From positions 759-64,758 of the IMG/VR virus record IMGVR_UViG_3300042691_024284: a DNA stretch of 64,000 bases; one strand, written 5' to 3'. The notes beneath the pieces are model-generated. The model did not search any database. It worked only from the letters and a program-made list of their open reading frames with translations, and was not told the DNA's origin. The DNA is from a virus (taxonomy: Duplodnaviria; Caudoviricetes). The position numbers and the translations under genes are program-made. Shown here piece after piece: positions 1 through 64,000 of the stretch (within the stretch, counting starts at the first letter, position 1; the number at the start of each line of letters is the position of its first letter).

Positions 1-1
1 C

Positions 2-2017
2 ATCAAATGCTTGACGAGCCATGGCTTCGCCAATCGCGCTGGCTTTGTCGCTAACAGAAAGCGGACGGTTTCCAACTGAAGCTTGTGCAATGTCTAACTC
101 AGTTTGATACCCAGGGTTTGCTTTTAGTTCAGCAGCAATTAAATTTTCTGTAACGTCTGTTTGTTTGGTAGAAGAAGAATTAATTTGAGCAACAGCATTA
201 GCCGCATTGGTGGCATCTTCTTTTGTTGCTCCAGCAGCTATCGCAGATTGATAAGTCGAGCTCCAAAGAGTCTCTTCTCCAGTTTTTTCAACCAGGCCAT
301 CAGAAGCGGCCTTGGTAATATCAGAAGCAACTTTTGGATTTGTAACGTTGCTTGCTGCTTTTAACGTACTGTCTAATCCTCGAATTGCATCTGCTGCGGC
401 CATGTAATTTCCGCTTTGTAACGCTTGAACAACCCTTGAAGCTGCTGCGGCAGTTTGTAAATCTTTACTGTTAGATAGTTGTCCGCCTATTTGAGCAACA
501 GTAGTCCAATCTTGTCTTGCAACGGCGTTTGCCAAACTAGCTGCTCTCGATACATCTGAAAGTGTAATGTTGCCAGTTAAATTAACTGAACCAATACTAT
601 TTGAAATGTTAGGATTGTTAATGAGCGCGGTAACAATTCCTAACGGGTTGTCGTTTTTAATTGCGTTAGCTACGTTCAAAGCGGTTGCCGCGTCTGTAAA
701 TTGCCCTATGCCTGCAAGGCTTGCCAACCCTCCTAGTGTATTGCCTTGACTAATTGCAAGCGCAGCATTAGCAGCTTGGGCATAAGGGGCAACGCCAGGG
801 ATAAATGACGCAACAGCTAATGCCTGGGAAATAAGCTGTCCTTGGCCTGTATCAGCACCAAAGGTTGTAAACTGCAGCTTTCCAGTGGCGGGGTTAACAA
901 TCATGTTATAACCCGTCATGCCTGGACCGCTATAGGTCTTGCCGATTTGAAATCTATATGGGTCGGTTGCCGATGTGTAACCCAAAGTTTGTGTTGGAGT
1001 CTTTACTATTTTTCCAACCGACACATCGGGCAAGAAATACTGTGTGTATAAGTTTCCCTCTTCATCTTTAATTTGACGGCTCTGAACTCTTGCCAACTCT
1101 TCCGGAGTCAGCTCTCGATTAACGGCCGCACTGCCTGCGCTTTCATCCAGTGCAATATACGGGTTGAAAGCAGACAACATGTATCTTGGAGTTGTCGAGC
1201 CTTCATCAAACCTTTGCGAAACCTGGCCCTCACGAAGCATGTCCTCAAGTTTTACTTGACTGAGGTCAGTAATTCCTTTGTTCATTAGCTCTCGAGCCAT
1301 GTCAAGAACTACCTGTTCGCCAGCGTTTGGATCACGACCTAAAAGTTTTTTAGCCTCGTCGTAACCAAAGCCTACGCTTTCACCTGTGGTGCCAAAGATT
1401 CCTCCGCGCAGTTCACCTAGGTTAGGAACAATCTGTTGAGCTAATGTTAAAAGCGTATTTTTGTCATACACGTTTCCGGATCTGTCTACCGCAGCTTGTT
1501 CCGCAACATTTAACCCAGAATATTGTGGCGTCAAACCTTTAGAAATAAAATATGATGCCTGTTGTTGTGGAGTAAAACCTGTAGCCCGTTGAATGTCTTC
1601 TGCAGAAACATTAAACTTAGCAATCGCATTTGCAATCGCTGCCGGATCATCTTGATTCTGTTTAATAAAATCGCTAATTTGAAGCTTTGTTAGCGGTGTT
1701 AAACCAGGGGCGGGGGTCGGAGCTGTGGCTGAGACCAGAGCCGGTGTAGGTGCAGGCGCTGTAACTCCAACAGGGGCCGGCGCGGGCGCGGGCGCAAGTA
1801 GATCCAGTCCTGAATACGAAGGAGTTATATTTGCGGCGGAAAAGAAAGAAGCCTGTTGCGCTGGCGTGTAACCAGTGGCAGACTGAATGTCAGACGCAGA
1901 AATGCCAAACTTCCCGGCAACATCAGAGATGAGTTGCGGGTCAGATAAATTTTGAGCAACGAAGTTGCTGATGTCAGCAGCTGAAAATTGCCCTTGATTT
2001 CCGAAAGTTTGGCTCAT
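2..2017 (-). CDS. N-terminal part of a very large putative internal virion/ejection protein (runs off left edge)
   Basis: ATG at 2017 just after a late promoter motif. Translates MSQTFGNQGQFSAADISNFVAQN... with an internal repeat (DIQSATGYTPAQQ / DIQRATGFTPQQQ) and an AP linker. Frame is still open at position 2. Absent from the ORF track because it has no stop in the window. Confidence 0.75.
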   Translation of the reverse strand, partial: MSQTFGNQGQFSAADISNFVAQNLSDPQLISDVAGKFGISASDIQSATGYTPAQQASFFSAANITPSYSGLDLLAPAPAPAPVGVTAPAPTPALVSATAPTPAPGLTPLTKLQISDFIKQNQDDPAAIANAIAKFNVSAEDIQRATGFTPQQQASYFISKGLTPQYSGLNVAEQAAVDRSGNVYDKNTLLTLAQQIVPNLGELRGGIFGTTGESVGFGYDEAKKLLGRDPNAGEQVVLDMARELMNKGITDLSQVKLEDMLREGQVSQRFDEGSTTPRYMLSAFNPYIALDESAGSAAVNRELTPEELARVQSRQIKDEEGNLYTQYFLPDVSVGKIVKTPTQTLGYTSATDPYRFQIGKTYSGPGMTGYNMIVNPATGKLQFTTFGADTGQGQLISQALAVASFIPGVAPYAQAANAALAISQGNTLGGLASLAGIGQFTDAATALNVANAIKNDNPLGIVTALINNPNISNSIGSVNLTGNITLSDVSRAASLANAVARQDWTTVAQIGGQLSNSKDLQTAAAASRVVQALQSGNYMAAADAIRGLDSTLKAASNVTNPKVASDITKAASDGLVEKTGEETLWSSTYQSAIAAGATKEDATNAANAVAQINSSSTKQTDVTENLIAAELKANPGYQTELDIAQASVGNRPLSVSDKASAIGEAMARQAFD

Positions 2018-2027
2018 GGTTCTATAT

Positions 2028-2038
2028 CTACTAATGCA
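2028..2038 (-). promoter_or_regulatory. Phage-specific promoter motif TGCATTAGTAG
   Basis: One of 9 copies of TGCATWRGTRG located just upstream of gene starts, in the sense orientation. Confidence 0.7.
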
Positions 2039-2060
2039 TAAAAAGAGAGGATTTTGCTCT

Positions 2061-2318
2061 TTATTCCGTGGGGCCGTTTACTAAAGATATGACAGACGAG
2101 ACCCAATCTTGCCAGCGTTCAAAACCGTCGGGGGACGGCACGCCGTAAGACATAAACGTGGGCAGGCCAGCCATTTGAGCGGCAAACTGGGGCCAGTTTT
2201 CTTCATCGACCCTTGGCAAAGGCTCCTGTCCAAAATAGTGCAGCATATTGCCATTCCAGCTTTCCCAGGTGTTATCCCCAGCAATAAACGGAATGCTTTG
2301 ATTAATTGGCGCGCTCAT
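2061..2318 (-). CDS. Hypothetical virion-associated protein, 85 aa
   Basis: ATGA overlap with upstream gene; in structural operon. Confidence 0.65.
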   Translation of the reverse strand: MSAPINQSIPFIAGDNTWESWNGNMLHYFGQEPLPRVDEENWPQFAAQMAGLPTFMSYGVPSPDGFERWQDWVSSVISLVNGPTE

Positions 2319-4405
2319 GGACGCTCATCCCCGTATTCTGCCGTAATCAAAATCCGACCCATTTGGTAGTCGCCGCCGGCAACGTTGCTTTCAAATTTAA
2401 GCTTACTTTCGCGGTTTTCAATACGCAGGTCAACCTTGCCTTCGTTTGGGCCAAAAGTAAAAACAGGAGATAACTCCTGGTCTCCTCTTGCAAACTTCCG
2501 ACCGATCACTTGCAGTGTCATGTCTCCCGTTTGCGCAAAGTCTGGCTCAACTCGTCTTAGATGAATACGTCGATTCACCCCTTTGGCGGCGTCTTGTGAT
2601 GGATCTCCTCCCACCCAACTTATGTCGCAAGTTGTTATGTTTGATTGAATGGCAAGGGTGCCGTTATCACTAACCTCATTAACGCCGTACTCATGTTGCC
2701 ACATGGTATACCCGTTGCTTGTGGGATACACATTGTCGCCAACAGCGGGGTAAGCAGCAAAATTTGTATTTGCAACAAGAAATGTTGTGTTTGTTACGGC
2801 ACTGTAAGTTACACTAACAACCTTGTAGAACACATCCCCAACAATCGTTGAGAACTGAAAGTTTTTCCCTGGGGGGAGCAATGGGGTTGCATCACCCACT
2901 AAATATAATTGATTTGATGCTGGTGCTGGTGATCCTCCCGGGGTTGCCGCAACCTTAGCCGGGTTAGAAAAACTAGCTACATACTCCCAACCAAACCAAA
3001 TTGGGCTTGGAAACACTTCAGTTGTATAGCCGCACGATCTACGAGCCCCGACCGCCTGCCCAGCGTCGTACCAGATTTTATCTTTAACGTTGTAAATTAC
3101 GGCATCGGTACACTCAGTGGCCGTGCCTCTTGGATAAAAAAACCAGATTTCATTATATCTAGGCACTTTTGTTGCCCAAACTTTTTGGCGTTGTTCGAAG
3201 TTTAGGTTATCGTAGATCCAGTTTATGTTTTTATCATTGGCGAGAACCTGAACCGAACCGTTGTATAAATAAAAACGGTCAACGCCCATCCAGTAATAAA
3301 CTCCGTCCATTTCAACGACGCAGTTTGATGACATAATGGAGGTCTGGCTAGAAATAATGTCGTACTTCCAGTACTGCGCTGCGTTTCCAGTAAATGAAAC
3401 ACGAATCAAACTGTCAGTAGCCCAGAACAAACCTGACGGAGAATTTGTTCCGCCGCGCACCGGCATGCCGCGAACTATCTTACCGGCCGTCATGTTTACG
3501 CGATTGGCAAGCGGCCCGTTCCAATCATTTAAGCTTTGATTTGCGTATACGGCATCAACGTGATTGTTTGCAATAAACCCATTTGATCCGTAAATAAACA
3601 AAAACGGATACAGCACTACTATACCGCCATCGGCTGTTACTGGCGCAAAAGTTGGATTTGTGCCCTGCGTATCAGCAAGCCCATAAAAATTCCAAACATT
3701 ACCCGAACCGGGTAAAATATTTCCGGCGTAAACTTGAGTCTCAACGCCGTTGTCTATGTTTGCTAAGTTACGACCAGGATGCGCAATAACTTCAAGCGCA
3801 GCACCTTGGGGGTTGTACTGAATGTCAAACTGCCAAATGTTATTTACGTTAGGTTGGTAATACGTATTGGCAATCCAGACGTTAGTAGGGGGCGTGCCTG
3901 GCATGGCGGGCGTTACACTAACGGTGGTGTTTACCGCAAACACGGAACCTGTAACAGTGTAAATTTGCGCTCCTGGCGTTTGATCAAACACTACCTTAGT
4001 GCCAATTGGGTACTTAGCAGTTTGATCTCCAGTAACATCAAAACTATTAACGGCAGTTGCAACGATGGGTTCTTTTGCGTAACCTACGTTCATGACCGCT
4101 GGAAATGGTCCGTTACCAGCGCCTAAAGTTGTGCCCGTGGTAAACGCATCAACTGTTGTTGCATTGCCGGCAAACAAATAATTTAAACCATTGTATGCAT
4201 TTACAATCATGCCTCTGGCGATGCCGTTTGAGTCGCGGAACATTTGGCGGTATCCGCCTGTTTTTCTCGGAGTTCCGCGTTGAAAGCGAGCCCAAACACC
4301 GTCAGTAAACTCGCGCGACTCAAAAGTAGTTCCGTCGCGTTTAATCCCTGGCTGAACGCCAAGGGTATAAATCATACTTAAGTTTTGATCAAACTTTTCG
4401 GCCAT
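2315..4405 (-). CDS. Putative tail/head-stabilization protein (P22 gp10 / tail tubular B-like beta-propeller)
   Basis: 696 aa; motifs YWMG..RFY.YNGSVQ and PRYNEIWFFYP; position after adaptor genes. Confidence 0.65.
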   Translation of the reverse strand: MAEKFDQNLSMIYTLGVQPGIKRDGTTFESREFTDGVWARFQRGTPRKTGGYRQMFRDSNGIARGMIVNAYNGLNYLFAGNATTVDAFTTGTTLGAGNGPFPAVMNVGYAKEPIVATAVNSFDVTGDQTAKYPIGTKVVFDQTPGAQIYTVTGSVFAVNTTVSVTPAMPGTPPTNVWIANTYYQPNVNNIWQFDIQYNPQGAALEVIAHPGRNLANIDNGVETQVYAGNILPGSGNVWNFYGLADTQGTNPTFAPVTADGGIVVLYPFLFIYGSNGFIANNHVDAVYANQSLNDWNGPLANRVNMTAGKIVRGMPVRGGTNSPSGLFWATDSLIRVSFTGNAAQYWKYDIISSQTSIMSSNCVVEMDGVYYWMGVDRFYLYNGSVQVLANDKNINWIYDNLNFEQRQKVWATKVPRYNEIWFFYPRGTATECTDAVIYNVKDKIWYDAGQAVGARRSCGYTTEVFPSPIWFGWEYVASFSNPAKVAATPGGSPAPASNQLYLVGDATPLLPPGKNFQFSTIVGDVFYKVVSVTYSAVTNTTFLVANTNFAAYPAVGDNVYPTSNGYTMWQHEYGVNEVSDNGTLAIQSNITTCDISWVGGDPSQDAAKGVNRRIHLRRVEPDFAQTGDMTLQVIGRKFARGDQELSPVFTFGPNEGKVDLRIENRESKLKFESNVAGGDYQMGRILITAEYGDERP

Positions 4406-5676
4406 TAGAATGTACCGCCAGCAATAAGCGCCGCATTAAATTGAGCAGGCGTTGATACTTGACGATTGCCAAGGTTTGTTGCGTTAAACTCAAATATATT
4501 TTGCCCATTTGCCGTTACATTTAACACGTTAGCCGCGGACAGATAAAGTCCGGTATTTGTGTCGCTGATGAACGAAAATGTAGGCACAGCTGCTGTGCCG
4601 TTATTTGCTAAAAAAGTTCCCGTTAAAGCAGTAGTAGCAACAATTGTTAAATTTGTACCATTACTTAATACAATTGCCGTAACGCCATTACCAAAAACTA
4701 AAGGCGGTTGCGCACTTCCTGTTATTTGAAACTGAATATTATAGCCCGGTTGTCCCGTAGCATTAGAAAAAACATACAGCTGTGTAATGGCCGGCAGGGT
4801 TACTGTTAGCGTCTGCGTCCTTGTTCCGGTAAACGCAACGTATGTTTGGATGGTAGGAGCAAAAGTTACAAGACTTAAGCTATTGCCAACAATTGCATCA
4901 ACGTCATACGTTGCCGAAGTATAAGTTACTGATGATTGACGCGATAAACCGACGGTAAAGAAATTGTCCGTGTCTGCGTCATAAACAATGATGGCTGAAT
5001 CTGACGGATAAAATGTAGATGTGCTGCCGTTGTCAATTAGAGAGCCTGCAAACGGTACAATGGTAAGCGCGCCGGTTCCACCGTTACGGACCATGATAAA
5101 CCAACCAGGCTCAATCGTAGCCGGGTTGGGTAAGTTAAACGTACCGGCTCCGCTTGTCCATACATAAGCCAAAGCGCGGCTGTTTTCATCGAGAGTGGGG
5201 GCAACAGCAATTTCAATAACATCAGTAGATGTTTCAAGTTTGCCTGCCATGGTAGTAAGACCACTACCGACAAGAGACGCAGCATCCGCAACTGATGTGC
5301 CCGCGCCATAAGTAAAGTTACGGTAGACGCCTGCCGCGGTGCTATTATCGACTAGATAAAAATACCTAGCAGTGCCAGCAGTAATGGTTACATCGTTGCC
5401 GCCCGTGTAATCCTCGACAACAAAGTCCTGCGCGCCGCGGTTACGGAACAGTATGTCCGTGCCAACCGAGATCTGGTTGGCTGGCGGCAGCCTGATTGAC
5501 AGACCGGCGTTGTTGGCAATACAGTCAATGATCCTGGCAGCCACGACGGTAGTACCGCCGGGTATGGTACTATCAGGCCAGGATAGTTGCTGGTTGGTTG
5601 AGAACGTAAGCGACTGATAGCTTACGTCGGTTGGCTGAACAACGTCCCCAGTAAATGGCGAAACGTACGTCGGCAT
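4405..5676 (-). CDS. Putative tail structural protein
   Basis: 423 aa beta-rich; ends in GGTF like other fibre-anchor proteins here. Confidence 0.6.
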   Translation of the reverse strand: MPTYVSPFTGDVVQPTDVSYQSLTFSTNQQLSWPDSTIPGGTTVVAARIIDCIANNAGLSIRLPPANQISVGTDILFRNRGAQDFVVEDYTGGNDVTITAGTARYFYLVDNSTAAGVYRNFTYGAGTSVADAASLVGSGLTTMAGKLETSTDVIEIAVAPTLDENSRALAYVWTSGAGTFNLPNPATIEPGWFIMVRNGGTGALTIVPFAGSLIDNGSTSTFYPSDSAIIVYDADTDNFFTVGLSRQSSVTYTSATYDVDAIVGNSLSLVTFAPTIQTYVAFTGTRTQTLTVTLPAITQLYVFSNATGQPGYNIQFQITGSAQPPLVFGNGVTAIVLSNGTNLTIVATTALTGTFLANNGTAAVPTFSFISDTNTGLYLSAANVLNVTANGQNIFEFNATNLGNRQVSTPAQFNAALIAGGTF

Positions 5677-6294
5677 TTACGGCTCCAATACGCTGGTGTT
5701 GCGGTCGATGTTCCTGCTTGTGTTCTCGGCTTTGAGCGCTTGCATGGCGTTATCATACATACTACGCCAGAGTTGAAGCTTATCCGGAGACTTTAAGTAG
5801 CCTTGCGCTTGTAGCAGGGTGCCAAACAGAATAGCCTGCGGGGCTACTTGCGTGATAAGATTTTGCTGATTCGTTGAGTCAAGCGGCTGAACGAGGCTGT
5901 AATAGATGATTTCAACTGTGTAAGCGCTGTTTGGAATCGGGCCCAGAGCCCAGTTATTGTAGTCATAATCTGCATAGTACTTTGGTTCTCCTTGTGAAAA
6001 CTCGGTTTGTACTTGAGCAACATAATCCTGTGATCGATGCAAAACCGGCTTACCATTAATTTTCATGGAGACGGTCTTTCTCCAACGGGTCGGCTTTAAA
6101 AGCGTTCCCAAAGCCGGGACCAGGGTGGTGGTTACCACGTTCAGCTCCCAAAGAGTTTTTATCTGCGCCGCTATCTCTTGCTCAGCCATAGCGATCAGGC
6201 GAGGGATCTGCTGCACGAAAGACGTGTCGTTACGCTCTGAGTAACGGATTATGTCCTCAACCAGCGAGTCATAGGTCATTACGTATGCTGGCAT
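5677..6294 (-). CDS. Putative head-tail adaptor protein
   Basis: 205 aa; YDSL..DI..Y.ER.D, G.P.YYA and LGP.P...Y.VEI.YY motifs typical of podovirus adaptors. Confidence 0.65.
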   Translation of the reverse strand: MPAYVMTYDSLVEDIIRYSERNDTSFVQQIPRLIAMAEQEIAAQIKTLWELNVVTTTLVPALGTLLKPTRWRKTVSMKINGKPVLHRSQDYVAQVQTEFSQGEPKYYADYDYNNWALGPIPNSAYTVEIIYYSLVQPLDSTNQQNLITQVAPQAILFGTLLQAQGYLKSPDKLQLWRSMYDNAMQALKAENTSRNIDRNTSVLEP

Positions 6295-6297
6295 TTA

Positions 6298-7353
6298 TTA
6301 TCTCGTGTAATAAGAAATTACCGGAGCGTAGTAAATTGGCGACTTATCGCGCTCTTCGCTCTCTGCTTGAGCCAGCCACTTGTTGGCTTGGTCCTCTAGG
6401 TAAACAATACGGTTTTGGTCAACGTTAGGGATTTGCAAAGCCATCTGATGCGATAGCATTTTTTGTACGGCTGCAATCCAACGATTGGGAATGTACAGCT
6501 CGTTTGACAAACTGCCAACGTCTTGTATTTGCTTTTCAATAATTAACTGGAAAAGCTGAAAGTCGTTGTTTGGGATAGGCCACAAATACATTTGCGGCGT
6601 AATCTGGCGATCAAACCAATACTGCAAAGACCGCTGAGAAGAAAACTGTTTGTTTGGTAGATTCCAGTAGTCGTCCCGGTTTAGTCGTGCCAGGGGAATG
6701 TCTTGCTGCGTGTAAGAAAACACCATCTGGCGAAGCGAAAAAGTGGGAGCTACTGTTTCACGCAGCCTAAAAAACTGATAGCCTGGAGTTGGCTCTACAG
6801 GGAAATAATACCACTCGCGATCCTGTAAAGTTACCGTTGGCAGGGTCTGCCTGAGCGTCCAAGTAATTCCGTCTTCGCTCGTCTCAAAAACAAAATTATA
6901 TGTAGAGTTTCCGTAAGAGTTAAACCCTACTTGGTATATCCTCTGATCAGACGAATAGGGGACACCAAACCAGTTGTCCAGCACGGTTGATGTGCCGTGG
7001 GTGTTTAGATCTTTATCAAACACCAGCGGCGCTGTGGCGTTACTTGCAGGCAGCGCCCCTTGAGCTTCTGGCACAACAACATAACGCCAGTTGGCCTCGC
7101 GCACATCCACCGTGCCCTCGGGCAAGGTGATAATGGTTTGGTCTTTGACTGTGCCAATGAGCTTATTCTCCAACATCCACAGGTTAACTCCGCGGTTGGA
7201 GAGGTTTTGCAAAATGTAGAACAGCGCCTGCTTGCCGGCAACGACATACTGCGCGGTCTGCTCTTCAGAGGGCTTTCCACTTTCGCGAAAAGCATACTCT
7301 ATCAGCTGCCCGACATTTATCTTTGTCTGATTAGTTGTGCCCGAATAGGCCAT
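6298..7353 (-). CDS. Putative head-tail connector/adaptor protein with inserted beta domain
   Basis: 351 aa; LSNRGVNLW, LARLNRDDYWNLPNK and QYWFDRQ..P.MYLWP motifs. Confidence 0.6.
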   Translation of the reverse strand: MAYSGTTNQTKINVGQLIEYAFRESGKPSEEQTAQYVVAGKQALFYILQNLSNRGVNLWMLENKLIGTVKDQTIITLPEGTVDVREANWRYVVVPEAQGALPASNATAPLVFDKDLNTHGTSTVLDNWFGVPYSSDQRIYQVGFNSYGNSTYNFVFETSEDGITWTLRQTLPTVTLQDREWYYFPVEPTPGYQFFRLRETVAPTFSLRQMVFSYTQQDIPLARLNRDDYWNLPNKQFSSQRSLQYWFDRQITPQMYLWPIPNNDFQLFQLIIEKQIQDVGSLSNELYIPNRWIAAVQKMLSHQMALQIPNVDQNRIVYLEDQANKWLAQAESEERDKSPIYYAPVISYYTR

Positions 7354-7356
7354 GGA

Positions 7357-7536
7357 TTATCTCCCGCGGCCGGCTGCTCGCTTGGGGGCTTGTGACTTAA
7401 CGCGCTCAGGAAGATTCTTTTTGGCCGGACCAGCTTTGACAAACTCTTTGCCTACTTTTTTAGGGATGCCAATGTTGGATTTGCCAGCTGCTGCAGCATA
7501 CATGGCGCGCTGTTGAGCTTTAGATTCAATAGGCAT
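7357..7536 (-). CDS. Small basic virion protein ([12 protein letters not shown]...[10 protein letters not shown])
   Basis: Likely start 7536, immediately after the upstream stop; the track start at 7698 would overlap the neighbouring gene. Confidence 0.65.
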
Positions 7537-7537
7537 T

Positions 7538-8335
7538 TTAGCAAGTCCTTCCGCCATCAGCGTATTGCCCAAGCGCCTGCAAACCACGCATGATTTGACG
7601 CTCCTGGTCTGAGATAACTCCAAGGGGAGCTGCATTACCCATGGGGCCGCTAGGCATGGCAGCACCCATACCGCCCGACGGTGTGCGGGGGCGGACAATT
7701 GGCTCGGCCATTGGTGCGCGGCTGATCATCGTGCTATCGTAATCAGAAATAGTTCCACCATCCATATACCCGCCAGCAGCCATCATTTCGATGGGCTGGT
7801 TCTCTGGCATGGACATCGCAGCGCTTTCGGCTCCAGCAGCTTCAGGCAGCGCTCCAACAGAGGATGCCGTCATGGTCTTTTTTGCAGGCCGGTTGCCGGT
7901 TGCGGGAGACTCTTTCTTTTTGCCGGTGGCTGCGCTGGGAGCGTCAGCTTTGCCGGCCTTAGTCTTTTTTGTTTGGGCAATCGCTTTCTTGTCGTCTTTG
8001 CCCTTCTTCATCTCGATGGCGCCACCCTCTTTTTTGACGTTAGCTACGCCGCCGGTTTTCATGGGGTTGCACAGACCGCCAGTTTTGTATTTGTTAACTA
8101 CACCGCCCGTCTTTTTGACGCGCCGACCAGTTTTCAGCTTAAGCTCAGTTTTTTCCTCGCCTTTGTGCTTGGAGCCCTCATGCTGACCCACAGCCTTTTT
8201 GATCATTGCCTTATCTTTGGCAATATCCTTGGCTTCCTCTTTCTCTTCGGAGTGCTTTTTACGGGAGACATAGCCGCCTTCTTTGTAACAGCTGATGTCA
8301 GACTTCATTTTGACATTTGGTTTAAACCCTTCCAC
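7538..8335 (-). CDS. Lys-rich putative internal head protein with repeated xKxGG/xAxGG motifs
   Basis: 265 aa low complexity; [40 protein letters not shown]; RBS AGGAG and a promoter upstream. Confidence 0.7.
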
Positions 8336-8371
8336 GGCAGTACTCCTTATAAAAAGTTGTGGATTCTCTTA

Positions 8372-8382
8372 CTACTTATGCA
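8372..8382 (-). promoter_or_regulatory. Phage-specific promoter motif TGCATAAGTAG
   Basis: Repeated motif upstream of 8335 start. Confidence 0.7.
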
Positions 8383-8402
8383 AAAATCAGGGCTAAATTA
8401 GC

Positions 8403-8879
8403 CTAGCTTAGATACAGATTGCGCTCGTCTTTGCGGCGTTTTACCAGCCCCGGAAGCTCTTTTCCTGCGGCCTTGGTCCACGCCATAAAGGACTCTGCGG
8501 CCTCATCAAACTCGCCGCGGTTGTGTTTCATCCTGATGGTAGACCGCTGGAGGTTGCCCAGGCCAGCGTTAAAAGCGAATGAAACGAGTGCCCCAAAGCG
8601 ACCAGGAGTAAGGCCATTAGGACAAAGTCGTAATACGCCGGTTTCAAACCTTGCCAGATCCTGAGCAAGAATCTGGTTGACTTCGTCCATGCTGAGGGTG
8701 CGATCCCAACCGTCTGGTATGGGTAAGTTTTTACGCTCTTCAAGTTTTACCCCTATGTGGCGAGGATCGATGACATGGCCGACCGCAGTGGTCCAAAGAA
8801 GCGCCGGGCACCTATACGGCCTAAATCGCACCCCCTCGTGGTGCTTAATCATCTCAATGACCCGCTGGTCTACCTTCAT
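8403..8879 (-). CDS. Endolysin, GH24 phage lysozyme
   Basis: HHEG.RF.PY.CPA..WT..VGH, ALVSFAFN.G.G and W.KA.GK.LPGLV.RR..E motifs. Confidence 0.92.
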   Translation of the reverse strand: MKVDQRVIEMIKHHEGVRFRPYRCPALLWTTAVGHVIDPRHIGVKLEERKNLPIPDGWDRTLSMDEVNQILAQDLARFETGVLRLCPNGLTPGRFGALVSFAFNAGLGNLQRSTIRMKHNRGEFDEAAESFMAWTKAAGKELPGLVKRRKDERNLYLS

Positions 8880-9358
8880 TTTTTAAAGGATTGTGACCCA
8901 AACCAGAATGCGATCACCGAAGAAAATATGATGGCGGAGTCTTCATCCCATAGAATTGACATCGCTTGATCAAACGGCACCCCAGTCTTCCATGCATAGA
9001 AAAAACCAAAGATGTTTACAAAGAGCAGCATGCAGAACATGCCGTATGTAATCACAGGCCGCACAGAGGCTCGCATGTTGACTACCCACTGAGACGCTCC
9101 TTTGCCAATCTCGATGTCGTGTTTGTACAGCGCCTCGCGCTCCTGCACCGCCGTTTGCATAGCAATTTGATCAGTCCGTATCTCCTCGATGCGGGCCTGC
9201 GCTGCAAACCCACGCTCAAGCATCTGCAGCTCGCGCTCGGTCTGCATGCGTGCCAGGGCTAACTCGTGTGACTTATCAGAGCGGTCTTGGAAGAAATCCA
9301 AGATCTTTGGCAGACCGCCCATCAGGAAAGATACAAGTGTGGAAAGCAGCGTGATCAT
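8876..9358 (-). CDS. Putative holin (3TM type)
   Basis: Hydrophobic segments; RASVRPVITY and FWFGSQ motifs; adjacent to lysozyme. Confidence 0.7.
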   Translation of the reverse strand: MITLLSTLVSFLMGGLPKILDFFQDRSDKSHELALARMQTERELQMLERGFAAQARIEEIRTDQIAMQTAVQEREALYKHDIEIGKGASQWVVNMRASVRPVITYGMFCMLLFVNIFGFFYAWKTGVPFDQAMSILWDEDSAIIFSSVIAFWFGSQSFKK

Positions 9359-9699
9359 TTTGCGTCTCCCATGCTGACGGTATCATCGCCCTTACGAACG
9401 GTGACCTTTCCGTCCTCCACGTCCACCCGCATTGGCGGCTCTTTCTGATCAAGCCGGGCGATAAGGTTTTGTATGACCTGGAACTCGGGCTTCTCTTCCT
9501 TATCCTTGGTGCCGGTGATGCCGCCGATCATTGAGATCAGGGCCATGATGACACCAGAGGCCATACCCACAATCGGAGTAAGGGCCTCAGAAGAAAGCTG
9601 CATGGCCGAGTAAATCACCATGCCAACCATCAGCACAATAGCGGGGATTCCTATGACCCCGATGACTTTACTTGCCAGTTCTTTTGCGGTCTTTTCCAT
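9355..9699 (-). CDS. Membrane protein (2 TM), lysis region
   Basis: Start MEKTAKE at a TAATG overlap; two hydrophobic helices. Confidence 0.6.
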   Translation of the reverse strand: MEKTAKELASKVIGVIGIPAIVLMVGMVIYSAMQLSSEALTPIVGMASGVIMALISMIGGITGTKDKEEKPEFQVIQNLIARLDQKEPPMRVDVEDGKVTVRKGDDTVSMGDAK

Positions 9700-10157
9700 T
9701 ACCACACCTTTGCTATTTTTAAAATTGCGTAAACAATTAAAGCGCATAAACCAAGAATAAGCCACTCGTTTCTTGTGGCCTTTCTATCTGAGTCGTACTC
9801 TTTTTGCAGCTCTTTTCTGTCTTTTCTTAAACGCTCTTCCAGGGCTTGTACTTCTTGGATGGCGCGCTTTCCAAACTCTTTTTCTATCTGTTTGAAAGCT
9901 TGTTCTTTTTGTTGTCTTATGTCGTAAAGAAGCCGGTACTCATTTATTGCGTCGATGTACATCATGTCGCCGCGGCGTTGGACTTCTTGCTGGCGTCGGC
10001 GCCAGGCTACGCGGGCGCGTGCTTCTTCATCAAGGAAGGTGTTAACCTCCTTGGCGGTCTCCTTTATCTCTCGGCCGGCGGCTAGTGCTTCTTTGATCCC
10101 GCCTAAAGCTGACTTGACAACCTGCGACGGATCGCTGGGGTCCGGGAGTTGTACCAA
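9699..10157 (-). CDS. Coiled-coil protein with C-terminal TM helix
   Basis: 152 aa ORF in lysis region. Confidence 0.6.
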   Translation of the reverse strand: MVQLPDPSDPSQVVKSALGGIKEALAAGREIKETAKEVNTFLDEEARARVAWRRRQQEVQRRGDMMYIDAINEYRLLYDIRQQKEQAFKQIEKEFGKRAIQEVQALEERLRKDRKELQKEYDSDRKATRNEWLILGLCALIVYAILKIAKVW

Positions 10158-10181
10158 GGCAAAGCTCCATTTTTATAGTTG

Positions 10182-10403
10182 TTATTTGTCTACTTTGTCA
10201 TCCAGACGGTCAAAGATCCTGGTGAGCATGGCTTTGATTTCGTCTATGTCTCGCTTGTAGTCGTCCTTTGTGACGTACAGCAGCGGCATTTCGGATATGC
10301 GGTCCTCGATGCGGATGATGGATTTGGAGAGGCTGTTGACCACCCAGCCGCCAAAGAATCCCGCCAGACCCACCGCGATGTTGATGATCGACTGGGTTTC
10401 CAT
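10182..10403 (-). CDS. Small membrane/coiled-coil protein (holin-like)
   Basis: N-terminal TM helix followed by YV.KDDY..DI.EIK.ML..IFD.LD.K. Confidence 0.65.
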   Translation of the reverse strand: METQSIINIAVGLAGFFGGWVVNSLSKSIIRIEDRISEMPLLYVTKDDYKRDIDEIKAMLTRIFDRLDDKVDK

Positions 10404-10472
10404 TTAGTTACAACCTCGTAATGTTTTATCCAATAAAGTTAATTGACTTAATCTTTTAACAATAGTTGTGGT

Positions 10473-10883
10473 TTATTGCACTAAAACCCAAGAGGTTGTT
10501 GCTTCATTCCATTCATACATTTTTCCGTCTTCTGGATACGGAACGGGCGCTATAAAGGCGCAGGTAGTCTCATCAAAAATCCACGATGGAAAACCTGTTT
10601 GCGCCCAAGATTCTTTAACTTGATTTTGTTTTTGTGTTTTTTCTTCCGTTGTCATTTGGCGGACACGGTGTACATCTTTCATTTTGTCCGTGTCCCACTC
10701 GTACGTTACACCTTCATAAATCTCATACGGTCCAACCGTAGGTGGTGCAACGCGAATGAACTCAGTGTAACCGTCTGGAAGATTATCCACATCAATAGAT
10801 GGAAATGCTTCTTTAAAATTGTCTTCAAAAATTGGGTGCTGAAAAGCACGCCCGTTTTTTATGCGAATAAACAAACGCATCAT
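10473..10883 (-). CDS. Tail-fibre-associated/assembly protein
   Basis: PFPSW-like motif (GFPSWIFDE..C...APVPYPEDGK.Y.WNE); follows a Gly-rich fibre gene. Confidence 0.6.
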   Translation of the reverse strand: MMRLFIRIKNGRAFQHPIFEDNFKEAFPSIDVDNLPDGYTEFIRVAPPTVGPYEIYEGVTYEWDTDKMKDVHRVRQMTTEEKTQKQNQVKESWAQTGFPSWIFDETTCAFIAPVPYPEDGKMYEWNEATTSWVLVQ

Positions 10884-12145
10884 AGATCCCCAGTATTTGT
10901 TGACGGAAATGCTCTAGTTGTACCCGTTGTACCAGCCCAAATAATACGTACTGCGCCTTGAGAGCCAGTAGATCCAGTGCCGTTGCTTCGGGCATTACCG
11001 CCACCGCCAGCGCCGTAAACACCTGCTGTAGAGCCATTGCCCGATCCTTGCGAGTTACCTGTGGGTGCTCCTACACCACCAGAACCGCCACCACCTGCTG
11101 TAGCGCTTGAACCTCCACTTGGGTCACCAACGCCTCCTGCTCCATTAGATCCTTGCCCAAGAATGCCAACGCCGCCCCCGCAAGCGGCTGTAAGACTATT
11201 ACTTGAATTACCTCCTCCGCCTCCGCCTCCGCCTCCGCTACCAGCAGAACCGTTTCCACCGCCCGAACCAGTTCCACCATTACCACCATTACCAGCATAC
11301 CCGCCAGCACCGCCACCGCCGCCACCATTAACGTTAAAACTTCCAGAGCCTCCGTTGCCTCCGTTGCCGCCACCATCGCCAACGTAACTGCCGCCTGTGC
11401 CTGTGCCTGACCCACCACGCGTACCACCATTACCAGCAACAGTAGCCGCGCTAATAAAAGATGACTGACCGCCAGATGTTGATGGGTTTGTATTTCCAGT
11501 TCCGGCTGCGCCCACAACGACGGTATACGAACTGCCGGGTGTGACAGAGATATTGTTTTTATATCCAAGACCGCCACCGCCGCCACCGACGGCTGTTTCA
11601 CTGTAAATCCCTGCACCGCCAGCACCGCCGCCACCAACACAGACCACCGAAACCAAAGTAACTCCAGCGGGAGCAACCCACGAATAAGTTCCCGCAGTTG
11701 TATAGGCTTGTTGCCCTGCTGCTACCGCAGCTGCTGTAATTGATATAGTTCTACCGTTTACTGTAAAACTAGCTGCACCAACTGCTGTCGGGGTAAAAGT
11801 AATAGTGTTTGTAGTACGAGAAACGCTACCATTGGAAGCAGATAAAGTATAAGTAGCGTAGGAATCAAAATCTGTAATCGTCCAAGTATATGCCACACCT
11901 GGATAATAAGTACCGCCATTATTGTTATCTAGTAAGGTAACAGGTAGCGATGTAAGAGGTAGTGTGCCAGTTACGTTTGTTGCTAAATTTATAGTAGCCC
12001 CTACCAACGTCGGAATAGACACGCCCGAAGCACTTACGGTCATTTTGGTCGAACCGTTTGCTTGCAGCTCGAGCTGGCCGGAGGCGTCCCCGGTCGAGAT
12101 CAAGCCGCCGGAGCCGGTTGAGGTTGCGTTTATGGTTGAAGGCAT
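10880..12145 (-). CDS. Glycine-rich fibre/receptor-binding protein
   Basis: Glycine-rich domain signatures VSVVCVGGGGAGG, YTVVVGAAG and G.V.IIW. Confidence 0.7.
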   Translation of the reverse strand: MPSTINATSTGSGGLISTGDASGQLELQANGSTKMTVSASGVSIPTLVGATINLATNVTGTLPLTSLPVTLLDNNNGGTYYPGVAYTWTITDFDSYATYTLSASNGSVSRTTNTITFTPTAVGAASFTVNGRTISITAAAVAAGQQAYTTAGTYSWVAPAGVTLVSVVCVGGGGAGGAGIYSETAVGGGGGGLGYKNNISVTPGSSYTVVVGAAGTGNTNPSTSGGQSSFISAATVAGNGGTRGGSGTGTGGSYVGDGGGNGGNGGSGSFNVNGGGGGGAGGYAGNGGNGGTGSGGGNGSAGSGGGGGGGGGNSSNSLTAACGGGVGILGQGSNGAGGVGDPSGGSSATAGGGGSGGVGAPTGNSQGSGNGSTAGVYGAGGGGNARSNGTGSTGSQGAVRIIWAGTTGTTRAFPSTNTGDL

Positions 12146-12148
12146 TTC

Positions 12149-12484
12149 TTACTCCATTGTTTCAACAACAACACCATTTGGTATCATTGTTGTGTCGATT
12201 ACATTTCCATCCATGTCGCGCAAAGCATGAATACAAAACGCTACGGTGTTGTCCTCTAAGGCAACCAGCTCGTGCATTTTGTCTTTGTGGATATAGATCA
12301 TGTGAGGCGCTTTAAAAACCGTAACCTGCCCGTCAACTGTAACTTTTAAAGAGCCCGATGCAAGCAAAGTTAAATGGTCAAACTCATGAGTATGACCCTG
12401 CTCGTAGTCACCGGCATGACGGAAAACCATCTGCCGGCTGTAGACGTTAGCGACTGCCCCTAATGCTATCTCTGCTGGCTTCAT
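12149..12484 (-). CDS. Cupin-fold protein
   Basis: GHTHEFDH.TLLASGS...HELVALED..AFCIHA. Confidence 0.75.
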   Translation of the reverse strand: MKPAEIALGAVANVYSRQMVFRHAGDYEQGHTHEFDHLTLLASGSLKVTVDGQVTVFKAPHMIYIHKDKMHELVALEDNTVAFCIHALRDMDGNVIDTTMIPNGVVVETME

Positions 12485-12485
12485 A

Positions 12486-12923
12486 TCAGGTCGTGGTTAC
12501 AGGAATCGTTGAGCTAACTGGGTTTTTCTTAATGTCGATAACCTTGTCAGCCGATGCCTGAGAAATGACATTAGTGGCAACCAAAAAGTCCAAAACCTCT
12601 TTAACCTTGACTTCGGGGTTTTGCCCAGCCATCTCAGCCTTAGCCGTCTTAACTTCAGGCACCGTGTCGTTATCCCACTTGACCTTTTCAGCCAAAGACA
12701 AGCCCAGACGAACATCATCTGCGGTCCACACGGGGGGCTCTGAAGCTAGCGGAGCTGGCGGATTTGGTTTTACCAGCTGACCGTTTACCCAGCCGTCATC
12801 GTTAACCGCATCATCCGGAACTTGGGTGTCATAGAACTTAGCTATATCAGGGTGGTAAATTTTATTCGGGTCGTTATGTGCGACATCCCGAATTTTACCG
12901 TTTTCAATCCATGCCCATTTCAT
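12486..12923 (-). CDS. Fibre-associated hypothetical protein
   Basis: Start MKWAWIENG directly after the fibre gene stop. Confidence 0.6.
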   Translation of the reverse strand: MKWAWIENGKIRDVAHNDPNKIYHPDIAKFYDTQVPDDAVNDDGWVNGQLVKPNPPAPLASEPPVWTADDVRLGLSLAEKVKWDNDTVPEVKTAKAEMAGQNPEVKVKEVLDFLVATNVISQASADKVIDIKKNPVSSTIPVTTT

Positions 12924-12925
12924 AA

Positions 12926-14155
12926 TTAATATCCTTCTGTCCAATAAAGGAGTACGGCTCCGTCGCCGCCTTTGCCGCTATTTATTGATGCTGAACTATC
13001 ACTTCGTTGACCAGCACCGCCGCCACCGCCATTCCCACCGGGTCCCCCGAACGGTGTCGAGCTTGAAACTTGAGCGCCGCCACCGCCACCGCCAAAACCA
13101 CCCGGACCACCAAATGTTTGAGCGTTACTAGTATTAGCGCCGCCGCCACCACCACCAAAACCGCCTGGGCCTCCAAATGCAAAATTGCTGCTGCTTTGTG
13201 CCCCGCCTCCGCCGCCGCCAAAACCACCAGAACCGCCGTTAGAATCAAACGATGTGCTTGGTCCTCCGCCGCCACCACCTCCACACAATGCCCAATACGC
13301 AAGGTAAGGAGATGCAAGACTTAACCCTCCTTGCGTACTAGTTGCTACAGGGACGCTTTGACCGCCGCTAGTTCCCACAAAATTTGTTGTTACTCCGCCT
13401 CCTGGTCCACCACCATTTCGACCATTGCCATCGCTTGCTGATCCACCACCACCGCCCGCACTCGAAGCAGATCCATTTTTTAACCCGCCTCCACCTGAAC
13501 CGCTTGGCCCTTGAGGCCCAAAACCGCCGCTACCACCAAAACCACCCCCACCCGTTCCGTTTTGGCTAGTTGAAGTAGATCCTGCGGGTCCGCCATTTCC
13601 CCCATTACCATAAATAGACCCCGCTCCTCCGCCGCCAGTACCTCTGATATCTGAACCAGAGCTGCTTGAATACCCACCGTAACCGCCAGTAGCGGTATAG
13701 GCTTGCCGAAGCCCTCCAGATGCTGTGCCTGTACCGGGACTTCCGGGTGAAGTACTGTTAGTTATTGACCCACCGCCGCCGCCGGTAGAAGTTAAGAGAG
13801 TGCCAAATGATGATGTTCCGCCAGAAGCTCCAGAAGATTGAGTGCTAACTCGTGCTGCTCCTCCAGCGCCAACAGTAATTGTCGGCAACACCTGCCCTGG
13901 AACTACATCAATAATGCCTTGAGCGTAACCACCGCCATCACCCCCGCGAGCATATTGACCAGAATAACTACTACCAGCACCGCCAGATCCACCAGCACCC
14001 CAAACGCAAACCATAATTTGATACACGTTTGCTGGAACAACAAAGTCGTTATACGTACCCGCAATAACATACGGGCGGCAATTAGTCCAAGCAGCAGGCG
14101 CTACACGGGTTGCATAGTTAGGCGGCAACCCAAAGCCGTACATTCCCTTGTTCAT
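12926..14155 (-). CDS. Glycine-rich fibre protein
   Basis: VWGAGGSGG, ITVGAGG, repeated GGFGGGGGG, C-terminal GGDGAVLLYW. Confidence 0.7.
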   Translation of the reverse strand: MNKGMYGFGLPPNYATRVAPAAWTNCRPYVIAGTYNDFVVPANVYQIMVCVWGAGGSGGAGSSYSGQYARGGDGGGYAQGIIDVVPGQVLPTITVGAGGAARVSTQSSGASGGTSSFGTLLTSTGGGGGSITNSTSPGSPGTGTASGGLRQAYTATGGYGGYSSSSGSDIRGTGGGGAGSIYGNGGNGGPAGSTSTSQNGTGGGGFGGSGGFGPQGPSGSGGGGLKNGSASSAGGGGGSASDGNGRNGGGPGGGVTTNFVGTSGGQSVPVATSTQGGLSLASPYLAYWALCGGGGGGGPSTSFDSNGGSGGFGGGGGGAQSSSNFAFGGPGGFGGGGGGANTSNAQTFGGPGGFGGGGGGAQVSSSTPFGGPGGNGGGGGAGQRSDSSASINSGKGGDGAVLLYWTEGY

Positions 14156-14556
14156 TAGAAGTCACCTCCGTAAGCAATTACACGAATGCCAGTCTGCGTT
14201 ACAGACACAGTCGCACGAAGCGAGTATCCGGTCGGAATCGTCAGCGGCATGATGTTGGCGTTGCCGTTACTAGATAAAGCCGCGGTAAATGCCGGTGCTG
14301 TCGTGCTTGAGGTAACCGCAATTACCGGAACCTGTTGCCACAAAAAGTAGTTTGTGCCATCGAAGATAAACAGGTTTACGATACACGCGGTTGTTGTGGC
14401 TACACCCTGGATGTCAATGTAGTCGATCCGCGAGCCGCTCGAACCCGCCGTAAATACCGTACCAACCGTCGTAGGCGCGGTCAGCGAGGTGTCCGCTGTC
14501 GTTAAAAGCGCAGATCCAACCTTTGGGGTGGCTGCGTACTGTGCAGAAGTTGCCAT
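14155..14556 (-). CDS. Fibre-module structural protein
   Basis: 133 aa beta-rich, translationally coupled. Confidence 0.6.
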   Translation of the reverse strand: MATSAQYAATPKVGSALLTTADTSLTAPTTVGTVFTAGSSGSRIDYIDIQGVATTTACIVNLFIFDGTNYFLWQQVPVIAVTSSTTAPAFTAALSSNGNANIMPLTIPTGYSLRATVSVTQTGIRVIAYGGDF

Positions 14557-14566
14557 TTAAATCTCC

Positions 14567-14881
14567 TTAAATTAGGGCAAATGAATCGTTGACTGTTCCG
14601 GGAGACACATTTGCCCCGGTCGCTTGTGTTACAAAACCTTGTGCGCCGCCTACTATTGAAACGAAGCTCAGAGCTCCGCTACCGTTGGTCTGTAAAACCT
14701 GTCCTGTCGTACCGTCCGCTGATGGCAGCGTAAAGGTGACATTTGAGGCTACGCTTGCAGGGGCCTGCAGCTCTACATAATTAGTACCGTTGTCGGTATC
14801 CTCACCAAGACGCAAGCGCCCCTGGGTGGTTGATGTTCCCTCTGCGGTAAAAATTCCATCGCCGTTAATGATTGCTGGCAT
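14567..14881 (-). CDS. Fibre adaptor protein
   Basis: EDTDNGTNYV.LQAP and TLPSADGT.GQVL.TNGSG.LSF fibre motifs. Confidence 0.65.
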   Translation of the reverse strand: MPAIINGDGIFTAEGTSTTQGRLRLGEDTDNGTNYVELQAPASVASNVTFTLPSADGTTGQVLQTNGSGALSFVSIVGGAQGFVTQATGANVSPGTVNDSFALI

Positions 14882-14894
14882 GATTTACTCCGGT

Positions 14895-15257
14895 TTAATG
14901 TTCTATAAGCATTGGAAATCTAGCCAATAATTCTTTGGCTTGTTCTTCCGTAATATCTTGCGATGCAACATCTTCTACTGCTTCACCTTCACGAACCGCA
15001 TGTACACAGCATAAAACAGTGTCTGGTTGTGTCGCAATAAACTGATGGCGCACTAATTTTGGCACTATGATTAAGCACGGAGCCGTATGCTCTTGGACTC
15101 CGTCGTTAAACTCAATTCTAACGCTACCCCGGGATAGCACAGAAATATGGTTAAAGCGATGAACGTGACCGTTGTGCGTATCGCCAGCGGCTTGAAAGTG
15201 CATCATCCGAACAGCCACATTATCTGCAACGTCTATGTATGTAATTGGTTCTGCCAT
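14895..15257 (-). CDS. Cupin-fold protein (paralog of 12149-12484)
   Basis: GHVHRFNH.SVLSRGS...HQF.A...CCVHA. Confidence 0.75.
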   Translation of the reverse strand: MAEPITYIDVADNVAVRMMHFQAAGDTHNGHVHRFNHISVLSRGSVRIEFNDGVQEHTAPCLIIVPKLVRHQFIATQPDTVLCCVHAVREGEAVEDVASQDITEEQAKELLARFPMLIEH

Positions 15258-15264
15258 GATGTAC

Positions 15265-16635
15265 CTATATTGAAATTGGGTTAAGCGGTTTATTAAACGT
15301 ACCAGTAGTAGGCGAAACTGACCCGGTTCCCATACTTGTAGAGTATGTAGATAAACTCATAGCAGAAGCCGATGGCGAGTACGTGCCAGTATTTACGTTA
15401 GTGCTTCCGTATGTAAAACGTCGATCTGCACTTGCGTAGTTATATGCGCCTGTTTTTGTTCCGTCAGCAGGTAAATTTAAATATCCGCCATAAGATGCAC
15501 TAGGATTAACAAGTGCAGTAATCATTCCTGTAGAAGATGGCGATACAAGGCTAGTTCCACTACCTAAAGAAGAACCACCTGATATTGTTGTTACGGCAAT
15601 CTGCCTAGTAAAAACAGTAGATCCGTTTGTGTCTAATTTAACGATAAAGTTTCGGCTTGAGCTGGAAGATGAAATACCAAAATTTGTTGATGCAGCCATA
15701 TAAGAAGCGCCGGTTGAATCAACCGCTATATTGTATGGTCTAGTTTGTAAAGTTGTACCACCAGATGAGGATGGGCTTATATTCCTAATCCATTGGTGTG
15801 CCCCAGACGAATTTAATTTTCCAACTCGTGCGTACTGTTCTCCCCCGCTTATAAATTGAGCTGTCCAATACAAATTATTAGATGAATCAGTAACTAACCC
15901 ATTAACTGTGTCTCTAGCATCCATGCCAGACATAAAGTTTTGCCATATGGGAGAGCTTAAATTTGATCCAACTTGCATCCACATGCCATTTAAACTGCTA
16001 CCACGAGCGCCAAAAATATATAAACCACCACTTGCTGCTGGCGCACAGCCTATCGCCTCTAATGTATTGCCGCCATCAATGTAGTTTTGTGTGCTGTTAA
16101 TATTTCCGTTGGCGTCATAACTTCGAACCCACAACAACCCACCAACGCCCGGTTCGCTTTGATTGCCTACTATAAAGATGTTGCCGCTAGAAACAGCAAC
16201 CCCATCCCAACTAAAAGAACTACTACCGCTTATTTGCCTTGCCCAAGAAACAGACCCATCAGCAGCAGAAATTTTTATTAGTACTGCAACTTTATCGCTA
16301 GATCTCCCAGCTAACATATAAACAAACGAAGGAGATGATGTGTTATCTAACGTAATAATTGGTACGTTAAATACATTACTACCCGTTCCATAAAATCTTC
16401 CCCAAAGCAAAACTCCCGCCGCGCTGTATTTTTGAATAAAACAACGGTAATACCCGTAAGTAAAATCAAAGTTGTAATCGCCAGCGATGTAAATATTTCC
16501 AGAACCATCTACCTGAATACTTCTAATAGTCTCAAAAGTATTTGGGCTAGAAAAACCTAGCCAATAAGGAGAGGATGTGGCTCCAAAACCAAATCCACTT
16601 GCGCTAGCAACCCCTCTGGTTCCAATCAATGGCAT
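15265..16635 (-). CDS. Beta-propeller putative receptor-binding protein
   Basis: Repeated VD.SGN.Y..G / .K...G...W.R units. Confidence 0.65.
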   Translation of the reverse strand: MPLIGTRGVASASGFGFGATSSPYWLGFSSPNTFETIRSIQVDGSGNIYIAGDYNFDFTYGYYRCFIQKYSAAGVLLWGRFYGTGSNVFNVPIITLDNTSSPSFVYMLAGRSSDKVAVLIKISAADGSVSWARQISGSSSFSWDGVAVSSGNIFIVGNQSEPGVGGLLWVRSYDANGNINSTQNYIDGGNTLEAIGCAPAASGGLYIFGARGSSLNGMWMQVGSNLSSPIWQNFMSGMDARDTVNGLVTDSSNNLYWTAQFISGGEQYARVGKLNSSGAHQWIRNISPSSSGGTTLQTRPYNIAVDSTGASYMAASTNFGISSSSSSRNFIVKLDTNGSTVFTRQIAVTTISGGSSLGSGTSLVSPSSTGMITALVNPSASYGGYLNLPADGTKTGAYNYASADRRFTYGSTNVNTGTYSPSASAMSLSTYSTSMGTGSVSPTTGTFNKPLNPISI

Positions 16636-16650
16636 TATTAGTCTCTTTAT

Positions 16651-17517
16651 TTAAGCAAACTTGGTTTGTGCTGCAAATACAGTAAACGCAGCATTACCAG
16701 TTTTAATAATAGTGTAGACGTAAACATCAATGCTGTTTGTATTACCAGAAGTCCAAGCAGTACCGCCTTGGTATTTAGGCGTTATAGAATTGCCGTCAAC
16801 TTGTACAGCGCTATTGTAATAAGCGGTGCTACCCTGCGTAACTAAAAACGCTACAGTCACACTTTGTCCGGTAGCCATTGCTGTATTTAAACTAGTACCA
16901 CTAGAAGCACGAAAATTTACCGTCCAGTTAGCTGAAGCATTAGAGGTGTAATACAACACAGATTGTGTTGTTACATCATAGTTAATTGTGCCGGTAGCAG
17001 CCGTGGCCGAAACAGTGGCAACTTCCGCTGCATCGTTGAGCACAACGGCCAATGTACTAGAAGAACCACTAAAAGTTTGCGTAGCTGTAAATGTTTGTGC
17101 AGTCCCAAGCACAGCAACTGTATCAGTGACATTTGGAAGTGTTAAGGTTGTATTTGACGATAAAGTTGTTGGTACTACTGTAACTGCGTAGGAACTTGTG
17201 CCTCCCGCTCTTCCCGCAATAACAACAGCATCTTGAGTTGACGCGGCTTCTGATCTAACAGCATTTGCAGCCCTAAATGTTTGTGCTGCAGTAAATGTAT
17301 TTGCAGAGCTAGTAGATGGAATGCCTGCGCCGGATAACGTTGTTGCCCCCGTTCCTCCAGAGCCGACGGGCAGCGGTTGAGCGAGCGTAACTACTTGGTT
17401 GGTGCCAATTGTAACGGCCGTCGTTGTGCCGTTAGTTTGTAACACTAACTGGCCAGTCGTATCTCCACTATTAACTAACGCGGTGCCGGATGTGGTTCCT
17501 GCTGCAATCGTACTCAT
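16651..17517 (-). CDS. Fibre shaft/adaptor protein
   Basis: LPV.SGGTGAT and TFTAAQTF repeats; conserved-looking C-terminal domain. Confidence 0.65.
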   Translation of the reverse strand: MSTIAAGTTSGTALVNSGDTTGQLVLQTNGTTTAVTIGTNQVVTLAQPLPVGSGGTGATTLSGAGIPSTSSANTFTAAQTFRAANAVRSEAASTQDAVVIAGRAGGTSSYAVTVVPTTLSSNTTLTLPNVTDTVAVLGTAQTFTATQTFSGSSSTLAVVLNDAAEVATVSATAATGTINYDVTTQSVLYYTSNASANWTVNFRASSGTSLNTAMATGQSVTVAFLVTQGSTAYYNSAVQVDGNSITPKYQGGTAWTSGNTNSIDVYVYTIIKTGNAAFTVFAAQTKFA

Positions 17518-17526
17518 CTTTGCTCC

Positions 17527-17850
17527 TTAAATCACGACCCAGCGTTGGCCGGAAGAAACTATTACTGTTATTCCAGAAGCCACAGTTATTGGGCCCACAG
17601 AAAACCCATTCGTGCCAGAAGGAAACGTGTAGCTCTCGGTCGCGGTTGTTGTGTTAACAACGATTGCGCCGCCGGCTTTATTTCCACTTCCGCCAATTGC
17701 AACAACGTTGCCGCCACTGTCTTTTGTATAAAGTAATTTATCAGTAACGTTGACCGCAAGCTCACCCACCAGCAAATTTGCAGCAGACGGTTGCGCTCCA
17801 GCTGTTGTGGAGTGATAAGTTTGTATTGGGGTATAGCCTGCCTGTGCCAT
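17527..17850 (-). CDS. Small fibre-hub protein
   Basis: GELAVN.TD..LY.KD..G and SVGPITVASG..V....G..W motifs. Confidence 0.6.
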   Translation of the reverse strand: MAQAGYTPIQTYHSTTAGAQPSAANLLVGELAVNVTDKLLYTKDSGGNVVAIGGSGNKAGGAIVVNTTTATESYTFPSGTNGFSVGPITVASGITVIVSSGQRWVVI

Positions 17851-17852
17851 TT

Positions 17853-18290
17853 CTATTCCTTGTTTATATGCTGCAAAACTTCTTCCGGCCCAACAAATCT
17901 ATCCTCGCTGTGCTCGGTATGCTCCCACCAAAGAAATTGGTTTGCTGCCAAATGTTTTCTATCTTTTAACAAATTTATATTTTCCGGGTGTCCAAATATT
18001 AACGGGTCGGACACACCCCACACTACTACCCCCGGTTTACCTTCATCCCAAGCTAGGTGCTGAAAAAAGCTGTCACATGACACCCACGTCCTACACTGCC
18101 TAATTAGCTTTCTGAGCTCAACAAGCGGCAGGTTTTTTCTAAAATCATCAACGAGCTGCGTCTCGCCTTCCACACCCACCTGCACGATTGGGTCTTTAAT
18201 ACCGGCAATCACTTGCTCCCAAAAAGGATAATCTTTTGGGTTGCGCTTGCCGTTTAATAACTTTTTGGCAAAAGGCGCTATGATTACCAT
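17853..18290 (-). CDS. GT9-like glycosyltransferase, C-terminal Rossmann domain
   Basis: KDYPFW, IVQVG and DSFFQHLA..GKPGVVVWG motifs; likely start 18290 overlapping the upstream stop. Confidence 0.7.
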   Translation of the reverse strand: MVIIAPFAKKLLNGKRNPKDYPFWEQVIAGIKDPIVQVGVEGETQLVDDFRKNLPLVELRKLIRQCRTWVSCDSFFQHLAWDEGKPGVVVWGVSDPLIFGHPENINLLKDRKHLAANQFLWWEHTEHSEDRFVGPEEVLQHINKE

Positions 18291-19264
18291 ACGTACAGCT
18301 TTCGGTAGGCGTCTTCCAAACTGCCCGTCCACTTCCACTGATCCATTTTACCGTACACATTAAACGGCTCAATGTTTCCAAACAAACTCTGGGCTTCAGC
18401 AATCGACCTACAAGGCACAATTTCCGGGTAACACCCAAACACCAGCGGATTTTTAATGTCCGGCAAAACGTGGGAAAACACAATGTGGTCTCCCATACCG
18501 CTATTTAGCACGACAATCGTCTTGTCTTTGTGCTTCAGGAAGTTCCTGAAGATCCGTTCGTCGTGCTCAAACATCTCCTGCTTAGCCCCCGTCCTGATGC
18601 CTCCGGTCGGGCTTTTTAGGTGCCATGTTGTCGCGTCTGGCACCACCAGCAATTTATAGCCCCGCTGGTGCAGGCCCCAGGTAAACAGCGTCTCCTCTCG
18701 GTGTGCTACCCGGCTCAAACCCAGGTTAAAGTCGTGCACCCCAGCTCGGTACAAAAAGGTGCTGTAAAGGTGCTCGACTTGCCTTACTTCCTTGACTCTT
18801 GACCACTGCAAATTGGGCTCGGCCAAAACGTCTTTTATAAGCCCTGTAGAGCCCTCAGAGCCGCTCGTTGACGGGGGATTAAGTACTGCCCCAGCCACAG
18901 CTCCGACGCCCTCTACGGCGTGTTTTAATAGGTTCTCGAGCACGTTTGGCTCGGGTACTGCGTCATCATCGCACCGCCAGACCCAATCCAAGCCCATGCG
19001 GTTCGCGTGCTGGTGAATGTGGTGCTGTCCCCTTTTCTCAGCGAACAGCCACTCCCAGGCAATTTTCTTCTCATTCAGCATCCAGAAGAGCTGCTGGTAC
19101 AGCGGCTCCTGTCGCACATCCGCCGGCTCGTCGGTGTCATCAAATATGACTAATCGGTCGACCGGGCGCGTCTGGTTAGCAATTGCCTGGATTACCAGCG
19201 GCAGCGTCGTAAAGTACCTGCCCCTCGTGGGCAACGAACACAGTACGCTAGGCATTCCACTCAC
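18284..19264 (-). CDS. GT2 (GT-A) glycosyltransferase with C-terminal GT9-like N-domain
   Basis: LVIFDD, WVWRCDDD, HREET and C-terminal NSGMGDH motifs. Confidence 0.8.
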   Translation of the reverse strand: MSGMPSVLCSLPTRGRYFTTLPLVIQAIANQTRPVDRLVIFDDTDEPADVRQEPLYQQLFWMLNEKKIAWEWLFAEKRGQHHIHQHANRMGLDWVWRCDDDAVPEPNVLENLLKHAVEGVGAVAGAVLNPPSTSGSEGSTGLIKDVLAEPNLQWSRVKEVRQVEHLYSTFLYRAGVHDFNLGLSRVAHREETLFTWGLHQRGYKLLVVPDATTWHLKSPTGGIRTGAKQEMFEHDERIFRNFLKHKDKTIVVLNSGMGDHIVFSHVLPDIKNPLVFGCYPEIVPCRSIAEAQSLFGNIEPFNVYGKMDQWKWTGSLEDAYRKLYVW

Positions 19265-20507
19265 ACAACATCAAATTCATGCCGGGAAAAGGCGCGTCGG
19301 AAATTTTTCCGTCTTCTCCCATAAACCTATACAAAAATCCGGGTAAATGTTCCTCGCCCAGCATGTGGAGCCTGTGGTGCTCGCCCCAAAAACCTGGCGT
19401 CTCCCGATAAGGCACCGTGATAAGGAGCCGCTTGCAGTGGCCTTTTAATCTCTGCGCCACCTCCAGCCCATTATCAAGGTGCTCGATCACCTCCATGGCC
19501 ACAATCGTGTCGTACTGGCCTAGCTCAAAGGTGTTGATGTCGGCATGGACAAATTGCTTGTTTTTGCCCCAGCCTTCTTCCTGCGCCACGACGACAATCT
19601 TTTCGTCGTAATCCAAACCCAGGTAATTGACCTCGTCACCAAAAAACTGGCTTCCGTACCCGTTTGAGCAGCCAACCTCAAACACACTACTGCCAAGCAT
19701 TTTGCTTGAGGCCCACAAATACCGGCTTTTCTCGCGCGGCTGAACCTCTTCGCCTTTTATCGCCACGTAGCGCTCAAAGTTATTCATGAGCGACCACTTG
19801 TAAAACTTCGGGTTGTACTTCCTAGCAAGCTTGCGGTTGTTTCTGGCAAACACACTGCCAAAGTCTTGCACAAGCTGCGGGTCGTGCATTGTTCCTTCAC
19901 CCTTGTGGTAGATCGGGAACGCCCCGCTGTACATCGTGGCCGACACCAAGTGTTTTGGTGCTGGCTCTACAACTTTAAACCCCGCGTTTTGCGCCTCGAC
20001 GCAAAACTCTACATCCTCGCCCGTCCCAACGCCATACTCTTCGTTTAGCAGGCCAATCCTGTCAAACACGCGCCTGTCAATCATGGCGCAGAAAAACACG
20101 CAGAAGTCTCTGCCGGCGTCCGCCGAGTGCTGCACCACGGGCCCCACCACGCCAACACTTGGGTCGGCAAGAAACGGAGCCTCGAGCATCTGTAGCCACT
20201 GATCTTTGGCCTGATCAAGTAGCAGGGTGTCATTGTTCAGCAGAACAATCTTACCCGCCGATGCCCGCTCGATGCCGCGGTTGGTTGCTGCGGGGTAGCC
20301 TAACGCCTTGGCGTCCCACTCAACCTTTAGGTGCGGCACCACGGACCACAGGTAGCCTAGATAGGCAAACGTGTTATCCGTACATCCATTGGCCGAGATA
20401 ATTAACTCGACCTCTTCCATATTTGAATACTTTATTACCGACTCAACACAAGGTTTTAAATACTTCTCACAATGGTTGTACGTCGGTATTACGACGCTGT
20501 ACTTCAT
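19248..20507 (-). CDS. GT2 glycosyltransferase fused to a SAM-dependent methyltransferase
   Basis: SVVIPTYN, LLNND and GEDVEF; then VFEVGCSNGYG and YDTIVAMEVIEHL. Confidence 0.88.
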   Translation of the reverse strand: MKYSVVIPTYNHCEKYLKPCVESVIKYSNMEEVELIISANGCTDNTFAYLGYLWSVVPHLKVEWDAKALGYPAATNRGIERASAGKIVLLNNDTLLLDQAKDQWLQMLEAPFLADPSVGVVGPVVQHSADAGRDFCVFFCAMIDRRVFDRIGLLNEEYGVGTGEDVEFCVEAQNAGFKVVEPAPKHLVSATMYSGAFPIYHKGEGTMHDPQLVQDFGSVFARNNRKLARKYNPKFYKWSLMNNFERYVAIKGEEVQPREKSRYLWASSKMLGSSVFEVGCSNGYGSQFFGDEVNYLGLDYDEKIVVVAQEEGWGKNKQFVHADINTFELGQYDTIVAMEVIEHLDNGLEVAQRLKGHCKRLLITVPYRETPGFWGEHHRLHMLGEEHLPGFLYRFMGEDGKISDAPFPGMNLMLCEWNA

Positions 20508-20534
20508 ACATTCCCTTCAAGGCTCTTACGAACC

Positions 20535-22928
20535 TTAAAATGTTCCGCCGACTACTCCACTAGTAAAGGCGTTGGTACTTGCATTATAAGTTAAATCAGA
20601 ATCTACGTACACAGCCTGACTTCCGCTCGTTCCAGTCACAAGCGTGGGGTAGGTTGTTGTTGCAGCTGTGGTTGTTACACTTACTGTTGTGGGTGGCAAG
20701 CCGCTAAATCCAGAGAAGCCGGAGAAACCGGAGATGCCACTAAATCCGGAGATGCCACTAAATCCGGAGATGCCACTAAATCCGGAGGTGCCCGAGAAGC
20801 CGCTAAACCCTGACGTGCCCGAAAAGCCGCTGAACCCAGAGATGCCTGAAAAACCACTAAACCCGGAAGTGCCACTAAATCCAGATGTGCCTGAGAAGCC
20901 ACTAAATCCAGACGTGCCTGAAAAACCACTGAATCCGGAAGTGCCACTAAATCCAGATGTGCCAGAAAAACCACTAAATCCAGATGTGCCTGAGAGGCCA
21001 CTGAATCCGGAGGTGCCGCTAAATCCGGAAATGCCGCTAAATCCGGAGGTGCCTGAGAAGCCAGACTCACCAGAAAAACCGGAAATGCCCGAAAAACCTG
21101 AGAAGCCAGAAAAGCCCGATGTGCCGCTGTAGCCGGACTGGGTGTACATGACCTGCGTCGCGGTGAAGATGACGCCAGGAATGCTCGGACTGACCGGGCT
21201 TGTGCCCGCAGGGACGGACTGAATTGAGACGGCGGTGTTTGTTGTCGCCCATATCATTTCGATATAGTCGCCCGCAACAAGCGATAGCACAAAGTTGACG
21301 GTCATCAGACCATAGCCGTCAATCCCGCCGTGTCGCTGCTGAATACTTAACCGCGTGTCGCTGTCTGGAATATCACCAGCACTACCAGCATTATTTTTAC
21401 GCAGCCAGACATTTACGTCGTGGATCTGTGTGTCTGTGTTGACAAACTGGATTGAGAACGTGAGGCTGTATACACCAGTTGTACTAAATGTAACGCGGCT
21501 ACCAGAAACAACGCTAACCCCGAGGTTTGCCGGATCAGCGCTGTTTAATCCAACCGGATAGGCAGTGTTTGCTGCGACAGCTACCTGATCGGTGGTGTCC
21601 CAGAACGAGCCCCAATTGCCTATCGCTCCGCCAACGCCCGGAGCTCCGCTTTGTCCGGAGAAACCGGAGAAGCCGGAAGTACCTGAGAAGCCGCTAAAGC
21701 CCGACGTGCCGGAGAAACCGCTGTAACCTGACTCGCCAGAAAAGCCACTAAAGCCTGAAGTGCCGGAGAAGCCGCTGTAACCTGATTCGCCAGAGAAGCC
21801 ACTAAAGCCTGATGTTCCACTAAAGCCCGAGATGCCGGAAAAGCCGCTGTAACCAGATTCACCAGAAAAACCGCTATAACCCGACTCACCTGAAAAACCG
21901 GAGAAACCGCTGTAGCCTGATTCACCAGAAAAGCCACTAAAGCCGGAGATACCGGAGAAGCCGCTGTAACCCGAGATGCCACTAAACCCACTAAAACCAG
22001 AGATGCCGCTGTAACCAGAAATGCCGTTTACAACGGCAAAAATGATTGGCAAGTCATTTGCGAAGTTTGTTGTGCCCGTACCAGACGACGACAAGAGCGT
22101 AACCGGAATTGACCAATACGTGCCGTTATCTGTGGGAGTGCCTGTTACGCTCCATGTTTGTTTGTTGGCGCTGTTGGCACTATCTTGGATTACAAACTGC
22201 TCGGTTGCGCTAATAAGCGCTAAGAAAATGCTAATGTCAACGTTATTATCAGCAAAACTACTGATGTTGATTTGTGTAGCGCTAGTTTGTGTTACGTTAT
22301 TCCACAGGATGTATTCTGCGCCCGGATCACCGCTTTGGCTTGTAGTATTTGCCTTGTAGAAATAATAGGTGCTTGATACGCCGCTTGTTCCAGAAAAACC
22401 GCTGTACCCTGAAAAACCACTCGTGCCCGAGAAACCAGACGTACCAGAAAAGCCGCTAAAGCCGGACGTGCCGGAGAAGCCACTAAAGCCGGAGATACCA
22501 GAAAAGCCACTAAAGCCGGAGATACCGGAGAAGCCTGAGATACCTGAAAAGCCTGAGATACCTGAAAAACCGCTAAATCCTGACGTGCCAGAGTAGCCGC
22601 TGAATCCAGACGGGCCAATAACATTACCGGCGTTTATCGTTGTGTTATCAGTTTCAACAAGGATAAGATCGCCGTTTATATCAACATAGGCGTTCTTAAA
22701 TCCAGGTACTGGGCCTACGGTAGACGTAGATCCATCACTGTAGTAAAACGTGATAAGATAAGTTGTCGGGTCATAAGTGACATTTGTAATCAACTTGCCC
22801 GGAGTGGCGGCATTAGCAATCTGCGAGACAGACGCCTGTTTTGTGATGCCGTTTTGTACAATAGGCACCTGCTCGTTGCCAGTCAAGGACAACGCGACAG
22901 GTAGCTGGGTTATCGCTTTGTTGGCCAT
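20535..22928 (-). CDS. Collagen-like fibre with (Ser-Gly-X)n tracts and C1q/BclA-like domains
   Basis: Three long SGFSGISGTSGY tracts separated by globular domains. Confidence 0.8.
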   Translation of the reverse strand: MANKAITQLPVALSLTGNEQVPIVQNGITKQASVSQIANAATPGKLITNVTYDPTTYLITFYYSDGSTSTVGPVPGFKNAYVDINGDLILVETDNTTINAGNVIGPSGFSGYSGTSGFSGFSGISGFSGISGFSGISGFSGFSGISGFSGFSGTSGFSGFSGTSGFSGTSGFSGYSGFSGTSGVSSTYYFYKANTTSQSGDPGAEYILWNNVTQTSATQINISSFADNNVDISIFLALISATEQFVIQDSANSANKQTWSVTGTPTDNGTYWSIPVTLLSSSGTGTTNFANDLPIIFAVVNGISGYSGISGFSGFSGISGYSGFSGISGFSGFSGESGYSGFSGFSGESGYSGFSGESGYSGFSGISGFSGTSGFSGFSGESGYSGFSGTSGFSGFSGESGYSGFSGTSGFSGFSGTSGFSGFSGQSGAPGVGGAIGNWGSFWDTTDQVAVAANTAYPVGLNSADPANLGVSVVSGSRVTFSTTGVYSLTFSIQFVNTDTQIHDVNVWLRKNNAGSAGDIPDSDTRLSIQQRHGGIDGYGLMTVNFVLSLVAGDYIEMIWATTNTAVSIQSVPAGTSPVSPSIPGVIFTATQVMYTQSGYSGTSGFSGFSGFSGISGFSGESGFSGTSGFSGISGFSGTSGFSGLSGTSGFSGFSGTSGFSGTSGFSGFSGTSGFSGFSGTSGFSGTSGFSGFSGISGFSGFSGTSGFSGFSGTSGFSGISGFSGISGFSGISGFSGFSGFSGLPPTTVSVTTTAATTTYPTLVTGTSGSQAVYVDSDLTYNASTNAFTSGVVGGTF
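20690..22610. repeat. Degenerate 9-bp tandem repeats (three tracts) encoding SGX triplets
   Basis: Tracts at about 20690-21140, 21640-22020 and 22380-22610. Confidence 0.9.
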
Positions 22929-22932
22929 TTAA

Positions 22933-23556
22933 TTATGTATATGTAAAGGCGCCGTGGTACACCGCTGTTCCGTAAGTAGAGGTTGCTGAAATATCAATCA
23001 GGCCTGTAACGGGATATGCCGGCGAGGTTGCAATTATTTGCTGTGGATTTGTTATGGAGAACGTTGCGTTTTGATTTCCAAACTTAACCGTTACCACGCT
23101 GTTAAAATTTGTTCCAGTAATTGTTACTGAAGTGCCGCCGGCCTGCGGTCCTGTAATTGGTGTTACATTAGTGATGGTCGGCGCAAGCGATGAGGGGAGA
23201 TTTATAAACTTGCTGGCTAAGTTTATATCGCCGGGAGCCCCAGCCTCACCATACGGTGTGCCCTCGATAAAAAAGTTATCGTACTGAATAAAGTTATTTG
23301 GGTTGCCTTCTGTGTCTAACAGATTGTTTTCAATTGCAATAGACACATCCGGACGCGGAAATCTAAGTGTGATGTTTTCCGTCTGCCGCGCGGGCAAGCG
23401 CCAAGGATCGTAGTTATCCTTGTCGTCCTTGCACACGCGCATGCCGGGGAAATTTGGATCCGGCATTAAATCGACGTACGGAAACTTCCTGTTGCAGCGA
23501 TCACAGATCGCCACAGACAGGACAGAATTACCTCGAGTATCGAGGTAAACAGACAC
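22933..23556 (-). CDS. Cys-motif virion protein with C-terminal IPT/TIG domain
   Basis: CDRC...VC..D.D at the N-terminus; P.IT.V.P..GP.AGGT.VTITGTNF. Confidence 0.75.
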   Translation of the reverse strand: MSVYLDTRGNSVLSVAICDRCNRKFPYVDLMPDPNFPGMRVCKDDKDNYDPWRLPARQTENITLRFPRPDVSIAIENNLLDTEGNPNNFIQYDNFFIEGTPYGEAGAPGDINLASKFINLPSSLAPTITNVTPITGPQAGGTSVTITGTNFNSVVTVKFGNQNATFSITNPQQIIATSPAYPVTGLIDISATSTYGTAVYHGAFTYT

Positions 23557-23867
23557 TACTTAACTCCAGCCTGGACTACAGTTAACGTGTCTCCAATTGC
23601 TCCACCGCTTAAACGTATAGCACGAAACGGCTGACCCAAAGAGGTTGCGCCGTTGGGGGCTGTTGTCGGTGCAGCAATCCACGAAAAAGTGGGAGAAACA
23701 AAGTTTCCGTTTGACACAGGAAAAGGATCGGTAAGCGAGACCTCAACTGTTCCCGACCCCGTTTTAGCGTAAGAAACGCTAAACGGGGTCAAGTACTGGT
23801 CAAGCACAACCGGAGGAGTTTCCGTAGCGCCTAATAAATTAGGCACGGTTACGGTTGTCTGACGCAT
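23556..23867 (-). CDS. Small structural protein
   Basis: 103 aa; RBS GGAGG. Confidence 0.65.
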   Translation of the reverse strand: MRQTTVTVPNLLGATETPPVVLDQYLTPFSVSYAKTGSGTVEVSLTDPFPVSNGNFVSPTFSWIAAPTTAPNGATSLGQPFRAIRLSGGAIGDTLTVVQAGVK

Positions 23868-23880
23868 AGTTGCCTCCTAA

Positions 23881-24369
23881 TTAAACAGGAGTTACAAGGC
23901 CGCTGGCGTCGGACGGAGCCCAGTCAGATCCGGCAGTTGCACCGACTGCGGTGTAGATAATTCCTGTAGCGTAGTCAACAACCATCTTGCCGGTGTATTT
24001 GCCGGTAGTGTTGATAGCGTTGGTGATATCTGCAACTGCTGCAGCTGTACTGGTTGGCAGGGCAAACGATCCACCGAGCGTAATGTTGCCGGTTGATGTG
24101 ACGGTGCCTGTCAGTGTGAGGCCGTTTACAGTGCCAGTGCCTGCGACTGATGTAACGGTGCCCGCGCCGTTCGTGGTCCAGGTTAGCGTGCCGGTGCCGT
24201 TAGTCGTGAGAACTTGGCCGTTGGTGCCGGCGCCGTTGGGGAACGTCAGAGTGGTGTCGACCGACAGAGCTGCGGGAGCCTGAATGGTCAGAGTTTTTTC
24301 AGACGTCGATGCGATGCTGATAAAACCGTTTTGGGACGCTACTGGTCCCGAAAAAGTAGTGCGTGACAT
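23881..24369 (-). CDS. Putative capsid decoration/fibre protein
   Basis: MSRTTFSGPV start and GTVTSV repeats; follows the capsid gene. Confidence 0.65.
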   Translation of the reverse strand: MSRTTFSGPVASQNGFISIASTSEKTLTIQAPAALSVDTTLTFPNGAGTNGQVLTTNGTGTLTWTTNGAGTVTSVAGTGTVNGLTLTGTVTSTGNITLGGSFALPTSTAAAVADITNAINTTGKYTGKMVVDYATGIIYTAVGATAGSDWAPSDASGLVTPV

Positions 24370-24463
24370 GTTCTATTCCATTTCTTAGTGGATTCCCCAG
24401 CAGTCTCTAAGTCGTCTGCCGGGAAGTGCGCGGCAGTCTGAATGGGGTAAATTCTTCCTATGT

Positions 24464-24474
24464 CTACTTATGCA
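24464..24474 (-). promoter_or_regulatory. Phage-specific promoter motif TGCATAAGTAG
   Basis: Repeated motif, directly after the capsid terminator. Confidence 0.7.
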
Positions 24475-24486
24475 GAAAAACCAATA

Positions 24487-24518
24487 AAAAAGCCCCGAAG
24501 ATTTCTCTCCGGGGCTTT
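24487..24518 (-). terminator. Intrinsic terminator after major capsid gene
   Basis: AAAGCCCCG...CGGGGCTTT hairpin with U-tract on the minus strand. Confidence 0.8.
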
Positions 24519-24535
24519 GCCTGCTTGGGTCTTGA

Positions 24536-25453
24536 TTAGACGCCAGGCGTTCCGTAAATGTTACGGGCATCGTGCCAACCAGTGGCGTAACGCTCCGTAG
24601 CTTTGTAACGCATAGAGTCAGTCTCAAAATCACCTTCCATGGATTTCTCCATGGGGCGACGCATGACCAGCATTAGACCGTTTTCGGCGTCGGTCTGGAT
24701 CCACCAAGCCTTCGTGGAGCTCAGACGGGTCACAACGTGTGCGCCCTTCGGAAGCATACCAGTTGACTTGATCGGGTTCAGATCGTTGTCGGCCGTACCG
24801 GAGCGGAGAACAGACTTGAGGATAACCTCTGCCTGGAACTCGAGCGCCGGCGGAACGATCAGCTGCTCTGCCTTCAGACGGATACGCTTACCATTGTTGT
24901 CAATAGCGCCGCGGATCTGGATGAGCATCTGCTCAACCGAGGTCTGGGACAGGTTGGCTGGCGTTGCCAGGACGTTGCTGTACGTCAGACCGTTAGCAAC
25001 AGGGTGTGCGCTGTTGTTCAGCGTCACGCCGTCGCCGCCGGTGTAGCCTGCGGTGAACGCGAAGTTCAGCAGGTTGGCGCACAGGGTTTCTTTGGTCTCA
25101 ATCATGGACTGAGCCAGATGTTTAGCAAACGTGCTGCCGATACGGATATGATCGCCGTCTTCCATCAAAACCTTGGTCAGCGCGTAAGCAAGACCGTAGA
25201 TCTGATAAATGAATCGGGTGATGTACAGCGTACCGCCTTGATCGTACGAAACCGGGGTTCCGTCGGGCATTGCGGGTGCTGCGTTCATACCGAAGAGCAT
25301 CACTTCTTCATGATAGTTGCGCGGAATACCTTGGATTTGCTGTACAAACCCTTTCCACTCATCATCACGTTGCTCATAAACACCGTCAAAGACTTCGTTG
25401 ATAATCGGTTCGACTACCGCACGAAAGTCCGTACTACGCATTGGGGCTGCCAT
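24536..25453 (-). CDS. Major capsid protein
   Basis: 305 aa; GDGV.L..SAHP, LIVPP.LEF.A..IL.S, GTADND.N and EGDFETD..RYKA.ERY..GW.D.R motifs. Confidence 0.9.
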   Translation of the reverse strand: MAAPMRSTDFRAVVEPIINEVFDGVYEQRDDEWKGFVQQIQGIPRNYHEEVMLFGMNAAPAMPDGTPVSYDQGGTLYITRFIYQIYGLAYALTKVLMEDGDHIRIGSTFAKHLAQSMIETKETLCANLLNFAFTAGYTGGDGVTLNNSAHPVANGLTYSNVLATPANLSQTSVEQMLIQIRGAIDNNGKRIRLKAEQLIVPPALEFQAEVILKSVLRSGTADNDLNPIKSTGMLPKGAHVVTRLSSTKAWWIQTDAENGLMLVMRRPMEKSMEGDFETDSMRYKATERYATGWHDARNIYGTPGV

Positions 25454-25477
25454 TGCTTAATCCTTTCTTTCGTTTAG

Positions 25478-26140
25478 TTAGGGCGATACACGGGCTGCAA
25501 CGAAGGTGTTGTTGGCGATTTGAACTTGCACGATAGTGTAGGTGTCGCCCCATGCGTTTGTTTCGCCCGGGGGATACGCCACTTCGCGGCCCAAACCAAC
25601 AACTCTAACTTGACCTTGAGCTCCTGAAGCGACAGGTGTGTCGTTCAGTGCGCAGGTCGAGAAGCCAGCACCACCGTTACCGATGGCAGTACCATCTGTA
25701 GGCGCTAGACCCGCTGCGGTTTCAAAATTAAACTGCTCGCCAATGCCTGCGGTTGTAACCGAGCCATTAACTTGAGCTTCGTAGATCACTGCCGGATCAG
25801 TCCAGACCCAGAAGACGATGTCAGAAGAAGCATCAAGAGTCAGCTTAGACGCCCACTTAGCTACGGAGCGACGGCCTTGCGAATCGGTAAATTCGACGCC
25901 ATCAAAAACACCGTAAACAGGAGACGTGGCAGCCGCTGCAGCAGCAATTGTCAATTGGCCAGAAGCATTAAGGCCTACGGGCTGGTATTGGTAAAAAGCT
26001 TCACCAGAACCAAGCGAGTACGGCGCCGAGTATACACTTCCGGTGGTGTAGCTGTTCGTGCCAACAAAAGGAGTTGCACGATCAAGACCACTGGGGTGAT
26101 ACACGGGCTTCAGACCAAAGGGTTTCAATGTAGTTGCCAT
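25478..26140 (-). CDS. Putative capsid cement/minor capsid protein
   Basis: PFGLKPV start; immediately upstream of the capsid gene. Confidence 0.65.
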   Translation of the reverse strand: MATTLKPFGLKPVYHPSGLDRATPFVGTNSYTTGSVYSAPYSLGSGEAFYQYQPVGLNASGQLTIAAAAAATSPVYGVFDGVEFTDSQGRRSVAKWASKLTLDASSDIVFWVWTDPAVIYEAQVNGSVTTAGIGEQFNFETAAGLAPTDGTAIGNGGAGFSTCALNDTPVASGAQGQVRVVGLGREVAYPPGETNAWGDTYTIVQVQIANNTFVAARVSP

Positions 26141-26167
26141 TTGATTTCCTTTGTTTGTTGAAGAATG

Positions 26168-26719
26168 TTATTCAAAGCGAACACTCTTGTTCGCTCTGGC
26201 GGCCTCTTTTTCCATTTCCAAAATTCCACCTTCCAGGATTGACCGACCGCCTTTACCCTCTTGCGAGTTGCTCCGGACAGCGGACGTAATGTTACGCTGG
26301 TGCTCGAGGGGGTCCTCAAGGTGCAGCATACGCATTACTTCCTGATAGATTTCTTCTGGTAACTTGAAGAGAACCATCTCGTTACAGCTAACACAGCCTT
26401 CAAACTTGCCTGAACTCATCTTGCCAAGTGATTCAAAGCCTTTTCCTAACTCGCTGGCTTTCACGGGCTCATAGCCTAGTGCTAAACGTTTGTCGATACT
26501 GTCGTACTGGTTTGTAGTGCTTAACCAGCACAAATGAAATCCCGGAATTGCATCTTTCGGGAGGCTTGGCAGTGCGCTATTCTGCCATTTATCACGGAAC
26601 GCATCAATACGTTCCCGGCGCTTGACATCTTCTTCGTTCGCAGTGTTGCGATTCTTAACTTCGTTGACTCGTTCTTCTAAACGGTCATCCAAGTCGCGTT
26701 TAATTCTTGCGTTTGCCAT
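26168..26719 (-). CDS. Head-module protein
   Basis: IPGFHLCWL and GYEPV motifs; between scaffold and capsid genes. Confidence 0.65.
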   Translation of the reverse strand: MANARIKRDLDDRLEERVNEVKNRNTANEEDVKRRERIDAFRDKWQNSALPSLPKDAIPGFHLCWLSTTNQYDSIDKRLALGYEPVKASELGKGFESLGKMSSGKFEGCVSCNEMVLFKLPEEIYQEVMRMLHLEDPLEHQRNITSAVRSNSQEGKGGRSILEGGILEMEKEAARANKSVRFE

Positions 26720-26721
26720 AA

Positions 26722-27717
26722 TTATCCTCGATTCTGTCTATCGTACGCGGCGTAAGCCTTAATCATTGCGTTGCGCTTTGTGGGATCGTCCCATGCGCCC
26801 GCATCCTTAATCGCTTGAACACGTTCACGACTTAGCGTGATTGTGTTGGCGGACTTGGCTGACGGATTTGCCGTCCGGCTTGATGCCGTGGGGCTGACCC
26901 GTTTAGCGCTTGTCCCCGTTCTTGCTGCGTACCTGTGAGGCAAACGTACAGCCAATCGATTATCCAGCTCGTCCCAATATTCCGGATCTGCTGGGTCCCA
27001 TCCATCAGCTGCTAACTCTTGGTCGATCACTTTGGCGATGCGGCTGTCTGTGTCGCGCGCCTGCGGATCGTACCATTTATTCTTTTGCAACCACCCTGTT
27101 GCCAATTCCTGCATCTCTGATGCGCGCGGTGTTGGCACATTTTGAGGGGGTTGCTTTACTTGATCCAGCTGCTGCTTTTTGTAAGCCTGCATGCCGGCAA
27201 GTCTATTTTTTGCTTCCTGCAGCTGCTCCAAGTATTCAACCTGAGAAGCTGCGTCGTTACTTTGCGCTGCTTGTAGCAGCTTCATCTTGGCATATTCGAC
27301 CCGAGTTGCCTCGTCTTCGATAGCCTTGTCTACCTGAGCAAACTGGTATGAGGTTGCTGCGTTCTCTACGGCAGCAAGGCGCCTAGCAAGTTCCTCATTT
27401 TTACGCTCAAGCGCGCTGATTTTGTGTTTAGCAGAGGCTTCCCGCTGTTTAGCAAGTTCTTTTTTAAGCCTACGCTCTTCCCGACGAGCCTCGCGAATTC
27501 TCTGTCGATCTTCGTCGGTCTCAGCATCCTCGTCGTCTGAACCGTCAGCGTCCCCGGACTCGTCAGAATCATTTGCGTCAGAGGCTTCAACTTCAATTTC
27601 GGCCTCCTTCTCATTATCTTTCTTGTCTTCATCGAAGGGATCCTCTTCCGCTTCTACAGCCGCCATTACGCGGCCGTCGTCCAGTTCTTTCACTGGGATA
27701 TTCTTTTCGTCTGCCAT
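26722..27717 (-). CDS. Putative scaffolding protein
   Basis: Acidic N-terminus, coiled coil, W...N.WY and P...EYW.ELD.RL motifs. Confidence 0.7.
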   Translation of the reverse strand: MADEKNIPVKELDDGRVMAAVEAEEDPFDEDKKDNEKEAEIEVEASDANDSDESGDADGSDDEDAETDEDRQRIREARREERRLKKELAKQREASAKHKISALERKNEELARRLAAVENAATSYQFAQVDKAIEDEATRVEYAKMKLLQAAQSNDAASQVEYLEQLQEAKNRLAGMQAYKKQQLDQVKQPPQNVPTPRASEMQELATGWLQKNKWYDPQARDTDSRIAKVIDQELAADGWDPADPEYWDELDNRLAVRLPHRYAARTGTSAKRVSPTASSRTANPSAKSANTITLSRERVQAIKDAGAWDDPTKRNAMIKAYAAYDRQNRG

Positions 27718-27735
27718 TTTTCACTTTCTACAAAG

Positions 27736-28176
27736 TTAATCTACGAAGGCGCGCATGCGTTGTGCGTGCTCAAAGCTTTTGATGACCGAGATAATTTCCC
27801 TGGCTTGGATGGTGATAAACACCACCGGGGATCCCTCATCATCAGGCGAAACAACAAATCGGTCACCACCGTATTTGATTGTCCGCACCAAGTCTCCAAC
27901 CTTACACCAGGGGCCCTCGGGCCACGGCTCCAGTGAGTCTGGGCTTTTGTACGCAAGCTGTCCTATCTGGATAACCTTTGCCACCGTTTCGTTAAATCTT
28001 AGGGTGGCTCGGGTCTCGTCTACCAAGATAATCCCGCCTTTGCTTTTTGCCTTCTCTCGACGCAGCTGGACCAAAACTCGGTCGCCTACTACGTCAATGC
28101 CCGGATCGATTTTCGGAAAACATTCCTCTTCCGTTCGGAGGTCGGGCTCCTCTTTTTGCATAACATCAAATGCCAT
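27736..28176 (-). CDS. GroES-like co-chaperonin
   Basis: GDRVLV...KSKGGIIL, WCKVGD.V...KYGG. Confidence 0.8.
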   Translation of the reverse strand: MAFDVMQKEEPDLRTEEECFPKIDPGIDVVGDRVLVQLRREKAKSKGGIILVDETRATLRFNETVAKVIQIGQLAYKSPDSLEPWPEGPWCKVGDLVRTIKYGGDRFVVSPDDEGSPVVFITIQAREIISVIKSFEHAQRMRAFVD

Positions 28177-28193
28177 ACGGCAGTCCTCCTAGG

Positions 28194-28385
28194 CTATTCA
28201 GCCTCGTCGTTCTCAGTTAAAATGTCATCGATGATGACGAGGGCTTTTGTTAAGCCCTCTGCTTGACCCACGAGCCTCTGGTACTGATCAAAGCTGTGAA
28301 CATTCGCTCCGGACGCGATACCCGCGTCCAAAATAGATTTCTGTTCTCGAATTCGGCGAATTACCTCGCCGATAATATCTCGCAT
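28194..28385 (-). CDS. Small head-module protein
   Basis: Y..LVG...GL motif commonly preceding phage GroES genes. Confidence 0.6.
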   Translation of the reverse strand: MRDIIGEVIRRIREQKSILDAGIASGANVHSFDQYQRLVGQAEGLTKALVIIDDILTENDEAE

Positions 28386-28389
28386 AAAA

Positions 28390-28400
28390 CCACCTATGCA
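28390..28400 (-). promoter_or_regulatory. Variant phage promoter TGCATAGGTGG, only 4 nt before ATG (possible leaderless mRNA)
   Basis: Variant of the 9-copy motif. Confidence 0.5.
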
Positions 28401-28425
28401 AGATATAAGGAACTACCGCCCCAAA

Positions 28426-28647
28426 TTAATAGCGCGGGCCGAAAGTATCTTTTACGTTGGTGTAGGGGCCGACCGGCGCGCGACTCGAAGTCTTAGCCTG
28501 GGCAGCACCACGCTTCCAGTTATTATCGCGATGAGATCCTGATGAGCCCGGATCAATATCCGTCGCTCCGTTGCCGCCGCCATAACCCGGTTTGCCGGTC
28601 TCCTGATAGGTCTGACGAAATCCTTTTAGTTGCTGGTCTGATGCCAT
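28426..28647 (-). CDS. Small hypothetical protein
   Basis: TAATG coupling to portal; RBS AGGAG. Confidence 0.6.
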   Translation of the reverse strand: MASDQQLKGFRQTYQETGKPGYGGGNGATDIDPGSSGSHRDNNWKRGAAQAKTSSRAPVGPYTNVKDTFGPRY

Positions 28648-31394
28648 TAAACTACTCCTTGTGGTGGTTGTTGGGCTTGTATTTGTGCCTTAACTGCTTC
28701 TGCTTGTTGACGAAATGCTTCTTGCTCTACGGCGATGCCATGTTTACGGATGTCCGCATCGGCCGTGTTGATTGCATCAATAGCAGACATAATCTGCTCG
28801 CTCTCAAGCTGACGCTGCATGCCGTCTAGCTGAGCGCCAGTTTGCATGGCCGCAATTCGCTCGCGCGATGCGTTGTTGATGTTTGCCGCCGCAATATTGG
28901 TTGCGTTTTTCTGGCTGTCAATCTGGCTCTGAGTCTGATACTTAGCCATGAGCTCAGTAACACGCTGCTGCAACTCGGCAACCTTGATCTCGTAATCTTG
29001 CTTTTGCTGAGCTGCTTGCTGTTGCATCTTAGCCATAGCTTCCTGCGCCTTGCGCTGGGTCTCAGCCATCTGCGTTTTCATCAGCACGTTAGCTGTCGGA
29101 TCCATCGCCGCGGCCTGCTCCATCGCAGCCTGCTTAGCCTGCTGCACTTTCTGCACCAGGCCCATAATCGCGGGCTGTGCGCCTTGGAATGTGGCCTGAG
29201 CGTCCTGGCTGACCATTTCTGCAGCCAAAGCAAGCGCTTGTTGGTCTTCCAACGTAAGCGGTTTCTCTTCGTGCAGTCGCAGCACGTCTTGCCCGCCAGC
29301 TGCCTCGGCCACATACGAGCGCATTGACTGCAGATAATGCAATGTCAAGTGCTGTTTTAAGTGCTCCAAAGCGATGGGCGCAAATTGTGGCCCAATAAGG
29401 GGGCTGCCACCATAATTGGGGTCCTGAGCATACGCCAAGTGAACCTTGATGTGCGCTAGATGGTCCTGATCCGGGTAGGCTGCCGCGGGGCGGCCCATGG
29501 ACATTGCAACGTTCTCCAGGGCAGGATTAGACTCCTTGATTCCGTCCGGATCTGGCAATATCTCGCTAATCGCAGGAACTTTTAGCTGCTTCAGAACGCG
29601 CCGGTGGGCAGCGCGAAGGTCGTACAATTGCGGCGCAGAATTAGCTATCTGCAGGATAGCTTGCGCCTGTGCCAAGCGCTGTGTCTCTGAGAAGATGTTA
29701 GGGTCCGACACCGGCCGGATGTCGTTGTTGGATGCAAAGTCACGCACTTCAATCTCGGTGCCCGACTGATTGTCCATTTCCTCCAAGTACCAGTGATTGA
29801 TACGTGAAAGGATCTTAAACGACTTGGCCTGTGAGCGATGCATCCGCGCATGGATGCTTGAAAACACCTTAGCGCCTTGCTCAATAAGTGCCTGGGTGGT
29901 GCCCACTGGCGTGTTAGCGTTTGCGTCGCCAATTTTCTCTTCGGCGGTTGTCACCACGCCTTTTGCAGCGGTTGTTAACCATCCGAGGAGGTTGTATAAA
30001 ACACTCGAGGGTTGGTTAAACGGCAACGGCATAGCCAACTTGCGGACATCGTCCACACCAGGGGCACCTTCAATTTCTAAAACCTGCGTCGGTTCAATTC
30101 GATCACTCTGACCGGAGATGCGTCCGCCCTTAAGCTTAAGCATCGTCTGACTGTTGTTGATATGTGCAGAATCCAACAGAGCGCGAAGAGCGCCAGTAAG
30201 GGCGGCAGACAAACCACCAATAAGATGAGGAAGCCCAATGGCGTACGCACCACGCCACGGAATAAACTTAAACTCGACAATCCAGTCCAGTTTCGTAAGC
30301 TTTTCATCGCCTGACTCCCAGTTACGGTAAAGCGACAGAACCTTGTTGCTGCTGTCGTCGATGGTTAAAATGTATGGAGCGCGACGACCTTCTGTTTCTG
30401 GATCATCTTTCAGTCGCAAAAAGCAAGTGATCTCATAAACACGACGGACGTTGTCAATGTTTTTATCCGGCAGCGACTTGCCCTCGATCTTGTCGTTGGC
30501 TTTTGTCGAGCGCGTTTGTTCGTCTTGCTCAATGCCAGAGGGTGGGATGCTATCGATGTCACGATATAATCCTTGATCCACACGCTGGCGGAACACATCT
30601 TCCGTAATGTCTTGCTGTTCAGTTACTCGCGGCGAACTGTAAAAGTTTGTCGTTGAGTACGGCAAGAAGATGTTGTCAATCGGGATCCACTCGCAGGTGG
30701 GCCGGCACTGCTCATTGTCCCAGCGCCACTTGAAGTATTGCGAGCCTCCCAACGGAAGCTGCGTGAGGATCTGCTCCATCTCATCGCGGTATTCCTCAAC
30801 CTGCTCCGTGAGCTGCCAGTTAAGAAACTGCGACTTGCGCTCTGCAACTTCTACGCGTTTGCGGTCTGCCTCACCTTTTATTTCCGACTTAACAATACCT
30901 TCAGGCGGAAGAAGCTCTCTTGCGCTAGATGCTGCAAAGTCGACACAAGCTTCTGCCATGACAGGATGCACAACTTTGGAAGCTCCGTCAAAAGTTGCGC
31001 CACCTGGCGCGTCTTTTCCAAGTCCTGTCCTTCGTAGTCCTTCTTCATACTGCTTATCTCTTTCTTTCCGCGCCTCGCGGTCAACCGTTATGTATTCTTC
31101 GTATTCGTTAGCAAGCGCGTCCAAGACGCCCTCATCCATAGTTTCCGCAAGGTTAGCGTAAAACTCTGGGTTTTGGTTGGGGCCTTCTTTTGGCGCGTAA
31201 TTAATTACAACTGAACCATCGTCAAGCTCAATAACCTCTTCATCGCTTTCGCCCGGCTCTAAGCCAAGGACCTCTTCGATGTTTTCAATCTCTTGCTCTT
31301 GCATCAAAGACTCTTGAAAATCTTCATCTTTGCGCAAGTCAAGCGAGCTTAGTGAAGCTCCTTGCTGAATTGGCATTTGAGGCAGTTGGGGCAT
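28647..31394 (-). CDS. Portal protein
   Basis: 915 aa; GAS.V.HPV.AEA.V.F, N.PVGTT.AL.EQG and PVSDPN.FS..QR motifs; Gln-rich barrel-like tail. Confidence 0.9.
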   Translation of the reverse strand: MPQLPQMPIQQGASLSSLDLRKDEDFQESLMQEQEIENIEEVLGLEPGESDEEVIELDDGSVVINYAPKEGPNQNPEFYANLAETMDEGVLDALANEYEEYITVDREARKERDKQYEEGLRRTGLGKDAPGGATFDGASKVVHPVMAEACVDFAASSARELLPPEGIVKSEIKGEADRKRVEVAERKSQFLNWQLTEQVEEYRDEMEQILTQLPLGGSQYFKWRWDNEQCRPTCEWIPIDNIFLPYSTTNFYSSPRVTEQQDITEDVFRQRVDQGLYRDIDSIPPSGIEQDEQTRSTKANDKIEGKSLPDKNIDNVRRVYEITCFLRLKDDPETEGRRAPYILTIDDSSNKVLSLYRNWESGDEKLTKLDWIVEFKFIPWRGAYAIGLPHLIGGLSAALTGALRALLDSAHINNSQTMLKLKGGRISGQSDRIEPTQVLEIEGAPGVDDVRKLAMPLPFNQPSSVLYNLLGWLTTAAKGVVTTAEEKIGDANANTPVGTTQALIEQGAKVFSSIHARMHRSQAKSFKILSRINHWYLEEMDNQSGTEIEVRDFASNNDIRPVSDPNIFSETQRLAQAQAILQIANSAPQLYDLRAAHRRVLKQLKVPAISEILPDPDGIKESNPALENVAMSMGRPAAAYPDQDHLAHIKVHLAYAQDPNYGGSPLIGPQFAPIALEHLKQHLTLHYLQSMRSYVAEAAGGQDVLRLHEEKPLTLEDQQALALAAEMVSQDAQATFQGAQPAIMGLVQKVQQAKQAAMEQAAAMDPTANVLMKTQMAETQRKAQEAMAKMQQQAAQQKQDYEIKVAELQQRVTELMAKYQTQSQIDSQKNATNIAAANINNASRERIAAMQTGAQLDGMQRQLESEQIMSAIDAINTADADIRKHGIAVEQEAFRQQAEAVKAQIQAQQPPQGVV

Positions 31395-32671
31395 TATTTG
31401 TAATCTTCCATTACGGATCTATAACCAACAGGTCCTGTTGCCGCGGGAGCCGCTGCCAGCCCCAGACCGCCTACTGCTTGTCGGCCTTTTGATGCCTGAG
31501 CCGCAGCTCGAGCCATCCGACCATAGGGCGCAGCAAAAAGATAATTTATCGGGTCACCTAACAAACTTGCTACGTTAACGCCAGTCTGATAGGCGTCGCT
31601 TTGCGTGTCAAGCTGCGGAACAAATCGTCCCTGTGGCACCGACATGTACGTTTCTTCTGAGCGAGTAGGTGTGTACATGCCAGCCATTTCGCCAAGGTTC
31701 ATGTAACTGCGAGCTGTTTGGATCGGCGCGTCACGCAAACCAGACATAAACTTTTTTGCCGCTTCTAACGATTGCTGATACCCACGTAGTCGCTGCGGTG
31801 TGCGTCCTTGTGATGCCATCTCTGCTTCCATGTCGCGCACAGAGCGGCCTTCTGCTTTTCCTGGCACTTGGCCTTGCATCAACATCAATTCATCTTTCAA
31901 ATACTGCGGGTACTCTGACGGCGGACGCTCAAGGTAACGCTCCTCAATGCCCTCCGTTCTAGCGCGCTGTTTCCAGTCTGCCATGCCACGAGCAGTTGGC
32001 GGACGCTCACCTACAATCGCCGCTCCCGTCTCACCATACTGGTGGCGCGATGGGTTAAACTCAGCGATGATCATGTCAAGCTCTTCGTCTGTCGGGAAGC
32101 GCTTGTGACGAGAGAAAAAATCTTGTTTTAATTTATCAATCAGCGGCGTCTTGCCGGCGGACAACTTGGCGTTCTCAATTCCCTGCGCCATGCGCGCCAT
32201 GTAGTCTGCGCTCGGTGTAATCGATGCTTGCCCCTCAACAGGGATCGCTTCCAACGTGCCTGCTTCTTGCGCCCGCTCGATGTTTTGCATCACGTTTGGG
32301 TCGTTGATGTCTTGTACCTTGGGTTTGAGGTACGTACCCTTAACCGTGCGTCCAGTCATTGCTTTGGTCAAGAAAGGATCCGGGCCTGCGGGAAACATCA
32401 GGTTGGGGTCAGTGGCCAGCTCATGAAACGCACGAGCCTCTGCTTCTTTCCCAGTGCGCAATGTGCTGCTTGGCTTAGAAAGAGACAACACATGCTTTCT
32501 TAACTCTTGCATATCGGCAGCCGGAGGCTCTTTGCCATAGGTGCGCTTATACCGAGCGATTGCCTTAGCAACCTGCGCCATCATATCCTGGCCCACGAGC
32601 CTGCCTGCGGACATGGATGGAATGCCAGCCATCTCTAGCAGCATCTCTCGTGGTGACTTAATTGGGTTCAT
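31394..32671 (-). CDS. Putative internal virion protein
   Basis: Likely start MNPIKSP downstream of a promoter and RBS; degenerate MSAGR and KAEGR motifs. Confidence 0.6.
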   Translation of the reverse strand: MNPIKSPREMLLEMAGIPSMSAGRLVGQDMMAQVAKAIARYKRTYGKEPPAADMQELRKHVLSLSKPSSTLRTGKEAEARAFHELATDPNLMFPAGPDPFLTKAMTGRTVKGTYLKPKVQDINDPNVMQNIERAQEAGTLEAIPVEGQASITPSADYMARMAQGIENAKLSAGKTPLIDKLKQDFFSRHKRFPTDEELDMIIAEFNPSRHQYGETGAAIVGERPPTARGMADWKQRARTEGIEERYLERPPSEYPQYLKDELMLMQGQVPGKAEGRSVRDMEAEMASQGRTPQRLRGYQQSLEAAKKFMSGLRDAPIQTARSYMNLGEMAGMYTPTRSEETYMSVPQGRFVPQLDTQSDAYQTGVNVASLLGDPINYLFAAPYGRMARAAAQASKGRQAVGGLGLAAAPAATGPVGYRSVMEDYK

Positions 32672-32693
32672 TATTTTTGGAGTCTCCCTAGCA

Positions 32694-32704
32694 CCACTTA
32701 TGCA
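32694..32704 (-). promoter_or_regulatory. Phage-specific promoter motif TGCATAAGTGG
   Basis: Repeated motif. Confidence 0.65.
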
Positions 32705-32724
32705 CAATCGCTATGGGGTGCGCC

Positions 32725-34164
32725 CTACTGAGCGTACGGGTTGTAGCGTTGCTTGCTGCGATCATCTGCGTAGTCATAGTCGCGCGCTGGCAGCGGATCA
32801 AGCTGTATCCACCCCGAGTCACGCAGCACGCGCAGCGCTTGGGACAGGCTGTCCACGTAGTCATCGTGTCCCCCAGACTCGGGAAACGCACAGACCTGGC
32901 GCAGAAAACGTTTGGCCCACTCGGCGTACTCGCCGTCCTTTTTGGCATCCTCCGGTATGTACACCTTGCCCTTTGCTATGAGAGGCGCCACGATGTTGAT
33001 ACGCTGCACCTTGTCCGCTCTACCAGGGTTGTACGCCCTGACCGGCACGCCGGCACCTTGCAGCTCCTGGATGAGCGAGATACCAGCCGACTTATCCTCC
33101 ATCAGAATCAAGTCCGCCTTTCTGCCTTTGGCAAACGTGTTATCCGCGCCGTACACAACCTCTTTAAAGTCGTTGATTACCTTTTTGCGCAGCTCCGGAT
33201 ATGACAGGTGCGCGTCCCATGCGTCTAGCAAGATGATGCACGTGCCCTTGTCCTGGTTCTCAAACACGCCCCACACCTCACAGGCTGTCGGGTCGTTGTG
33301 TGTCTTCTCGCTGGTAGCCGGGTCGTATGACGCAATCACATACTCCAGCGTTGGCGTTTCCTTTTTGGACGGCCACATCTTAAACCACTTGCGCTTTACA
33401 ATCCCCGCGTCCTCCGGGTTTAGGATCTCGCCATAGATCTCCTGCTTACCCAGGTCTGTGCCTTCGTACGTCTCAAGCTGCTTGAAAAACGTCGCTGACA
33501 GGTTTTGACGGTTATCATAAGACGACGCGTTCACCATGTACACGTCGCCCCCGACCTTCCCTTCAGCCAGATCGACAATTAACTCCTTTGGCTTAGGCGT
33601 AGTGGTTATGATCTGCTGCACCCGGGCTATGTTTGGGTGCTTTAAGCGCAGGGTGAACTGCACTTGATCGTACGCATCGTCGATGTACTCGAATGCGCAC
33701 AGCTCATCAAACCAGGCCCCGTGAAACTGCTTGCCTCGATACCGCTCTGGCTCAGAGCCGGGTATGCCCTGGATGATAGAGCCGTTGATTAGCGTCACCT
33801 CAAAGAGCGATTTGTTGTAGTCCTGGATTAACGAGTGCGGGATGATGTTAAGCAATCCCGAGTCACCCTCAAAACACGTCGCCCGGATGTCATTTGACGT
33901 CGGCGCTGTCACTAACCACCTCGTTTGCGCGTTTTTCCACGCCCGAATCCCAATCCAGTGGCTTGCGGTGTGCGTTTTGCCTGATCCGCGGCCGGCAAGC
34001 ATCAAAAACGTGTCATATTCGCCGCCGTCCGGCTCTCTTTGGTGTCCCAAAGCGCTTAATTCCCATCTAACCTGCCACAAAGCCGCGTCTAGCTGCGGTT
34101 TTGGCCAGTGTTTGTTGTTCTTCGCAAAATCCGCCAGGATTTTTTCTTGCTTTTTGCTCAACAT
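32725..34164 (-). CDS. terL: Terminase large subunit
   Basis: Walker A AGRGSGKT, Walker B WFDE, TTTP coupling motif; nuclease motifs SYDPA, EDKSAG and HDDYVDS. Confidence 0.95.
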   Translation of the reverse strand: MLSKKQEKILADFAKNNKHWPKPQLDAALWQVRWELSALGHQREPDGGEYDTFLMLAGRGSGKTHTASHWIGIRAWKNAQTRWLVTAPTSNDIRATCFEGDSGLLNIIPHSLIQDYNKSLFEVTLINGSIIQGIPGSEPERYRGKQFHGAWFDELCAFEYIDDAYDQVQFTLRLKHPNIARVQQIITTTPKPKELIVDLAEGKVGGDVYMVNASSYDNRQNLSATFFKQLETYEGTDLGKQEIYGEILNPEDAGIVKRKWFKMWPSKKETPTLEYVIASYDPATSEKTHNDPTACEVWGVFENQDKGTCIILLDAWDAHLSYPELRKKVINDFKEVVYGADNTFAKGRKADLILMEDKSAGISLIQELQGAGVPVRAYNPGRADKVQRINIVAPLIAKGKVYIPEDAKKDGEYAEWAKRFLRQVCAFPESGGHDDYVDSLSQALRVLRDSGWIQLDPLPARDYDYADDRSKQRYNPYAQ

Positions 34165-35120
34165 ATTGAGATAAATCCCTCACTTGCCAGAAAAGGCCGG
34201 TCCGCAATGACATGAACGCACTGCTTAGGGTCGATTTTCTTGATTTTTCGTATGTATCTGCGCTTTAAGCGCCCGTTTTTGTCATCTAACCTGAACGCCA
34301 GCTTGTAGTTTGACGTATTCTCAGGCAAATACAGCATCGTCTTACACCCAAACGACTCAACCAGCGCCTGGTAGCGCCTGATTGTGGGGTAGTGCGCGTC
34401 GTAGATGCAGTATTTTTTGTACTCCTCGTCCCATCTGACGTACGAGTTGGCATCAATTAGCCCCTCGAGCAACTCCCTTCGCTGTTCCGGTGAGCTCTCG
34501 ATGTAACTAAACGGCAGCGTCGTTGGGATGTCGGCCCCAGCAAACAAAAACGTGTCCTTAATCGACGGCCGAAACTCAAACATCAGTTTGCGGTGTCTGG
34601 ATCTGCCCACCTTTATAAAAAACCCGTGCCGCCTGCAGCGCTTCCTAACCTTCTCCACATCCATCTTACCTACCAGGTTTAGGCCCGACGGTCGCAGTGA
34701 GCCTAACCACACACCCATCACGTAGGGCGGCACCGGCAGATCCTTCCATGTGTAACGCAGCGGCTCGCACACTTGTATGGACCAAGTCTTAGGCTCGCCC
34801 TTAACCAGCTCATCGACAGCCAGGATCTTTGGCTGCGATCTCAGCGGTTTGGAATACTTTTTGCCGCGGTTCTTCACCCACCTCGACAGATTGTCTCTAT
34901 ACGTCTTGTCTTGTAGCGGGAGCGTCATGTGCGCATCACCTACCAGGTCCAGCCCATCGTCGAACGCCACCTGATAGCACGCGCTCGGTATGTACTGCTG
35001 CACCGATCTCACCGGCTGGGCGCAGCCCTCTTGGTCAAAAACTAGATCACCAGGGCGTAGATCGATTGCCCGTCGCCAGCCATCAAGCGTTGGTATTGGC
35101 GTCGTTGCTGCTAGGCCCAT
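34158..35120 (-). CDS. Free-standing degenerate intein-like protein (Hint plus LAGLIDADG remnant)
   Basis: L..TTPIPT.DGW...DL.PGDLVF...G, LPVPPY.MG.WLG, S.EQRRELLEGLID and block F-like C-terminus; lacks the terminal His-Asn. Confidence 0.75.
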   Translation of the reverse strand: MGLAATTPIPTLDGWRRAIDLRPGDLVFDQEGCAQPVRSVQQYIPSACYQVAFDDGLDLVGDAHMTLPLQDKTYRDNLSRWVKNRGKKYSKPLRSQPKILAVDELVKGEPKTWSIQVCEPLRYTWKDLPVPPYVMGVWLGSLRPSGLNLVGKMDVEKVRKRCRRHGFFIKVGRSRHRKLMFEFRPSIKDTFLFAGADIPTTLPFSYIESSPEQRRELLEGLIDANSYVRWDEEYKKYCIYDAHYPTIRRYQALVESFGCKTMLYLPENTSNYKLAFRLDDKNGRLKRRYIRKIKKIDPKQCVHVIADRPFLASEGFISIC

Positions 35121-35307
35121 GCCTTTTTGTCTTCTTTCTTTTCCGGTCGTTTAACAGCGCGCGCTGGGATGCGCCAGGGGACAACCAAATTTCCTTAAAG
35201 TATCCATCGAGCTTGCGCTTATTGGTGTACGCAAAAAAGATATAACCGTCCTTGCGCAGATCTCCTCTGTGGAAGTGCACGTTTGTTTCTGGGTTAAGTC
35301 GCTTCAT
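35083..35307 (-). CDS. Small basic hypothetical protein
   Basis: RBS GGAGG and promoter motif upstream; first gene of the late operon. Confidence 0.65.
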   Translation of the reverse strand: MKRLNPETNVHFHRGDLRKDGYIFFAYTNKRKLDGYFKEIWLSPGASQRALLNDRKRKKTKRHGPSSNDANTNA

Positions 35308-35324
35308 ACCAGGCCTCCATATAC

Positions 35325-35335
35325 CTACTAATGCA
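35325..35335 (-). promoter_or_regulatory. Phage-specific promoter motif TGCATTAGTAG
   Basis: Repeated motif at the head of the minus-strand operon. Confidence 0.7.
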
Positions 35336-35352
35336 AAAAATAAATGGGGACA

Positions 35353-35573
35353 GCTGTCAAGGGTTGCGGGGGTTGCTGGGGTCTAAACCAGGTCCGTCTC
35401 TCTTTTTGTTTTTTCTTTTTTCTAAAAAAAAATAAAAGTGAAATAGACCCCAGCAACCCCCGCAACCCTTGACAGCAGAAAAATTTTATCAACAAAATCA
35501 ACAACTTACAAAAACGCGGTATAGAGAAAAATGACCCTTATACCCTTGACACGACCCCGGCAACCCTTGACAA
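35353..35573. repeat. Origin-like element, copy L: perfect 33-bp inverted repeat around a 58-bp AT-rich spacer, IHF site and third iteron block
   Basis: Arms at 35353-35385 and 35444-35476; WATCAANNNNTTR at 35496-35508; block at 35542-35573; inverted homolog at 43201-43419. Confidence 0.9.
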
Positions 35574-35593
35574 CTTGTACGCACAAGCAAAAG

Positions 35594-35624
35594 TTATCCA
35601 AAGTTATCCACAGAGTTATCCACA
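35594..35624 (+). promoter_or_regulatory. Three tandem DnaA boxes
   Basis: TTATCCAAA 35594, TTATCCACA 35604, TTATCCACA 35616. Confidence 0.8.
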
Positions 35625-35775
35625 GGTTGCCTATTTTTGCGATTGTCTCTATACCTGTCTCTATACCTAAAAAAATATAAAAAATTGCAAAAACTGGCGG
35701 TTTGGGGTGGGGCCACCGCCGCCCTCCCCGACAGGACCCGTTCAGGTGTATCGTCCCTATTTTCGACCCCGGCCC

Positions 35776-35970
35776 TGCTGCAGCGCACCAATTTGCTGCA
35801 TTGCACCACCCCCAGTTAGCGCTCACTAACTTTGTGCAGTGCAACATGTTAGTGAGTACTAACTAACCTACGTGCTGCAGTGCAGCACCCCCAGTTAGCG
35901 CTCACTAACATACATGCTGCATTGCACCACCCCCAGTGAGCGCTCACTAACCTAATTGCCGCGCTGCAAT
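35776..35970. promoter_or_regulatory. PhaR-like TGC-N3-GCA sites (5 clear, 1 degenerate)
   Basis: Sites at 35776, 35794, 35832, 35873, 35915 and (35957); fit TGCRNYGCASMA. Confidence 0.6.
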
Positions 35971-36121
35971 ATGTGAGTGAGCACTCACTGACATATAGGC
36001 AAGACCCCTAGCAAGAATCATGCCAGCTTGGGCAGGCACGCATATTGCCCTAGCAAGAATCATGCCAGCTTGGGCATGCAAGAATCGTGCCAGATTGCCG
36101 GCTAAGTGAGTGAGTACTCGC
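35815..36121. promoter_or_regulatory. Six SlmA-binding-site-like palindromes
   Basis: GTTAGCGCTCAC 35815, GTGAGTACTAAC 35852, GTTAGCGCTCAC 35894, GTGAGCGCTCAC 35936, GTGAGCACTCAC 35977, GTGAGTACTCGC 36110; consensus GTGAGTACTCAC. Confidence 0.75.
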
Positions 36122-36164
36122 GTGCGCGAGCTAGAGATCTGGGCATAAAGCAAAAAACGTGCCC
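36011..36164. promoter_or_regulatory. Five sigma54 (-24/-12) elements
   Basis: Minus strand: TGGCATGATTCTTGC (36011, 36053), TGGCACGATTCTTGC (36078), GGGCACGTTTTTTGC (36150). Plus strand: AGGCACGCATATTGC (36034). Confidence 0.75.
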
Positions 36165-36193
36165 GCGCTCCGGATCCGGCAGGCATAAAAAGT

Positions 36194-36216
36194 ACCCTGA
36201 AAAAACCAGTATAGTG
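36194..36216 (+). promoter_or_regulatory. Early promoter-like repeat ACCCTGAAAAAACCAGTAYARTG, copy 1
   Basis: 3 copies (36194, 37053, 38563), each ending in a -10-like hexamer upstream of a gene or RNA. Confidence 0.7.
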
Positions 36217-36243
36217 AGACCATTACATATAGGAGATCTCACC

Positions 36244-36990
36244 ATGCTAAAAAAACCTAAGACCCTGCTATCAGTCGACACGAATGCCAAGACCGTTAAA
36301 GGCCAAACACTGGGTTTTCTCACTGGCATTTTATATCTGGCGCCGTCGGACCAATCGGGCCATCAGATCTGTCCCATGGCCAAGCTTGCACAATGCGAGG
36401 CACCATGCCTCTACACTGCCGGCCGTGGCGCCATGTCATCAGTGCAGCGCGCACGCCTAAATCGTACAGCGCTCTTTTTTAATGAGCGCGAATGGTTTAT
36501 GCAACAGCTAGTGCAGGACGTCGCCTCGTTAGTCCGTAAGGCAGCGCGGCGAGGCATGACCCCGTTAGTCCGCCTCAATGGCACGTCCGATATTCGCTGG
36601 GAAAATATTCGCATGGCCGACGGCCGAACCATTTTCGAGATCTTCCCGGACGTGCAGTTTTACGATTACACGAAGCTTGCCAATCGTCGCGACGTCCCTG
36701 CCAATTACGATCTGACGTTTTCTTACTCCGGCGCTGCAGGGTTTCGCGATTATGCGCGGCGTGCAATTGATGCAGGCATGCGCGTCGCCGTCGTTTTCCG
36801 CACGCGTGAGTCTATCCCGGAGACATTCGAGGGCATGCAGTGCATTGGCGGAGACGATAGCGACGTGCGTCATCTTGAACCCCGTGGCGTCGTCGTCGCG
36901 CTGTACGCTAAAGGTCCTGCACGCCGTGACGTGTCGGGTTTCGTGATCGACAGCGCGCCGCGCGTGATCCCGATCAAGCTTGCAGCGTAA
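36244..36990 (+). CDS. Gp88-like protein (radical-SAM-like Cys motif)
   Basis: CP.A....C...CL..AGRG, RLNGTSDI.WE, VQFYDYTK and NY.LTFS motifs; RBS AGGAGA before 36244. Confidence 0.75.
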   Translation: MLKKPKTLLSVDTNAKTVKGQTLGFLTGILYLAPSDQSGHQICPMAKLAQCEAPCLYTAGRGAMSSVQRARLNRTALFFNEREWFMQQLVQDVASLVRKAARRGMTPLVRLNGTSDIRWENIRMADGRTIFEIFPDVQFYDYTKLANRRDVPANYDLTFSYSGAAGFRDYARRAIDAGMRVAVVFRTRESIPETFEGMQCIGGDDSDVRHLEPRGVVVALYAKGPARRDVSGFVIDSAPRVIPIKLAA

Positions 36991-36994
36991 TCCA

Positions 36995-37046
36995 GCATCA
37001 CTGATGAGGCCTGAATGGCCGAAACCCCGGCGACGGGGTCTGATGC
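36995..37046 (+). ncRNA. Type I hammerhead ribozyme HH1
   Basis: GCATCA-CTGATGA-GGCC(TGAAT)GGCC-GAAA-CCCCG(GCGA)CGGGG-TC-TGATGC. Confidence 0.92.
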
Positions 37047-37052
37047 AAAACC

Positions 37053-37075
37053 ACCCTGAAAAAACCAGTACAATG
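37053..37075 (+). promoter_or_regulatory. Early promoter-like repeat, copy 2
   Basis: -10-like TACAAT. Confidence 0.7.
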
Positions 37076-37101
37076 CAACACCACAACACGGAGAAAACAC
37101 C

Positions 37102-37275
37102 ATGAGCACACCACAGACCCCGATCACTGTCAGCATGTTGTCCGAGTACTTGCGCGGCGATAGCTGTTCCGAATTACAGGCATTCAGCGCCATGGCCATG
37201 CTGGCCGAAATCCTAAACGGCGAGATCGATCTCGAGCAGATCCGCCTCAGCGTGCTAGCGGAGACCCAACCATGA
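37102..37275 (+). CDS. Small early protein, 57 aa
   Basis: Repeated leader CAACACGGAGAAAACACC-ATG. Confidence 0.65.
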   Translation: MSTPQTPITVSMLSEYLRGDSCSELQAFSAMAMLAEILNGEIDLEQIRLSVLAETQP

Positions 37276-37460
37276 GCGAGCAGCAAGTAATTCGCCACAG
37301 CAAAGGGCCCGAGGGCTGGGCCCGCGCCACCATGGGCCCGATCAACGGCCGGCACTGGGACGCCACAGATCGACAGTGGATCCAGTGGCTGCAGGATCAA
37401 GGGCAGGACGTCGTGACAATCGGCGACACCATGTATCAGATCGTCACGCCGCGCGAATAG
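37272..37460 (+). CDS. Small early protein
   Basis: ATGA overlap with upstream gene. Confidence 0.6.
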   Translation: MSEQQVIRHSKGPEGWARATMGPINGRHWDATDRQWIQWLQDQGQDVVTIGDTMYQIVTPRE

Positions 37461-37511
37461 CATCACTGATGAGGCCTAAGTGGCCGAAACCCCGGCGACG
37501 GGGTCTGATGC
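37460..37511 (+). ncRNA. Type I hammerhead ribozyme HH2
   Basis: Same core as HH1; loop II is TAAGT. Confidence 0.92.
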
Positions 37512-37534
37512 ATACAACACGGAGAAAACACACC

Positions 37535-37741
37535 ATGCAAAACTGGCAATTAATAGATGCAAACAATAGCCCGGTAGCTATCGGCGACGCTATCGTTTCA
37601 TTTCGCGGCGAGCAGGCCACACTCAAGGGCTGCAGCCCTCCGCAACATGCGGGATCTACTGGCAGGGTTTACGTAGGCGGAGGAGAGTATTATCCGTCCG
37701 TGTACGGTTTGAAATGGGTCAGCATCACTGACGAGGCCTGA
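37535..37741 (+). CDS. Small early protein
   Basis: Repeated RBS leader; stop codon lies inside HH3. Confidence 0.65.
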   Translation: MQNWQLIDANNSPVAIGDAIVSFRGEQATLKGCSPPQHAGSTGRVYVGGGEYYPSVYGLKWVSITDEA

Positions 37742-37773
37742 ATGGCCGAAACCCCGGCGACGGGGTCTGATGC
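37722..37773 (+). ncRNA. Type I hammerhead ribozyme HH3
   Basis: Core CTGACGA (variable position 7 = C); stems intact. Confidence 0.92.
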
Positions 37774-37796
37774 ATATAACACGGAGAAAACACACC

Positions 37797-38588
37797 ATGA
37801 CAACAGAAAACGCACAATGGGCAGCGCTGCTGTCCGACGCTGTCAACAAACCCGGCATTCTGTCGAGCGCCTACTCGGCATTCCATAATTACAGCATCGG
37901 GAATCAGATGCTGGCTTGGGGTCAGCTACACCAGCGAGGAATTCCGCTCGGGCCAATTGCCACATTCAAAGACTGGCAAAAACTCGGCCGGCAAGTGAAA
38001 AAAGGCGAAAAGGCCATTTCTCTTGTCATGCCAGTGACAGTGAACAAAAAAGACGAGACCGGCGAAAAGACGGGCGACTCGTTTACATGGTTTGCGCTCA
38101 AACCCCGCTGGTTTGTGCTCAGCCAGACAGACGGCACTGACTACGTACACGAGGCCAAGACGCCAGACTGGGACCCTGCGCTGGCACTGGCAGCGCTCGA
38201 CATTCAGGAAATTCCATTCGAGAGCGCCGACGGCAATTGTCAGGGCTATGCATCATCGCGGCAGATTGCAGTTAATCCAATTGCTGCACTGCCGCATAAA
38301 ACGCGATTCCATGAGCTAGCGCACGTCGTGCTCGGCCACACTGCCGAGGGCACGATGCAAGACGACGAGCGCACGCCGCGGGACATTCGCGAAGTCGAGG
38401 CAGAGTGCGTCGCCTACATTTGTGTGTCCCTGCTGGGCTTGTCCGGACAGCAAGAGTCGCGCGGGTATATCCAGCACTGGCTAGCTGGCGCCGAGATCGG
38501 CGACAAATCAGCGCAGAAAATATTCGCCGCCGCGGACAAGATTCTGAAAGCTGGCAAAAACCACCCTGAAAAAACCAGTACAGTGTAA
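37797..38588 (+). CDS. ArdC-like antirestriction protein (ssDNA-binding N-domain plus HExxH domain)
   Basis: HNYS.GNQ.L, ATF..W..LGRQVKKGEKAI, FHELAH and E.EAE.VAY motifs. Confidence 0.8.
   Translation: MTTENAQWAALLSDAVNKPGILSSAYSAFHNYSIGNQMLAWGQLHQRGIPLGPIATFKDWQKLGRQVKKGEKAISLVMPVTVNKKDETGEKTGDSFTWFALKPRWFVLSQTDGTDYVHEAKTPDWDPALALAALDIQEIPFESADGNCQGYASSRQIAVNPIAALPHKTRFHELAHVVLGHTAEGTMQDDERTPRDIREVEAECVAYICVSLLGLSGQQESRGYIQHWLAGAEIGDKSAQKIFAAADKILKAGKNHPEKTSTV
38563..38585 (+). promoter_or_regulatory. Early promoter-like repeat, copy 3
   Basis: -10-like TACAGT about 11 nt before the structured RNA. Confidence 0.65.
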
Positions 38589-38595
38589 CGATCAC

Positions 38596-38705
38596 GGAGG
38601 CGGGGAAGTGCAGCCCAGAGAACGTGGATCACGGCATGGACTAATAACCTCCATGCTGCCACGGACGGGCAGGATCGGGAGCTAGCTGCCCGCCCGCCTC
38701 CACCA
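38596..38705 (+). ncRNA. Unknown 110-nt hairpin RNA ending in ACCA, copy 1
   Basis: GGAGGCGGG/CCCGCCTCC closing stem followed by ACCA; inner stems GCAGC/GCTGC, CGTGG/CCACG and CGGCATGGA/TCCATGCTG. Confidence 0.65.
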
Positions 38706-38726
38706 CCACAACACGGAGAAAACACC

Positions 38727-38999
38727 ATGCAAAAAACATTCTACTTCATCACAGACCCCGGCCACGGCTGGGTCAAAGTGCCGGTCAATTTGCTGCATAC
38801 ACTCGGCATCGCCGACAAAATCTCGCTGTACTCGTACCAGCGCGGCGACTTTGCGTATCTCGAAGAGGATCAAGACGCCTCGCTGTTTCATCGCGCGTTT
38901 TTCGATAAGTACAACAGATTTCCGGTGTATCGGGAGCAAAACAGCATGCACAAATACTCGCGTGTTCGCGGGTATGACATCTACAGGAGCACACCATGA
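38727..38999 (+). CDS. Early hypothetical protein
   Basis: DPGHGW.KV and YLEED.D motifs; repeated RBS. Confidence 0.7.
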   Translation: MQKTFYFITDPGHGWVKVPVNLLHTLGIADKISLYSYQRGDFAYLEEDQDASLFHRAFFDKYNRFPVYREQNSMHKYSRVRGYDIYRSTP

Positions 39000-40341
39000 A
39001 TAAGACAATCAACGACATATTCGACAAATACTTTGCCGACTGCGAGGCCGGCTACATGGAGGCAGAGCGCCGGCGCCTCGAGCGCGCCCGGCGCCGCGCA
39101 GAGCATGATAAAAATCTGCATAGCTGCGGGTTTCCTCCGCCTGCCGTTATCGATCTAGGCTATACCGACTACGCTAAAGACAGCGCCGCCGGTCTCAATA
39201 CAGACTAACCACAGGAGCACACCATGAGTAAGTACACCATGCACCCCTGCCGTGACGTCGGCGGGGGTGAAATCGAGCGCTGCGAGGCTTGCGAGGCCGA
39301 CATGTTCACGATCTATCGCATCGAAGCAGACGGGACCGAGACAGCCCACATCGACTACGAGTTTGAGGATTCAGTCGAGATGGTGTCTCAGTGGGCAAAC
39401 GCAACGCGCGAGCTAGAGCGCCTAAACAGGAGCACAGCATGACAACACAGGCAGAACAACCAAAAGTTCATCTACAGGGCATCAAGATCAAGGCCAAGAT
39501 CAATCTTACGGCTGACGATTGGCAGCTCTACTCCATACCCGGCCGAGATACGGCAGCACGCCGGATGAACCGGGCCATGGAGCGCAAGCTTGCCAAGGGA
39601 GAGCTAGGATCTCTGCTGGACATTCTTGAGCCATACAGCAAGTGGGGCGCCTGCGATAGCGAAAGCTATCACACCGTCTACGCTGTGCTTCGCCGGCTGG
39701 GTTTGGACGACGAGAAATTTGCGTAAAACCCCCGGCGATTCACCATATATTTGATAACGACAGGAGCACACCATGAAAGAAATAAAACCAGACCCCTACA
39801 TTCGCATGCTGGGCATGCCCGCCGAAGATCTGCGACAGCAGATCGCGCATAGACTGGAGTCGGGCGAGGATCTAATAATGATCATCGCCTCGACATTGTC
39901 CGACGCGCAGGAGCTAGTGCAGATGCGGGATCAAACCCGCGCTCTGCAGGCCATTAATCGGGCCAAATGGATTTTGTTTGAAAACAAAGAGGAGACAACG
40001 CTATGACAGTGCAATCATTCTGGAACAACGACAGCGACATGCAAGACGTCGCGGACGAGCTATCCAGTCTTGTGCCGGCCATGGGGCCAGTGCCCGATCC
40101 GCGCAAGAACAAGGCGCTCGAGCGCTTCCGTCGCGCGAGCAATTGCTACTATGACCTGTACAACAACGGGCTGGACAATCGCCGGCAAGAGTTTTATAGG
40201 TTATTCAAAATCCGCGTGAGCGACTTTTATAAACGCGGCCGTCGTCGTGACATCGACTTTGACAGGATCATGCCAGTCGTCGAGCCGGTCATGCGACAGT
40301 TTGTGCTGGATGCTGCAGCCGAGCAGGGCATCGAGCAATGA
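38996..40341 (+). other. Cluster of five small early ORFs (38996-39208, 39224-39442, 39439-39726, 39773-40006, 40003-40341)
   Basis: Tightly packed; most have the ACAGGAGCACA(C/G)CATG leader. Confidence 0.7.
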
Positions 40342-40346
40342 TCAAC

Positions 40347-40458
40347 GGAGGCGGGAAAGTGTGGCCTATGACGGTCCGGACAGCGGCGCAGGCATCAAAC
40401 CCTGCGTTGAAACCCCGGCCGGGGCGTAACGGGAATCACTGCCCCCCTGCCTCCACCA
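40347..40458 (+). ncRNA. Unknown 112-nt hairpin RNA ending in ACCA, copy 2
   Basis: GGAGGCGGG/CCTGCCTCC stem followed by ACCA; AGTG/CACT and CGGCGCAGG/CCTGCGTTG stems. Confidence 0.65.
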
Positions 40459-40471
40459 ACACTAAAAAAAG

Positions 40472-41360
40472 ATGACTAAAAAGACAGCAAAAAAGCTCGA
40501 AGACAGCCTGCAGCAGCTTTACGCAGAGCAGGAAGCCCTCGAGGCTACGATGGACCCGTGGAACCGGGAAACGGCCGTAAAGTGGCAGCAGCTTGAAAAC
40601 AAAATCCGCCAGCTTACGATGCAAATTGACATACTTCACATGAAAGAGGCACAGCATGAAAGTGATTCTGACCGTCTGTTATAACCCCGACATCGAGCAC
40701 GACGGCGACGAGGGTAAAAGCTTGATCGAGTTTTATTATCCGCCGCACATCAAAGACGCGCTCATCGAGTTGCTGGGTGCAACAAGCATCAAGGCTGAGG
40801 CCGTCTCAAGCCAGGAAGAGGAGGAGTAACCATGCCGGCAATCATTACAATCGAGCAGTCGGGCCACGAGTTGTGGGTCACAGGCGACGACAGCGCGCAG
40901 CATGCCGACTTCGAGGAGCAGATGTACACGCTGCCGTACTACGGCGAGGCAGTGCTTGCGAAAGATGCAGCACACGAGTATGCTATCGCATGGGCCGCGG
41001 CAGTCGGCGGCACCGTTGAATATAAATAAAGGAGTTACACCATGGCAACCAACACCATAACCACAAAAGAGGGCAGCAGCGTGTACATGACAGCGCACGA
41101 AGCTGGCATGCTCTTGGCTGTGTTTTCGGAAAATGTATCGCTCACACTCACATTCAAAGAGCAGGACGCGCGAGCTCTAGCAGAGCGTATAATTAACGCG
41201 CTGGACAATTTTAAATTAACCACAATCAAGGAGTAACACCATGAAACGAATTAACGTGCCAACCGAAGAGCTACTCGGTATAATCGAGTGGCTGGATGCG
41301 CTAAACGCTACGATCCACAGCATTGAAGATGATCGCGGCGGCAGCGACAGCTGGCTGATA
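40472..41360 (+). other. Cluster of small early ORFs (40472-40684, 40656-40829, 40832-41029, 41042-41236, 41241-41360)
   Basis: Most preceded by AGGAG-type RBS; tightly packed. Confidence 0.6.
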
Positions 41361-41394
41361 AATTACACAACCGTTAAAACTGAGGAGTAACACC

Positions 41395-41661
41395 ATGCAA
41401 AACTTCGGAATCAAGATTGACCCCGTACAATCCCGCGCACTGGCTGCGCGTCTCGAGCAGGCCAACGGGTTTGTGACCGTGACGTTCCTGAAAAAAGACG
41501 GCACCATTCGCAAGATGAATTGCCGCATGGGCGTCACAAAGTATTTAAAAGGTGGCGAGTCAAAGCTCAACGCTGAGCAGTACGTGACGGTTTTTGACAT
41601 AACCAAGAGTGCGTATCGCGCAATTAATCGCGAGACCATTCTCGAAGTGAAAGGGGTGTGA
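41395..41661 (+). CDS. WYL_2/Sm-like SH3 barrel protein
   Basis: V.F.KKDGT.R.M..R.GV and V.DI.K..YR motifs. Confidence 0.65.
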   Translation: MQNFGIKIDPVQSRALAARLEQANGFVTVTFLKKDGTIRKMNCRMGVTKYLKGGESKLNAEQYVTVFDITKSAYRAINRETILEVKGV

Positions 41662-41662
41662 G

Positions 41663-42010
41663 ATGCGTTACTCAGTAAGCGGAATAAAAGATTCCGACAC
41701 TTCGGTTTATGATCGCGACATCGACTGCTGGTATATGAAACAAAACGTCATCGCGTTCACGGGCCTATGCCAAGTCCGCGGCGAGCGTGACGTGTTTTTT
41801 GGCGGCGAGGAGAGCCGGCCGTATCGCTCGAGGGTCCTGCTGAACCCGACGTGGCGGCAGCTCTTCAACGCAGCCAAAAAGCAGCAGCAGGCCACCAAAG
41901 ACTGGCACCATGATTTCTTTGAGGGCTATATCGACAGGGGCGAGGATGACTTCTCCGTACATCCACACAACCTGCCCGTTCGAGTGATCGAGCTTGTACT
42001 GGGGTCATGA
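41663..42010 (+). CDS. Hypothetical protein
   Basis: 115 aa coupled ORF. Confidence 0.6.
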   Translation: MRYSVSGIKDSDTSVYDRDIDCWYMKQNVIAFTGLCQVRGERDVFFGGEESRPYRSRVLLNPTWRQLFNAAKKQQQATKDWHHDFFEGYIDRGEDDFSVHPHNLPVRVIELVLGS

Positions 42011-42242
42011 GATGGAAAACAACACAACGCGCCGCCGCGGCATTGTTCTGTCCCTAAGCGGCATTGAGTACATCGTTTATACTTGTGTTGCTTTGGCAAT
42101 TTTAATCGTGGCCTGCATGGCCATACTGGAGCTGCTATGAAGATGCTCGGATTTTTAATGATGCTGTTTGGTTTTTTGTTAACCACGCAGGGCACGTCGT
42201 GGAATGCGCTCATGCTCATGGGCGGCGGCGCCGCGCTAATTT

Positions 42243-42830
42243 ATGGAGCGTACAGATTTGAAAAGAGATAAGACCGCGCTGTCTGACTATATCCGGGTGC
42301 TTTACAGGCACACGGTGCTGCCAGTACAGGAAGAAGAGCGGCTATCGAAGATGATACAGGCCGGAGACAACGCCGCATTGGAAAAGCTAGTGCGGCACAA
42401 TCTCCGGTTTGTCGTTTCGGTGGTCAAAGAAATGCCAATCTGGCAAAACGGCTCGGTGCCGTTCGAGGACATCGTTGCTATCGGTAACGAGTCGCTGCTG
42501 AAAGCAGCCCGCAAGTGGGTGCCAAAAAATGGGGCTCGGTTTGCCACGTACGCCAAGCCATTCATTATCAAGGGAATCAGGAGGGCTCTTGATAATGAGT
42601 GGTCAATGATCCGCGTGCCGGTGAACATCCTCGAAGAGATCCGCCGCATGAAGTATCTCGAGCGGGTTTTGTCGCAAGAGTTAAAACGGGACCCGACAGC
42701 CAGGGAGATTGCAGACCGGATGAAAGTGCACGAAAGCAGGATCACGGAGCTGCAAAATCTCCTGACCCTGGAGCCGGTGTCGCTTGAGGCCTACAACCAA
42801 GAGAAATTCCACGAGGAGAGCGAAGAATGA
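42243..42830 (+). CDS. Sigma70-family factor with regions 1.2, 2 and 3 but no region 4
   Basis: EE..L...IQAGD.AA..KLV.HNLRFVVSV, G.RFATYA...I, IRVP and R.PT..EIA; ends shortly after PVSLE. Confidence 0.88.
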   Translation: MERTDLKRDKTALSDYIRVLYRHTVLPVQEEERLSKMIQAGDNAALEKLVRHNLRFVVSVVKEMPIWQNGSVPFEDIVAIGNESLLKAARKWVPKNGARFATYAKPFIIKGIRRALDNEWSMIRVPVNILEEIRRMKYLERVLSQELKRDPTAREIADRMKVHESRITELQNLLTLEPVSLEAYNQEKFHEESEE

Positions 42831-43178
42831 AGCCAATCCAAAAAGAGGTTTACGATGACCGCGGCAATCTCAAGATCATCGAGGTAATCGACGCAGAAAC
42901 CAGCAAACACATTGCAGACTTTCTGTGGGACCCGCACGATGCGCAGACGCCGGAGAATCGCAATAAGTTTAGGGACTGGGTAGTTAACTGGATTAACAAT
43001 CGCATGAAAGGAAAAAGAGATGGAAACTAGGCAAGAGCTGATTCTAAAATTCATGCTGGCTTTGGCCAGCTCGAGTGAGGTCACAAGGCTGTTTGCACAA
43101 AACGACAGCACCCTCGTGGCCAGCAGGATATACCTCAATGCGGCAAAACTTGCCGATCAATACATCGAGGGAGTGTAA
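42827..43178 (+). other. Two small ORFs (42827-43030, 43020-43178)
   Basis: Overlapping start and stop codons. Confidence 0.55.
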
Positions 43179-43181
43179 TGC

Positions 43182-43202
43182 AAATGAGAATCATTCGCAT
43201 TT
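43182..43202. promoter_or_regulatory. Fur-box-like site
   Basis: AAATGAGAATCATTCGCATTT near-palindrome. Confidence 0.6.
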
Positions 43203-43419
43203 GTCAGGGGTTGCCGGGGTCGTGTCAGGGGTAGAGACGCGATTTTCCATATACTACCCCCTTTGCAACCCATTGATTTAATTGAAGAAAAAATTTGCTG
43301 TCAAGGGTTGCGGGGGTAGCGGGGGTCTATTTCACTTTTATTTTTTATTTTGAAAAAAGAAAAATAAATTTAAGAGGGAAGTACGTTTAGACCCCAGCAA
43401 CCCCCGCAACCCTTGACAG
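43201..43419. repeat. Origin-like element, copy R (inverted relative to 35353-35573)
   Basis: Block at 43201-43232; IHF site 43266-43278 (minus); arms at 43297-43329 and 43388-43419 around a 58-bp AT-rich spacer; abuts the primase gene. Confidence 0.9.
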
Positions 43420-43441
43420 AGTTAAAGTAAAACATTAAGTT
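43413..43441 (+). promoter_or_regulatory. Putative sigma70 promoter for primase, with -35 inside the repeat arm
   Basis: TTGACA-17 nt-TAAGTT. Confidence 0.5.
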
Positions 43442-43459
43442 TGTATAAGTTGAGGAACC

Positions 43460-45766
43460 ATGACCAGACCAACAGCTTTGCCGGTGCAATTTGACCAGAT
43501 CCCCATGACGCTGAAGATGATTCCGCGCTGGGTAGTCTGGCAATTTGTCGAGGTGGAAACCGCCGATGCCCGCAAATGGGCTAAAATTCCCCTACAAGCC
43601 GCTACTGGACTTCGTGCTAGTAGCACCAACCCCGACACGTGGGCAGACTTCCTAACAGCCCAAAAAGCCTATCAGACGGGCAAGTATGATGGCGTCGGAT
43701 TTGTCTTCATCAATTCTGACAACCTGGTAGGCGTCGATTTGGACGATTGTTTGTCCGAAAATGGGCAAATCACTAGCCCTGATGCAGCCACGATGCTGGA
43801 AAACATCGACGGCTACGCTGAAAAGAGCCCATCAGGAACCGGCGTGAAGATCTTCACGAGGACCACGCTGCACTCAGCCCACGTTGACCACAGCAAAGGC
43901 CTGGAGATCTACCCACACGCCCGATACTTTACAGTGACGGGCCATTATCTGCAGGGTGCCATACCCGAGCATGAAATTGATCTGTCCCCATTTATTCCGC
44001 CGCGCACGATCCATCGCTCGGGGGATGACTTCGCGGACTACACGCCGCCGGTGGAGGAGTATGACCTGGCCAGGGTGGAGCGGGAGATCCTCGCTAACCT
44101 GGACCCCGACTGCGGCTACACAGACTGGCTGACAGTGGGCATGGCCATGCACCACCAGTTCCAAGGCTCGGACGATGCGCTCGAGATGTGGGACAACTGG
44201 TCCTACCAAAATGGGGACTGTCCCTCATATTCACCCAACGAGTGCCGGCGCAAGTGGTCAACGTTTTCCAAAAAGGGCGGGGCCACGCTGCGCTCGTTGA
44301 TCTTCAAAATTAACCAAGTAAAAAAGCAGGAGGCCCTAGCACGTGGCGAGATCGTGCTAGACCAGGCCCCGCTGGACCACGCTCGCCAGTTCCTCGAGGC
44401 TAACCACACAACCGAGGAGGGCGTGCGGCTGGTGCACTACGCAGAGGACTACTTCGTGCACAAGGCCACGCACTACGAGGAGATTGAAGAGGCGACGATA
44501 CGCTCGCAGCTCTACAAGTTCCTCGACAAGTGCAAAAAGACAGACCGGCGAAGTAACTTGCTGCCGTTCATGCCAACGCCGGCGACGGTGACCGCGGCGC
44601 TCGACGCAACCAAAGCGCTCGTGCACCTGGAGAATCACCCCAACACCAAACCGCCGGTGTGGTTAGATGGTTACGCTAACGGCAAGCCCGCAGCATCGAA
44701 GCTGATTAGCGTAAAAAATGGGCTTTTCCATTTGGAAGAGTCGGTGCTGCTGCCACACAGCCTGGGGTTTTTTACGCAGAACAGTTTGCCGTTCGAGTAT
44801 GACCCCAAGGCAGCGTGTCCGACGTGGGAGAAGTTTCTCACGCAGATATGGGGCCACGATCAGGAGTCAATCGACACACTGCAAGAGATCTTCGGCTACG
44901 TCTTATCGGGCGACACGCGGCAGCAGAAATTTTTCAACGTGATCGGTCCGCGCAGATCAGGCAAGGGCACGATCAACAAGGTGCTCGTGGAGCTGCTGGG
45001 TCAGCACAACACAGTCGCACCAGAATTAGGAGAGCTCTGTGATACTTTCGGTCTTCAGCCTTGGCTGGGCAAGTTGCTCGCTAGTTTTACGGACGCACGA
45101 GCGCCTGAACGGAATCGAAGTGCTGTTGTCTCTCAGCTTTTAAGGATTGTAGGGGGCGACACGGTAACGGTGAACCGCAAAAACAAAGAGGCCTGGAACG
45201 GCTACTTGCCAACGCGGATCATTGTTTACTCAAACGAGGTCCTGCAGCTGACAGAAAACTCAAACGCGCTGACAGGCCGCATGATTGTGTTAAAGATGAC
45301 GCAGTCGTTTTACGGCAAAGAGGATACCGAGCTTGCCGCCAAACTGATGAAGGAGTTATCCGGCATCTTTAATTGGAGCATGGTCGGCCTGCGGCGCCGG
45401 ATGGAGCGGGGCGGGCACTTCCTGCAGCCAACCAGCGGCATCGATTTGCTGGAGATCATGGAGGATCTGTCCAATCCGATCAATCTGTTTTATCGTGATG
45501 TGCTCATGGAAGACCCCGAGGGATCAGTCGATAAAGATGATCTGTTTAAAGTCTTCAAAAAGTGGTCGCAGGAAAAAGGCATGCACCCTGGCACCGATTT
45601 ATCATTTAAGCGTAAGTTCCTCGCAGCAACGCAAGACAAGCCCATTACAACGGCAGTGTCGAGGGTTGAGGGCCGGCGTGAGAATGTGTATCGCGGGGTG
45701 AAGCTGACCGATAAGGCACAAAGTTTTGTCAATAGTCTAAGTGAATTTAACGAAAGGATTTTCTAA
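43460..45766 (+). CDS. Primase-polymerase / PriCT-2 / D5-like SF3 helicase fusion
   Basis: GVDLDDC, E.SPSG.G, W..VGMA.H and Walker A GPRRSGKGT motifs. Confidence 0.92.
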   Translation: MTRPTALPVQFDQIPMTLKMIPRWVVWQFVEVETADARKWAKIPLQAATGLRASSTNPDTWADFLTAQKAYQTGKYDGVGFVFINSDNLVGVDLDDCLSENGQITSPDAATMLENIDGYAEKSPSGTGVKIFTRTTLHSAHVDHSKGLEIYPHARYFTVTGHYLQGAIPEHEIDLSPFIPPRTIHRSGDDFADYTPPVEEYDLARVEREILANLDPDCGYTDWLTVGMAMHHQFQGSDDALEMWDNWSYQNGDCPSYSPNECRRKWSTFSKKGGATLRSLIFKINQVKKQEALARGEIVLDQAPLDHARQFLEANHTTEEGVRLVHYAEDYFVHKATHYEEIEEATIRSQLYKFLDKCKKTDRRSNLLPFMPTPATVTAALDATKALVHLENHPNTKPPVWLDGYANGKPAASKLISVKNGLFHLEESVLLPHSLGFFTQNSLPFEYDPKAACPTWEKFLTQIWGHDQESIDTLQEIFGYVLSGDTRQQKFFNVIGPRRSGKGTINKVLVELLGQHNTVAPELGELCDTFGLQPWLGKLLASFTDARAPERNRSAVVSQLLRIVGGDTVTVNRKNKEAWNGYLPTRIIVYSNEVLQLTENSNALTGRMIVLKMTQSFYGKEDTELAAKLMKELSGIFNWSMVGLRRRMERGGHFLQPTSGIDLLEIMEDLSNPINLFYRDVLMEDPEGSVDKDDLFKVFKKWSQEKGMHPGTDLSFKRKFLAATQDKPITTAVSRVEGRRENVYRGVKLTDKAQSFVNSLSEFNERIF

Positions 45767-46394
45767 TGGAAAGCTGGGCACAACCTGACCGATGGGTGCG
45801 CATCGTCGCCACCAAAAAACTGGGCTGCATTCGAGCCGTTGATGAAAGAGGGCGGCTGTCAATTGCCGTTCCAAGTGAGACTGATTGGCCATTTCCGACA
45901 CGCGTGTTTTGCGATATTGACAGCGTCGTGCCGATAGCCAAACCAAGAGTGCCAAAGGCAAAACTCGTATTTGAACCGGCGTTATTTTAAATGGAGAAAA
46001 GCATGCAAAGAGATTTAGAGCAGATCAAACAATTCGTAAATGGCATGTGGGCCCGCTCGCTGGCTGCAATGATTGCCATCGTGCTGGGCTTTATTGCCGG
46101 CACGCTGACGGCGCAGTGGCGCATCATGGACGATTGCAAGTTTATCAATAACTTCCGTGTTGATAATCAGGCTTTCTCATGTCAGCGCCGTATTTAAAAA
46201 GAGCTGTTAGGTTTGCAATCGAAACAGTAATCTTGGCTGCCGTGTTGTTTGCCGTGTTCATGTGGGGCATGCAACACGGCAAACGCGAGGCCATGAAAAC
46301 TGCTTTGTCGACTAACCCCGTGTCTGAAGAGCTTGAGATGACTTGCTTGAGTATCTGGGCCACGGAGCAAAACAAAAAAGGAAACATGAAATGA
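45766..46394 (+). other. Three small ORFs (45766-45990, 45991-46197, 46179-46394), two with TM helices
   Basis: Packed plus-strand ORFs. Confidence 0.55.
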
Positions 46395-46487
46395 CCGTCA
46401 TCGTGCTACACGCCAAAAGTTTAGACCCGATATTTTTTGCGCTGTTTGCTATCGGGGTTGCAATGTTCGCTACATGGAGGAGCTATC

Positions 46488-47448
46488 GTGAAGATAAAAG
46501 TGAGTGGCGTTCCCTACGAGGTTGAAACGCTAGCCCTACGCAAAGCAGCAGAGTTAGCGTTGGATGCGTTAGATATTTACCGTGAACATGATGCTGAGAA
46601 CATTGGGTTGGCAGATGCGGCATACGAAGCACTACGCCAAGCACTAGCGCAACCGGAATGGGTTGGGCTGACGGATGAGGATTTGGAACCTATGTGCGAT
46701 GACTGGAGAATTGTTTTTGGCTCATATGTGCATGATTTTGCCAAAGCGATTGAAGCCAAAATAAAGGAGAAGAACACATGACTGACCTACGCAAAGCAGC
46801 AGAGATGGCGTTAAAAGTTTTGAATGTTGGGTCTAATGAAGTTATCCCAAATAATTACGAAAAAATGGCTAGTGAAGCAGCCAGACGCCTTAATGATGCG
46901 TTATCTAATTTATCTACTTTGGAATGGTTCGATGCGCCAACAAAAACTGAATGGGGCGAAATGATGGTAAAGACCTCAATAGAAATTGATGCTAATCATT
47001 ACTTTGATGTGTATTGCGAAAGATCGCAAAAAGAAAATGTTGAATTATTGCTTGGAGTCAAAAAGCGTGAATGGGCTGGGCTAAGCCGTGACGAGGTTGA
47101 CTATTGTTTTGAGCAGAACGTGGTTAGAAAATTTGATCAAGACGGGACAGAGCAAGGATTTGTCAGCATCTATCAAGCAGCTCAAGCAATTGAAACCGAA
47201 TTAAAGGAGAAGAACACATGAGCAAGCAGGCACTAGACGCGCTTGGCGTTGCAATAACAAACGCAGGGTACACGTGGACACCTGAGATGCGAAGCGCTTA
47301 TGAAAAAGGTATTCGTGAGAGTGAATGGGTTGGGCTGACGGATGAGGAAATTGAGGAGTGCAAGATCAACGGCGGCTTACCACACGCCATCAATTGGAGG
47401 CTTTCTGTAAAGGTCATGCAAGCCAAACTAAAGGAGAAGAACACTTGA
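46488..47448 (+). other. Three paralogous small ORFs (about 46488-46781, 46778-47221, 47218-47448) sharing EW.GL..EE and ..KEKNT ends
   Basis: Repeated AAAGGAGAAGAACAC(A/T)TGA junction. Confidence 0.75.
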
Positions 47449-47696
47449 GCGACGGGGGCAAAGGCTCGGCGCCCAGGCCGATAGAAGATTGGGCGCGCTT
47501 TGAGAAAAATTGGGACGAGATATTTAAACCAAAAGTAAAGTCGCCATGCGTGGAGGTTTGCTTTTTAAACTTCGAGCAAGGCATGTGTATGGGCTGCAAG
47601 CGCACGTTAAACGAAATAGAAAACTGGTCCTCGATGAGCACAGAACAAAAACGCGCGCTCGTCGAGGCGTTGAAAACTAGGGAGCTGCATGGGTAA
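47445..47696 (+). CDS. DUF1289-like Cys protein
   Basis: SPC..VC......C.GC.RT..EI..W motif; TTG start at the repeat junction. Confidence 0.75.
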   Translation: MSDGGKGSAPRPIEDWARFEKNWDEIFKPKVKSPCVEVCFLNFEQGMCMGCKRTLNEIENWSSMSTEQKRALVEALKTRELHG

Positions 47697-48270
47697 AAAC
47701 TGGGGGTACTACCACGTCGACTGCGGACATTTTCCTGCGGAGATAAAGCTGTGTTTCTCCAACGAAATGTTCCAGCGCGTGTTGCTTGATCATGGCATCA
47801 CAGCCAAAGCGACAGCCTTGGACGAAGGCATCGCGGAGACACACTATCTTACCGACGGCAAGATGGGTGTGATTGTCATGGTGTTTGATCTAAAAGAATG
47901 CATCGACGAGGACCCGGCTTACTTGGCCGGCGTCATCGCGCACGAGGCTACGCATTGCGTGTGCCGCGTGTTTGAGCACATTGGGGAAGAGCCTGACGAA
48001 ATTGGCGAAGAGTCCCGCGCGTATCTCACCGAACACATTGTGAAACAAATCACAACCGGCATACGCATGGAGATGGAAAAAGATGTTAGAAAAACAAATA
48101 GAGCAGTACCTGGGGAAAAAGGTAAAGGAAAACGGGGGCCTGAGCCTAAAGTGGATAAGCACGATAACGGGGGTGCCGGATCGAATAGTATTCCTAAACA
48201 AAAAGATCCACCTGGTGGAGCTAAAAACAAGCGGCGGCGTGTTATCAGAAAGGCAAAAGATAGTCTTTAA
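47689..48270 (+). CDS. HExxH metallopeptidase-like protein
   Basis: IAHEATH...EE..AYL. Confidence 0.65.
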   Translation: MGKNWGYYHVDCGHFPAEIKLCFSNEMFQRVLLDHGITAKATALDEGIAETHYLTDGKMGVIVMVFDLKECIDEDPAYLAGVIAHEATHCVCRVFEHIGEEPDEIGEESRAYLTEHIVKQITTGIRMEMEKDVRKTNRAVPGEKGKGKRGPEPKVDKHDNGGAGSNSIPKQKDPPGGAKNKRRRVIRKAKDSL

Positions 48271-48358
48271 ACAATTAGAAGAACAAGGCTATCCGGTAAC
48301 AGTGCTGCGGTCCAGGGAGGATGTAAATGTATTTGTCAGCTCGAGAACAGTTTATTAG
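48083..48358 (+). CDS. VRR-NUC nuclease
   Basis: EKQIE, GVPDRIV, VELK and LS..Q motifs. Confidence 0.88.
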   Translation: MLEKQIEQYLGKKVKENGGLSLKWISTITGVPDRIVFLNKKIHLVELKTSGGVLSERQKIVFKQLEEQGYPVTVLRSREDVNVFVSSRTVY

Positions 48359-48845
48359 TAATGCTTTACAAAATGCTAAAAGAAGGGCGCAAAGAAAAAA
48401 TGTTCCGTTTGATCTTGATAAGGAATATTTATTATCAATCGCAGGAGAACGTTGCCCTGTGTTTGAAACAATTTTTGTTTGGAGAGCTTCCGGGCTAGGC
48501 AGAGGACGCACAGAGCCAAATTCCCCATCACTTGACAGAGTTGTACCAGAGTTAGGTTATGTGAAGGGAAATATGGTTTTTATTTCGCACGTTGCAAACA
48601 AAGTAAAACAAGACGCAACCGAAAAAGAATTGTACGCCGTGGCCGATTGGCTGCACGACAAACGTAAAGAGGTGTTAGATGCTTTCAAAGACAAACTTCC
48701 ACGACTACCAGAACCGTGTGTTACACCAGGCAGAAAAACTGCCGCACGTTGGCCTTTTCCTGGAGCCGGGCCTGGGAAAGACAGTGACAGCACTCAGCAT
48801 CATCAAGGAGAGCTCTTCGGGCCGGACACTGGTAGTGGCACCTAA
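48327..48845 (+). CDS. Putative HNH-like endonuclease
   Basis: CPV, SPSLDR..P.LGYVKGN...IS..AN..K. Confidence 0.7.
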   Translation: MYLSAREQFISNALQNAKRRAQRKNVPFDLDKEYLLSIAGERCPVFETIFVWRASGLGRGRTEPNSPSLDRVVPELGYVKGNMVFISHVANKVKQDATEKELYAVADWLHDKRKEVLDAFKDKLPRLPEPCVTPGRKTAARWPFPGAGPGKDSDSTQHHQGELFGPDTGSGT

Positions 48846-50013
48846 GCGCGTCGCTGAGTCTGTATGGGCGCAGGAATGTCAAAAGTGGGAACACTTAAAA
48901 AATTTGAAGGTTGTAAAAATAATGGGCACGCCACGGGATCGATTGTTGGCGTTGCACGGAAATCACGATATTTACATTATCAATGTCGACAATTTAGCGT
49001 GGCTTGTCGACAATTGGATTCCTGGAAAGTTTGATTATTTAATTATTGATGAAAGCTCTCGGTTTAAAGATCCCAGCACAAAACGTTTTAAAGCACTAAA
49101 GACTGTGCTGCGCTCTTTCAAACGACGAATCATAACCACCGGCACACCGACGCCGCAGGGCATGGGGGATCTATGGTCCCAAGTAGCCATCCTTGATCTC
49201 GGCTCCCGTCTTGAAACAAGCCTCACAAAGTTTAGAGATAAGTACATGCACGCCACCGAGCGTAACCGGCACACCAATGTTGTGTATAAGTGGGAGGTGC
49301 GCCCCGGTATGGACAAAGTAATTACAGACAGAATCTCAGACATTTGTTTTAGTTTGAAAGCAGAAGATTATTTAACATTGCCAGAGTTAACTAAACTCCA
49401 TCACAGAATAGAGCTGGAGCCGGATCTCATGGCCAAGTACAAAACCTTAAAAAAGGAGATGGTCAGTGAGATCGATGGTCAGCAAATTACGGCGATTACG
49501 GCGGCGACGCTTGTCAATAAGCTTTTACAGTTTACCAGTGGCACCCTTTACACCGAAGACAATAATCGTGCGTTCGCACACTCGGCCAAGATTGAATTTC
49601 TGGAGTCGCTTGTTGAAGAAAACAGCGCCCCGACTCTGGTCTTTTATCACTATAAGTCGGCGCTAGAAAAGCTGCGGGAAGTTTTTCCATACGCTGAGCT
49701 GTTGACTGATGACAATATAGAAAGGTGGAGAGATGGCAAAATTAAGATGATGCTGGCGCATCCGCAATCAGGGGGCATTGGATTAAACCTACAGTGCAAC
49801 GTAGGGGATGTAGCGCAGTGCGTTTGGTATGACTTACCCTGGAGCTCAGAGAATTACATCCAGGCCAACGCGCGCATTTACCGGCAGGGACAAACGAAGC
49901 CGGTCATCATTCATCATCTGATGATAAGCAAGACAATCGACGAGCAAGTTATAAAAGTGCTGGAAGGTAAGATCAGCCTGCAAGACGCGCTCATGGATTC
50001 GCTAAAAATATGA
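48679..50013 (+). CDS. SNF2-family helicase
   Basis: GLGKT, IIDESS, TGTP, G.GLNLQ and Q...R..RQGQ motifs. Confidence 0.92.
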   Translation: MLSKTNFHDYQNRVLHQAEKLPHVGLFLEPGLGKTVTALSIIKESSSGRTLVVAPKRVAESVWAQECQKWEHLKNLKVVKIMGTPRDRLLALHGNHDIYIINVDNLAWLVDNWIPGKFDYLIIDESSRFKDPSTKRFKALKTVLRSFKRRIITTGTPTPQGMGDLWSQVAILDLGSRLETSLTKFRDKYMHATERNRHTNVVYKWEVRPGMDKVITDRISDICFSLKAEDYLTLPELTKLHHRIELEPDLMAKYKTLKKEMVSEIDGQQITAITAATLVNKLLQFTSGTLYTEDNNRAFAHSAKIEFLESLVEENSAPTLVFYHYKSALEKLREVFPYAELLTDDNIERWRDGKIKMMLAHPQSGGIGLNLQCNVGDVAQCVWYDLPWSSENYIQANARIYRQGQTKPVIIHHLMISKTIDEQVIKVLEGKISLQDALMDSLKI

Positions 50014-50928
50014 ATGTTATAAAATATAAAAAGAATGCTGTAGCCCCTCGCTTGTCCGACGAAGAGCCGGATCTTATGGAGCAGGAGGATGTTGAGGGGA
50101 TAACAATAACGCAAGGGGACGGGTGGCTGCCATGGACTCACGACGACTTAATTGATATACGTCGCGTCATCGACGAACGTATGCCAATTAAGCAACGCGA
50201 GATCATGGAGGCGTTTCTTGTTGGTAACACCGCAGCAGATTTAGGTGTCACGGAAAAGTATTGGCGCTACCATTTTAAACGCGCGGTGGAGTTTATAAAA
50301 AAGGAACTCGGGGTATGAAACATTACGGAACATTGATACAGCTAGAAACGACGCTTATAGATTTAGATCTGTTTGTTTCTACTATGCGCACTCTTGTCGG
50401 GGGCGTTGAAGAAGTCAACAGAAAAGATATAACAAACATGATGTATTTTATGTTAGACCGCGTTGAGAACATCCAACAGCGCAGCCAAGAAACTTTTCAA
50501 ATACTTTTTGATGAGATAAAAAATGAAAAACCAGAAAAAAAGCCCGTTCGCAAAGCCAGATAGATTTGACCTTGAGCAAGCCCTTTTGGCTCTGTGGGGC
50601 ACCGCCGATGATTTGATGTTGTTTTACGAGCACTACTACACGCACCACGAGTCCATGTCAGTGGATGATGTGGCCAACGCGTTGTTGGGTTTGCACCAGC
50701 TTACCCACATGCGCGCACAAAAAGCCTTTAACATTTTTGAAAGTCTTGTACATGAAAATCCCAAAAAATCTTCTAACCCCGTTTAAAAACCCTTTTGTCG
50801 AAGCTAAACGCCAGGAGCTGGCCATAGCTATGACTAAAAAGATGATCAACGAGGCCATCAAAGACGGCAAAGGCCTAGCAAAAGAGCGTGATGCAATGAA
50901 GGGCCAAAAACCTAAAGATTCTGCATAA
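50010..50928 (+). other. Four small ORFs (50010-50318, 50315-50563, 50523-50786, about 50752-50928); the first may end in an HTH
   Basis: Overlapping plus-strand ORFs. Confidence 0.55.
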
Positions 50929-50932
50929 GTAG
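50922..50932 (+). promoter_or_regulatory. Phage-specific promoter motif TGCATAAGTAG
   Basis: Repeated motif. Confidence 0.7.
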
Positions 50933-51005
50933 GTGTAGGCACGTCGGGAGACGTCCCGCAGGCCGGGTGTAAGCCCCGGCACCTATTAAATTAAGTGAGG
51001 AAGCT

Positions 51006-51140
51006 ATGAAAAAAGTATTAGCAGCTGTCATGTCAGGCCTTTTTGCTCTGACCGCCGTCCCCGCTCTTGCAGCTGACAAAAAGGCAGACAAGCCGGCCGA
51101 GAAAAAAGCGGCCGACAAGAAGGCAGAGAAAAAGAAATAA
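51006..51140 (+). CDS. 44-aa secreted Lys/Ala-rich peptide
   Basis: MKKVLAAVMSGLFALTAVPALA-ADKKADKPAEKKAADKKAEKKK; Sec signal with A-x-A site; RBS GAGG. Confidence 0.7.
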   Translation: MKKVLAAVMSGLFALTAVPALAADKKADKPAEKKAADKKAEKKK

Positions 51141-51221
51141 GGGGTTGGAATAGTTTCGACGTGGGCCAAGGCCTAAGCGGCAACCTTGCGGACCTGGGTG
51201 CGATTCCCAGCAACTCCACCA
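51141..51221 (+). ncRNA. Minimal tmRNA-like RNA (tRNA-like domain only)
   Basis: GGGGTTG/CAACTCC-ACCA with G3.U70; TTTCGAC loop; GAC linker; T-arm CTGGG-TGCGATT-CCCAG. Confidence 0.8.
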
Positions 51222-51260
51222 ATACGAAAATGTCTGTACTTATTAAAAAGGTCCTACAAA

Positions 51261-51449
51261 ATGGAAGACTTTAAATGCCTACCCAAGATGGCAACCGGCG
51301 GCTCAGCCAAGCCGGGGCTGTATGCCAACATCCACGCCAAGCGCGAGCGAATCGAGCGCGGCTCTGGTGAGAAAATGCGCAAGCCCGGGTCCGAGGGCGC
51401 GCCTACAGCTAAGGCATTCAGGGAGTCAGCCAAGACGGCCAAAAAATAA
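51261..51449 (+). CDS. Small basic virion-type protein
   Basis: MEDFK..KMATGG..PGLYANIHAKRERI..GSGEKMRKPG. Confidence 0.7.
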   Translation: MEDFKCLPKMATGGSAKPGLYANIHAKRERIERGSGEKMRKPGSEGAPTAKAFRESAKTAKK

Positions 51450-51451
51450 AT

Positions 51452-51841
51452 ATGGCGAAATCGAAGCACGAATTTAAACCCGAGATGTGCGACACGCTCA
51501 TCGAGATGGGTAAATCCGGAGCATCACAAAAGATGATGTGGTCCGCGCTCGGCATCTCGGCCGGCGTGGCCGACACATGGAAAAAGAAGTACCCCGAGTT
51601 TGCTGATTCACTTGGTGTGGCGCTGGTCCACAGTCAAGCCTACTGGGAACGCGAAATGTTGGCCAACGTTGGCAACAAGGCGTTTAACTCGCGCATCGCA
51701 GAGATTGCCCTGCGTGGCCAGTTCCCGCAGGACTACAAAGAGACACGAGATCAAAAGCTAGAAGTCAAAGCAGATGTGGTAGTTGACTTTTCTGGTGCTG
51801 TCAATGACCTGATCAAAAGCCTGAAAGCAGCAAAAGAATAG
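51452..51841 (+). CDS. Putative terminase small subunit
   Basis: F.PEMC...I..G..G.S, HTH, W...YPEF..S and AYWE pattern. Confidence 0.65.
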   Translation: MAKSKHEFKPEMCDTLIEMGKSGASQKMMWSALGISAGVADTWKKKYPEFADSLGVALVHSQAYWEREMLANVGNKAFNSRIAEIALRGQFPQDYKETRDQKLEVKADVVVDFSGAVNDLIKSLKAAKE

Positions 51842-51870
51842 CGTACCCAAAAAGGGCACGGTTGTAACCA

Positions 51871-51896
51871 AAAAGGGCACTTCCAAGTGCCCTTTT
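51871..51896 (+). terminator. Hairpin AAAAGGGCAC-TTCCAA-GTGCCCTTTT
   Basis: Perfect stem with U-tract, overlapping the next promoter. Confidence 0.6.
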
Positions 51897-51906
51897 GCAT
51901 TAGTGG
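51896..51906 (+). promoter_or_regulatory. Phage-specific promoter motif TGCATTAGTGG
   Basis: Repeated motif. Confidence 0.7.
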
Positions 51907-51941
51907 GTATACGACTAACCCGCCTTATCAGGAGAACCGCC

Positions 51942-53075
51942 TTGACTGCGCACGCTATTCTTTCGGCATCTGCCTCCAAACGTTGGCTTACATGCCAACC
52001 CTCGGCCCGACTCGAGGCCAGCCTACCAGAACCCCCACGCCGATCCGGCGACTTCGACTACAGCCAAGAGGGTACAATGGCCCACACCCTGGCTGAGATA
52101 AAACTTCGTCATCAATTTGGACAGATTGGAATTGAAGAATATGAGCGCGAATACGAAATCATCAAAAACACGCCGTACTACGACGAAGAGTTCGAGCGCT
52201 ACGTCGACGACTACGTCCTCTACGTTCGTAGTCAGATTGGCGAAGGCGATACACCATTCTTTGAGCAGCGTGTGGATTTTTCTGACTTCGTACCTGACGG
52301 ATTTGGTACTGCGGATGTCATTATTATTTCCAAGCACGCAATCCGAGTCATCGATCTCAAGTTCGGAAAAGGCATCTTCGTCGAAGCCAAAGACAACCCG
52401 CAGCTCCGCCTCTACGCGCTCGGTGCGTACTGCAAGTTCAAAGACGAGTACCCGGACCTCAAAGAAGTCCACTACACAATCCACCAGCCGCGGGTAGAGA
52501 ACATCTCCACCGACGGAACAACCGTCACCAAACTGCTGGACTGGGCGCAGTACTTCGTAAAACCAAAAGCCAAGCGCGCGTGGGCCGGCACCGGCGAGTT
52601 CATCCCTGGAGATCACTGCCAGTTTTGCCGCGCCAAGAGCACTTGCCGGGCACGCAGCGACTTTGTCAATGAAGTGGCCAAGCTCGAGTTTAGAGAGCCG
52701 GCGCTGCTGACTGACGAGGAGCTCGAGCTGGTGTTCTCGCGAGCAGCCGATCTGAAGTCTTGGGTTAGCGACGTCGAGGGTTACTTTACCGAGCGCGCAA
52801 TCAGGGACAACCTAATGCCCGCCGGATATAAGTTAGTGAGTACTCGCACACATCGTAAGATTTCTGACCCGCCTCTTGCGGCTCAGGTGTTGCTGGAGAA
52901 TAATTTCAAAGAGGATGACATCTGGGAGCCAAGGACTTTGAGATCGATTGCACAGCTCGAGAAACTGTCTAAAAAGGGCCATGTTGCCTCTCTGCTGGGT
53001 GGGTTGATAGTCAGGCCAGAGGGAAACCAAAAGCTCGTCAAGGACGAGAATTCAGCCACAGAGGACTTCAAATGA
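51942..53075 (+). CDS. DUF2800 PD-(D/E)XK (Cas4-like) nuclease
   Basis: HA.LSAS...RW..C, EGT.AH, FGTAD, IDLK.G.G, NPQL.LYALG and HCQFC motifs; TTG start after AGGAG. Confidence 0.9.
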   Translation: MTAHAILSASASKRWLTCQPSARLEASLPEPPRRSGDFDYSQEGTMAHTLAEIKLRHQFGQIGIEEYEREYEIIKNTPYYDEEFERYVDDYVLYVRSQIGEGDTPFFEQRVDFSDFVPDGFGTADVIIISKHAIRVIDLKFGKGIFVEAKDNPQLRLYALGAYCKFKDEYPDLKEVHYTIHQPRVENISTDGTTVTKLLDWAQYFVKPKAKRAWAGTGEFIPGDHCQFCRAKSTCRARSDFVNEVAKLEFREPALLTDEELELVFSRAADLKSWVSDVEGYFTERAIRDNLMPAGYKLVSTRTHRKISDPPLAAQVLLENNFKEDDIWEPRTLRSIAQLEKLSKKGHVASLLGGLIVRPEGNQKLVKDENSATEDFK

Positions 53076-53486
53076 GCCCACAGATATTCCTCAGCATGGT
53101 GGGGCTTATGTACATCGCCACCTGTTTGTCATACTTCAAAGTCCGCCGCATAGGTATGATGGTGGCGTTTATAGGCTACACTATCGGGCAGATCGGTTTG
53201 ATAATTGACGCCTATGAAATGGGTGGCAATGATAGTAGTTGAGAACGGCAAAAAGTTTCATGTGCCAGATTCATTGATTGAAGATTACAAAAATGATTTT
53301 CACGATATGAAAAATAACCATGATCGCGATTTGCTGACAGCTTTTAGAAACGCGATAATAATTCTGTTAGAGATGGCCAGAAAAGATGCAAATCTTTTGG
53401 AAGACCCTGACTTTATTAAGGATATTATCAGGGCCCTCGCTGTACGGGAGGCCCTGAAGCAAACTAAAATGTTGTACGATGCATGA
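53072..53486 (+). other. Two small ORFs (53072-53242 membrane protein; 53229-53486)
   Basis: Coupled ORFs. Confidence 0.55.
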
Positions 53487-53520
53487 TTCCACATCGCGCA
53501 ATAAAAAAGTATGCAGTTTT

Positions 53521-53531
53521 TGCATAAGTAG
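53521..53531 (+). promoter_or_regulatory. Phage-specific promoter motif TGCATAAGTAG
   Basis: Repeated motif upstream of SSB gene. Confidence 0.7.
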
Positions 53532-53592
53532 TAGTACGGGATTGAAGAGCTAACCCGCTAAATCGGCTCAAACGTCTAACAAGGAAGCCAAG

Positions 53593-54105
53593 ATGGCAAA
53601 AGCAATTAAAGTAGTGACAGGTAAAGTTCGTTTTTCTTACGCTCATGTGTTTCAGCCCCAAACTCCCAACGAGGGCGGCACACCAAAGTACTCCGTGTCT
53701 TTAATTATCTCTAAGAGCGATAAAGAAACCATCGACAAAATCAACAAGGCTGTTGAAGAGGCCAAGAAAGAGTACGCATCCATTTGGGGCGGCACTGTTC
53801 CTAAAGGTCTCAAGGGCGGTCTGCGCGATGGCGACGCAGAGAAAGACGATCCTGCTTACGAAAATTCGTATTTCATCAACGCAAACTCTACGCAAAAACC
53901 TGGAGTTGTCGACGCTGATCTAAACTCGATCCTAGATGTGTCAGAGTTTTACTCGGGCTGCTATGGTCGCGCTTCAATCAGCTTCTACGGCTACAATAGC
54001 AATGGCTCCAAAGGTATTGGCTGCGGCTTAAACAACGTCCAGAAGATGGAGGACGGCGAGAAGCTTGGCGGCGCCACAAGCGCTGCGGCAGACTTTGCGA
54101 TTTAA
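53593..54105 (+). CDS. DUF2815 (Enc34-type) ssDNA-binding protein
   Basis: VRFSYA.VF.P, KYS..LII.K.D, LRDGD, YSGCY.R and G..CGLNNVQK..DGE motifs. Confidence 0.9.
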   Translation: MAKAIKVVTGKVRFSYAHVFQPQTPNEGGTPKYSVSLIISKSDKETIDKINKAVEEAKKEYASIWGGTVPKGLKGGLRDGDAEKDDPAYENSYFINANSTQKPGVVDADLNSILDVSEFYSGCYGRASISFYGYNSNGSKGIGCGLNNVQKMEDGEKLGGATSAAADFAI

Positions 54106-54175
54106 AAAACTAAGACGCGACATCCGCATACACCTTTTACGGTGTATGCGGCAAGCTTCTGTACAGGAGAAAAAA

Positions 54176-54541
54176 TTGAAAACTAAAGCAGCAGAAAAAA
54201 TGAGCTTTTATCGGTTCTTCCCCAACAACCAAAACTTCGTAGTTGCTTCGGGCGAAGCTCGCAGCCCCTCGGACTTTTGGATGTCGTTAGATTTTGGTGA
54301 TGGCATTGATAAAGCCTCATTCTCGTTTGGTGACTGGGACAACAAAGCCTCCATGGAAATGCTCAAGAGCATGCAACGTGCTGTTGAGGAAGCAATTCAC
54401 TTCTATGAGAAGGCCCTCAATCTTCCAAAAGTTGGTAACTTCTCAAAAAATTACGACGAAATGTTAAAAGGTTTAACGCCGGTGGTTCCCAAAAAGAAAC
54501 CCGCGGCAAAGAAAGCAGCAAAGACCAAAGCTAAATCGTAA
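54176..54541 (+). CDS. Hypothetical protein with Lys/Ala-rich tail
   Basis: TTG after AGGAG (alternative ATG 54200); preceded by a 10-bp-stem hairpin at 54124-54151. Confidence 0.6.
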   Translation: MKTKAAEKMSFYRFFPNNQNFVVASGEARSPSDFWMSLDFGDGIDKASFSFGDWDNKASMEMLKSMQRAVEEAIHFYEKALNLPKVGNFSKNYDEMLKGLTPVVPKKKPAAKKAAKTKAKS

Positions 54542-54664
54542 TTTTTCCAAAGCAGTAAACCGCCTTCTTCTAATATTTAAGACGCCCGGCTGTGCGGGTG
54601 AATGTGGTGTGAAAATCCCACAGGCGGCTTCTTTTACTTCACCATTTACCAAAAAGAAAAATAC

Positions 54665-56530
54665 ATGGACCAGTATCAGGAATACATTGCAGCAAGCCGT
54701 TATGCCCGTTACATCGATGACAAGGCACGTCGTGAGAATTGGAGCGAGACCGTTTGGCGTTACGTCGATTACATTTTTGCACGCACGCCGGCGATTACAG
54801 AAAACCAGGATTTAAAACACAAAGTCTATTCGGCCGTTTACAACCTTCAAGTTATGCCGTCCATGCGCGCCATGATGACGGCAGGAAAGAGCGCTGACCG
54901 TGACAATACCTGTGTCTATAACTGTTCGTATCTCCCCGTCGACGATCCGAAGTCTTTCGACGAAGCTATGTTCATCCTGCTCTGCGGTACTGGTGTCGGG
55001 TTCAGTGTTGAATCCAAATATGTTACTGAATTGCCCGAGGTGCCGGAAAAACTTTTTAACAGCGACCACACAATATCGGTCCACGACTCAAAAGAAGGCT
55101 GGGCGAAAGCGCTGAGGCTTCTGATTGCGCATCTGTACGCTGGCGAAATTCCAAAGTGGGACGTGTCTGGCGTCAGACCCGCAGGCGCGAGACTCAAAAC
55201 GTTTGGTGGCCGCGCCTCTGGCCCGGAGCCGTTGGTTGATCTGTTCCAGTTCGTTGTCAATACATTCAAACACGCAACCGGGCGCAAGCTTAACTCGCTT
55301 GAGTGTCACGACATTATGTGCAAAATCGGTGAGGTGGTTGTGGTTGGCGGCGTTCGTCGCTCTGCCATGATCTCTTTGTCAGACCTGGACGACGAAAGGA
55401 TTCGCCATGCCAAAGCTGGTCCTTGGTGGGAGACTGCTCCCCATCGTGCCCTCGCCAACAATAGCGCGGTTTACAATGAGACTCCGACGGTTGGAAAGTT
55501 TATGGAAGAGTGGTTGTCCTTATACAACTCACATTCTGGAGAACGGGGTATTTTTAATCGTGAGGCTGCGCGTAAGACCGTTTCAAAATATGGGCATCGC
55601 GATCCCAACTATGAGTTTGGAACAAACCCCTGCTCTGAAATTATTCTACGACCGTATCAATTCTGTAATCTCACAGAGGTTGTCGTCCGTGCAGATGACA
55701 CGGTGGATACGCTTAAAGATAAAGTGGAGCTGGCTACGATTCTTGGCACAATACAAGCCACGTTTACAAAGTTCCCGTATCTTCGCAAGGTCTGGCAGCG
55801 CAACACCGAAGAAGAAAGATTGCTAGGTGTATCGCTGACTGGCATTTATGACAACGACATGATGGTGCAAGGCAAAGAGGATGTGTTGTCAGTCTTGCGC
55901 GAGCATGCCAGAAAGGTGAATGAAGAATATGCCGCGCTCCTCGGAATACCTAAATCTGCTGCTATCACTTGTGTTAAACCATCAGGAACAGTATCACAAC
56001 TTGTCGATTCGGCTTCTGGAATACACCCAAGACACTCCAAGTATTACATCCGAAGAGTACGAGGAGACAAAAAGGATCCTCTCACAGCTTTCCTTATCGG
56101 ACAGGGAGTTCCATCAGAAGATTGCGTCTATAAGCCGACCCAGACTACGGTGTTTAGTTTTCCCCAAAAGGCCCCCGCTGGGATTGTCAGATCAGATGTG
56201 ACGCCAATCAGTCACCTGGAAAACTGGCTGCGCTATCAGCGGCACTGGTGTGAGCACAAGCCGTCGGTTACTATCTCCGTAGAAGAGAAAGACTGGCCTA
56301 CGGTTGGCGCGTGGGTGTGGGAGCACTTCGATGAGATTTCCGGCGTGTCTTTCCTGCCGTATGATGGAGGCACGTATCGTCAGGCGCCCTATGAGGAGTG
56401 CACTGAAGATGAGTACAACCAGCTAAAGGATAAAATGCCTACGCTGGATTGGGGCAAGTTTCGCGAAGAGACGGACAACGTCGAGGGAGCTCAAATGCTC
56501 GCTTGTGTTTCTGGGGTCTGTGAAATATGA
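54665..56530 (+). CDS. nrdJ: Class II (B12-dependent) ribonucleotide reductase, RTPR-type
   Basis: YNCSY, GTGVGFSVE, VVVGGVRRSA, TNPCSE, TCVKPSGT and C-terminal C.SG.CE; no small-subunit gene present. Confidence 0.9.
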   Translation: MDQYQEYIAASRYARYIDDKARRENWSETVWRYVDYIFARTPAITENQDLKHKVYSAVYNLQVMPSMRAMMTAGKSADRDNTCVYNCSYLPVDDPKSFDEAMFILLCGTGVGFSVESKYVTELPEVPEKLFNSDHTISVHDSKEGWAKALRLLIAHLYAGEIPKWDVSGVRPAGARLKTFGGRASGPEPLVDLFQFVVNTFKHATGRKLNSLECHDIMCKIGEVVVVGGVRRSAMISLSDLDDERIRHAKAGPWWETAPHRALANNSAVYNETPTVGKFMEEWLSLYNSHSGERGIFNREAARKTVSKYGHRDPNYEFGTNPCSEIILRPYQFCNLTEVVVRADDTVDTLKDKVELATILGTIQATFTKFPYLRKVWQRNTEEERLLGVSLTGIYDNDMMVQGKEDVLSVLREHARKVNEEYAALLGIPKSAAITCVKPSGTVSQLVDSASGIHPRHSKYYIRRVRGDKKDPLTAFLIGQGVPSEDCVYKPTQTTVFSFPQKAPAGIVRSDVTPISHLENWLRYQRHWCEHKPSVTISVEEKDWPTVGAWVWEHFDEISGVSFLPYDGGTYRQAPYEECTEDEYNQLKDKMPTLDWGKFREETDNVEGAQMLACVSGVCEI

Positions 56531-56554
56531 TTTGTGGTGCATGGTGAGTAGCTT

Positions 56555-56650
56555 GTAGGGGGCGTCAGGCAGGCGTCAAAGGATGTGGCAAGCGGTGTAT
56601 TTTCCTGCCTTCATAACCGCGTGTTGTAGCCACTAAATTTGGTCCCCTAT
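56555..56650 (+). ncRNA. Putative pseudoknotted structured RNA
   Basis: Four complementary segment pairs, one crossing; followed by a U-tract. Confidence 0.45.
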
Positions 56651-56691
56651 TTTTTTAACGCCGATACGTCGGTTTGCCTTAGGAGCATGAT

Positions 56692-58590
56692 ATGGCTGTT
56701 ATTGCATCAATCGATTTTGAAACTCGTAGCACCGTAGATTTACCGGAATTTGGTCTTGATAAGTATTGCAAAGACCGCACCACAGAAGTTATCTGCATGG
56801 CGTATTCCATCGACGGAAACGCCGTCCGCATCTGGACACCGGATCAAACGCCGCCCGAGTGGCTCTTTGATCCGGACACCAAATTCACAGCGTGGAACGC
56901 AGCGTTTGAAGTCAACATCATGCGCCACGTACTCAAGATCCCAGTCAGCTGGAATCAATTCACCGACAGCATGGCCCTGGCCGCGGCCAACAATCTTCCG
57001 CAGTCTTTGGAAGAGTGCGCGCTCGTGCTCAAAGTAACTGAGCAGAAAGATCCTACCGGCAAGCGGCTGATCCAGAAACTATCAAAACCCAAACGCAACG
57101 GGCAGTTTGAGAATGATTCTCTTTTGCTTGCGCAGATGTACGAGTACTGCAAGCAGGACGTGCGAACCGAGATGGCCGTGGCTAAGGAGCTGCGGGCTCT
57201 GCCAGAAAAAGAGCAGCGCGTTTGGGAAGTTACTCAGATGATTAATGACCGCGGGGTGCCAGTAGATCCGATGGAGCTTGGCAATGCGATTGCAGCCGTT
57301 GTGACTAACAAGGCTACGATTGAAGCAGAGATTACTACTCTGACTGGCGGCATCACTGCCAATCAACCGGCGAAGTTAGCTGAGATCCTCCGTAAGTCCG
57401 GGATCATGGTTGACGACCTCACCGCTGAGACGGTTACTAAACTCCTTGCAAACCCCGATGTACCAGCCAAGATCAGGCGGATTCTCGAGCTGCGGCGTCT
57501 CGGTTCGCTCACCAGCGTAGCCAAGTATGAAAAGATGCTCGAAGTTCAAGTCGGGGGGCGTATCCGCAACACGCTCGTTTACCACGGCGCCTCCACCGGC
57601 CGCTTCGCTTCCAGGGGCGGGCTTAACCTTCAAAACCTGGCGCGACCGACATTAGACGATAAGGCCATAGAAGAGGCTGTAGGGCGGGTTTTGGTGCAGG
57701 GTAGGGGCGGCACCATGGATGAGCTTTCCAGCCTCGTACGGAGCGCTATAAAGGCTCCTAGGGGGTTTACTTTTGTGGACGCTGACTTCTCGAGTATAGA
57801 GAACAGGGTTGCGTCTTGGATCTCCGGCCAGAAAGACAAGGTGGAGTTGTTCCGTGAGGGGTTAGACGAATACAAAACGTTCGCTGCAAATAGTTTGTAT
57901 AGGGTGCCGTACGAAGAAGTTACGAAAGACATGCGCCAGGTTTCTAAGTCGGCTGTCCTCGGGTGTATGTTTGGGCAGGGTGCTCGGGGGTTGGTTGAGT
58001 ACGCCGATGGGATGGGCGTCAAGCTATCGCTAGATGAGAGTGAGCGCGCTGTGCGAGCTTACCGTGAGGAGTACCACATGGTTAAGGCAACGTGGTACGA
58101 TTACGAAGCTTGTGCGGTACAAGCTATACAAAACCCCAACGAGGGATTTAAGGCAGGCAAGGTAGCCTTCAAGGTTGCCAAAAGCGCGCTGTGGATGCAG
58201 CTACCCAGCGGGCGGCTTATCTGCTGGCGAGATCCGCAAGTCGAGGACCAGCTGACTCCCTGGGGTGCTGTCCGGCCCGGCATCGTGGTCTTTAACCAAA
58301 ACACTTTTACTCGGAAGTGGGGCCGAAACAAGCTTATTGGATCGAGTATATTTCAGAGTGCTGTGCAAGCTACCGCCAGGGATATGCTTACCGAGGCTAT
58401 GCTTGCGCTTGACGAAGAAAGATTTGAAGTGGTCAACAGCGTTCACGACGAAGTTCTCCTGCTGGTTAAGGAGGCAGATGCAGAGTCCGCCTTGGGACGG
58501 GTGATCGAGATCATGACCACTCCTCCCAAATGGGCTCTTGACTTTCCTTTAGCCGCTGAAGGCTGGCAAGGCAAACGCTACAGGAAGTAG
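56692..58590 (+). CDS. DNA polymerase family A with 3'-5' exonuclease
   Basis: DFET, AWNAAFE, YCKQDV, DFSSIE.R, R...K.AVLG.MFG and VHDE motifs. Confidence 0.95.
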   Translation: MAVIASIDFETRSTVDLPEFGLDKYCKDRTTEVICMAYSIDGNAVRIWTPDQTPPEWLFDPDTKFTAWNAAFEVNIMRHVLKIPVSWNQFTDSMALAAANNLPQSLEECALVLKVTEQKDPTGKRLIQKLSKPKRNGQFENDSLLLAQMYEYCKQDVRTEMAVAKELRALPEKEQRVWEVTQMINDRGVPVDPMELGNAIAAVVTNKATIEAEITTLTGGITANQPAKLAEILRKSGIMVDDLTAETVTKLLANPDVPAKIRRILELRRLGSLTSVAKYEKMLEVQVGGRIRNTLVYHGASTGRFASRGGLNLQNLARPTLDDKAIEEAVGRVLVQGRGGTMDELSSLVRSAIKAPRGFTFVDADFSSIENRVASWISGQKDKVELFREGLDEYKTFAANSLYRVPYEEVTKDMRQVSKSAVLGCMFGQGARGLVEYADGMGVKLSLDESERAVRAYREEYHMVKATWYDYEACAVQAIQNPNEGFKAGKVAFKVAKSALWMQLPSGRLICWRDPQVEDQLTPWGAVRPGIVVFNQNTFTRKWGRNKLIGSSIFQSAVQATARDMLTEAMLALDEERFEVVNSVHDEVLLLVKEADAESALGRVIEIMTTPPKWALDFPLAAEGWQGKRYRK

Positions 58591-58591
58591 T

Positions 58592-60634
58592 TTAGCAGTC
58601 CCACTTCCTGAGCGACAGGGCCTTGCGTGTTGGACGACCTTTCTCGTCCTTCATAGGCCCTGGCATGCCAGACATCCTGGCACAGAATGATTTCCTACGT
58701 GCGGCTTTGGCAGGCGACTTCTTTGCAGCCTCAGCACTAACCGGCGGCTTTAGTGTGCCGCCGGTTTCGCGCTTATATGACGCCCTGCCTGCGGCGTTTA
58801 ACCCACCCTCTGGGTTCTTTCCCTCTTTGCGCTGCCACGCTGGTGTAGAGCCGCCTTCTTTGCGCTCGATGATCTGCGAGGACATAACATCCAGCGGGCT
58901 TAACTCGCGCGCCTGGGTGGTGACATACTCGCGATTAAGCTGATCAATTGGCAGTGAGTGGCCATACTTGCGGCCTGCAAACGGATCTACCAGCACGGTC
59001 TCTAAGCCGGGCTTCTGGCCCGTCTGCGCAGCACGTTTGTCTGCGTAGTACTCAGCCACCCGACGTTGGGGCGACACAAAGACACGCTCTTTATCTGGCG
59101 CGCCAGCAAAGCCGCGGTACATTTGCTGTAGCATCTTGGCAGTCTGGCCTCCGCCGGCCATCTCTTCTACCTCACCACCCTCTGCCTTCTTTTGAATTAG
59201 TGCTCCCGCAGGACCTAATTTTAAGCGATTTATATCGTAGCCTTCTCCGAGCACATATTTAAGATAATCTTCGAGTTCGGTCGGAGTGAAGCCCTTTTGA
59301 TAAGTGCCGGTTCCGGTGATAAAAGATACTGGTTCCGGACCTGGAGTCCCGCGCTTTGTTCGCAACACATCCATACCACGAGTTGTCACAATTCCAGAAG
59401 CTCCTGGCTCCATAACCCGACCAATGTTTTTGACTGCCTCGGCCCTAGATTCTGGATTTAATACGTTAAGAACATTCAAATTTAAAAGCCGGTTATATGC
59501 TTCTGACGGAATATCTTCAGGTCTTGTAAAGTCCGGCGTCCATTTGCCTCTATCAAACGGCTCATAAGTATGAAATTTTCCGGACATTACTTTCACACCT
59601 TCACCAAGCCCCGCGCCGTAATCTAAACCAAGGCCTTGCGCGCCAAGAGTATTTAAAATTTCATTTGCTTTTCGATAAGTGGGAATTGTGCCTGGTATTT
59701 GTGTTTCTCCCGCTTTTTCTGCGGCAGGAAAAGCAAACTTTTTAATTGCTTCAGTTACGGATTTCCCCTTCGCCATGTGGGCTAATCCTCCCTCAGCCAT
59801 GGGATTGTTTACCCCACCGGTTTCTTTTTTCTCTTCTTCTTTGTCGCCCATTATGCCAAGCAATAAAGGCGCGCCTGCTGCCAGCGCCGTGCCGCCAATA
59901 CGGGTGAGTGGGTGTGGGATGAAAGATAAAGCGGAACCTAACGCGCCAAGCCCACTAATGACTCCGCCGCTTACATCACCCTCACGTAATCTGTTTATTG
60001 CATCCGCAGCTTGGAATCCCGTGCTCGCTCCGGCTGCGCCTCGAGCCATCCAAGCGGGAAACTTGCTTGCTGCGCCTTCAGCAGCGCGCACTGCTGTTTG
60101 AGCTGAGGGAGGAAGCTTTTGCGACAGAGGGGCATTTTTGGCACGCATGCGAGCTTCCATCTCTTCACGCGCTTTTTGAGCTTGATAGTCAGCAATTGTT
60201 AAAGGCTTGTCTTTGGTAATAGTTTTTGATATTTTGCCTTCACCAATCGGAGCTTGTCTTGCTTTTAGCTCATCTACAACTTCACGAACCGTTTCGCCAG
60301 GTCCGGCACCGTAACCTGTTTTAGCAATATATTTTTGGCCGGGGGCTCGCGGATCTACCGCGCCAACGCCTGGTGCAGCAGGACCTCGCAACGCAGCCCG
60401 GCCCGCCTCAGTAACCATCGGCCCTAAAGCCAACCCACCAACAGCGCCAACACCACCCCACAGCAAAGGGTCCTGTGCAGACACGCCAAGCTTATCAGCC
60501 ATCTGGCTGACAAAACCGGGCTGTGCAGACATTTGCGCAGCAATACTCTCTACAGTTTTTTGTTGTTGATCTGGAGGTAGATTGGCAAAGCTGTCGTCTA
60601 CTTCGACAATACGGCCATTAATTTCTAATTTCAT
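58592..60634 (-). CDS. Multidomain internal virion protein (MTase-like, ART-like and DUF6321-like domains)
   Basis: LDYGAGLG; YRG...F.SP....A..YA; WQRKEGKNPEGGLN...RRKSFCARM; start at a TAATG overlap. Confidence 0.7.
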   Translation of the reverse strand: MKLEINGRIVEVDDSFANLPPDQQQKTVESIAAQMSAQPGFVSQMADKLGVSAQDPLLWGGVGAVGGLALGPMVTEAGRAALRGPAAPGVGAVDPRAPGQKYIAKTGYGAGPGETVREVVDELKARQAPIGEGKISKTITKDKPLTIADYQAQKAREEMEARMRAKNAPLSQKLPPSAQTAVRAAEGAASKFPAWMARGAAGASTGFQAADAINRLREGDVSGGVISGLGALGSALSFIPHPLTRIGGTALAAGAPLLLGIMGDKEEEKKETGGVNNPMAEGGLAHMAKGKSVTEAIKKFAFPAAEKAGETQIPGTIPTYRKANEILNTLGAQGLGLDYGAGLGEGVKVMSGKFHTYEPFDRGKWTPDFTRPEDIPSEAYNRLLNLNVLNVLNPESRAEAVKNIGRVMEPGASGIVTTRGMDVLRTKRGTPGPEPVSFITGTGTYQKGFTPTELEDYLKYVLGEGYDINRLKLGPAGALIQKKAEGGEVEEMAGGGQTAKMLQQMYRGFAGAPDKERVFVSPQRRVAEYYADKRAAQTGQKPGLETVLVDPFAGRKYGHSLPIDQLNREYVTTQARELSPLDVMSSQIIERKEGGSTPAWQRKEGKNPEGGLNAAGRASYKRETGGTLKPPVSAEAAKKSPAKAARRKSFCARMSGMPGPMKDEKGRPTRKALSLRKWDC

Positions 60635-62460
60635 TATGGTACTACCCTCCACTTTAATCCGCCGGGGGCGGTTCCGGACTTCGGCGCGCCAGCAGGCGGC
60701 TGCGGGGGAAAGGCAACTTTCTCTCGCTGAATTTGCCGCAACCTTTCCTCGTATGCCTTGACCGCATCTTTGTATTGATCTGTTGCTTTAAATTGAGAAT
60801 AAGTCATGCCAGATGCTCGACGGCTATACATCTCCCCAAGCTTTTGATCTAATTCAGCACGAGCCATCAAACTTTGTTGAATCTTAATAATGTTTTCTGG
60901 TGTCGAGCGAATTGAACCGGCAACTTGTTGCAAGAGCGTACGCTCAAACTCAGTAACCTGGCCTTGTCCCTTAATAATTGTAGACAAGTGGAAAGCTGTT
61001 TTCTCAAGCAGTGTGCGTAGACGATCTCGAGCGGCAATGTCTTCTGGCTTGGTGCCCGGTCTTGCGCGGAATATGGCCTCATCAAGATCCTTCATGCCGA
61101 TGGAATGACCACCGGAGATAGACATGCCGGACTGTAGCAGAGTTGCAAGCGCGCTAGCCACACCCTGGTTTTGCAGAATGCCAACTATTTGCGGACGCTG
61201 TTTTGTGATGTCAATAATTTCTCTGGCTGTTTCTATGCGATCAACCGCTACAGGAGCTTCTGTGGCTGTTAAAAAAGCTTCAAATTGTTTTGCTTCTTTT
61301 TCAGCGATGCCTCTGCGCTCTTCTTTTTCTGCCTCTAAACGAGCGCGCGCCTCGGGCAAGGTAAGTCTTGGCTGCGGCGCGGGAGCTTGTGCAACTTGAG
61401 TAGGAGCTGCAGGAGCCGCCGGAGCTGCTGGTGCTGCGGCAGGTTGACCAGAAACTGGAACCATCCCCTCATTTGCTTGCGCAAAAGCTCGCTGACGAAT
61501 TTCAAGCGGGTAATTATTAAACCTTTCTGCAATGTCAGCTCTTCGCAAAGTGTCGCGGGGATCCACGCCCATCGACCTCATTTGATTTTCCAACCCAGCA
61601 ATCTGCTGTTCACTTAGATTTTCAAATTTAAATTGATCGCCAGTTTGAGTAATTGGACGAGCTGCAGGAGTCGGAGCCGGTGCCGGAGCTGGTGTAGGAG
61701 CTGGCGCTGGCCCTGCCGCGGGTGCGGGAGCGGGACCTGCAGTCGGGGTTCGAGATGGCGCCGGAGCTGGTGTAGGAGCTGCGGCGGGCGGAAGAATAAC
61801 TCCCTGACCACTCTCAGCCATACGTCGAGCAACTGTAGCGTCAACGGATTCAATTCTCCCATCCGGCAACACAACATCACGTAAGGTGGTATAAGTTGAC
61901 GGATTTGTTATAAACTTAATTTCTTCCGTCATTTTGGTTTTACGATAATTATCCAAAATGGCTTGAGCACCAGCAACGTCACCGAGCCCAATCTTTTCAT
62001 TTATTGCCTGTAAGACTTCAGCTGGCATCTGGCCAACACCGGGGGCGCCAGCCATGCCAGGGGCTCCGGGTCGACTTAAACCTTGCAAAAATTCTGCTTG
62101 CTTAGCAAGCTGCTGTTGCTGCGCTTTAGCCGCAGCAATCTGAGAGCGCATTTGAAATAGCTCTGCTGCGCGATCTTCTTTTTCTTGCGAGCGGCGGCGC
62201 ACTGTCTCGAGCGTTGTGCCCGGCTTTTCTGTTCCGCCCCACGCCAGCACGTCTTTAATGTATTCTTGAAATGGGCTCTGTGCAGCAATGCGCTGCTGAT
62301 AAATGCGCTCCATGTCCTCCAAAATGGAAGACGGCATGACGCCAGTGGTTGGAGCAACAGGCAGCACATATCTCGCCGTTTTTGGCGCGGCCACGGGCTT
62401 ACCTTGAATTACTGGCTGCTCGGGTTCTTGCGGCAGACCACCTGTTAATTGATCAGCCAT
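60634..62460 (-). CDS. Putative ejection/internal virion protein
   Basis: 608 aa helical with AP linkers; KGQGQVTEFER motif. Confidence 0.65.
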   Translation of the reverse strand: MADQLTGGLPQEPEQPVIQGKPVAAPKTARYVLPVAPTTGVMPSSILEDMERIYQQRIAAQSPFQEYIKDVLAWGGTEKPGTTLETVRRRSQEKEDRAAELFQMRSQIAAAKAQQQQLAKQAEFLQGLSRPGAPGMAGAPGVGQMPAEVLQAINEKIGLGDVAGAQAILDNYRKTKMTEEIKFITNPSTYTTLRDVVLPDGRIESVDATVARRMAESGQGVILPPAAAPTPAPAPSRTPTAGPAPAPAAGPAPAPTPAPAPAPTPAARPITQTGDQFKFENLSEQQIAGLENQMRSMGVDPRDTLRRADIAERFNNYPLEIRQRAFAQANEGMVPVSGQPAAAPAAPAAPAAPTQVAQAPAPQPRLTLPEARARLEAEKEERRGIAEKEAKQFEAFLTATEAPVAVDRIETAREIIDITKQRPQIVGILQNQGVASALATLLQSGMSISGGHSIGMKDLDEAIFRARPGTKPEDIAARDRLRTLLEKTAFHLSTIIKGQGQVTEFERTLLQQVAGSIRSTPENIIKIQQSLMARAELDQKLGEMYSRRASGMTYSQFKATDQYKDAVKAYEERLRQIQREKVAFPPQPPAGAPKSGTAPGGLKWRVVP

Positions 62461-63290
62461 TATTCGCCCTCGCTTGTTGAATAAGCATCAGGATAACTGC
62501 TGCCACCAGAACCACCAAGCCCTTTCACCCAGTCAAACACGCCGGTTAAACCACCTTTAATATTGCTTAACTGTGTGGGAAGGCCTCCGATAAGAGTGCC
62601 TAACCCACCAATTTGACCAAGCAAACTAAGCTCTTTTTCTTGCTCTGTAGTTTTGCCTGTGTACGGGCCAATTCGGCCGTAGATGTTAGCCAGGTTAACA
62701 AGATTGGTAAACGGGTATGCTTGCTCAAATGTGCCTGTCTCAAGCGCGCCTTTAGCTAATTGAGATCCGAGCGTGCCAAGTCCGGCGCCAGCTTGAACTC
62801 CAGTTTGTTGTGCTTGTAATGCCGAAGACATTTGTTTCTGGAATAGATCAGACGCTGCCGCAGCTCGAGCTCTTTGAATTGCCGACAAATTCATGCGCCC
62901 ACCAAAACCGCCGCCAGCAATAGATTTAGCAGTTTCTTCGGCGGTGATGTCAGGAAGAATTTGATTTAGATAAGCTTGTTGCGCGCTAAACAAACCGCCT
63001 AATGGGGTTTTGACATCGGGTCGAACCGTTGTTTTTCCCGTTGCATCAGTGGAAGTAATCCATGGATTTGCAGCACCAGATCCAATAGCTTGTAGTGTGG
63101 TCTGGGCAGAAGAAAAAGGGCCTTGAGCGCCAAACACATCAATTGCTTTTTGAGCCGTTGTTTGGCCAATAGGAGGCGTTGTTGCTGCTTGAGCCCCTTT
63201 AACAAGTCCTTCTTGCGCGGTCGTAAACCAAGAAGGCATCGTCTCCTTGGTTATTGCGGTATCGGTTAAATAGTCGCTAAGTCCTGCCAT
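62460..63290 (-). CDS. Putative DNA-transfer/pilot protein
   Basis: 276 aa Gly/Ala/Gln-rich; GGFGG.M motif. Confidence 0.6.
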   Translation of the reverse strand: MAGLSDYLTDTAITKETMPSWFTTAQEGLVKGAQAATTPPIGQTTAQKAIDVFGAQGPFSSAQTTLQAIGSGAANPWITSTDATGKTTVRPDVKTPLGGLFSAQQAYLNQILPDITAEETAKSIAGGGFGGRMNLSAIQRARAAAASDLFQKQMSSALQAQQTGVQAGAGLGTLGSQLAKGALETGTFEQAYPFTNLVNLANIYGRIGPYTGKTTEQEKELSLLGQIGGLGTLIGGLPTQLSNIKGGLTGVFDWVKGLGGSGGSSYPDAYSTSEGE

Positions 63291-63999
63291 TTTTAGTCTT
63301 CTTTCTTGCTTTGGTTAACGCTTCCTCAAGATACGCAAGAGGGCCCTTGCTGTCTTCTGGTAGCTTATTAGACGGCGCGCTTCGTTTATGCGCACGAATT
63401 ACTTCCATAAATTCATCCAGTACTCCAGCTCCAGCGTCGTTGTCACCATTTCCAAGGTTAGAAACAACATCGGCAGGGATAACAAACTCGCCGCTTGCCA
63501 ACATAGCAGGCACGCTATCGCTGGTCCCATCTCCGTCGCCTTTGACGTAACGGTTAGCCATATAGGAGGCTCCGCCTTCTGAGTAAAACTCTGGCTTGTG
63601 GTCAATTAAACCTCCGTGCTTGGCTTGCTGAACATCAACATTGTAGTAATACTTATTCTTTTCTTCCTCTTCTTTTTGCTTTTCTCTTTCTCTTTCTTTT
63701 TCATCGAGATAGTCAAAGAAGGCTCCTTCCGCAGCGGCAAGCTGCGTTGGCTGTAAAGATTCTGCTCCTCCGGTTATTTCCTCTAAAGTTTTAACCAGTT
63801 TAATGTCCGGGCTGGCTGGCAATTCGCGAGGCTTTAAGAAATCGGTTTCTCTGGCCCCAAACGAAGCTATTAAAGGCGCTGCCCTGGAAGCCAGTGTTGG
63901 CATCGTTGTCGAAGTCGGAGCGGGTGCAGGGGCCGGAGCGGGTGCAGGGGCTGGAGCCGGAGCGGGTGCAGGGGCTGGAGCCGGAGCGGGTGCAGGGGC
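63277..63999 (-). CDS. C-terminal part of a large protein with GDGDGTSD.VPAML..GEFVIPADVV domain (starts beyond right edge)
   Basis: Frame stays open upstream of the track start through the (AP)n tract. Confidence 0.75.
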   Translation of the reverse strand, partial: APAPAPAPAPAPAPAPAPAPAPAPAPAPTSTTMPTLASRAAPLIASFGARETDFLKPRELPASPDIKLVKTLEEITGGAESLQPTQLAAAEGAFFDYLDEKEREREKQKEEEEKNKYYYNVDVQQAKHGGLIDHKPEFYSEGGASYMANRYVKGDGDGTSDSVPAMLASGEFVIPADVVSNLGNGDNDAGAGVLDEFMEVIRAHKRSAPSNKLPEDSKGPLAYLEEALTKARKKTKNGRT

Positions 64000-64000
64000 T
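63914..64000. repeat. Tandem repeat encoding (Ala-Pro)n
   Basis: Repeated GGAGCGGGTGCAGGGGC units. Confidence 0.85.

Follow-up and report, generated by a model that had tools for sequence, protein, structure and literature searches.

Paralogous ACCA-ended RNA cassettes between early genes of an uncultured freshwater phage: a structured RNA family and its possible processing by host RNase P

The DNA analysed here, called the window throughout, is a stretch of 64,000 nt from an uncultured freshwater phage, and the cassettes, hammerheads, and D4 copy described below lie on its + strand. Two paralogous cassettes occupy intergenic positions among the early genes and are sense to them: copy 1 (110 nt, 38596..38705) lies between the + strand ORFs 37770..38588 and 38727..38999, and copy 2 (112 nt, 40347..40458) between the + strand ORFs 40003..40341 and 40472..40684. 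They were located by motif scans and folding, and covariance model (CM) R1 scores them at 75.4 bits (E 9.4e-13) and 123.3 bits, respectively. The initial annotation of this DNA had described two paralogous RNAs of ~110 nt with tRNA-like ACCA ends, and both are present at these positions. The 5' motif reported as common to them, GGAGGCGGGRAAGTG, has exactly two perfect matches (38596 and 40347); a third match appears only at 3 mismatches, where 2.83 matches are expected by chance, and is not counted. For the common 3' motif CTGCCCSCCYGCCTCCACCA there are two matches against 0.01 expected, a number reached in 0 of 100 shuffles, and CGGGA is found near the 3' end of both copies, as described. When the folding of the two cassettes was compared with that of shuffled sequences, the z-score was -3.57 for copy 1 and -2.68 for copy 2.

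Immediately 5' of copy 1 lies the third copy (38556..38595) of D4, a 30-40-nt repeat present at 36187, 37046, and 38556, and this third copy overlaps the last codons of an ArdC-like gene. The final six bases of D4, GATCAC (38590-38595), are the conserved 5' leader of copy 1; the conserved leader of copy 2 is GATCAAC (40340..40346), which overlaps the TGA stop of ORF 40003-40341, and in all 7 members of the cassette family the leader reads GATCAC, GATCAAC, or GACCAAC. The D4 motif recurs about 30 nt upstream of ATGs in the window phage and in its relatives L028, L094, and L100. The statement that copy 1 follows an early promoter found no support: a sigma-70 scan finds no promoter-like site beside either copy, and D4 stands there instead. 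D4 was itself considered as a sigma-70 promoter and rejected, the scan being negative and no -35/-10 pair at proper spacing being visible by eye. Of the neighbouring genes, gene A (38727-38999) has 247 relatives, none of them named or with a Pfam domain, and gene B belongs to no family. A link to these proteins was also rejected, as neither gene is consistently found beside a cassette: an adjacent cassette is present at 1 of 11 loci for gene A and at 2 of 62 for gene B. In more distant phages, structured elements precede homologs of gene A, namely a long hairpin in L224 (z -5.2) and a Y-shaped stem ending in AACCA in L229-231. Among the 76 window ORFs scanned there is no RNase P, CCA-adding enzyme, RNA ligase, or aminoacyl-tRNA synthetase, so for such steps the phage would depend on host enzymes.

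The same operon carries self-cleaving RNAs. The hammerheads that the initial annotation had mentioned in passing were recovered by a structural scan that required a CUGAYGA core, stem II, GAAA, stem III with A15.1-U16.1, a UH cleavage site, and stem I: three canonical type-I hammerhead ribozymes were found at 36996..37045 (within repeat family D1), 37461..37510 (with a predicted cut 24 nt upstream of the next ORF's ATG), and 37723..37772 (just 5' of the ArdC-like gene). The second of these gives a weak match to the Rfam RAGATH-1-hammerhead model (26.7 bits, E 0.15, under the gathering score). In related sources the scan found 22 hammerheads, distributed over 8 of 82 sources. Predicted cuts fall 20-28 nt before the next ATG, the exceptions being the first hammerhead of the window and one in L094, in which a D4 motif intervenes. 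The leader ..ACAACACGGAG..ATG is common to the region downstream of the hammerhead cut and to that downstream of the CCA of copy 1, L094, L123, and G001. Cassettes and hammerheads fill equivalent intercistronic slots of one operon.

The cassette family comprises 7 distinct sequences from 6 IMG/VR contigs, which belong to a single clade of ~65-kb phages. Every member has the sense orientation relative to its flanking genes, beginning 5-8 nt past a stop codon and ending 8-25 nt upstream of the next RBS/ATG. A blastn search of 38000-41000 against INPHARED phages gave no match, nhmmer across related loci returned the known members only, and a CM search of 85 sources (1.18 Mb) found no further members at E<=5. 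Over 73 gene A/B loci (0.35 Mb) the CM gave three matches only (E 2.4-4.3), which we took as noise. A pattern scan of bacterial and archaeal genome contigs produced 45 stretches, 0 of them with a terminal stem, and hence no members; such scans demand exact motifs and diverged members would escape them. A 107-nt RNA of the L008 type, whose acceptor ends are the same and whose T arm is canonical, scores 8.4 bits (E 7.8) with the cassette CM. Relatives carry one cassette copy or none, and contigs of related populations from 4 of 4 sequencing runs show sharply bordered empty sites. No RNA run was listed among the sequencing runs that contain the region; two runs labelled RNA-Seq, one of them among these four, are probably DNA and match only to a small extent. 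Population variants include a deletion between the two copies and, in one population, a CCA-ended sequence at a third site; an element upstream of ORF 40003 is seen among these variants, and G001 carries a hybrid copy. The early region is mosaic throughout, with gene-sized indels at shared leaders. Because the family is tiny and is absent from relatives and population variants, any role of the cassette, whatever its nature, is accessory.

The fold shared by the members is predicted to be a three-way junction formed by a 9-bp stem (P1) followed by ACCA, a long irregular arm, and a 4-bp hairpin (P5). In copy 1 the P1 5' strand GGAGGCGGG (38596..38604) pairs with 38693-38701, after which the single-stranded ACCA follows at 38702-38705. 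The long arm (38613..38670) contains P2 (GCCC/GGGC, 38613-38616 with 38667-38670), P3 (38623-38627 with 38659-38663), and the 9-bp apical stem P4 (38632-38640 with 38650-38658), which closes the 9-nt loop CUAAUAACC; the P5 hairpin (CGGG/CCCG with a 9-nt loop, 38676..38692) directly abuts the P1 3' strand. In copy 2 the P1 5' strand (40347..40355) pairs with 40446-40454, the seventh pair being G.U, and ACCA lies at 40455-40458. Its long arm (40364..40425) contains P2 (GCCU/GGGC, 40364-40367 with 40422-40425), P3 (40372-40379 with 40415-40421), and P4 (40384-40392 with 40401-40409), which closes the 8-nt loop CAUCAAAC, and P5 is formed by 40430-40433 with 40442-40445. In both copies the apical stem begins with CGGC, in agreement with the earlier description, and in all members the long arm is capped by a 9-bp P4. 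Since P5 abuts P1 with no spacer, the secondary structure predicts a 13-bp stack of acceptor/T-like form. The predicted stability of the fold is about -53 kcal/mol. A pseudoknot between AGUG of the 5' junction and CACU of the 3' hairpin loop was considered and rejected: only the copy-2 subtype could form it, without conservation in the copy-1 subtype.

Compensatory changes are seen in P1, at the base of the long arm (P2), in the apical stem (P4), and in the small hairpin (P5). In the CM alignment of the 7 distinct sequences, 88.1% of 227 cells are paired compared with 79.0 +/- 1.3 in shuffles (0 of 500 reach this value), and 13 pairs show both-sided changes compared with 6.9 +/- 1.8 (again 0 of 500); these counts lean towards the imposed structure, since the alignment was fitted to a structure derived from the same sequences and the copy-2 subtype fold was imposed in building it, and the covariation comes from ~3 independent lineages. 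If the 3' partners are slid by 1-3 columns, pairing falls to 44-53%. P1 pairs in every one of the 7 distinct sequences (100%), 3 of its 9 pairs covary and one changes from G-C to G.U; the result for P1 also stands on a plain MAFFT alignment of 4 sequences. Within the long arm, the MAFFT alignments A3-A5 are inconsistent with the structure (P2 is off by 1 column and P4 by 2), so the interior given by RNAalifold on A3 is partly spurious. Double changes occur across the family in 6 of the 9 P4 pairs, P2 covaries to GCUU/AAGC in G001, and the outer P5 pair, next to P1, occurs as C-G (4 sequences), U-A (2), and C.C (1). Pairing across the family includes 14 G.U cells on the + strand. All 7 members have the same ACCA, G1, and C(-1), and immediately downstream of CCA conservation ends. 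The junction bases AAGUG, GGGA, and CUG are likewise unvaried across members whose helices have drifted. We concluded that the cassettes are very probably real structured RNAs.

Next to known RNA classes, the cassettes share the end of a tRNA without its loops. The acceptor end has G1:C72-type closure, one unpaired discriminator base, and CCA, and the pattern GG...CC followed by A and CCA is invariant in all 7 members, on a stem of 9 bp and not 7. The apical loops have 8-9 nt, where the anticodon loop of a tRNA has 7, and a loop of 8-9 nt on a stem of 4 bp makes up the 3' hairpin. We examined the apical loops as anticodon loops and rejected them, as they are 8-9 nt long and unconserved. ARAGORN reports nothing at either cassette, and the Rfam tRNA and tRNA-Sec models give no match at E<=10. 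The tmRNA model RF00023 matches only 51141-51221 in the window, where the same phage encodes a tmRNA relative consisting of the tRNA-like domain only; the cassettes themselves have no G3:U70, position 3:70 being A-U in 3 sequences and G-C in 4. The C4 family of P1/P7 antisense RNA is in Rfam, and its model gives no match on the cassettes at E<=10; the same is true of the bacterial SRP/4.5S RNA model with the domain IV motif. None of the Rfam ribozymes (hammerhead, twister, twister-sister, pistol, hatchet, and HDV-like) matches the two cassettes. With Rfam 15, the 3 kb around the cassettes gave no match at E<=10 and the 146-nt windows nothing meaningful. The proposal of a new RNA family, which stood to be overturned by a lack of covariation or by a match to an existing Rfam family, has survived both comparisons, because homologs with compensatory changes exist and no Rfam family matches. 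The cassettes form a small RNA family new to Rfam.

Among the functions suggested at the outset were antisense loops and RNase P processing sites that complement the hammerheads. From the anatomy of the locus we infer, and favour, the latter, because the slots are equivalent to those of the hammerheads and the same leader lies downstream. We would put at about even the chances that the cassette is an intercistronic processing module that depends on host RNase P and releases a stable CCA-tailed RNA. Such a module would be transcribed on the sense strand inside a polycistronic early operon and fold into the three-way junction, P1 and P5 forming a 13-bp helix that resembles the acceptor/T-arm of a tRNA and the long arm, kept in structure and free in sequence, taking the place of the D and anticodon arms. 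Host RNase P would read the stack and the RCCA and cleave the bond that joins C(-1) to G(+1), a few bases past the upstream stop, and host 3' processing would trim the RNA to the encoded CCA. Upstream and downstream cistrons would be separated, the downstream mRNA would keep its short standard leader, and a stable CCA-tailed RNA of ~110 nt would be set free; the cassette would then be the host-enzyme counterpart of the self-cleaving hammerheads at neighbouring junctions. The substrate features of RNase P that are found here are G(+1):C(+72), a 3' RCCA, a predicted 13-bp stack (about 12 expected), and a loop cap. On the other side, the P5 loop has 8-9 nt and departs from the T-loop consensus, and the stack is 13 bp, not 12. 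That consensus is a 7-nt T-loop on a 5-bp stem, and C at -1 is not the preferred RNase P leader base. P4 CI RNA is a phage RNA other than tRNA that RNase P cuts. Precedents among the substrates of RNase P include phage M3 RNA, P1/P7 C4 RNA, pre-4.5S RNA, pre-tmRNA, and operon mRNAs (PMC11143913). The ~55-nt arm of the cassettes is kept by compensatory change and a processing signal would need only a ~35-nt minihelix, which hints at a role beyond being cut.

The same surplus bears on a reading that we regard as unlikely, though worth weighing, in which the released stable small RNA acts in trans, either by sequestering, as a decoy or sponge, a host factor that recognises the acceptor ends of tRNAs (candidates being EF-Tu, an enzyme of tRNA modification or repair, and an abortive-infection toxin directed at CCA) or as an antisense regulator via its variable loops. 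The long arm, with its free sequence and compensatory changes, is larger than cleavage alone would call for; the cassettes occupy the accessory, mosaic early region, right after an ArdC-like anti-restriction gene, and their presence/absence polymorphism is typical of counter-defence loci. The tmRNA relative in the same phage also speaks for a decoy. Anti-phage immunity has reportedly been tied to toxins that alter the CCA end of tRNAs and probe their acceptor stem (10.1101/2024.07.05.602228). The antisense version, as first suggested for the variable loops, is not supported: when complements were searched for in the 64-kb window, those of the 5' junction and of the apical and 3' hairpin loops matched the elements themselves and a few 1-mismatch sites only, none of these on a sense mRNA near a start codon, and the loops differ between the two subtypes. 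Against a decoy, the acceptor pairs including 3:70 vary, so that mimicry of any one tRNA identity is not seen; no protein partner emerges, the relatives of gene A and gene B being mostly without the RNA, and no such decoy was found in the literature searched. A more specific version, that the ~110-nt RNAs are early anti-defence mimics of the acceptor arm, titrating abortive-infection enzymes that attack the CCA or acceptor stem, with subtypes swapped as hosts change, is speculative and to our mind improbable; CCA-pyrophosphorylating toxSAS and nucleotidyltransferase toxins may serve as example enzymes.

It is also rather doubtful that the cassette is an uncut, cis-acting stable structure that protects the upstream 3' end or the downstream 5' end, or insulates translation, with ACCA incidental or reinforcing. 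The tight position between a stop codon and the next RBS would suit it, as would the placement of the window and G001 cassettes between a D4 motif and the gene A RBS, that is, in a 5' leader, and the other structures that occupy the same place before gene A homologs (L224, L229-231). However, this reading leaves unexplained the strict invariance of the unpaired ACCA and of the junction bases, and the three-way architecture. Those invariant unpaired bases within a three-way junction, together with the hammerhead-type slot and the identical downstream leader, could instead speak for a new class of self-cleaving ribozyme doing the job of the neighbouring hammerheads. Several ribozyme classes were discovered near known ribozymes in phage-like DNA. 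We nevertheless consider this very improbable: Rfam ribozymes give not even a weak match, no cleavage site is evident, and the invariant 3' ACCA after a G-C-closed stem is what RNase P reads, so that self-cleavage is unnecessary.

Two further explanations are the weakest. It is scarcely credible that the cassette is a small protein-coding gene, such as the 45-codon frame 40338-40475 (its ATG over the upstream TGA and its TGA over the next ATG), for although one frame is open in copy 2, L221, and L222 (with an ATG overlapping the stop) and in L094 and L123 (with GTG), and two P4 changes from copy 2 to L221 are synonymous in it, copy 1 has a stop within the same frame, G001 has no start codon over the upstream stop and a 1-nt indel alters its C-terminal frame, the peptide interior is unrelated between subtypes that keep the base pairs, and an open 40-codon frame has an estimated chance of ~0.4 at ~67% GC. 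Equally hard to sustain is a DNA-level element whose RNA fold would be a by-product, be it a recombination site or a miniature mobile element bounded by terminal inverted repeats of 9 bp. The sharp empty sites in 4 of 4 runs, the inter-copy deletion, the hybrid copy of G001, and the CCA-ended third site fit it. On the other side, no transposase or integrase is associated with the cassettes, they always run sense to the genes, inverted repeats in DNA would not account for the covarying P2, P4, and P5 or the 14 G.U cells, and ordinary recombination suffices in an early region that is mosaic throughout, its gene-sized indels falling at shared leaders.

If host RNase P does cut the cassettes, the clade would punctuate one early operon in two interchangeable ways, with hammerheads and with tRNA-like modules that use a host enzyme. 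Together with the tmRNA relative further downstream, the clade would then offer a compact natural model in which to study why early phage messages are cut and how differently 5'-OH ends and RNase P-made ends affect the fate of an mRNA. The family also adds a well-supported case to the growing number of CCA-tailed phage RNAs missing from RNA databases. The family is narrow, and it has no bearing on a long-standing open question.

A close parallel in niche and presumed purpose is found in the prophage hammerheads, above all those at anti-restriction genes: clustered copies of these have been proposed to divide long phage transcripts into mRNAs of gene length, as around ardA (Perreault et al., 2011; PMC3088659). 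The cassettes differ in having no hammerhead core and would need a host enzyme. In topology they match the tRNA-like domain of tmRNA, with an acceptor stem, a junction, a long helix for the anticodon arm, a 3' hairpin, the 3' strand of the acceptor, and ACCA, but they have no G3:U70 and no T-loop (their loops are 8-9 nt), and the stem has 9 bp instead of 7. The P1/P7 C4 and phi80 M3 RNAs are small phage non-tRNAs whose 5' end is made by host RNase P and whose stem ends in an RCCA-like sequence (PMC11143913). With these the cassettes share no sequence or CM similarity; they have a three-way junction, a 13-bp stack, and a long arm, have no phage antisense target, and lie between cistrons rather than in a dedicated regulatory gene. 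RNase P reportedly cuts bacterial operon mRNAs as well, in work attributed to Li and Altman (2003) and to Alifano (1994). Further afield, tRNA-like processing signals within longer transcripts are described for plant mitochondrial t-elements (PMC1920247) and for the mascRNA of MALAT1 (PMC8457004). In all three cases, as would be so for the cassettes, a tRNA-shaped module that lies between coding regions or after them recruits tRNA-processing enzymes to set mRNA ends; those examples belong to organelles, eukaryotes, and host operons, whereas the cassettes would be an accessory phage module with an encoded CCA, placed beside ribozymes.

Two RNA elements lie between plus-strand ORFs of the window, at 38596-38705 (copy 1) and 40347-40458 (copy 2), both on the plus strand and exactly as the initial annotation had described them. 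Their common 5' motif has two perfect matches in the window, and their common 3' motif occurs twice against 0.01 occurrences expected. Both fold more stably than shuffled sequence (z -3.57 for copy 1 and -2.68 for copy 2), and one architecture, a three-way junction, is common to all members of the family (7 distinct sequences). A 9-bp terminal stem, P1, is followed by an unpaired ACCA. An 8-nt P1-P2 junction including an invariant AAGUG leads into a long irregular arm, in which P2 (4 bp) is followed by a P3 that varies and by the apical P4 of 8-9 bp, capped by a loop of 8-9 nt; a short junction then connects this arm to P5, a 4-bp hairpin (CGGG, loop, CCCG). Because the 3' strand of P5 runs directly into the 3' strand of P1, the two helices are able to stack into 13 bp. 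The ACCA, the first two bases (G1 and G2), and the C before G1 are the same in 7/7 sequences. The 6-7 bases before the cassette are almost invariant (GAUCAC, GAUCAAC, or GACCAAC), lying across or after the stop codon of the upstream gene, and sequence similarity among members stops directly 3' of the CCA. Such a pattern would be expected of a functional 3' RCCA and -1/+1 bond.

The check for covariation in homologs turned up compensatory changes in P1, P4, P5, and P2. The fold was derived from the same seven sequences (about three lineages) and then guided the alignment, which tilts the following counts towards the structure: on the covariance model (CM) alignment of 7 distinct rows, standard pairs fill 88.1% of 227 cells vs 79.0 +/- 1.3 in column shuffles (0/500 reach the observed value), both-sided changes occur in 13 of the 33 pairs vs 6.9 +/- 1.8 in column shuffles (0/500), and pairing falls to 44-53% when the 3' partners are shifted by 1-3 columns. 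P1 is paired in 7/7 sequences with three covarying positions (GGAGGCGGG/CCCGCCUCC, GGGAGAGGG/CCCUCUCCC, and GGGGGCGGG/CCCGCCCCC), and its support was reproduced on plain MAFFT alignments; MAFFT misaligns the long-arm interior, and the RNAalifold interior is therefore unreliable. P4 has six covarying pairs, two sequences have U-A instead of C-G at the outer pair of P5 (abutting P1), and P2 changes from GCCU/GGGC to GCUU/AAGC in the related contig G001, with a one-sided intermediate in a second contig, L222. The cassette RNA is a real, well supported structured RNA.

The known family comprises seven distinct sequences in six virus contigs, found by IMG/VR pattern scans that demand exact motifs and could miss diverged members. 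The window carries two copies and IMGVR_UViG_3300031857_000156 (G001, 64 kb) one, as confirmed by searches of the whole records; IMGVR_UViG_3300032092_002775 (L094) has one, with an identical copy in a 65.6-kb metagenome contig, and contigs L123, L221, and L222 have one each. Blastn against INPHARED phages gave no match. Pattern scans returned 49 stretches from metagenome contigs, the terminal stem being present in only 2 (both already known sequences), and 45 from prokaryote genomes (one per species), none with the terminal stem. A covariance model of these seven sequences found no further member at E<=5 in 85 sources (1.18 Mb, including 78 loci around primase relatives), nor in 73 loci around relatives of two neighbouring small genes, in which three matches at E 2.4-4.3 were taken as noise. 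The elements match no existing Rfam family: with Rfam 15, a 3-kb stretch gave nothing at E<=10, and 146-nt stretches gave matches at E>1 only, far under gathering scores. No account of the family was found in the literature searched, subscription journals and supplements lying outside its scope. The distribution of the family is narrow.

The element is a cassette rather than a fixed feature. It occurs at two types of site, upstream of homologs of ORF 38727-38999 (copy 1, G001, and L094) and downstream of homologs of ORF 40003-40341 (copy 2, L221, and L222), and most relatives of either ORF are without the RNA. In G001 the only copy occupies the copy-1 site and has an interior 90% like that of copy 2; the two genes at its copy-2 site are only 17 nt apart. 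A search of public sequencing runs for the region turned up no RNA run. When contigs of four public runs were compared with window 38300-41000, copy 1 was cleanly absent from a relative in each run; the empty-site joints connect 38582-38588 to 38704-38705, and three of the four have 4-7 intervening letters, the fourth a stretch of unstated length. One run has a deletion between copy 1 and copy 2, and in one ORF 40003-40341 is missing along with copy 2. In one run a sequence with the end ...CCCCACCA, immediately before ORF 40003, hints at a third cassette site, only 30 of its letters being visible. Ordinary recombination explains the turnover of the cassette, and therefore no transposition mechanism is needed.

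Other structured RNAs were seen in more distant phages. A different Y-shaped RNA of ~62 nt, with an 8-bp terminal stem and then AACCA, immediately precedes the ORF 38727-38999 homolog in three loci (L229 217-280, L230, and L231, plus strand), and a long hairpin (z -5.2) takes its place in locus L224; the gene seems prone to structured leaders. L224 also has a 63-nt element (1264-1326, minus strand) in which ACCA follows a 9-bp terminal stem. Its match to the family model is weak and confined to the ends (18.6 bits, E 0.052); it is probably a small tRNA-like gene or one more unrelated RNA with a CCA tail.

The source of the window is a tailed phage, its record being 64,758 bp long with direct terminal repeats (the window is bases 759-64758). 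Structural and packaging genes occupy the minus strand up to ~35.1 kb, beyond which early and replication genes form a long block on the plus strand, encoding an ArdC-like anti-restriction protein, a sigma-like factor, a primase, an SNF2 helicase, a DUF2800 nuclease, an Enc34-type SSB, RNR, and PolA. No tRNA-processing enzyme of the phage's own was found among the 76 window ORFs scanned. The early region is mosaic throughout, with short leaders common to several genes. Long inverted and direct repeats with CCCTTGACA boxes (35353-35475 and 43297-43419; repeat families D10-D12) flank the early block on both sides and are probably strong divergent early promoters inside a large hairpin-forming repeat. 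The large terminase appears in two adjoining ORFs (32725-35120, minus strand), the upstream one (34158-35120, minus strand) additionally carrying a LAGLIDADG-like domain that suggests a homing endonuclease or intein-type insertion.

Three canonical type-I hammerheads were located by structural scan at 36996-37045, 37461-37510, and 37723-37772 (plus strand), between early genes in the same operon as the cassettes. Each has a CUGAYGA core, stem II, GAAA, an A-U-closed stem III, a GUC cleavage site, and stem I; Rfam gave only a weak sub-threshold hammerhead match and missed them at gathering thresholds. Structural scanning found 22 hammerheads in 8 of 82 related sources, with covariation of stems I and III from copy to copy. 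Except in two cases (the first in the window and one in L094), where the D4 motif comes first, the predicted cut falls 20-28 nt ahead of the next ATG. D4, a third recurrent module, is a 30-40-nt repeat with core ACCCUGAAAAAACCAGUA (36187-36226, 37046-37085, and 38556-38595, plus strand), located ~30 nt before start codons and recurring in L094 and two further loci, L028 and L100. The initial annotation had placed an early promoter before copy 1; the feature there is D4, without sigma-70-like hexamers, possibly a phage-specific promoter or RNA element. The cassette stands between D4 and the ribosome-binding site in the window and in G001, and the leader that starts the RNA 3' of the hammerhead cut (..ACAACACGGAG..AUG) is the one after the CCA of copy 1, L094, L123, and G001. 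Perreault et al. (2011; PMC3088659) described clustered hammerheads flanking prophage genes, including around the anti-restriction gene ardA, and proposed cleavage of long phage transcripts into mRNAs of gene length.

By analogy, the cassette may be a host-enzyme-dependent (RNase P) counterpart of the neighbouring hammerheads, the most economical reading and one about as apt to be right as wrong. RNase P would recognise the predicted 13-bp stack and RCCA and cut before G1, with 3' processing removing whatever follows the encoded CCA; this would part the upstream cistron from the downstream one and set free a stable RNA with a CCA tail. We infer this function from the anatomy of the element. 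The RNase P reading does not explain the long arm, which compensatory changes maintain and which cleavage does not require; for that reason the RNA, once released, may act as a decoy or sponge, at a rather low probability. The variable loops had also been proposed to act as antisense; no target was found in the phage. An RNA that stays uncut and serves as a stabiliser or insulator is more doubtful, a new self-cleaving ribozyme is quite improbable, and a small ORF or a DNA-level element is the least probable of all.

ARAGORN calls neither copy of the cassette, and by tests of class identity the cassette is none of tRNA, tmRNA, C4 RNA, 4.5S RNA, and known ribozymes. A look-alike RNA that shares its acceptor ends is no homolog (8.4 bits with the family's model). 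ARAGORN did report a 92-nt tRNA-Ser (anticodon ACT) at 13634-13725 (minus strand) within a 409-codon ORF (12926-14155), most likely a false positive. Elsewhere in the window, 81 nt at 51141-51221 (plus strand) match the Rfam tmRNA model at its ends only (53.3 bits, gathering score 47). This element, which begins immediately 3' of the stop codon ending a small, lysine-rich ORF with a signal peptide, comprises a tRNA-like domain (G3:U70, T arm, and ACCA) and lacks a tag-coding or pseudoknot part. It is also present in two relatives (L028 17221-17301 and L100 17936-18016), three others having a DUF2815 RNA in its place, and could be a decoy of SmpB or alanyl-tRNA synthetase, or another RNase P punctuation site. 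Known RNase P substrates named in PMC11143913 include phage M3 and C4 RNAs, pre-4.5S RNA, pre-tmRNA, and operon mRNAs. Judged by analogy, the cassette would most likely be handled like these RNase P substrates that are not tRNAs, phage and cellular alike, and like the tRNA-like punctuation elements of organelles.

What the first reader, a model, noticed from the sequence alone, without database searches (positions are those of the whole stretch)
51141..51221. 81-nt tmRNA reduced to its tRNA-like domain
Seen: acceptor stem with G3.U70 and encoded ACCA, an unpaired D-loop analogue ending UUUCGA, helix CGUGG/UUGCG, the GAC linker and a T-arm. Only 21 nt replace the pseudoknots and tag ORF. Known: these are the AlaRS and SmpB determinants of tmRNA, and tag-less tmRNAs are known from some mitochondria. 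Inference: an alanylatable SmpB/EF-Tu decoy or tag-free ribosome rescue RNA that protects phage proteins from SsrA tagging. This could matter if ribozyme or toxin cleavage generates non-stop mRNAs.
Basis: partly seen in the sequence, partly recalled or inferred. Interest (0 to 1): 0.85.

Follow-up and report, generated by a model that had tools for sequence, protein, structure and literature searches.

The report
Phage tmRNA reduced to tRNA-like domain
A lytic-looking freshwater phage carries an 81-base gene for a transfer-messenger RNA that has kept only its tRNA-like half; the same kind of RNA turns up in many other phages, has one published precedent, and probably interferes with the host's rescue-and-tagging system for stalled ribosomes.

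Summary
Rfam's tmRNA model matches window 51141-51221 (+) end to end at 53.3 bits (cut-off 47), with 19 nt in place of 312 model positions.

The element is under selection:
- It sits at the same site in 22 related phage contigs, in five sequence types that differ by compensatory changes.
- It is 96-100% identical where the neighbouring gene is 73-91% identical.
- Over 38 such RNAs, 95.9% of cells pair, against 74.4% in shuffles.

The complete 64.7-kb phage has no integrase and no SmpB, so this is not an attachment site. No relative carries a full-length tmRNA.

The kind is already in print. Mycobacteriophage DS6A has a 'TLD only' tmRNA, and the cited literature says a similar molecule strongly inhibits tmRNA. 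New here is the breadth:
- at least 149 viral contigs, 103 unique sequences and 61 clusters;
- unannotated copies in the cultured phages Jojan60, LuckySocke and GiJojo.

The most likely function is an alanine-charged RNA that binds SmpB and competes with host tmRNA, suppressing SsrA tagging. That is inferred, not shown.

Verdict: new member of a known kind, moderate interest.

The parts
51141..51221 (+). Whole gene of the tRNA-like-domain-only tmRNA (81 nt)
   Evidence: RF00023 at 53.3 bits, E 3.8e-18, model 1-374. My own model R1 gives 75.6 bits. An 83-nt contig in a metatranscriptome run covers 51141-51222 with 0 differences; this is only a weak hint.
51141..51147 (+). Acceptor stem, 5' strand (GGGGUUG), pairing with 51211-51217; the third pair is G.U
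   Evidence: Pairs 5-7 covary in 38 sequences (GC/UA/CG/AU types). G3:U and G4:C are kept in 38 of 38 although the search pattern left the 3' partners free. U at that place in 103 of 103 unique sequences.
51148..51160 (+). D-loop analogue GAAUAGUUUC followed by GAC. By alignment it holds the SmpB-contacting nucleotides (E. coli U17, C18, G19).
   Evidence: Rfam alignment. The SmpB contacts are named in PMC8363625 (passages). Position 12 (A) goes with T-loop position 2 (G): A-G 16, G-U 14, G-C 8 of 38, with no exception.
51160..51165 (+). Helix P2a, 5' strand (CGUGGG), pairing with 51185-51190 (CCUUGCG region)
   Evidence: 6 of the 7 pairs of this helix change on both sides across 38 sequences; 92.5% of cells are paired.
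51166..51184 (+). 19-nt central loop (CCAAGGCCUAAGCGGCAAC region) standing where the pseudoknots, tag reading frame and helix 5 would be
   Evidence: Rfam shows 19 nt for 312 model positions. The loop is identical in three lineage variants whose neighbouring gene is only 73-91% identical.
51185..51193 (+). P2a 3' strand plus the GGAC junction
   Evidence: The A of GGAC corresponds by alignment to E. coli A334, part of the SmpB Trp122 pocket (PMC8363625, passages).
51194..51210 (+). T-arm (CUGGG/CCCAG) with T-loop UGCGAUU
   Evidence: 100% of cells paired; the two free pairs covary (GC/AU/CG/UA types). The T-loop has G where tRNAs and most tmRNAs have U; this goes with A12.
51211..51221 (+). 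Acceptor 3' strand CAACUCC and encoded ACCA
   Evidence: CCA is encoded in 60 of 103 unique relatives.
51006..51140 (+). 44-aa ORF (signal-peptide-like N-terminus, Lys-rich tail) whose TAA stop abuts G1 of the RNA gene
   Evidence: Present in 3 of 5 lineage variants examined. No PHROG family. Its link to the RNA is positional only.
50929..51000 (+). Conserved structured intergenic block upstream (candidate promoter, terminator or RNA element of the same transcription unit)
   Evidence: The core motif is kept in all 5 lineage variants. MFE -30.1 kcal/mol, z = -2.4, 4 of 200 shuffles fold as well. Function unknown.

Best explanation
This is a functional phage gene for a tmRNA that has kept only the tRNA-like domain: acceptor stem, D-loop analogue, helix P2a and T-arm. 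It has lost the pseudoknots and the tag reading frame.

Proposed mechanism, all of it inferred:
1. The RNA is transcribed with the phage's replication-module genes.
2. Host tRNA-processing enzymes release it (RNase P at G1).
3. Host AlaRS charges it with alanine through the G3.U pair.
4. It binds host SmpB and EF-Tu.
5. It competes with the host's full-length tmRNA, for SmpB and at the empty A site of stalled ribosomes.

It carries no resume codon or tag, so the net effect is that proteins made from broken or processed messages during infection are not SsrA-tagged for proteolysis. Host trans-translation is blocked or short-circuited. Whether the ribosome is then released (by ArfA/ArfB, or by drop-off and peptidyl-tRNA hydrolase) or stays blocked remains open.
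For: **Shown here**
- Identity as a tmRNA tRNA-like domain: RF00023 at 53.3 bits, E 3.8e-18.
- Structure under selection: in 38 such RNAs 95.9% of cells pair, against 74.4% in shuffles (0 of 500 shuffles reach it) and at most 61% in slid controls. 11 of 19 pairs change on both sides.
- Conservation in the lineage: the same syntenic slot is occupied in 22 contigs (window plus 14; plus 7). The RNA is 96-100% identical where the adjacent DUF2800 gene is 73-91% identical and the 100-nt flanks 52-79%.
- The alanine identity pair is never lost. U opposite G3 occurs in 103 of 103 unique sequences although the pattern left it free, while pairs 5-7 vary freely. This argues that charging matters, which a plain protein sponge would not need.
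- A tertiary D-loop/T-loop pairing appears to be kept: A-G 16, G-U 14, G-C 8 of 38.
- In other phages the same kind of RNA sits in tRNA arrays on the same strand (17 of 149 loci within 300 nt; arrays of 10-28 tRNAs in L015, L025, L031, L042). It is therefore very probably made and processed like a tRNA.
- Weak expression hint: contigs from RNA libraries of two studies cover 50954-51361 only, within the 50600-51900 stretch laid. One 83-nt contig equals 51141-51222.

**From papers (passages read)**
[quoted passage not shown] - A truncated tmRNA with SmpB and EF-Tu was crystallised on the ribosome (PMC8363625).
Against: - Nothing here shows charging, SmpB binding, ribosome entry or any effect on tagging.
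- The host is unknown, so fit to a host SmpB or AlaRS cannot be checked.
- The SmpB-contacting nucleotides were fixed by my search patterns, so their conservation in the census is not independent. They are, however, also present in the three isolates found by BLAST/Rfam.
- The cited inhibition did not need alanylation. The invariant G.U could instead be inherited from tmRNA ancestors, or serve another ligand.
- The RNA-library evidence comes from contigs only. The 83-nt contig could end where strains diverge, not at RNA ends.
- No promoter-like or terminator-like site flanks the gene on its strand.
- The phage encodes no release factor, ArfB-like protein or peptidyl-tRNA hydrolase that would complete a rescue pathway.
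- Some phages are reported to need trans-translation, so a benefit from blocking it is not self-evident (recalled, from no call).
Confidence: 0.55

Rival explanations
1. Productive tag-free rescue. The alanyl-RNA.SmpB complex frees ribosomes stalled on the many cleaved or processed phage and host messages, adds only alanine, and the chain is then released by host factors. The benefit to the phage would be more free ribosomes and intact proteins; inhibition of the host system would not be the point.
For: The structural evidence is the same as for the best explanation. G3.U is invariant in 103 of 103. Peptidyl transfer to a TLD-only RNA works in vitro (PMC3895274, passage). CDS-less tmRNAs persist in organelles together with SmpB (PMC11915505, passage). 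In 12 of 79 unique cases the upstream gene's TAG stop shares its G with G1 of the RNA, so maturation of the RNA would leave that message without a stop codon.
Against: SmpB is needed one-to-one and the phage brings none, so total rescue capacity cannot rise. No release factor or hydrolase is encoded. The only cited in vivo result is inhibition. The overlap of stop codon and G1 is also what compact phage gene packing gives, and the upstream genes are unrelated to one another.
Confidence: 0.2
2. A role outside translation rescue. Examples: a tRNA-shaped processing signal (RNase P site) that punctuates the polycistronic transcript, or a decoy for a host nuclease or sensor that acts on tRNA-like RNAs.
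For: The gene has no promoter or terminator of its own and directly abuts an upstream ORF. A tRNA-Thr gene occupies the equivalent slot in 6 of 65 more distant relatives. Pistol ribozymes and an RNA ligase gene lie near such RNAs in other phages.
Against: A mere processing signal would not need the tmRNA-specific D-loop analogue, the GAC/GGA junction, P2a, or the invariant G3.U and ACCA. Any tRNA would do. The central loop is also conserved.
Confidence: 0.15
3. A passive remnant: an attachment site (attP) for integration into the host ssrA gene, a piece of host ssrA picked up by faulty excision and recently deleted inside, or a decayed tRNA-Ala.
For: Many phages and islands integrate into ssrA and carry its 3' end (PMC10865867 and PMC9004378, passages). 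tRNA-Ala also has G3:U70.
Against: - There is no tyrosine or serine recombinase in the complete genome.
- Both halves of the domain are present, not only the 3' end.
- Compensatory changes and 96-100% conservation occur across lineage variants.
- 0 of 65 related loci hold a full-length tmRNA (ARAGORN).
- Only 3 true cases were found in one genome each of 185,579 bacterial and archaeal species.
- tmRNA is the best-scoring family of its clan, and ARAGORN calls no tRNA here.
Confidence: 0.04

Closest known systems
'TLD only' / CDS-less tmRNA of Mycobacterium phage DS6A (tmRNA Website; Hudson, Lau and Williams 2014, PMC4131195; PMC11915505)
   Same: Phage-encoded. Complete tRNA-like domain with a short internal loop, and no pseudoknots or tag frame. 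About the same length: 83 nt at JN698994 28478-28560 against 81 nt here. It also lies in an intergenic gap just before replication genes and is unannotated in the record. The same functional idea is in print: inhibition of tmRNA, perhaps by titrating SmpB.
   Different: DS6A scores 43.2 bits, below the Rfam cut-off; this one scores 53.3. Different phage type and host world (actinobacterial phage against an uncultured freshwater phage with distant Caulobacter-phage kinship). The sequence differs outside the universally conserved motifs. This one has the A12/G T-loop variant.
Full-length phage tmRNAs (mycobacteriophages Bxz1, Cali, Catera and others; Bacillus phage G; two-piece ssrA of phage Melnitz; permuted tmRNA of Caulobacter phage CcrBL9)
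   Same: A phage-borne ssrA homologue with the same tRNA-like domain (PMC4131195, PMC9004378, passages; RF04321 hit in CcrBL9).
   Different: Those keep the tag reading frame and pseudoknots, or are two-piece, and can in principle tag proteins. This one cannot.
CDS-less tmRNAs of organelles
   Same: Reduced to the tRNA-like domain, with function thought to depend on SmpB.
   Different: Those are the organelle's only tmRNA, in a reduced genome. Here the RNA is an extra copy brought by a virus into a cell that has its own full tmRNA, so competition is the expected effect, not replacement.
Laboratory TLD constructs used for SmpB/EF-Tu/ribosome structures and kinetics (as cited in PMC3895274 and PMC8363625)
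   Same: The same parts list. They show that such a molecule can bind SmpB and EF-Tu, enter the A site and accept the peptide.
   Different: Engineered, not natural; there are no in vivo data from infection.

Membership tests
tmRNA (Rfam RF00023), by homology of the tRNA-like domain | Score above the curated gathering threshold, with both ends of the model matched | tested here: met
   53.3 bits against 47; model 1-374; E 3.8e-18
tmRNA (Rfam RF00023), by homology of the tRNA-like domain | 7-bp acceptor stem with G3.U70, discriminator A and CCA | tested here: met
   Seen in the sequence. G.U kept in 38 of 38 and 103 of 103 relatives.
tmRNA (Rfam RF00023), by homology of the tRNA-like domain | D-loop analogue ending UUCGAC, GAC/GGA junction, helix P2a and a T-arm with a 7-nt loop | tested here: met
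   Rfam alignment; covariation in P2a and the T-arm. The T-loop has G at its second position, an unusual variant that goes with A12.
Functional transfer-MESSENGER RNA | Resume codon and tag reading frame ending in a stop codon | tested here: not met
   Only 19 nt lie between the P2a strands. ARAGORN finds no tag peptide.
Functional transfer-MESSENGER RNA | Pseudoknots PK1-PK4 and helix 5 | tested here: not met
   312 model positions are absent.
Functional transfer-MESSENGER RNA | Alanylation by AlaRS and binding of SmpB and EF-Tu | not testable with these tools
Phage TLD-only (CDS-less) tmRNA, DS6A type | Phage-encoded, complete tRNA-like domain, internal region of a few tens of nt, no tag frame | tested here: met
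   Virus record with direct terminal repeats, completeness listed as 100. Architecture. DS6A counterpart located for comparison.
Phage TLD-only (CDS-less) tmRNA, DS6A type | Inhibits host tmRNA function when expressed | not testable with these tools
   Known only from citations of Mao et al. 2009, a paper not held.
Permuted (two-piece) tmRNA | Acceptor 3' piece upstream of the 5' piece, with a coding piece | tested here: not met
   RF04321 reaches only 29.7 bits against 47, on a partial model range that reuses the T-arm and a GGGG inside the next ORF.
attP for integration into ssrA | Integrase gene in the element; only the 3' part of the host gene carried | tested here: not met
   No PF00589 or PF00239 match in the complete genome. 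Both halves of the domain are present.
tRNA-Ala (intact or decayed) | Anticodon arm, or tRNA as the best-scoring family | tested here: not met
   No ARAGORN tRNA here. tmRNA is the best of clan CL00001.

The most novel reading that the evidence does not exclude
TLD-only tmRNAs may not be a curiosity of one mycobacteriophage. They may be a large, old class of RNA-based host-takeover factors spread across unrelated phages: at least 61 sequence clusters, hosts from Actinobacteria to Proteobacteria, some inside tRNA arrays. Under this reading they switch off or rewire bacterial trans-translation during infection. In some phages the RNA's own RNase P maturation removes the upstream gene's stop codon, coupling creation and resolution of a non-stop message. 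The strictly conserved central loop of the window's lineage would then be a second, still unknown binding surface.
Probability: 0.35. Interest if true: 0.8.

Novelty: new member of a known kind. Interest (0 to 1): 0.55.

Why it matters
Trans-translation is the main ribosome-rescue and quality-control pathway of bacteria, and it is an antibiotic target. A natural 70-97-nt RNA that viruses use to block or redirect it would matter in three ways:
- It would be a new type of RNA-only host-takeover tool.
- It would be a ready-made inhibitor scaffold.
- It would be a probe for what happens when a ribosome accepts alanine from a tmRNA that carries no message.

- The class is much larger than the single published phage case.
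- It is missed by ARAGORN-based phage annotation.
- It exists in cultured, tractable phage-host pairs (Stenotrophomonas virus Jojan60; Streptomyces phages LuckySocke and GiJojo), where the function can be tested directly.

Tried and rejected
**Leads that went nowhere**
- Thermodynamics. The single-sequence fold is no better than shuffles (z = -0.31) and says nothing either way.
- Own promoter or terminator. None on the + strand near the gene.
- attP reading. No integrase or resolvase found. Rejected.
- Phage-encoded partners. No SmpB, no RF-1/ArfB domain and no peptidyl-tRNA hydrolase in the genome.
- Full-length precursor in relatives. 0 of 65 DUF2800-linked loci have a tmRNA call by ARAGORN. 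17 of 65 have the short form: 10 by pattern, and 7 of the 55 searched with model R1. Some loci have little upstream DNA, so absence is not shown for all. The nearest TerL relatives, MW202545 and Caulobacter phage GB2A, have no RF00023 match.
- Host identification.
  - TerL points only distantly to Caulobacter phages (44% identity).
  - A Myxococcales MAG has a full tmRNA with the same A12 / G-type T-loop combination, plus an unrelated short form.
  - The combination was found in 1 of 61 genomes sampled from that phylum, the MAG itself.
  - The host remains unknown.
- Ribozymes in the window. None at E <= 0.05.
- A conserved protein partner encoded just upstream of such RNAs. The 8 upstream ORFs tested are unrelated to one another (HTH proteins, TerL, methyltransferase-like, or no family), and none is SmpB.
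- RNA libraries. One of the four runs laid no contig at all (X17). Cover elsewhere on the stretch was absent, which proves nothing with contigs.
- Papers read in passages that turned out not to bear on the question: AcrIIIA1 (PMC11662646), CoCoNuT (PMC11090510) and tRNA-dependent lysogeny (PMC10865867; background on attP only).
- Search for a published census of short phage tmRNAs. Searches found only the DS6A remarks and the Melnitz paper's count of ARAGORN-detectable phage tmRNAs. Mao et al. 2009 is not held, so its experiment is known to me only through two citing papers.

**Caveats on the census**
- Both patterns fix GGGG, TTCGAC, GGAC, three T-arm pairs and CCA or CC-A. Variants without these are missed; LuckySocke and DS6A are examples.
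- 2 of the 5 genome hits are true permuted tmRNAs of Microvirga (L058 was scanned; L059 has the same 91 nt).
- 10 of 103 unique sequences have fewer than 7 acceptor pairs and may be false.
- My first tally left out 32 loci by mistake. One search replaces it.

Full report
**What is there.** The window is bases 759-64758 of a 64,758-bp virus record with direct terminal repeats, whose completeness is listed as 100. At 51141-51221 (+) Rfam's tmRNA model RF00023 matches from its first to its last position: 53.3 bits against a gathering score of 47, E 3.8e-18 for the whole window. 312 model positions are replaced by 19 nt. In the sequence one reads:
- a 7-bp acceptor stem whose third pair is G.U;
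- a 10-nt D-loop analogue followed by GAC;
- a 6-bp helix P2a (CGUGGG with CCUUGCG);
- a 19-nt loop;
- the GGAC junction;
- a 5-bp T-arm with loop UGCGAUU;
- the acceptor 3' strand and an encoded ACCA.

ARAGORN does not report it, and the fold energy of the single sequence is unremarkable.

**Setting.** Structural genes fill the minus strand up to about 35 kb: terminase large subunit, portal, tail fibres. The plus strand from 36 to 58.6 kb is a replication and early module. In order it holds:
- an ArdC-like protein and a sigma factor;
- a primase/D5 helicase and an SNF2 helicase;
- four small ORFs;
- the RNA gene;
- a small conserved protein (phrog_16028) and a 129-aa HTH protein;
- a DUF2800 nuclease, an Enc34-type SSB, a ribonucleotide reductase and DNA polymerase A.

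The genome has no tyrosine or serine recombinase, no SmpB, no RF-1/ArfB domain and no peptidyl-tRNA hydrolase. No promoter-like or terminator-like site flanks the gene on its strand, so it is probably co-transcribed and cut out by tRNA-processing enzymes. That step is inferred.

**Is it selected?** Fourteen other viral contigs share the gene order SNF2 helicase, small ORFs, RNA, phrog_16028, 129-aa protein, DUF2800. Seven more distant ones (DUF2800 65% identical) carry an 81-nt version at the same place, found with my own covariance model at 53.9 bits.
- The five sequence types differ by compensatory changes. Acceptor pairs 5-6 are UU/AA, UC/GA, CC/GG or UA/UA. The T-arm is CUGGG/CCCAG, CCGGG/CCCGG or CACGG/CCGUG.
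- Against the window, the RNA is 100%, 96.3% and 97.5% identical in three variants whose DUF2800 gene is 90.8%, 76.9% and 72.7% identical at the nucleotide level. Their 100-nt flanks are 52-79% identical. The central loop does not change at all.
- None of the 65 DUF2800-linked loci has a full-length tmRNA by ARAGORN. Six have a tRNA-Thr in the equivalent slot.

The element is therefore not a recent internal deletion, and it is not drifting.

**A wider class.** I scanned IMG/VR with a pattern built from the element: GGGG, 8 free bases, G, 1 free base, TTCGAC, 15-45 free bases, GGAC, then T-arm and acceptor with free variable positions, then CCACCA. It matched 56 viral contigs. Together I hold 149 loci:
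- 103 unique sequences of 69-97 nt, in 61 clusters at 85% identity;
- 93 of 103 have all 7 acceptor pairs;
- 103 of 103 have U opposite G3, a position the patterns left free;
- 100 of 103 have at least 4 of the first 5 P2a pairs;
- 60 of 103 encode CCA.

On an alignment of 38 distinct sequences, 95.9% of cells pair. Shuffles give 74.4% (0 of 500 reach the observed value) and slid controls at most 61%. The covariation score is 0.570 against at most 0.115, and 11 of 19 pairs change on both sides. Two of the 38 are the Microvirga false positives mentioned below.

Position 12 of the D-loop analogue and the second T-loop base go together without exception in that alignment: A-G 16, G-U 14, G-C 8. 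In the larger set every G at that T-loop position has A as partner (32 of 32). This is the place of the tRNA D-loop/T-loop tertiary pair, so the L-shape seems to be maintained. Relatedness of the sequences inflates such counts.

In 17 of 149 loci a tRNA gene lies within 300 nt, always on the same strand. In L015, L025, L031 and L042 the RNA sits at the edge of, or inside, arrays of 10-28 tRNA genes.

The same pattern found only 5 places in one genome each of 185,579 bacterial and archaeal species. Two of them are genuine permuted tmRNAs of Microvirga. The class is therefore essentially viral.

**Cultured carriers.** BLAST against 50,697 phage records, followed by Rfam, found unannotated copies in three isolates:
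- Streptomyces phage LuckySocke: 57.1 bits, between tRNA-Val and tRNA-Ser, with an RNA ligase gene nearby.
- Its relative GiJojo, where the match lies under an annotated 'hypothetical protein'.
- Stenotrophomonas virus Jojan60: 61.8 bits, after four tRNAs and just before the primase gene.

In the passages returned for 'tmRNA' and 'tRNA', the GiJojo genome announcement lists 29 tRNAs and names tmRNA only in the title of the ARAGORN reference.

**What is known.**
- Hudson, Lau and Williams 2014 (PMC4131195, passages) list 'Mycobacterium phage DS6A (TLD only)'. They write that a similar molecule, chargeable or not, strongly inhibits tmRNA, perhaps by titrating SmpB, citing Mao et al. 2009.
- The 2025 tmRNA database paper (PMC11915505, passages) repeats this and adds CDS-less plastid genes.
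- I located the DS6A element at JN698994 28478-28560: 83 nt, 43.2 bits (below the cut-off), unannotated, between gp33 and a DNA polymerase III gene.
- Other papers (passages) say that a TLD-only RNA accepts the peptide on stalled ribosomes in vitro, and that a truncated tmRNA with SmpB and EF-Tu was crystallised on the ribosome. They name the SmpB contacts, which by alignment are present here.
- Seven full-text searches found no census of such RNAs in phages. Supplements were closed and Mao et al. is not held.

**How it most likely works.** Shown: it is a conserved, structured, phage-borne tRNA-like domain of tmRNA with the alanine identity pair and no messenger part. Inferred: it is processed like a tRNA, charged by AlaRS and bound by host SmpB and EF-Tu, and it then competes with host tmRNA.

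The G.U pair is never lost although neighbouring pairs change freely. I therefore favour a charged RNA that reaches the ribosome over a passive SmpB sponge. The phage brings no SmpB, so the RNA cannot add rescue capacity. It can only change the outcome, from tagging to no tagging. Whether ribosomes are then freed or jammed cannot be decided here. I give this reading 0.55, productive tag-free rescue 0.2, a role outside translation rescue 0.15, and a passive remnant 0.04.

**Expression.** Four metatranscriptome runs from two studies were laid on 50600-51900; all four are held as contigs.
- Three of them have contigs there, and only between 50954 and 51361.
- One 83-nt contig equals 51141-51222 with no difference.
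- One 210-nt contig from a related strain runs from a different upstream sequence through the RNA gene to 51292.

This fits an abundant transcript and perhaps a discrete small RNA. However, contigs can break where strains diverge, and DNA can contaminate RNA libraries, so it is only a weak hint.

**Verdict.** This is a new member of a known kind. What the session adds is the unexpectedly wide spread of the kind, tractable cultured examples, and comparative evidence for selection on the charging determinant and on the central loop. Interest 0.55.

Noticed in passing
window 13634-13725 (-): ARAGORN calls a tRNA-Ser with anticodon ACT inside ORF 12926-14155 (tail-fibre-assembly-like). Rfam gives no tRNA match in the window at E <= 0.05, so it is probably a false call.
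   Followed up: partly
window 50929-51000 (+): Structured intergenic block directly after the stop of ORF 50665-50928. MFE -30.1 kcal/mol, z = -2.4. The core motif GTAGGCACGTCG(G/T)GAGACG is kept in all 5 lineage variants examined, even where the small ORF is missing. A 48-nt adapter-flanked fragment, 50954-51001, occurs in one RNA library. It could be a promoter, terminator or RNA element of the unit that holds the RNA gene.
   Followed up: partly
window 51006-51140 (+): 44-aa ORF with a signal-peptide-like start and a Lys-rich tail. Its TAA stop directly abuts G1 of the RNA gene. Present in 3 of 5 lineage variants. No PHROG family.
   Followed up: partly
L005, L006, L007, L012, L027, L036, L046, L089, L091, L104, L138, L141 (5' end of the short tmRNA): In 12 of 79 unique cases the upstream gene ends in a TAG whose G is G1 of the RNA, so RNase P cutting would leave that message without a stop codon. 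In all, 19 of 79 have an ORF of at least 35 aa ending within -6..+3 nt, against 55 of 1580 random positions. The upstream genes are unrelated to one another (HTH proteins, a terminase large subunit, a methyltransferase-like protein). Compact gene packing is the trivial explanation.
   Followed up: partly
L022 6093-6154 (-), L044 11838-11899 (-), L029 5916-6012 (-): Pistol ribozymes (RF02679, 50.7-51.9 bits against 34.5). They lie about 100 nt upstream of the short tmRNA in L022 and L044, and 2.2 kb upstream in L029. ARAGORN's 324-nt 'tmRNA' call in L022 and L044 spans this region and looks spurious.
   Followed up: no
L037 4865-4961 (-) and four similar sequences: 97-nt versions carry a central insert with four copies of GTCAC, which looks like a repeated binding site.
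   Followed up: no
L060/G001 (Saccharibacteria MAG), L061/G002 (Achromobacter MAG), L062 and L066/G003 (Myxococcales MAG): In the first two MAGs the short form is the only RF00023 match over the cut-off. The contigs may be phage contigs, or the MAGs incomplete. The third MAG has a 357-nt tmRNA plus an unrelated 84-nt short form. Its full tmRNA has the same A12 / G-type T-loop combination as the window's lineage.
   Followed up: partly
L201, L204, L206, L209, L210, L211 (upstream of the DUF2800 gene): A tRNA-Thr(TGT) gene occupies the slot that holds the short tmRNA in the window's lineage.
   Followed up: no
L190 5082-5142 (+): DUF2815 RNA motif (RF03084, 67.9 bits) downstream of the nuclease gene in a relative. 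It is not found in the window itself at the gathering threshold.
   Followed up: no
window 37770-38588 (+) and 42243-42830 (+): An ArdC-like anti-restriction / metallopeptidase protein and a phage sigma factor lie in the early module.
   Followed up: no
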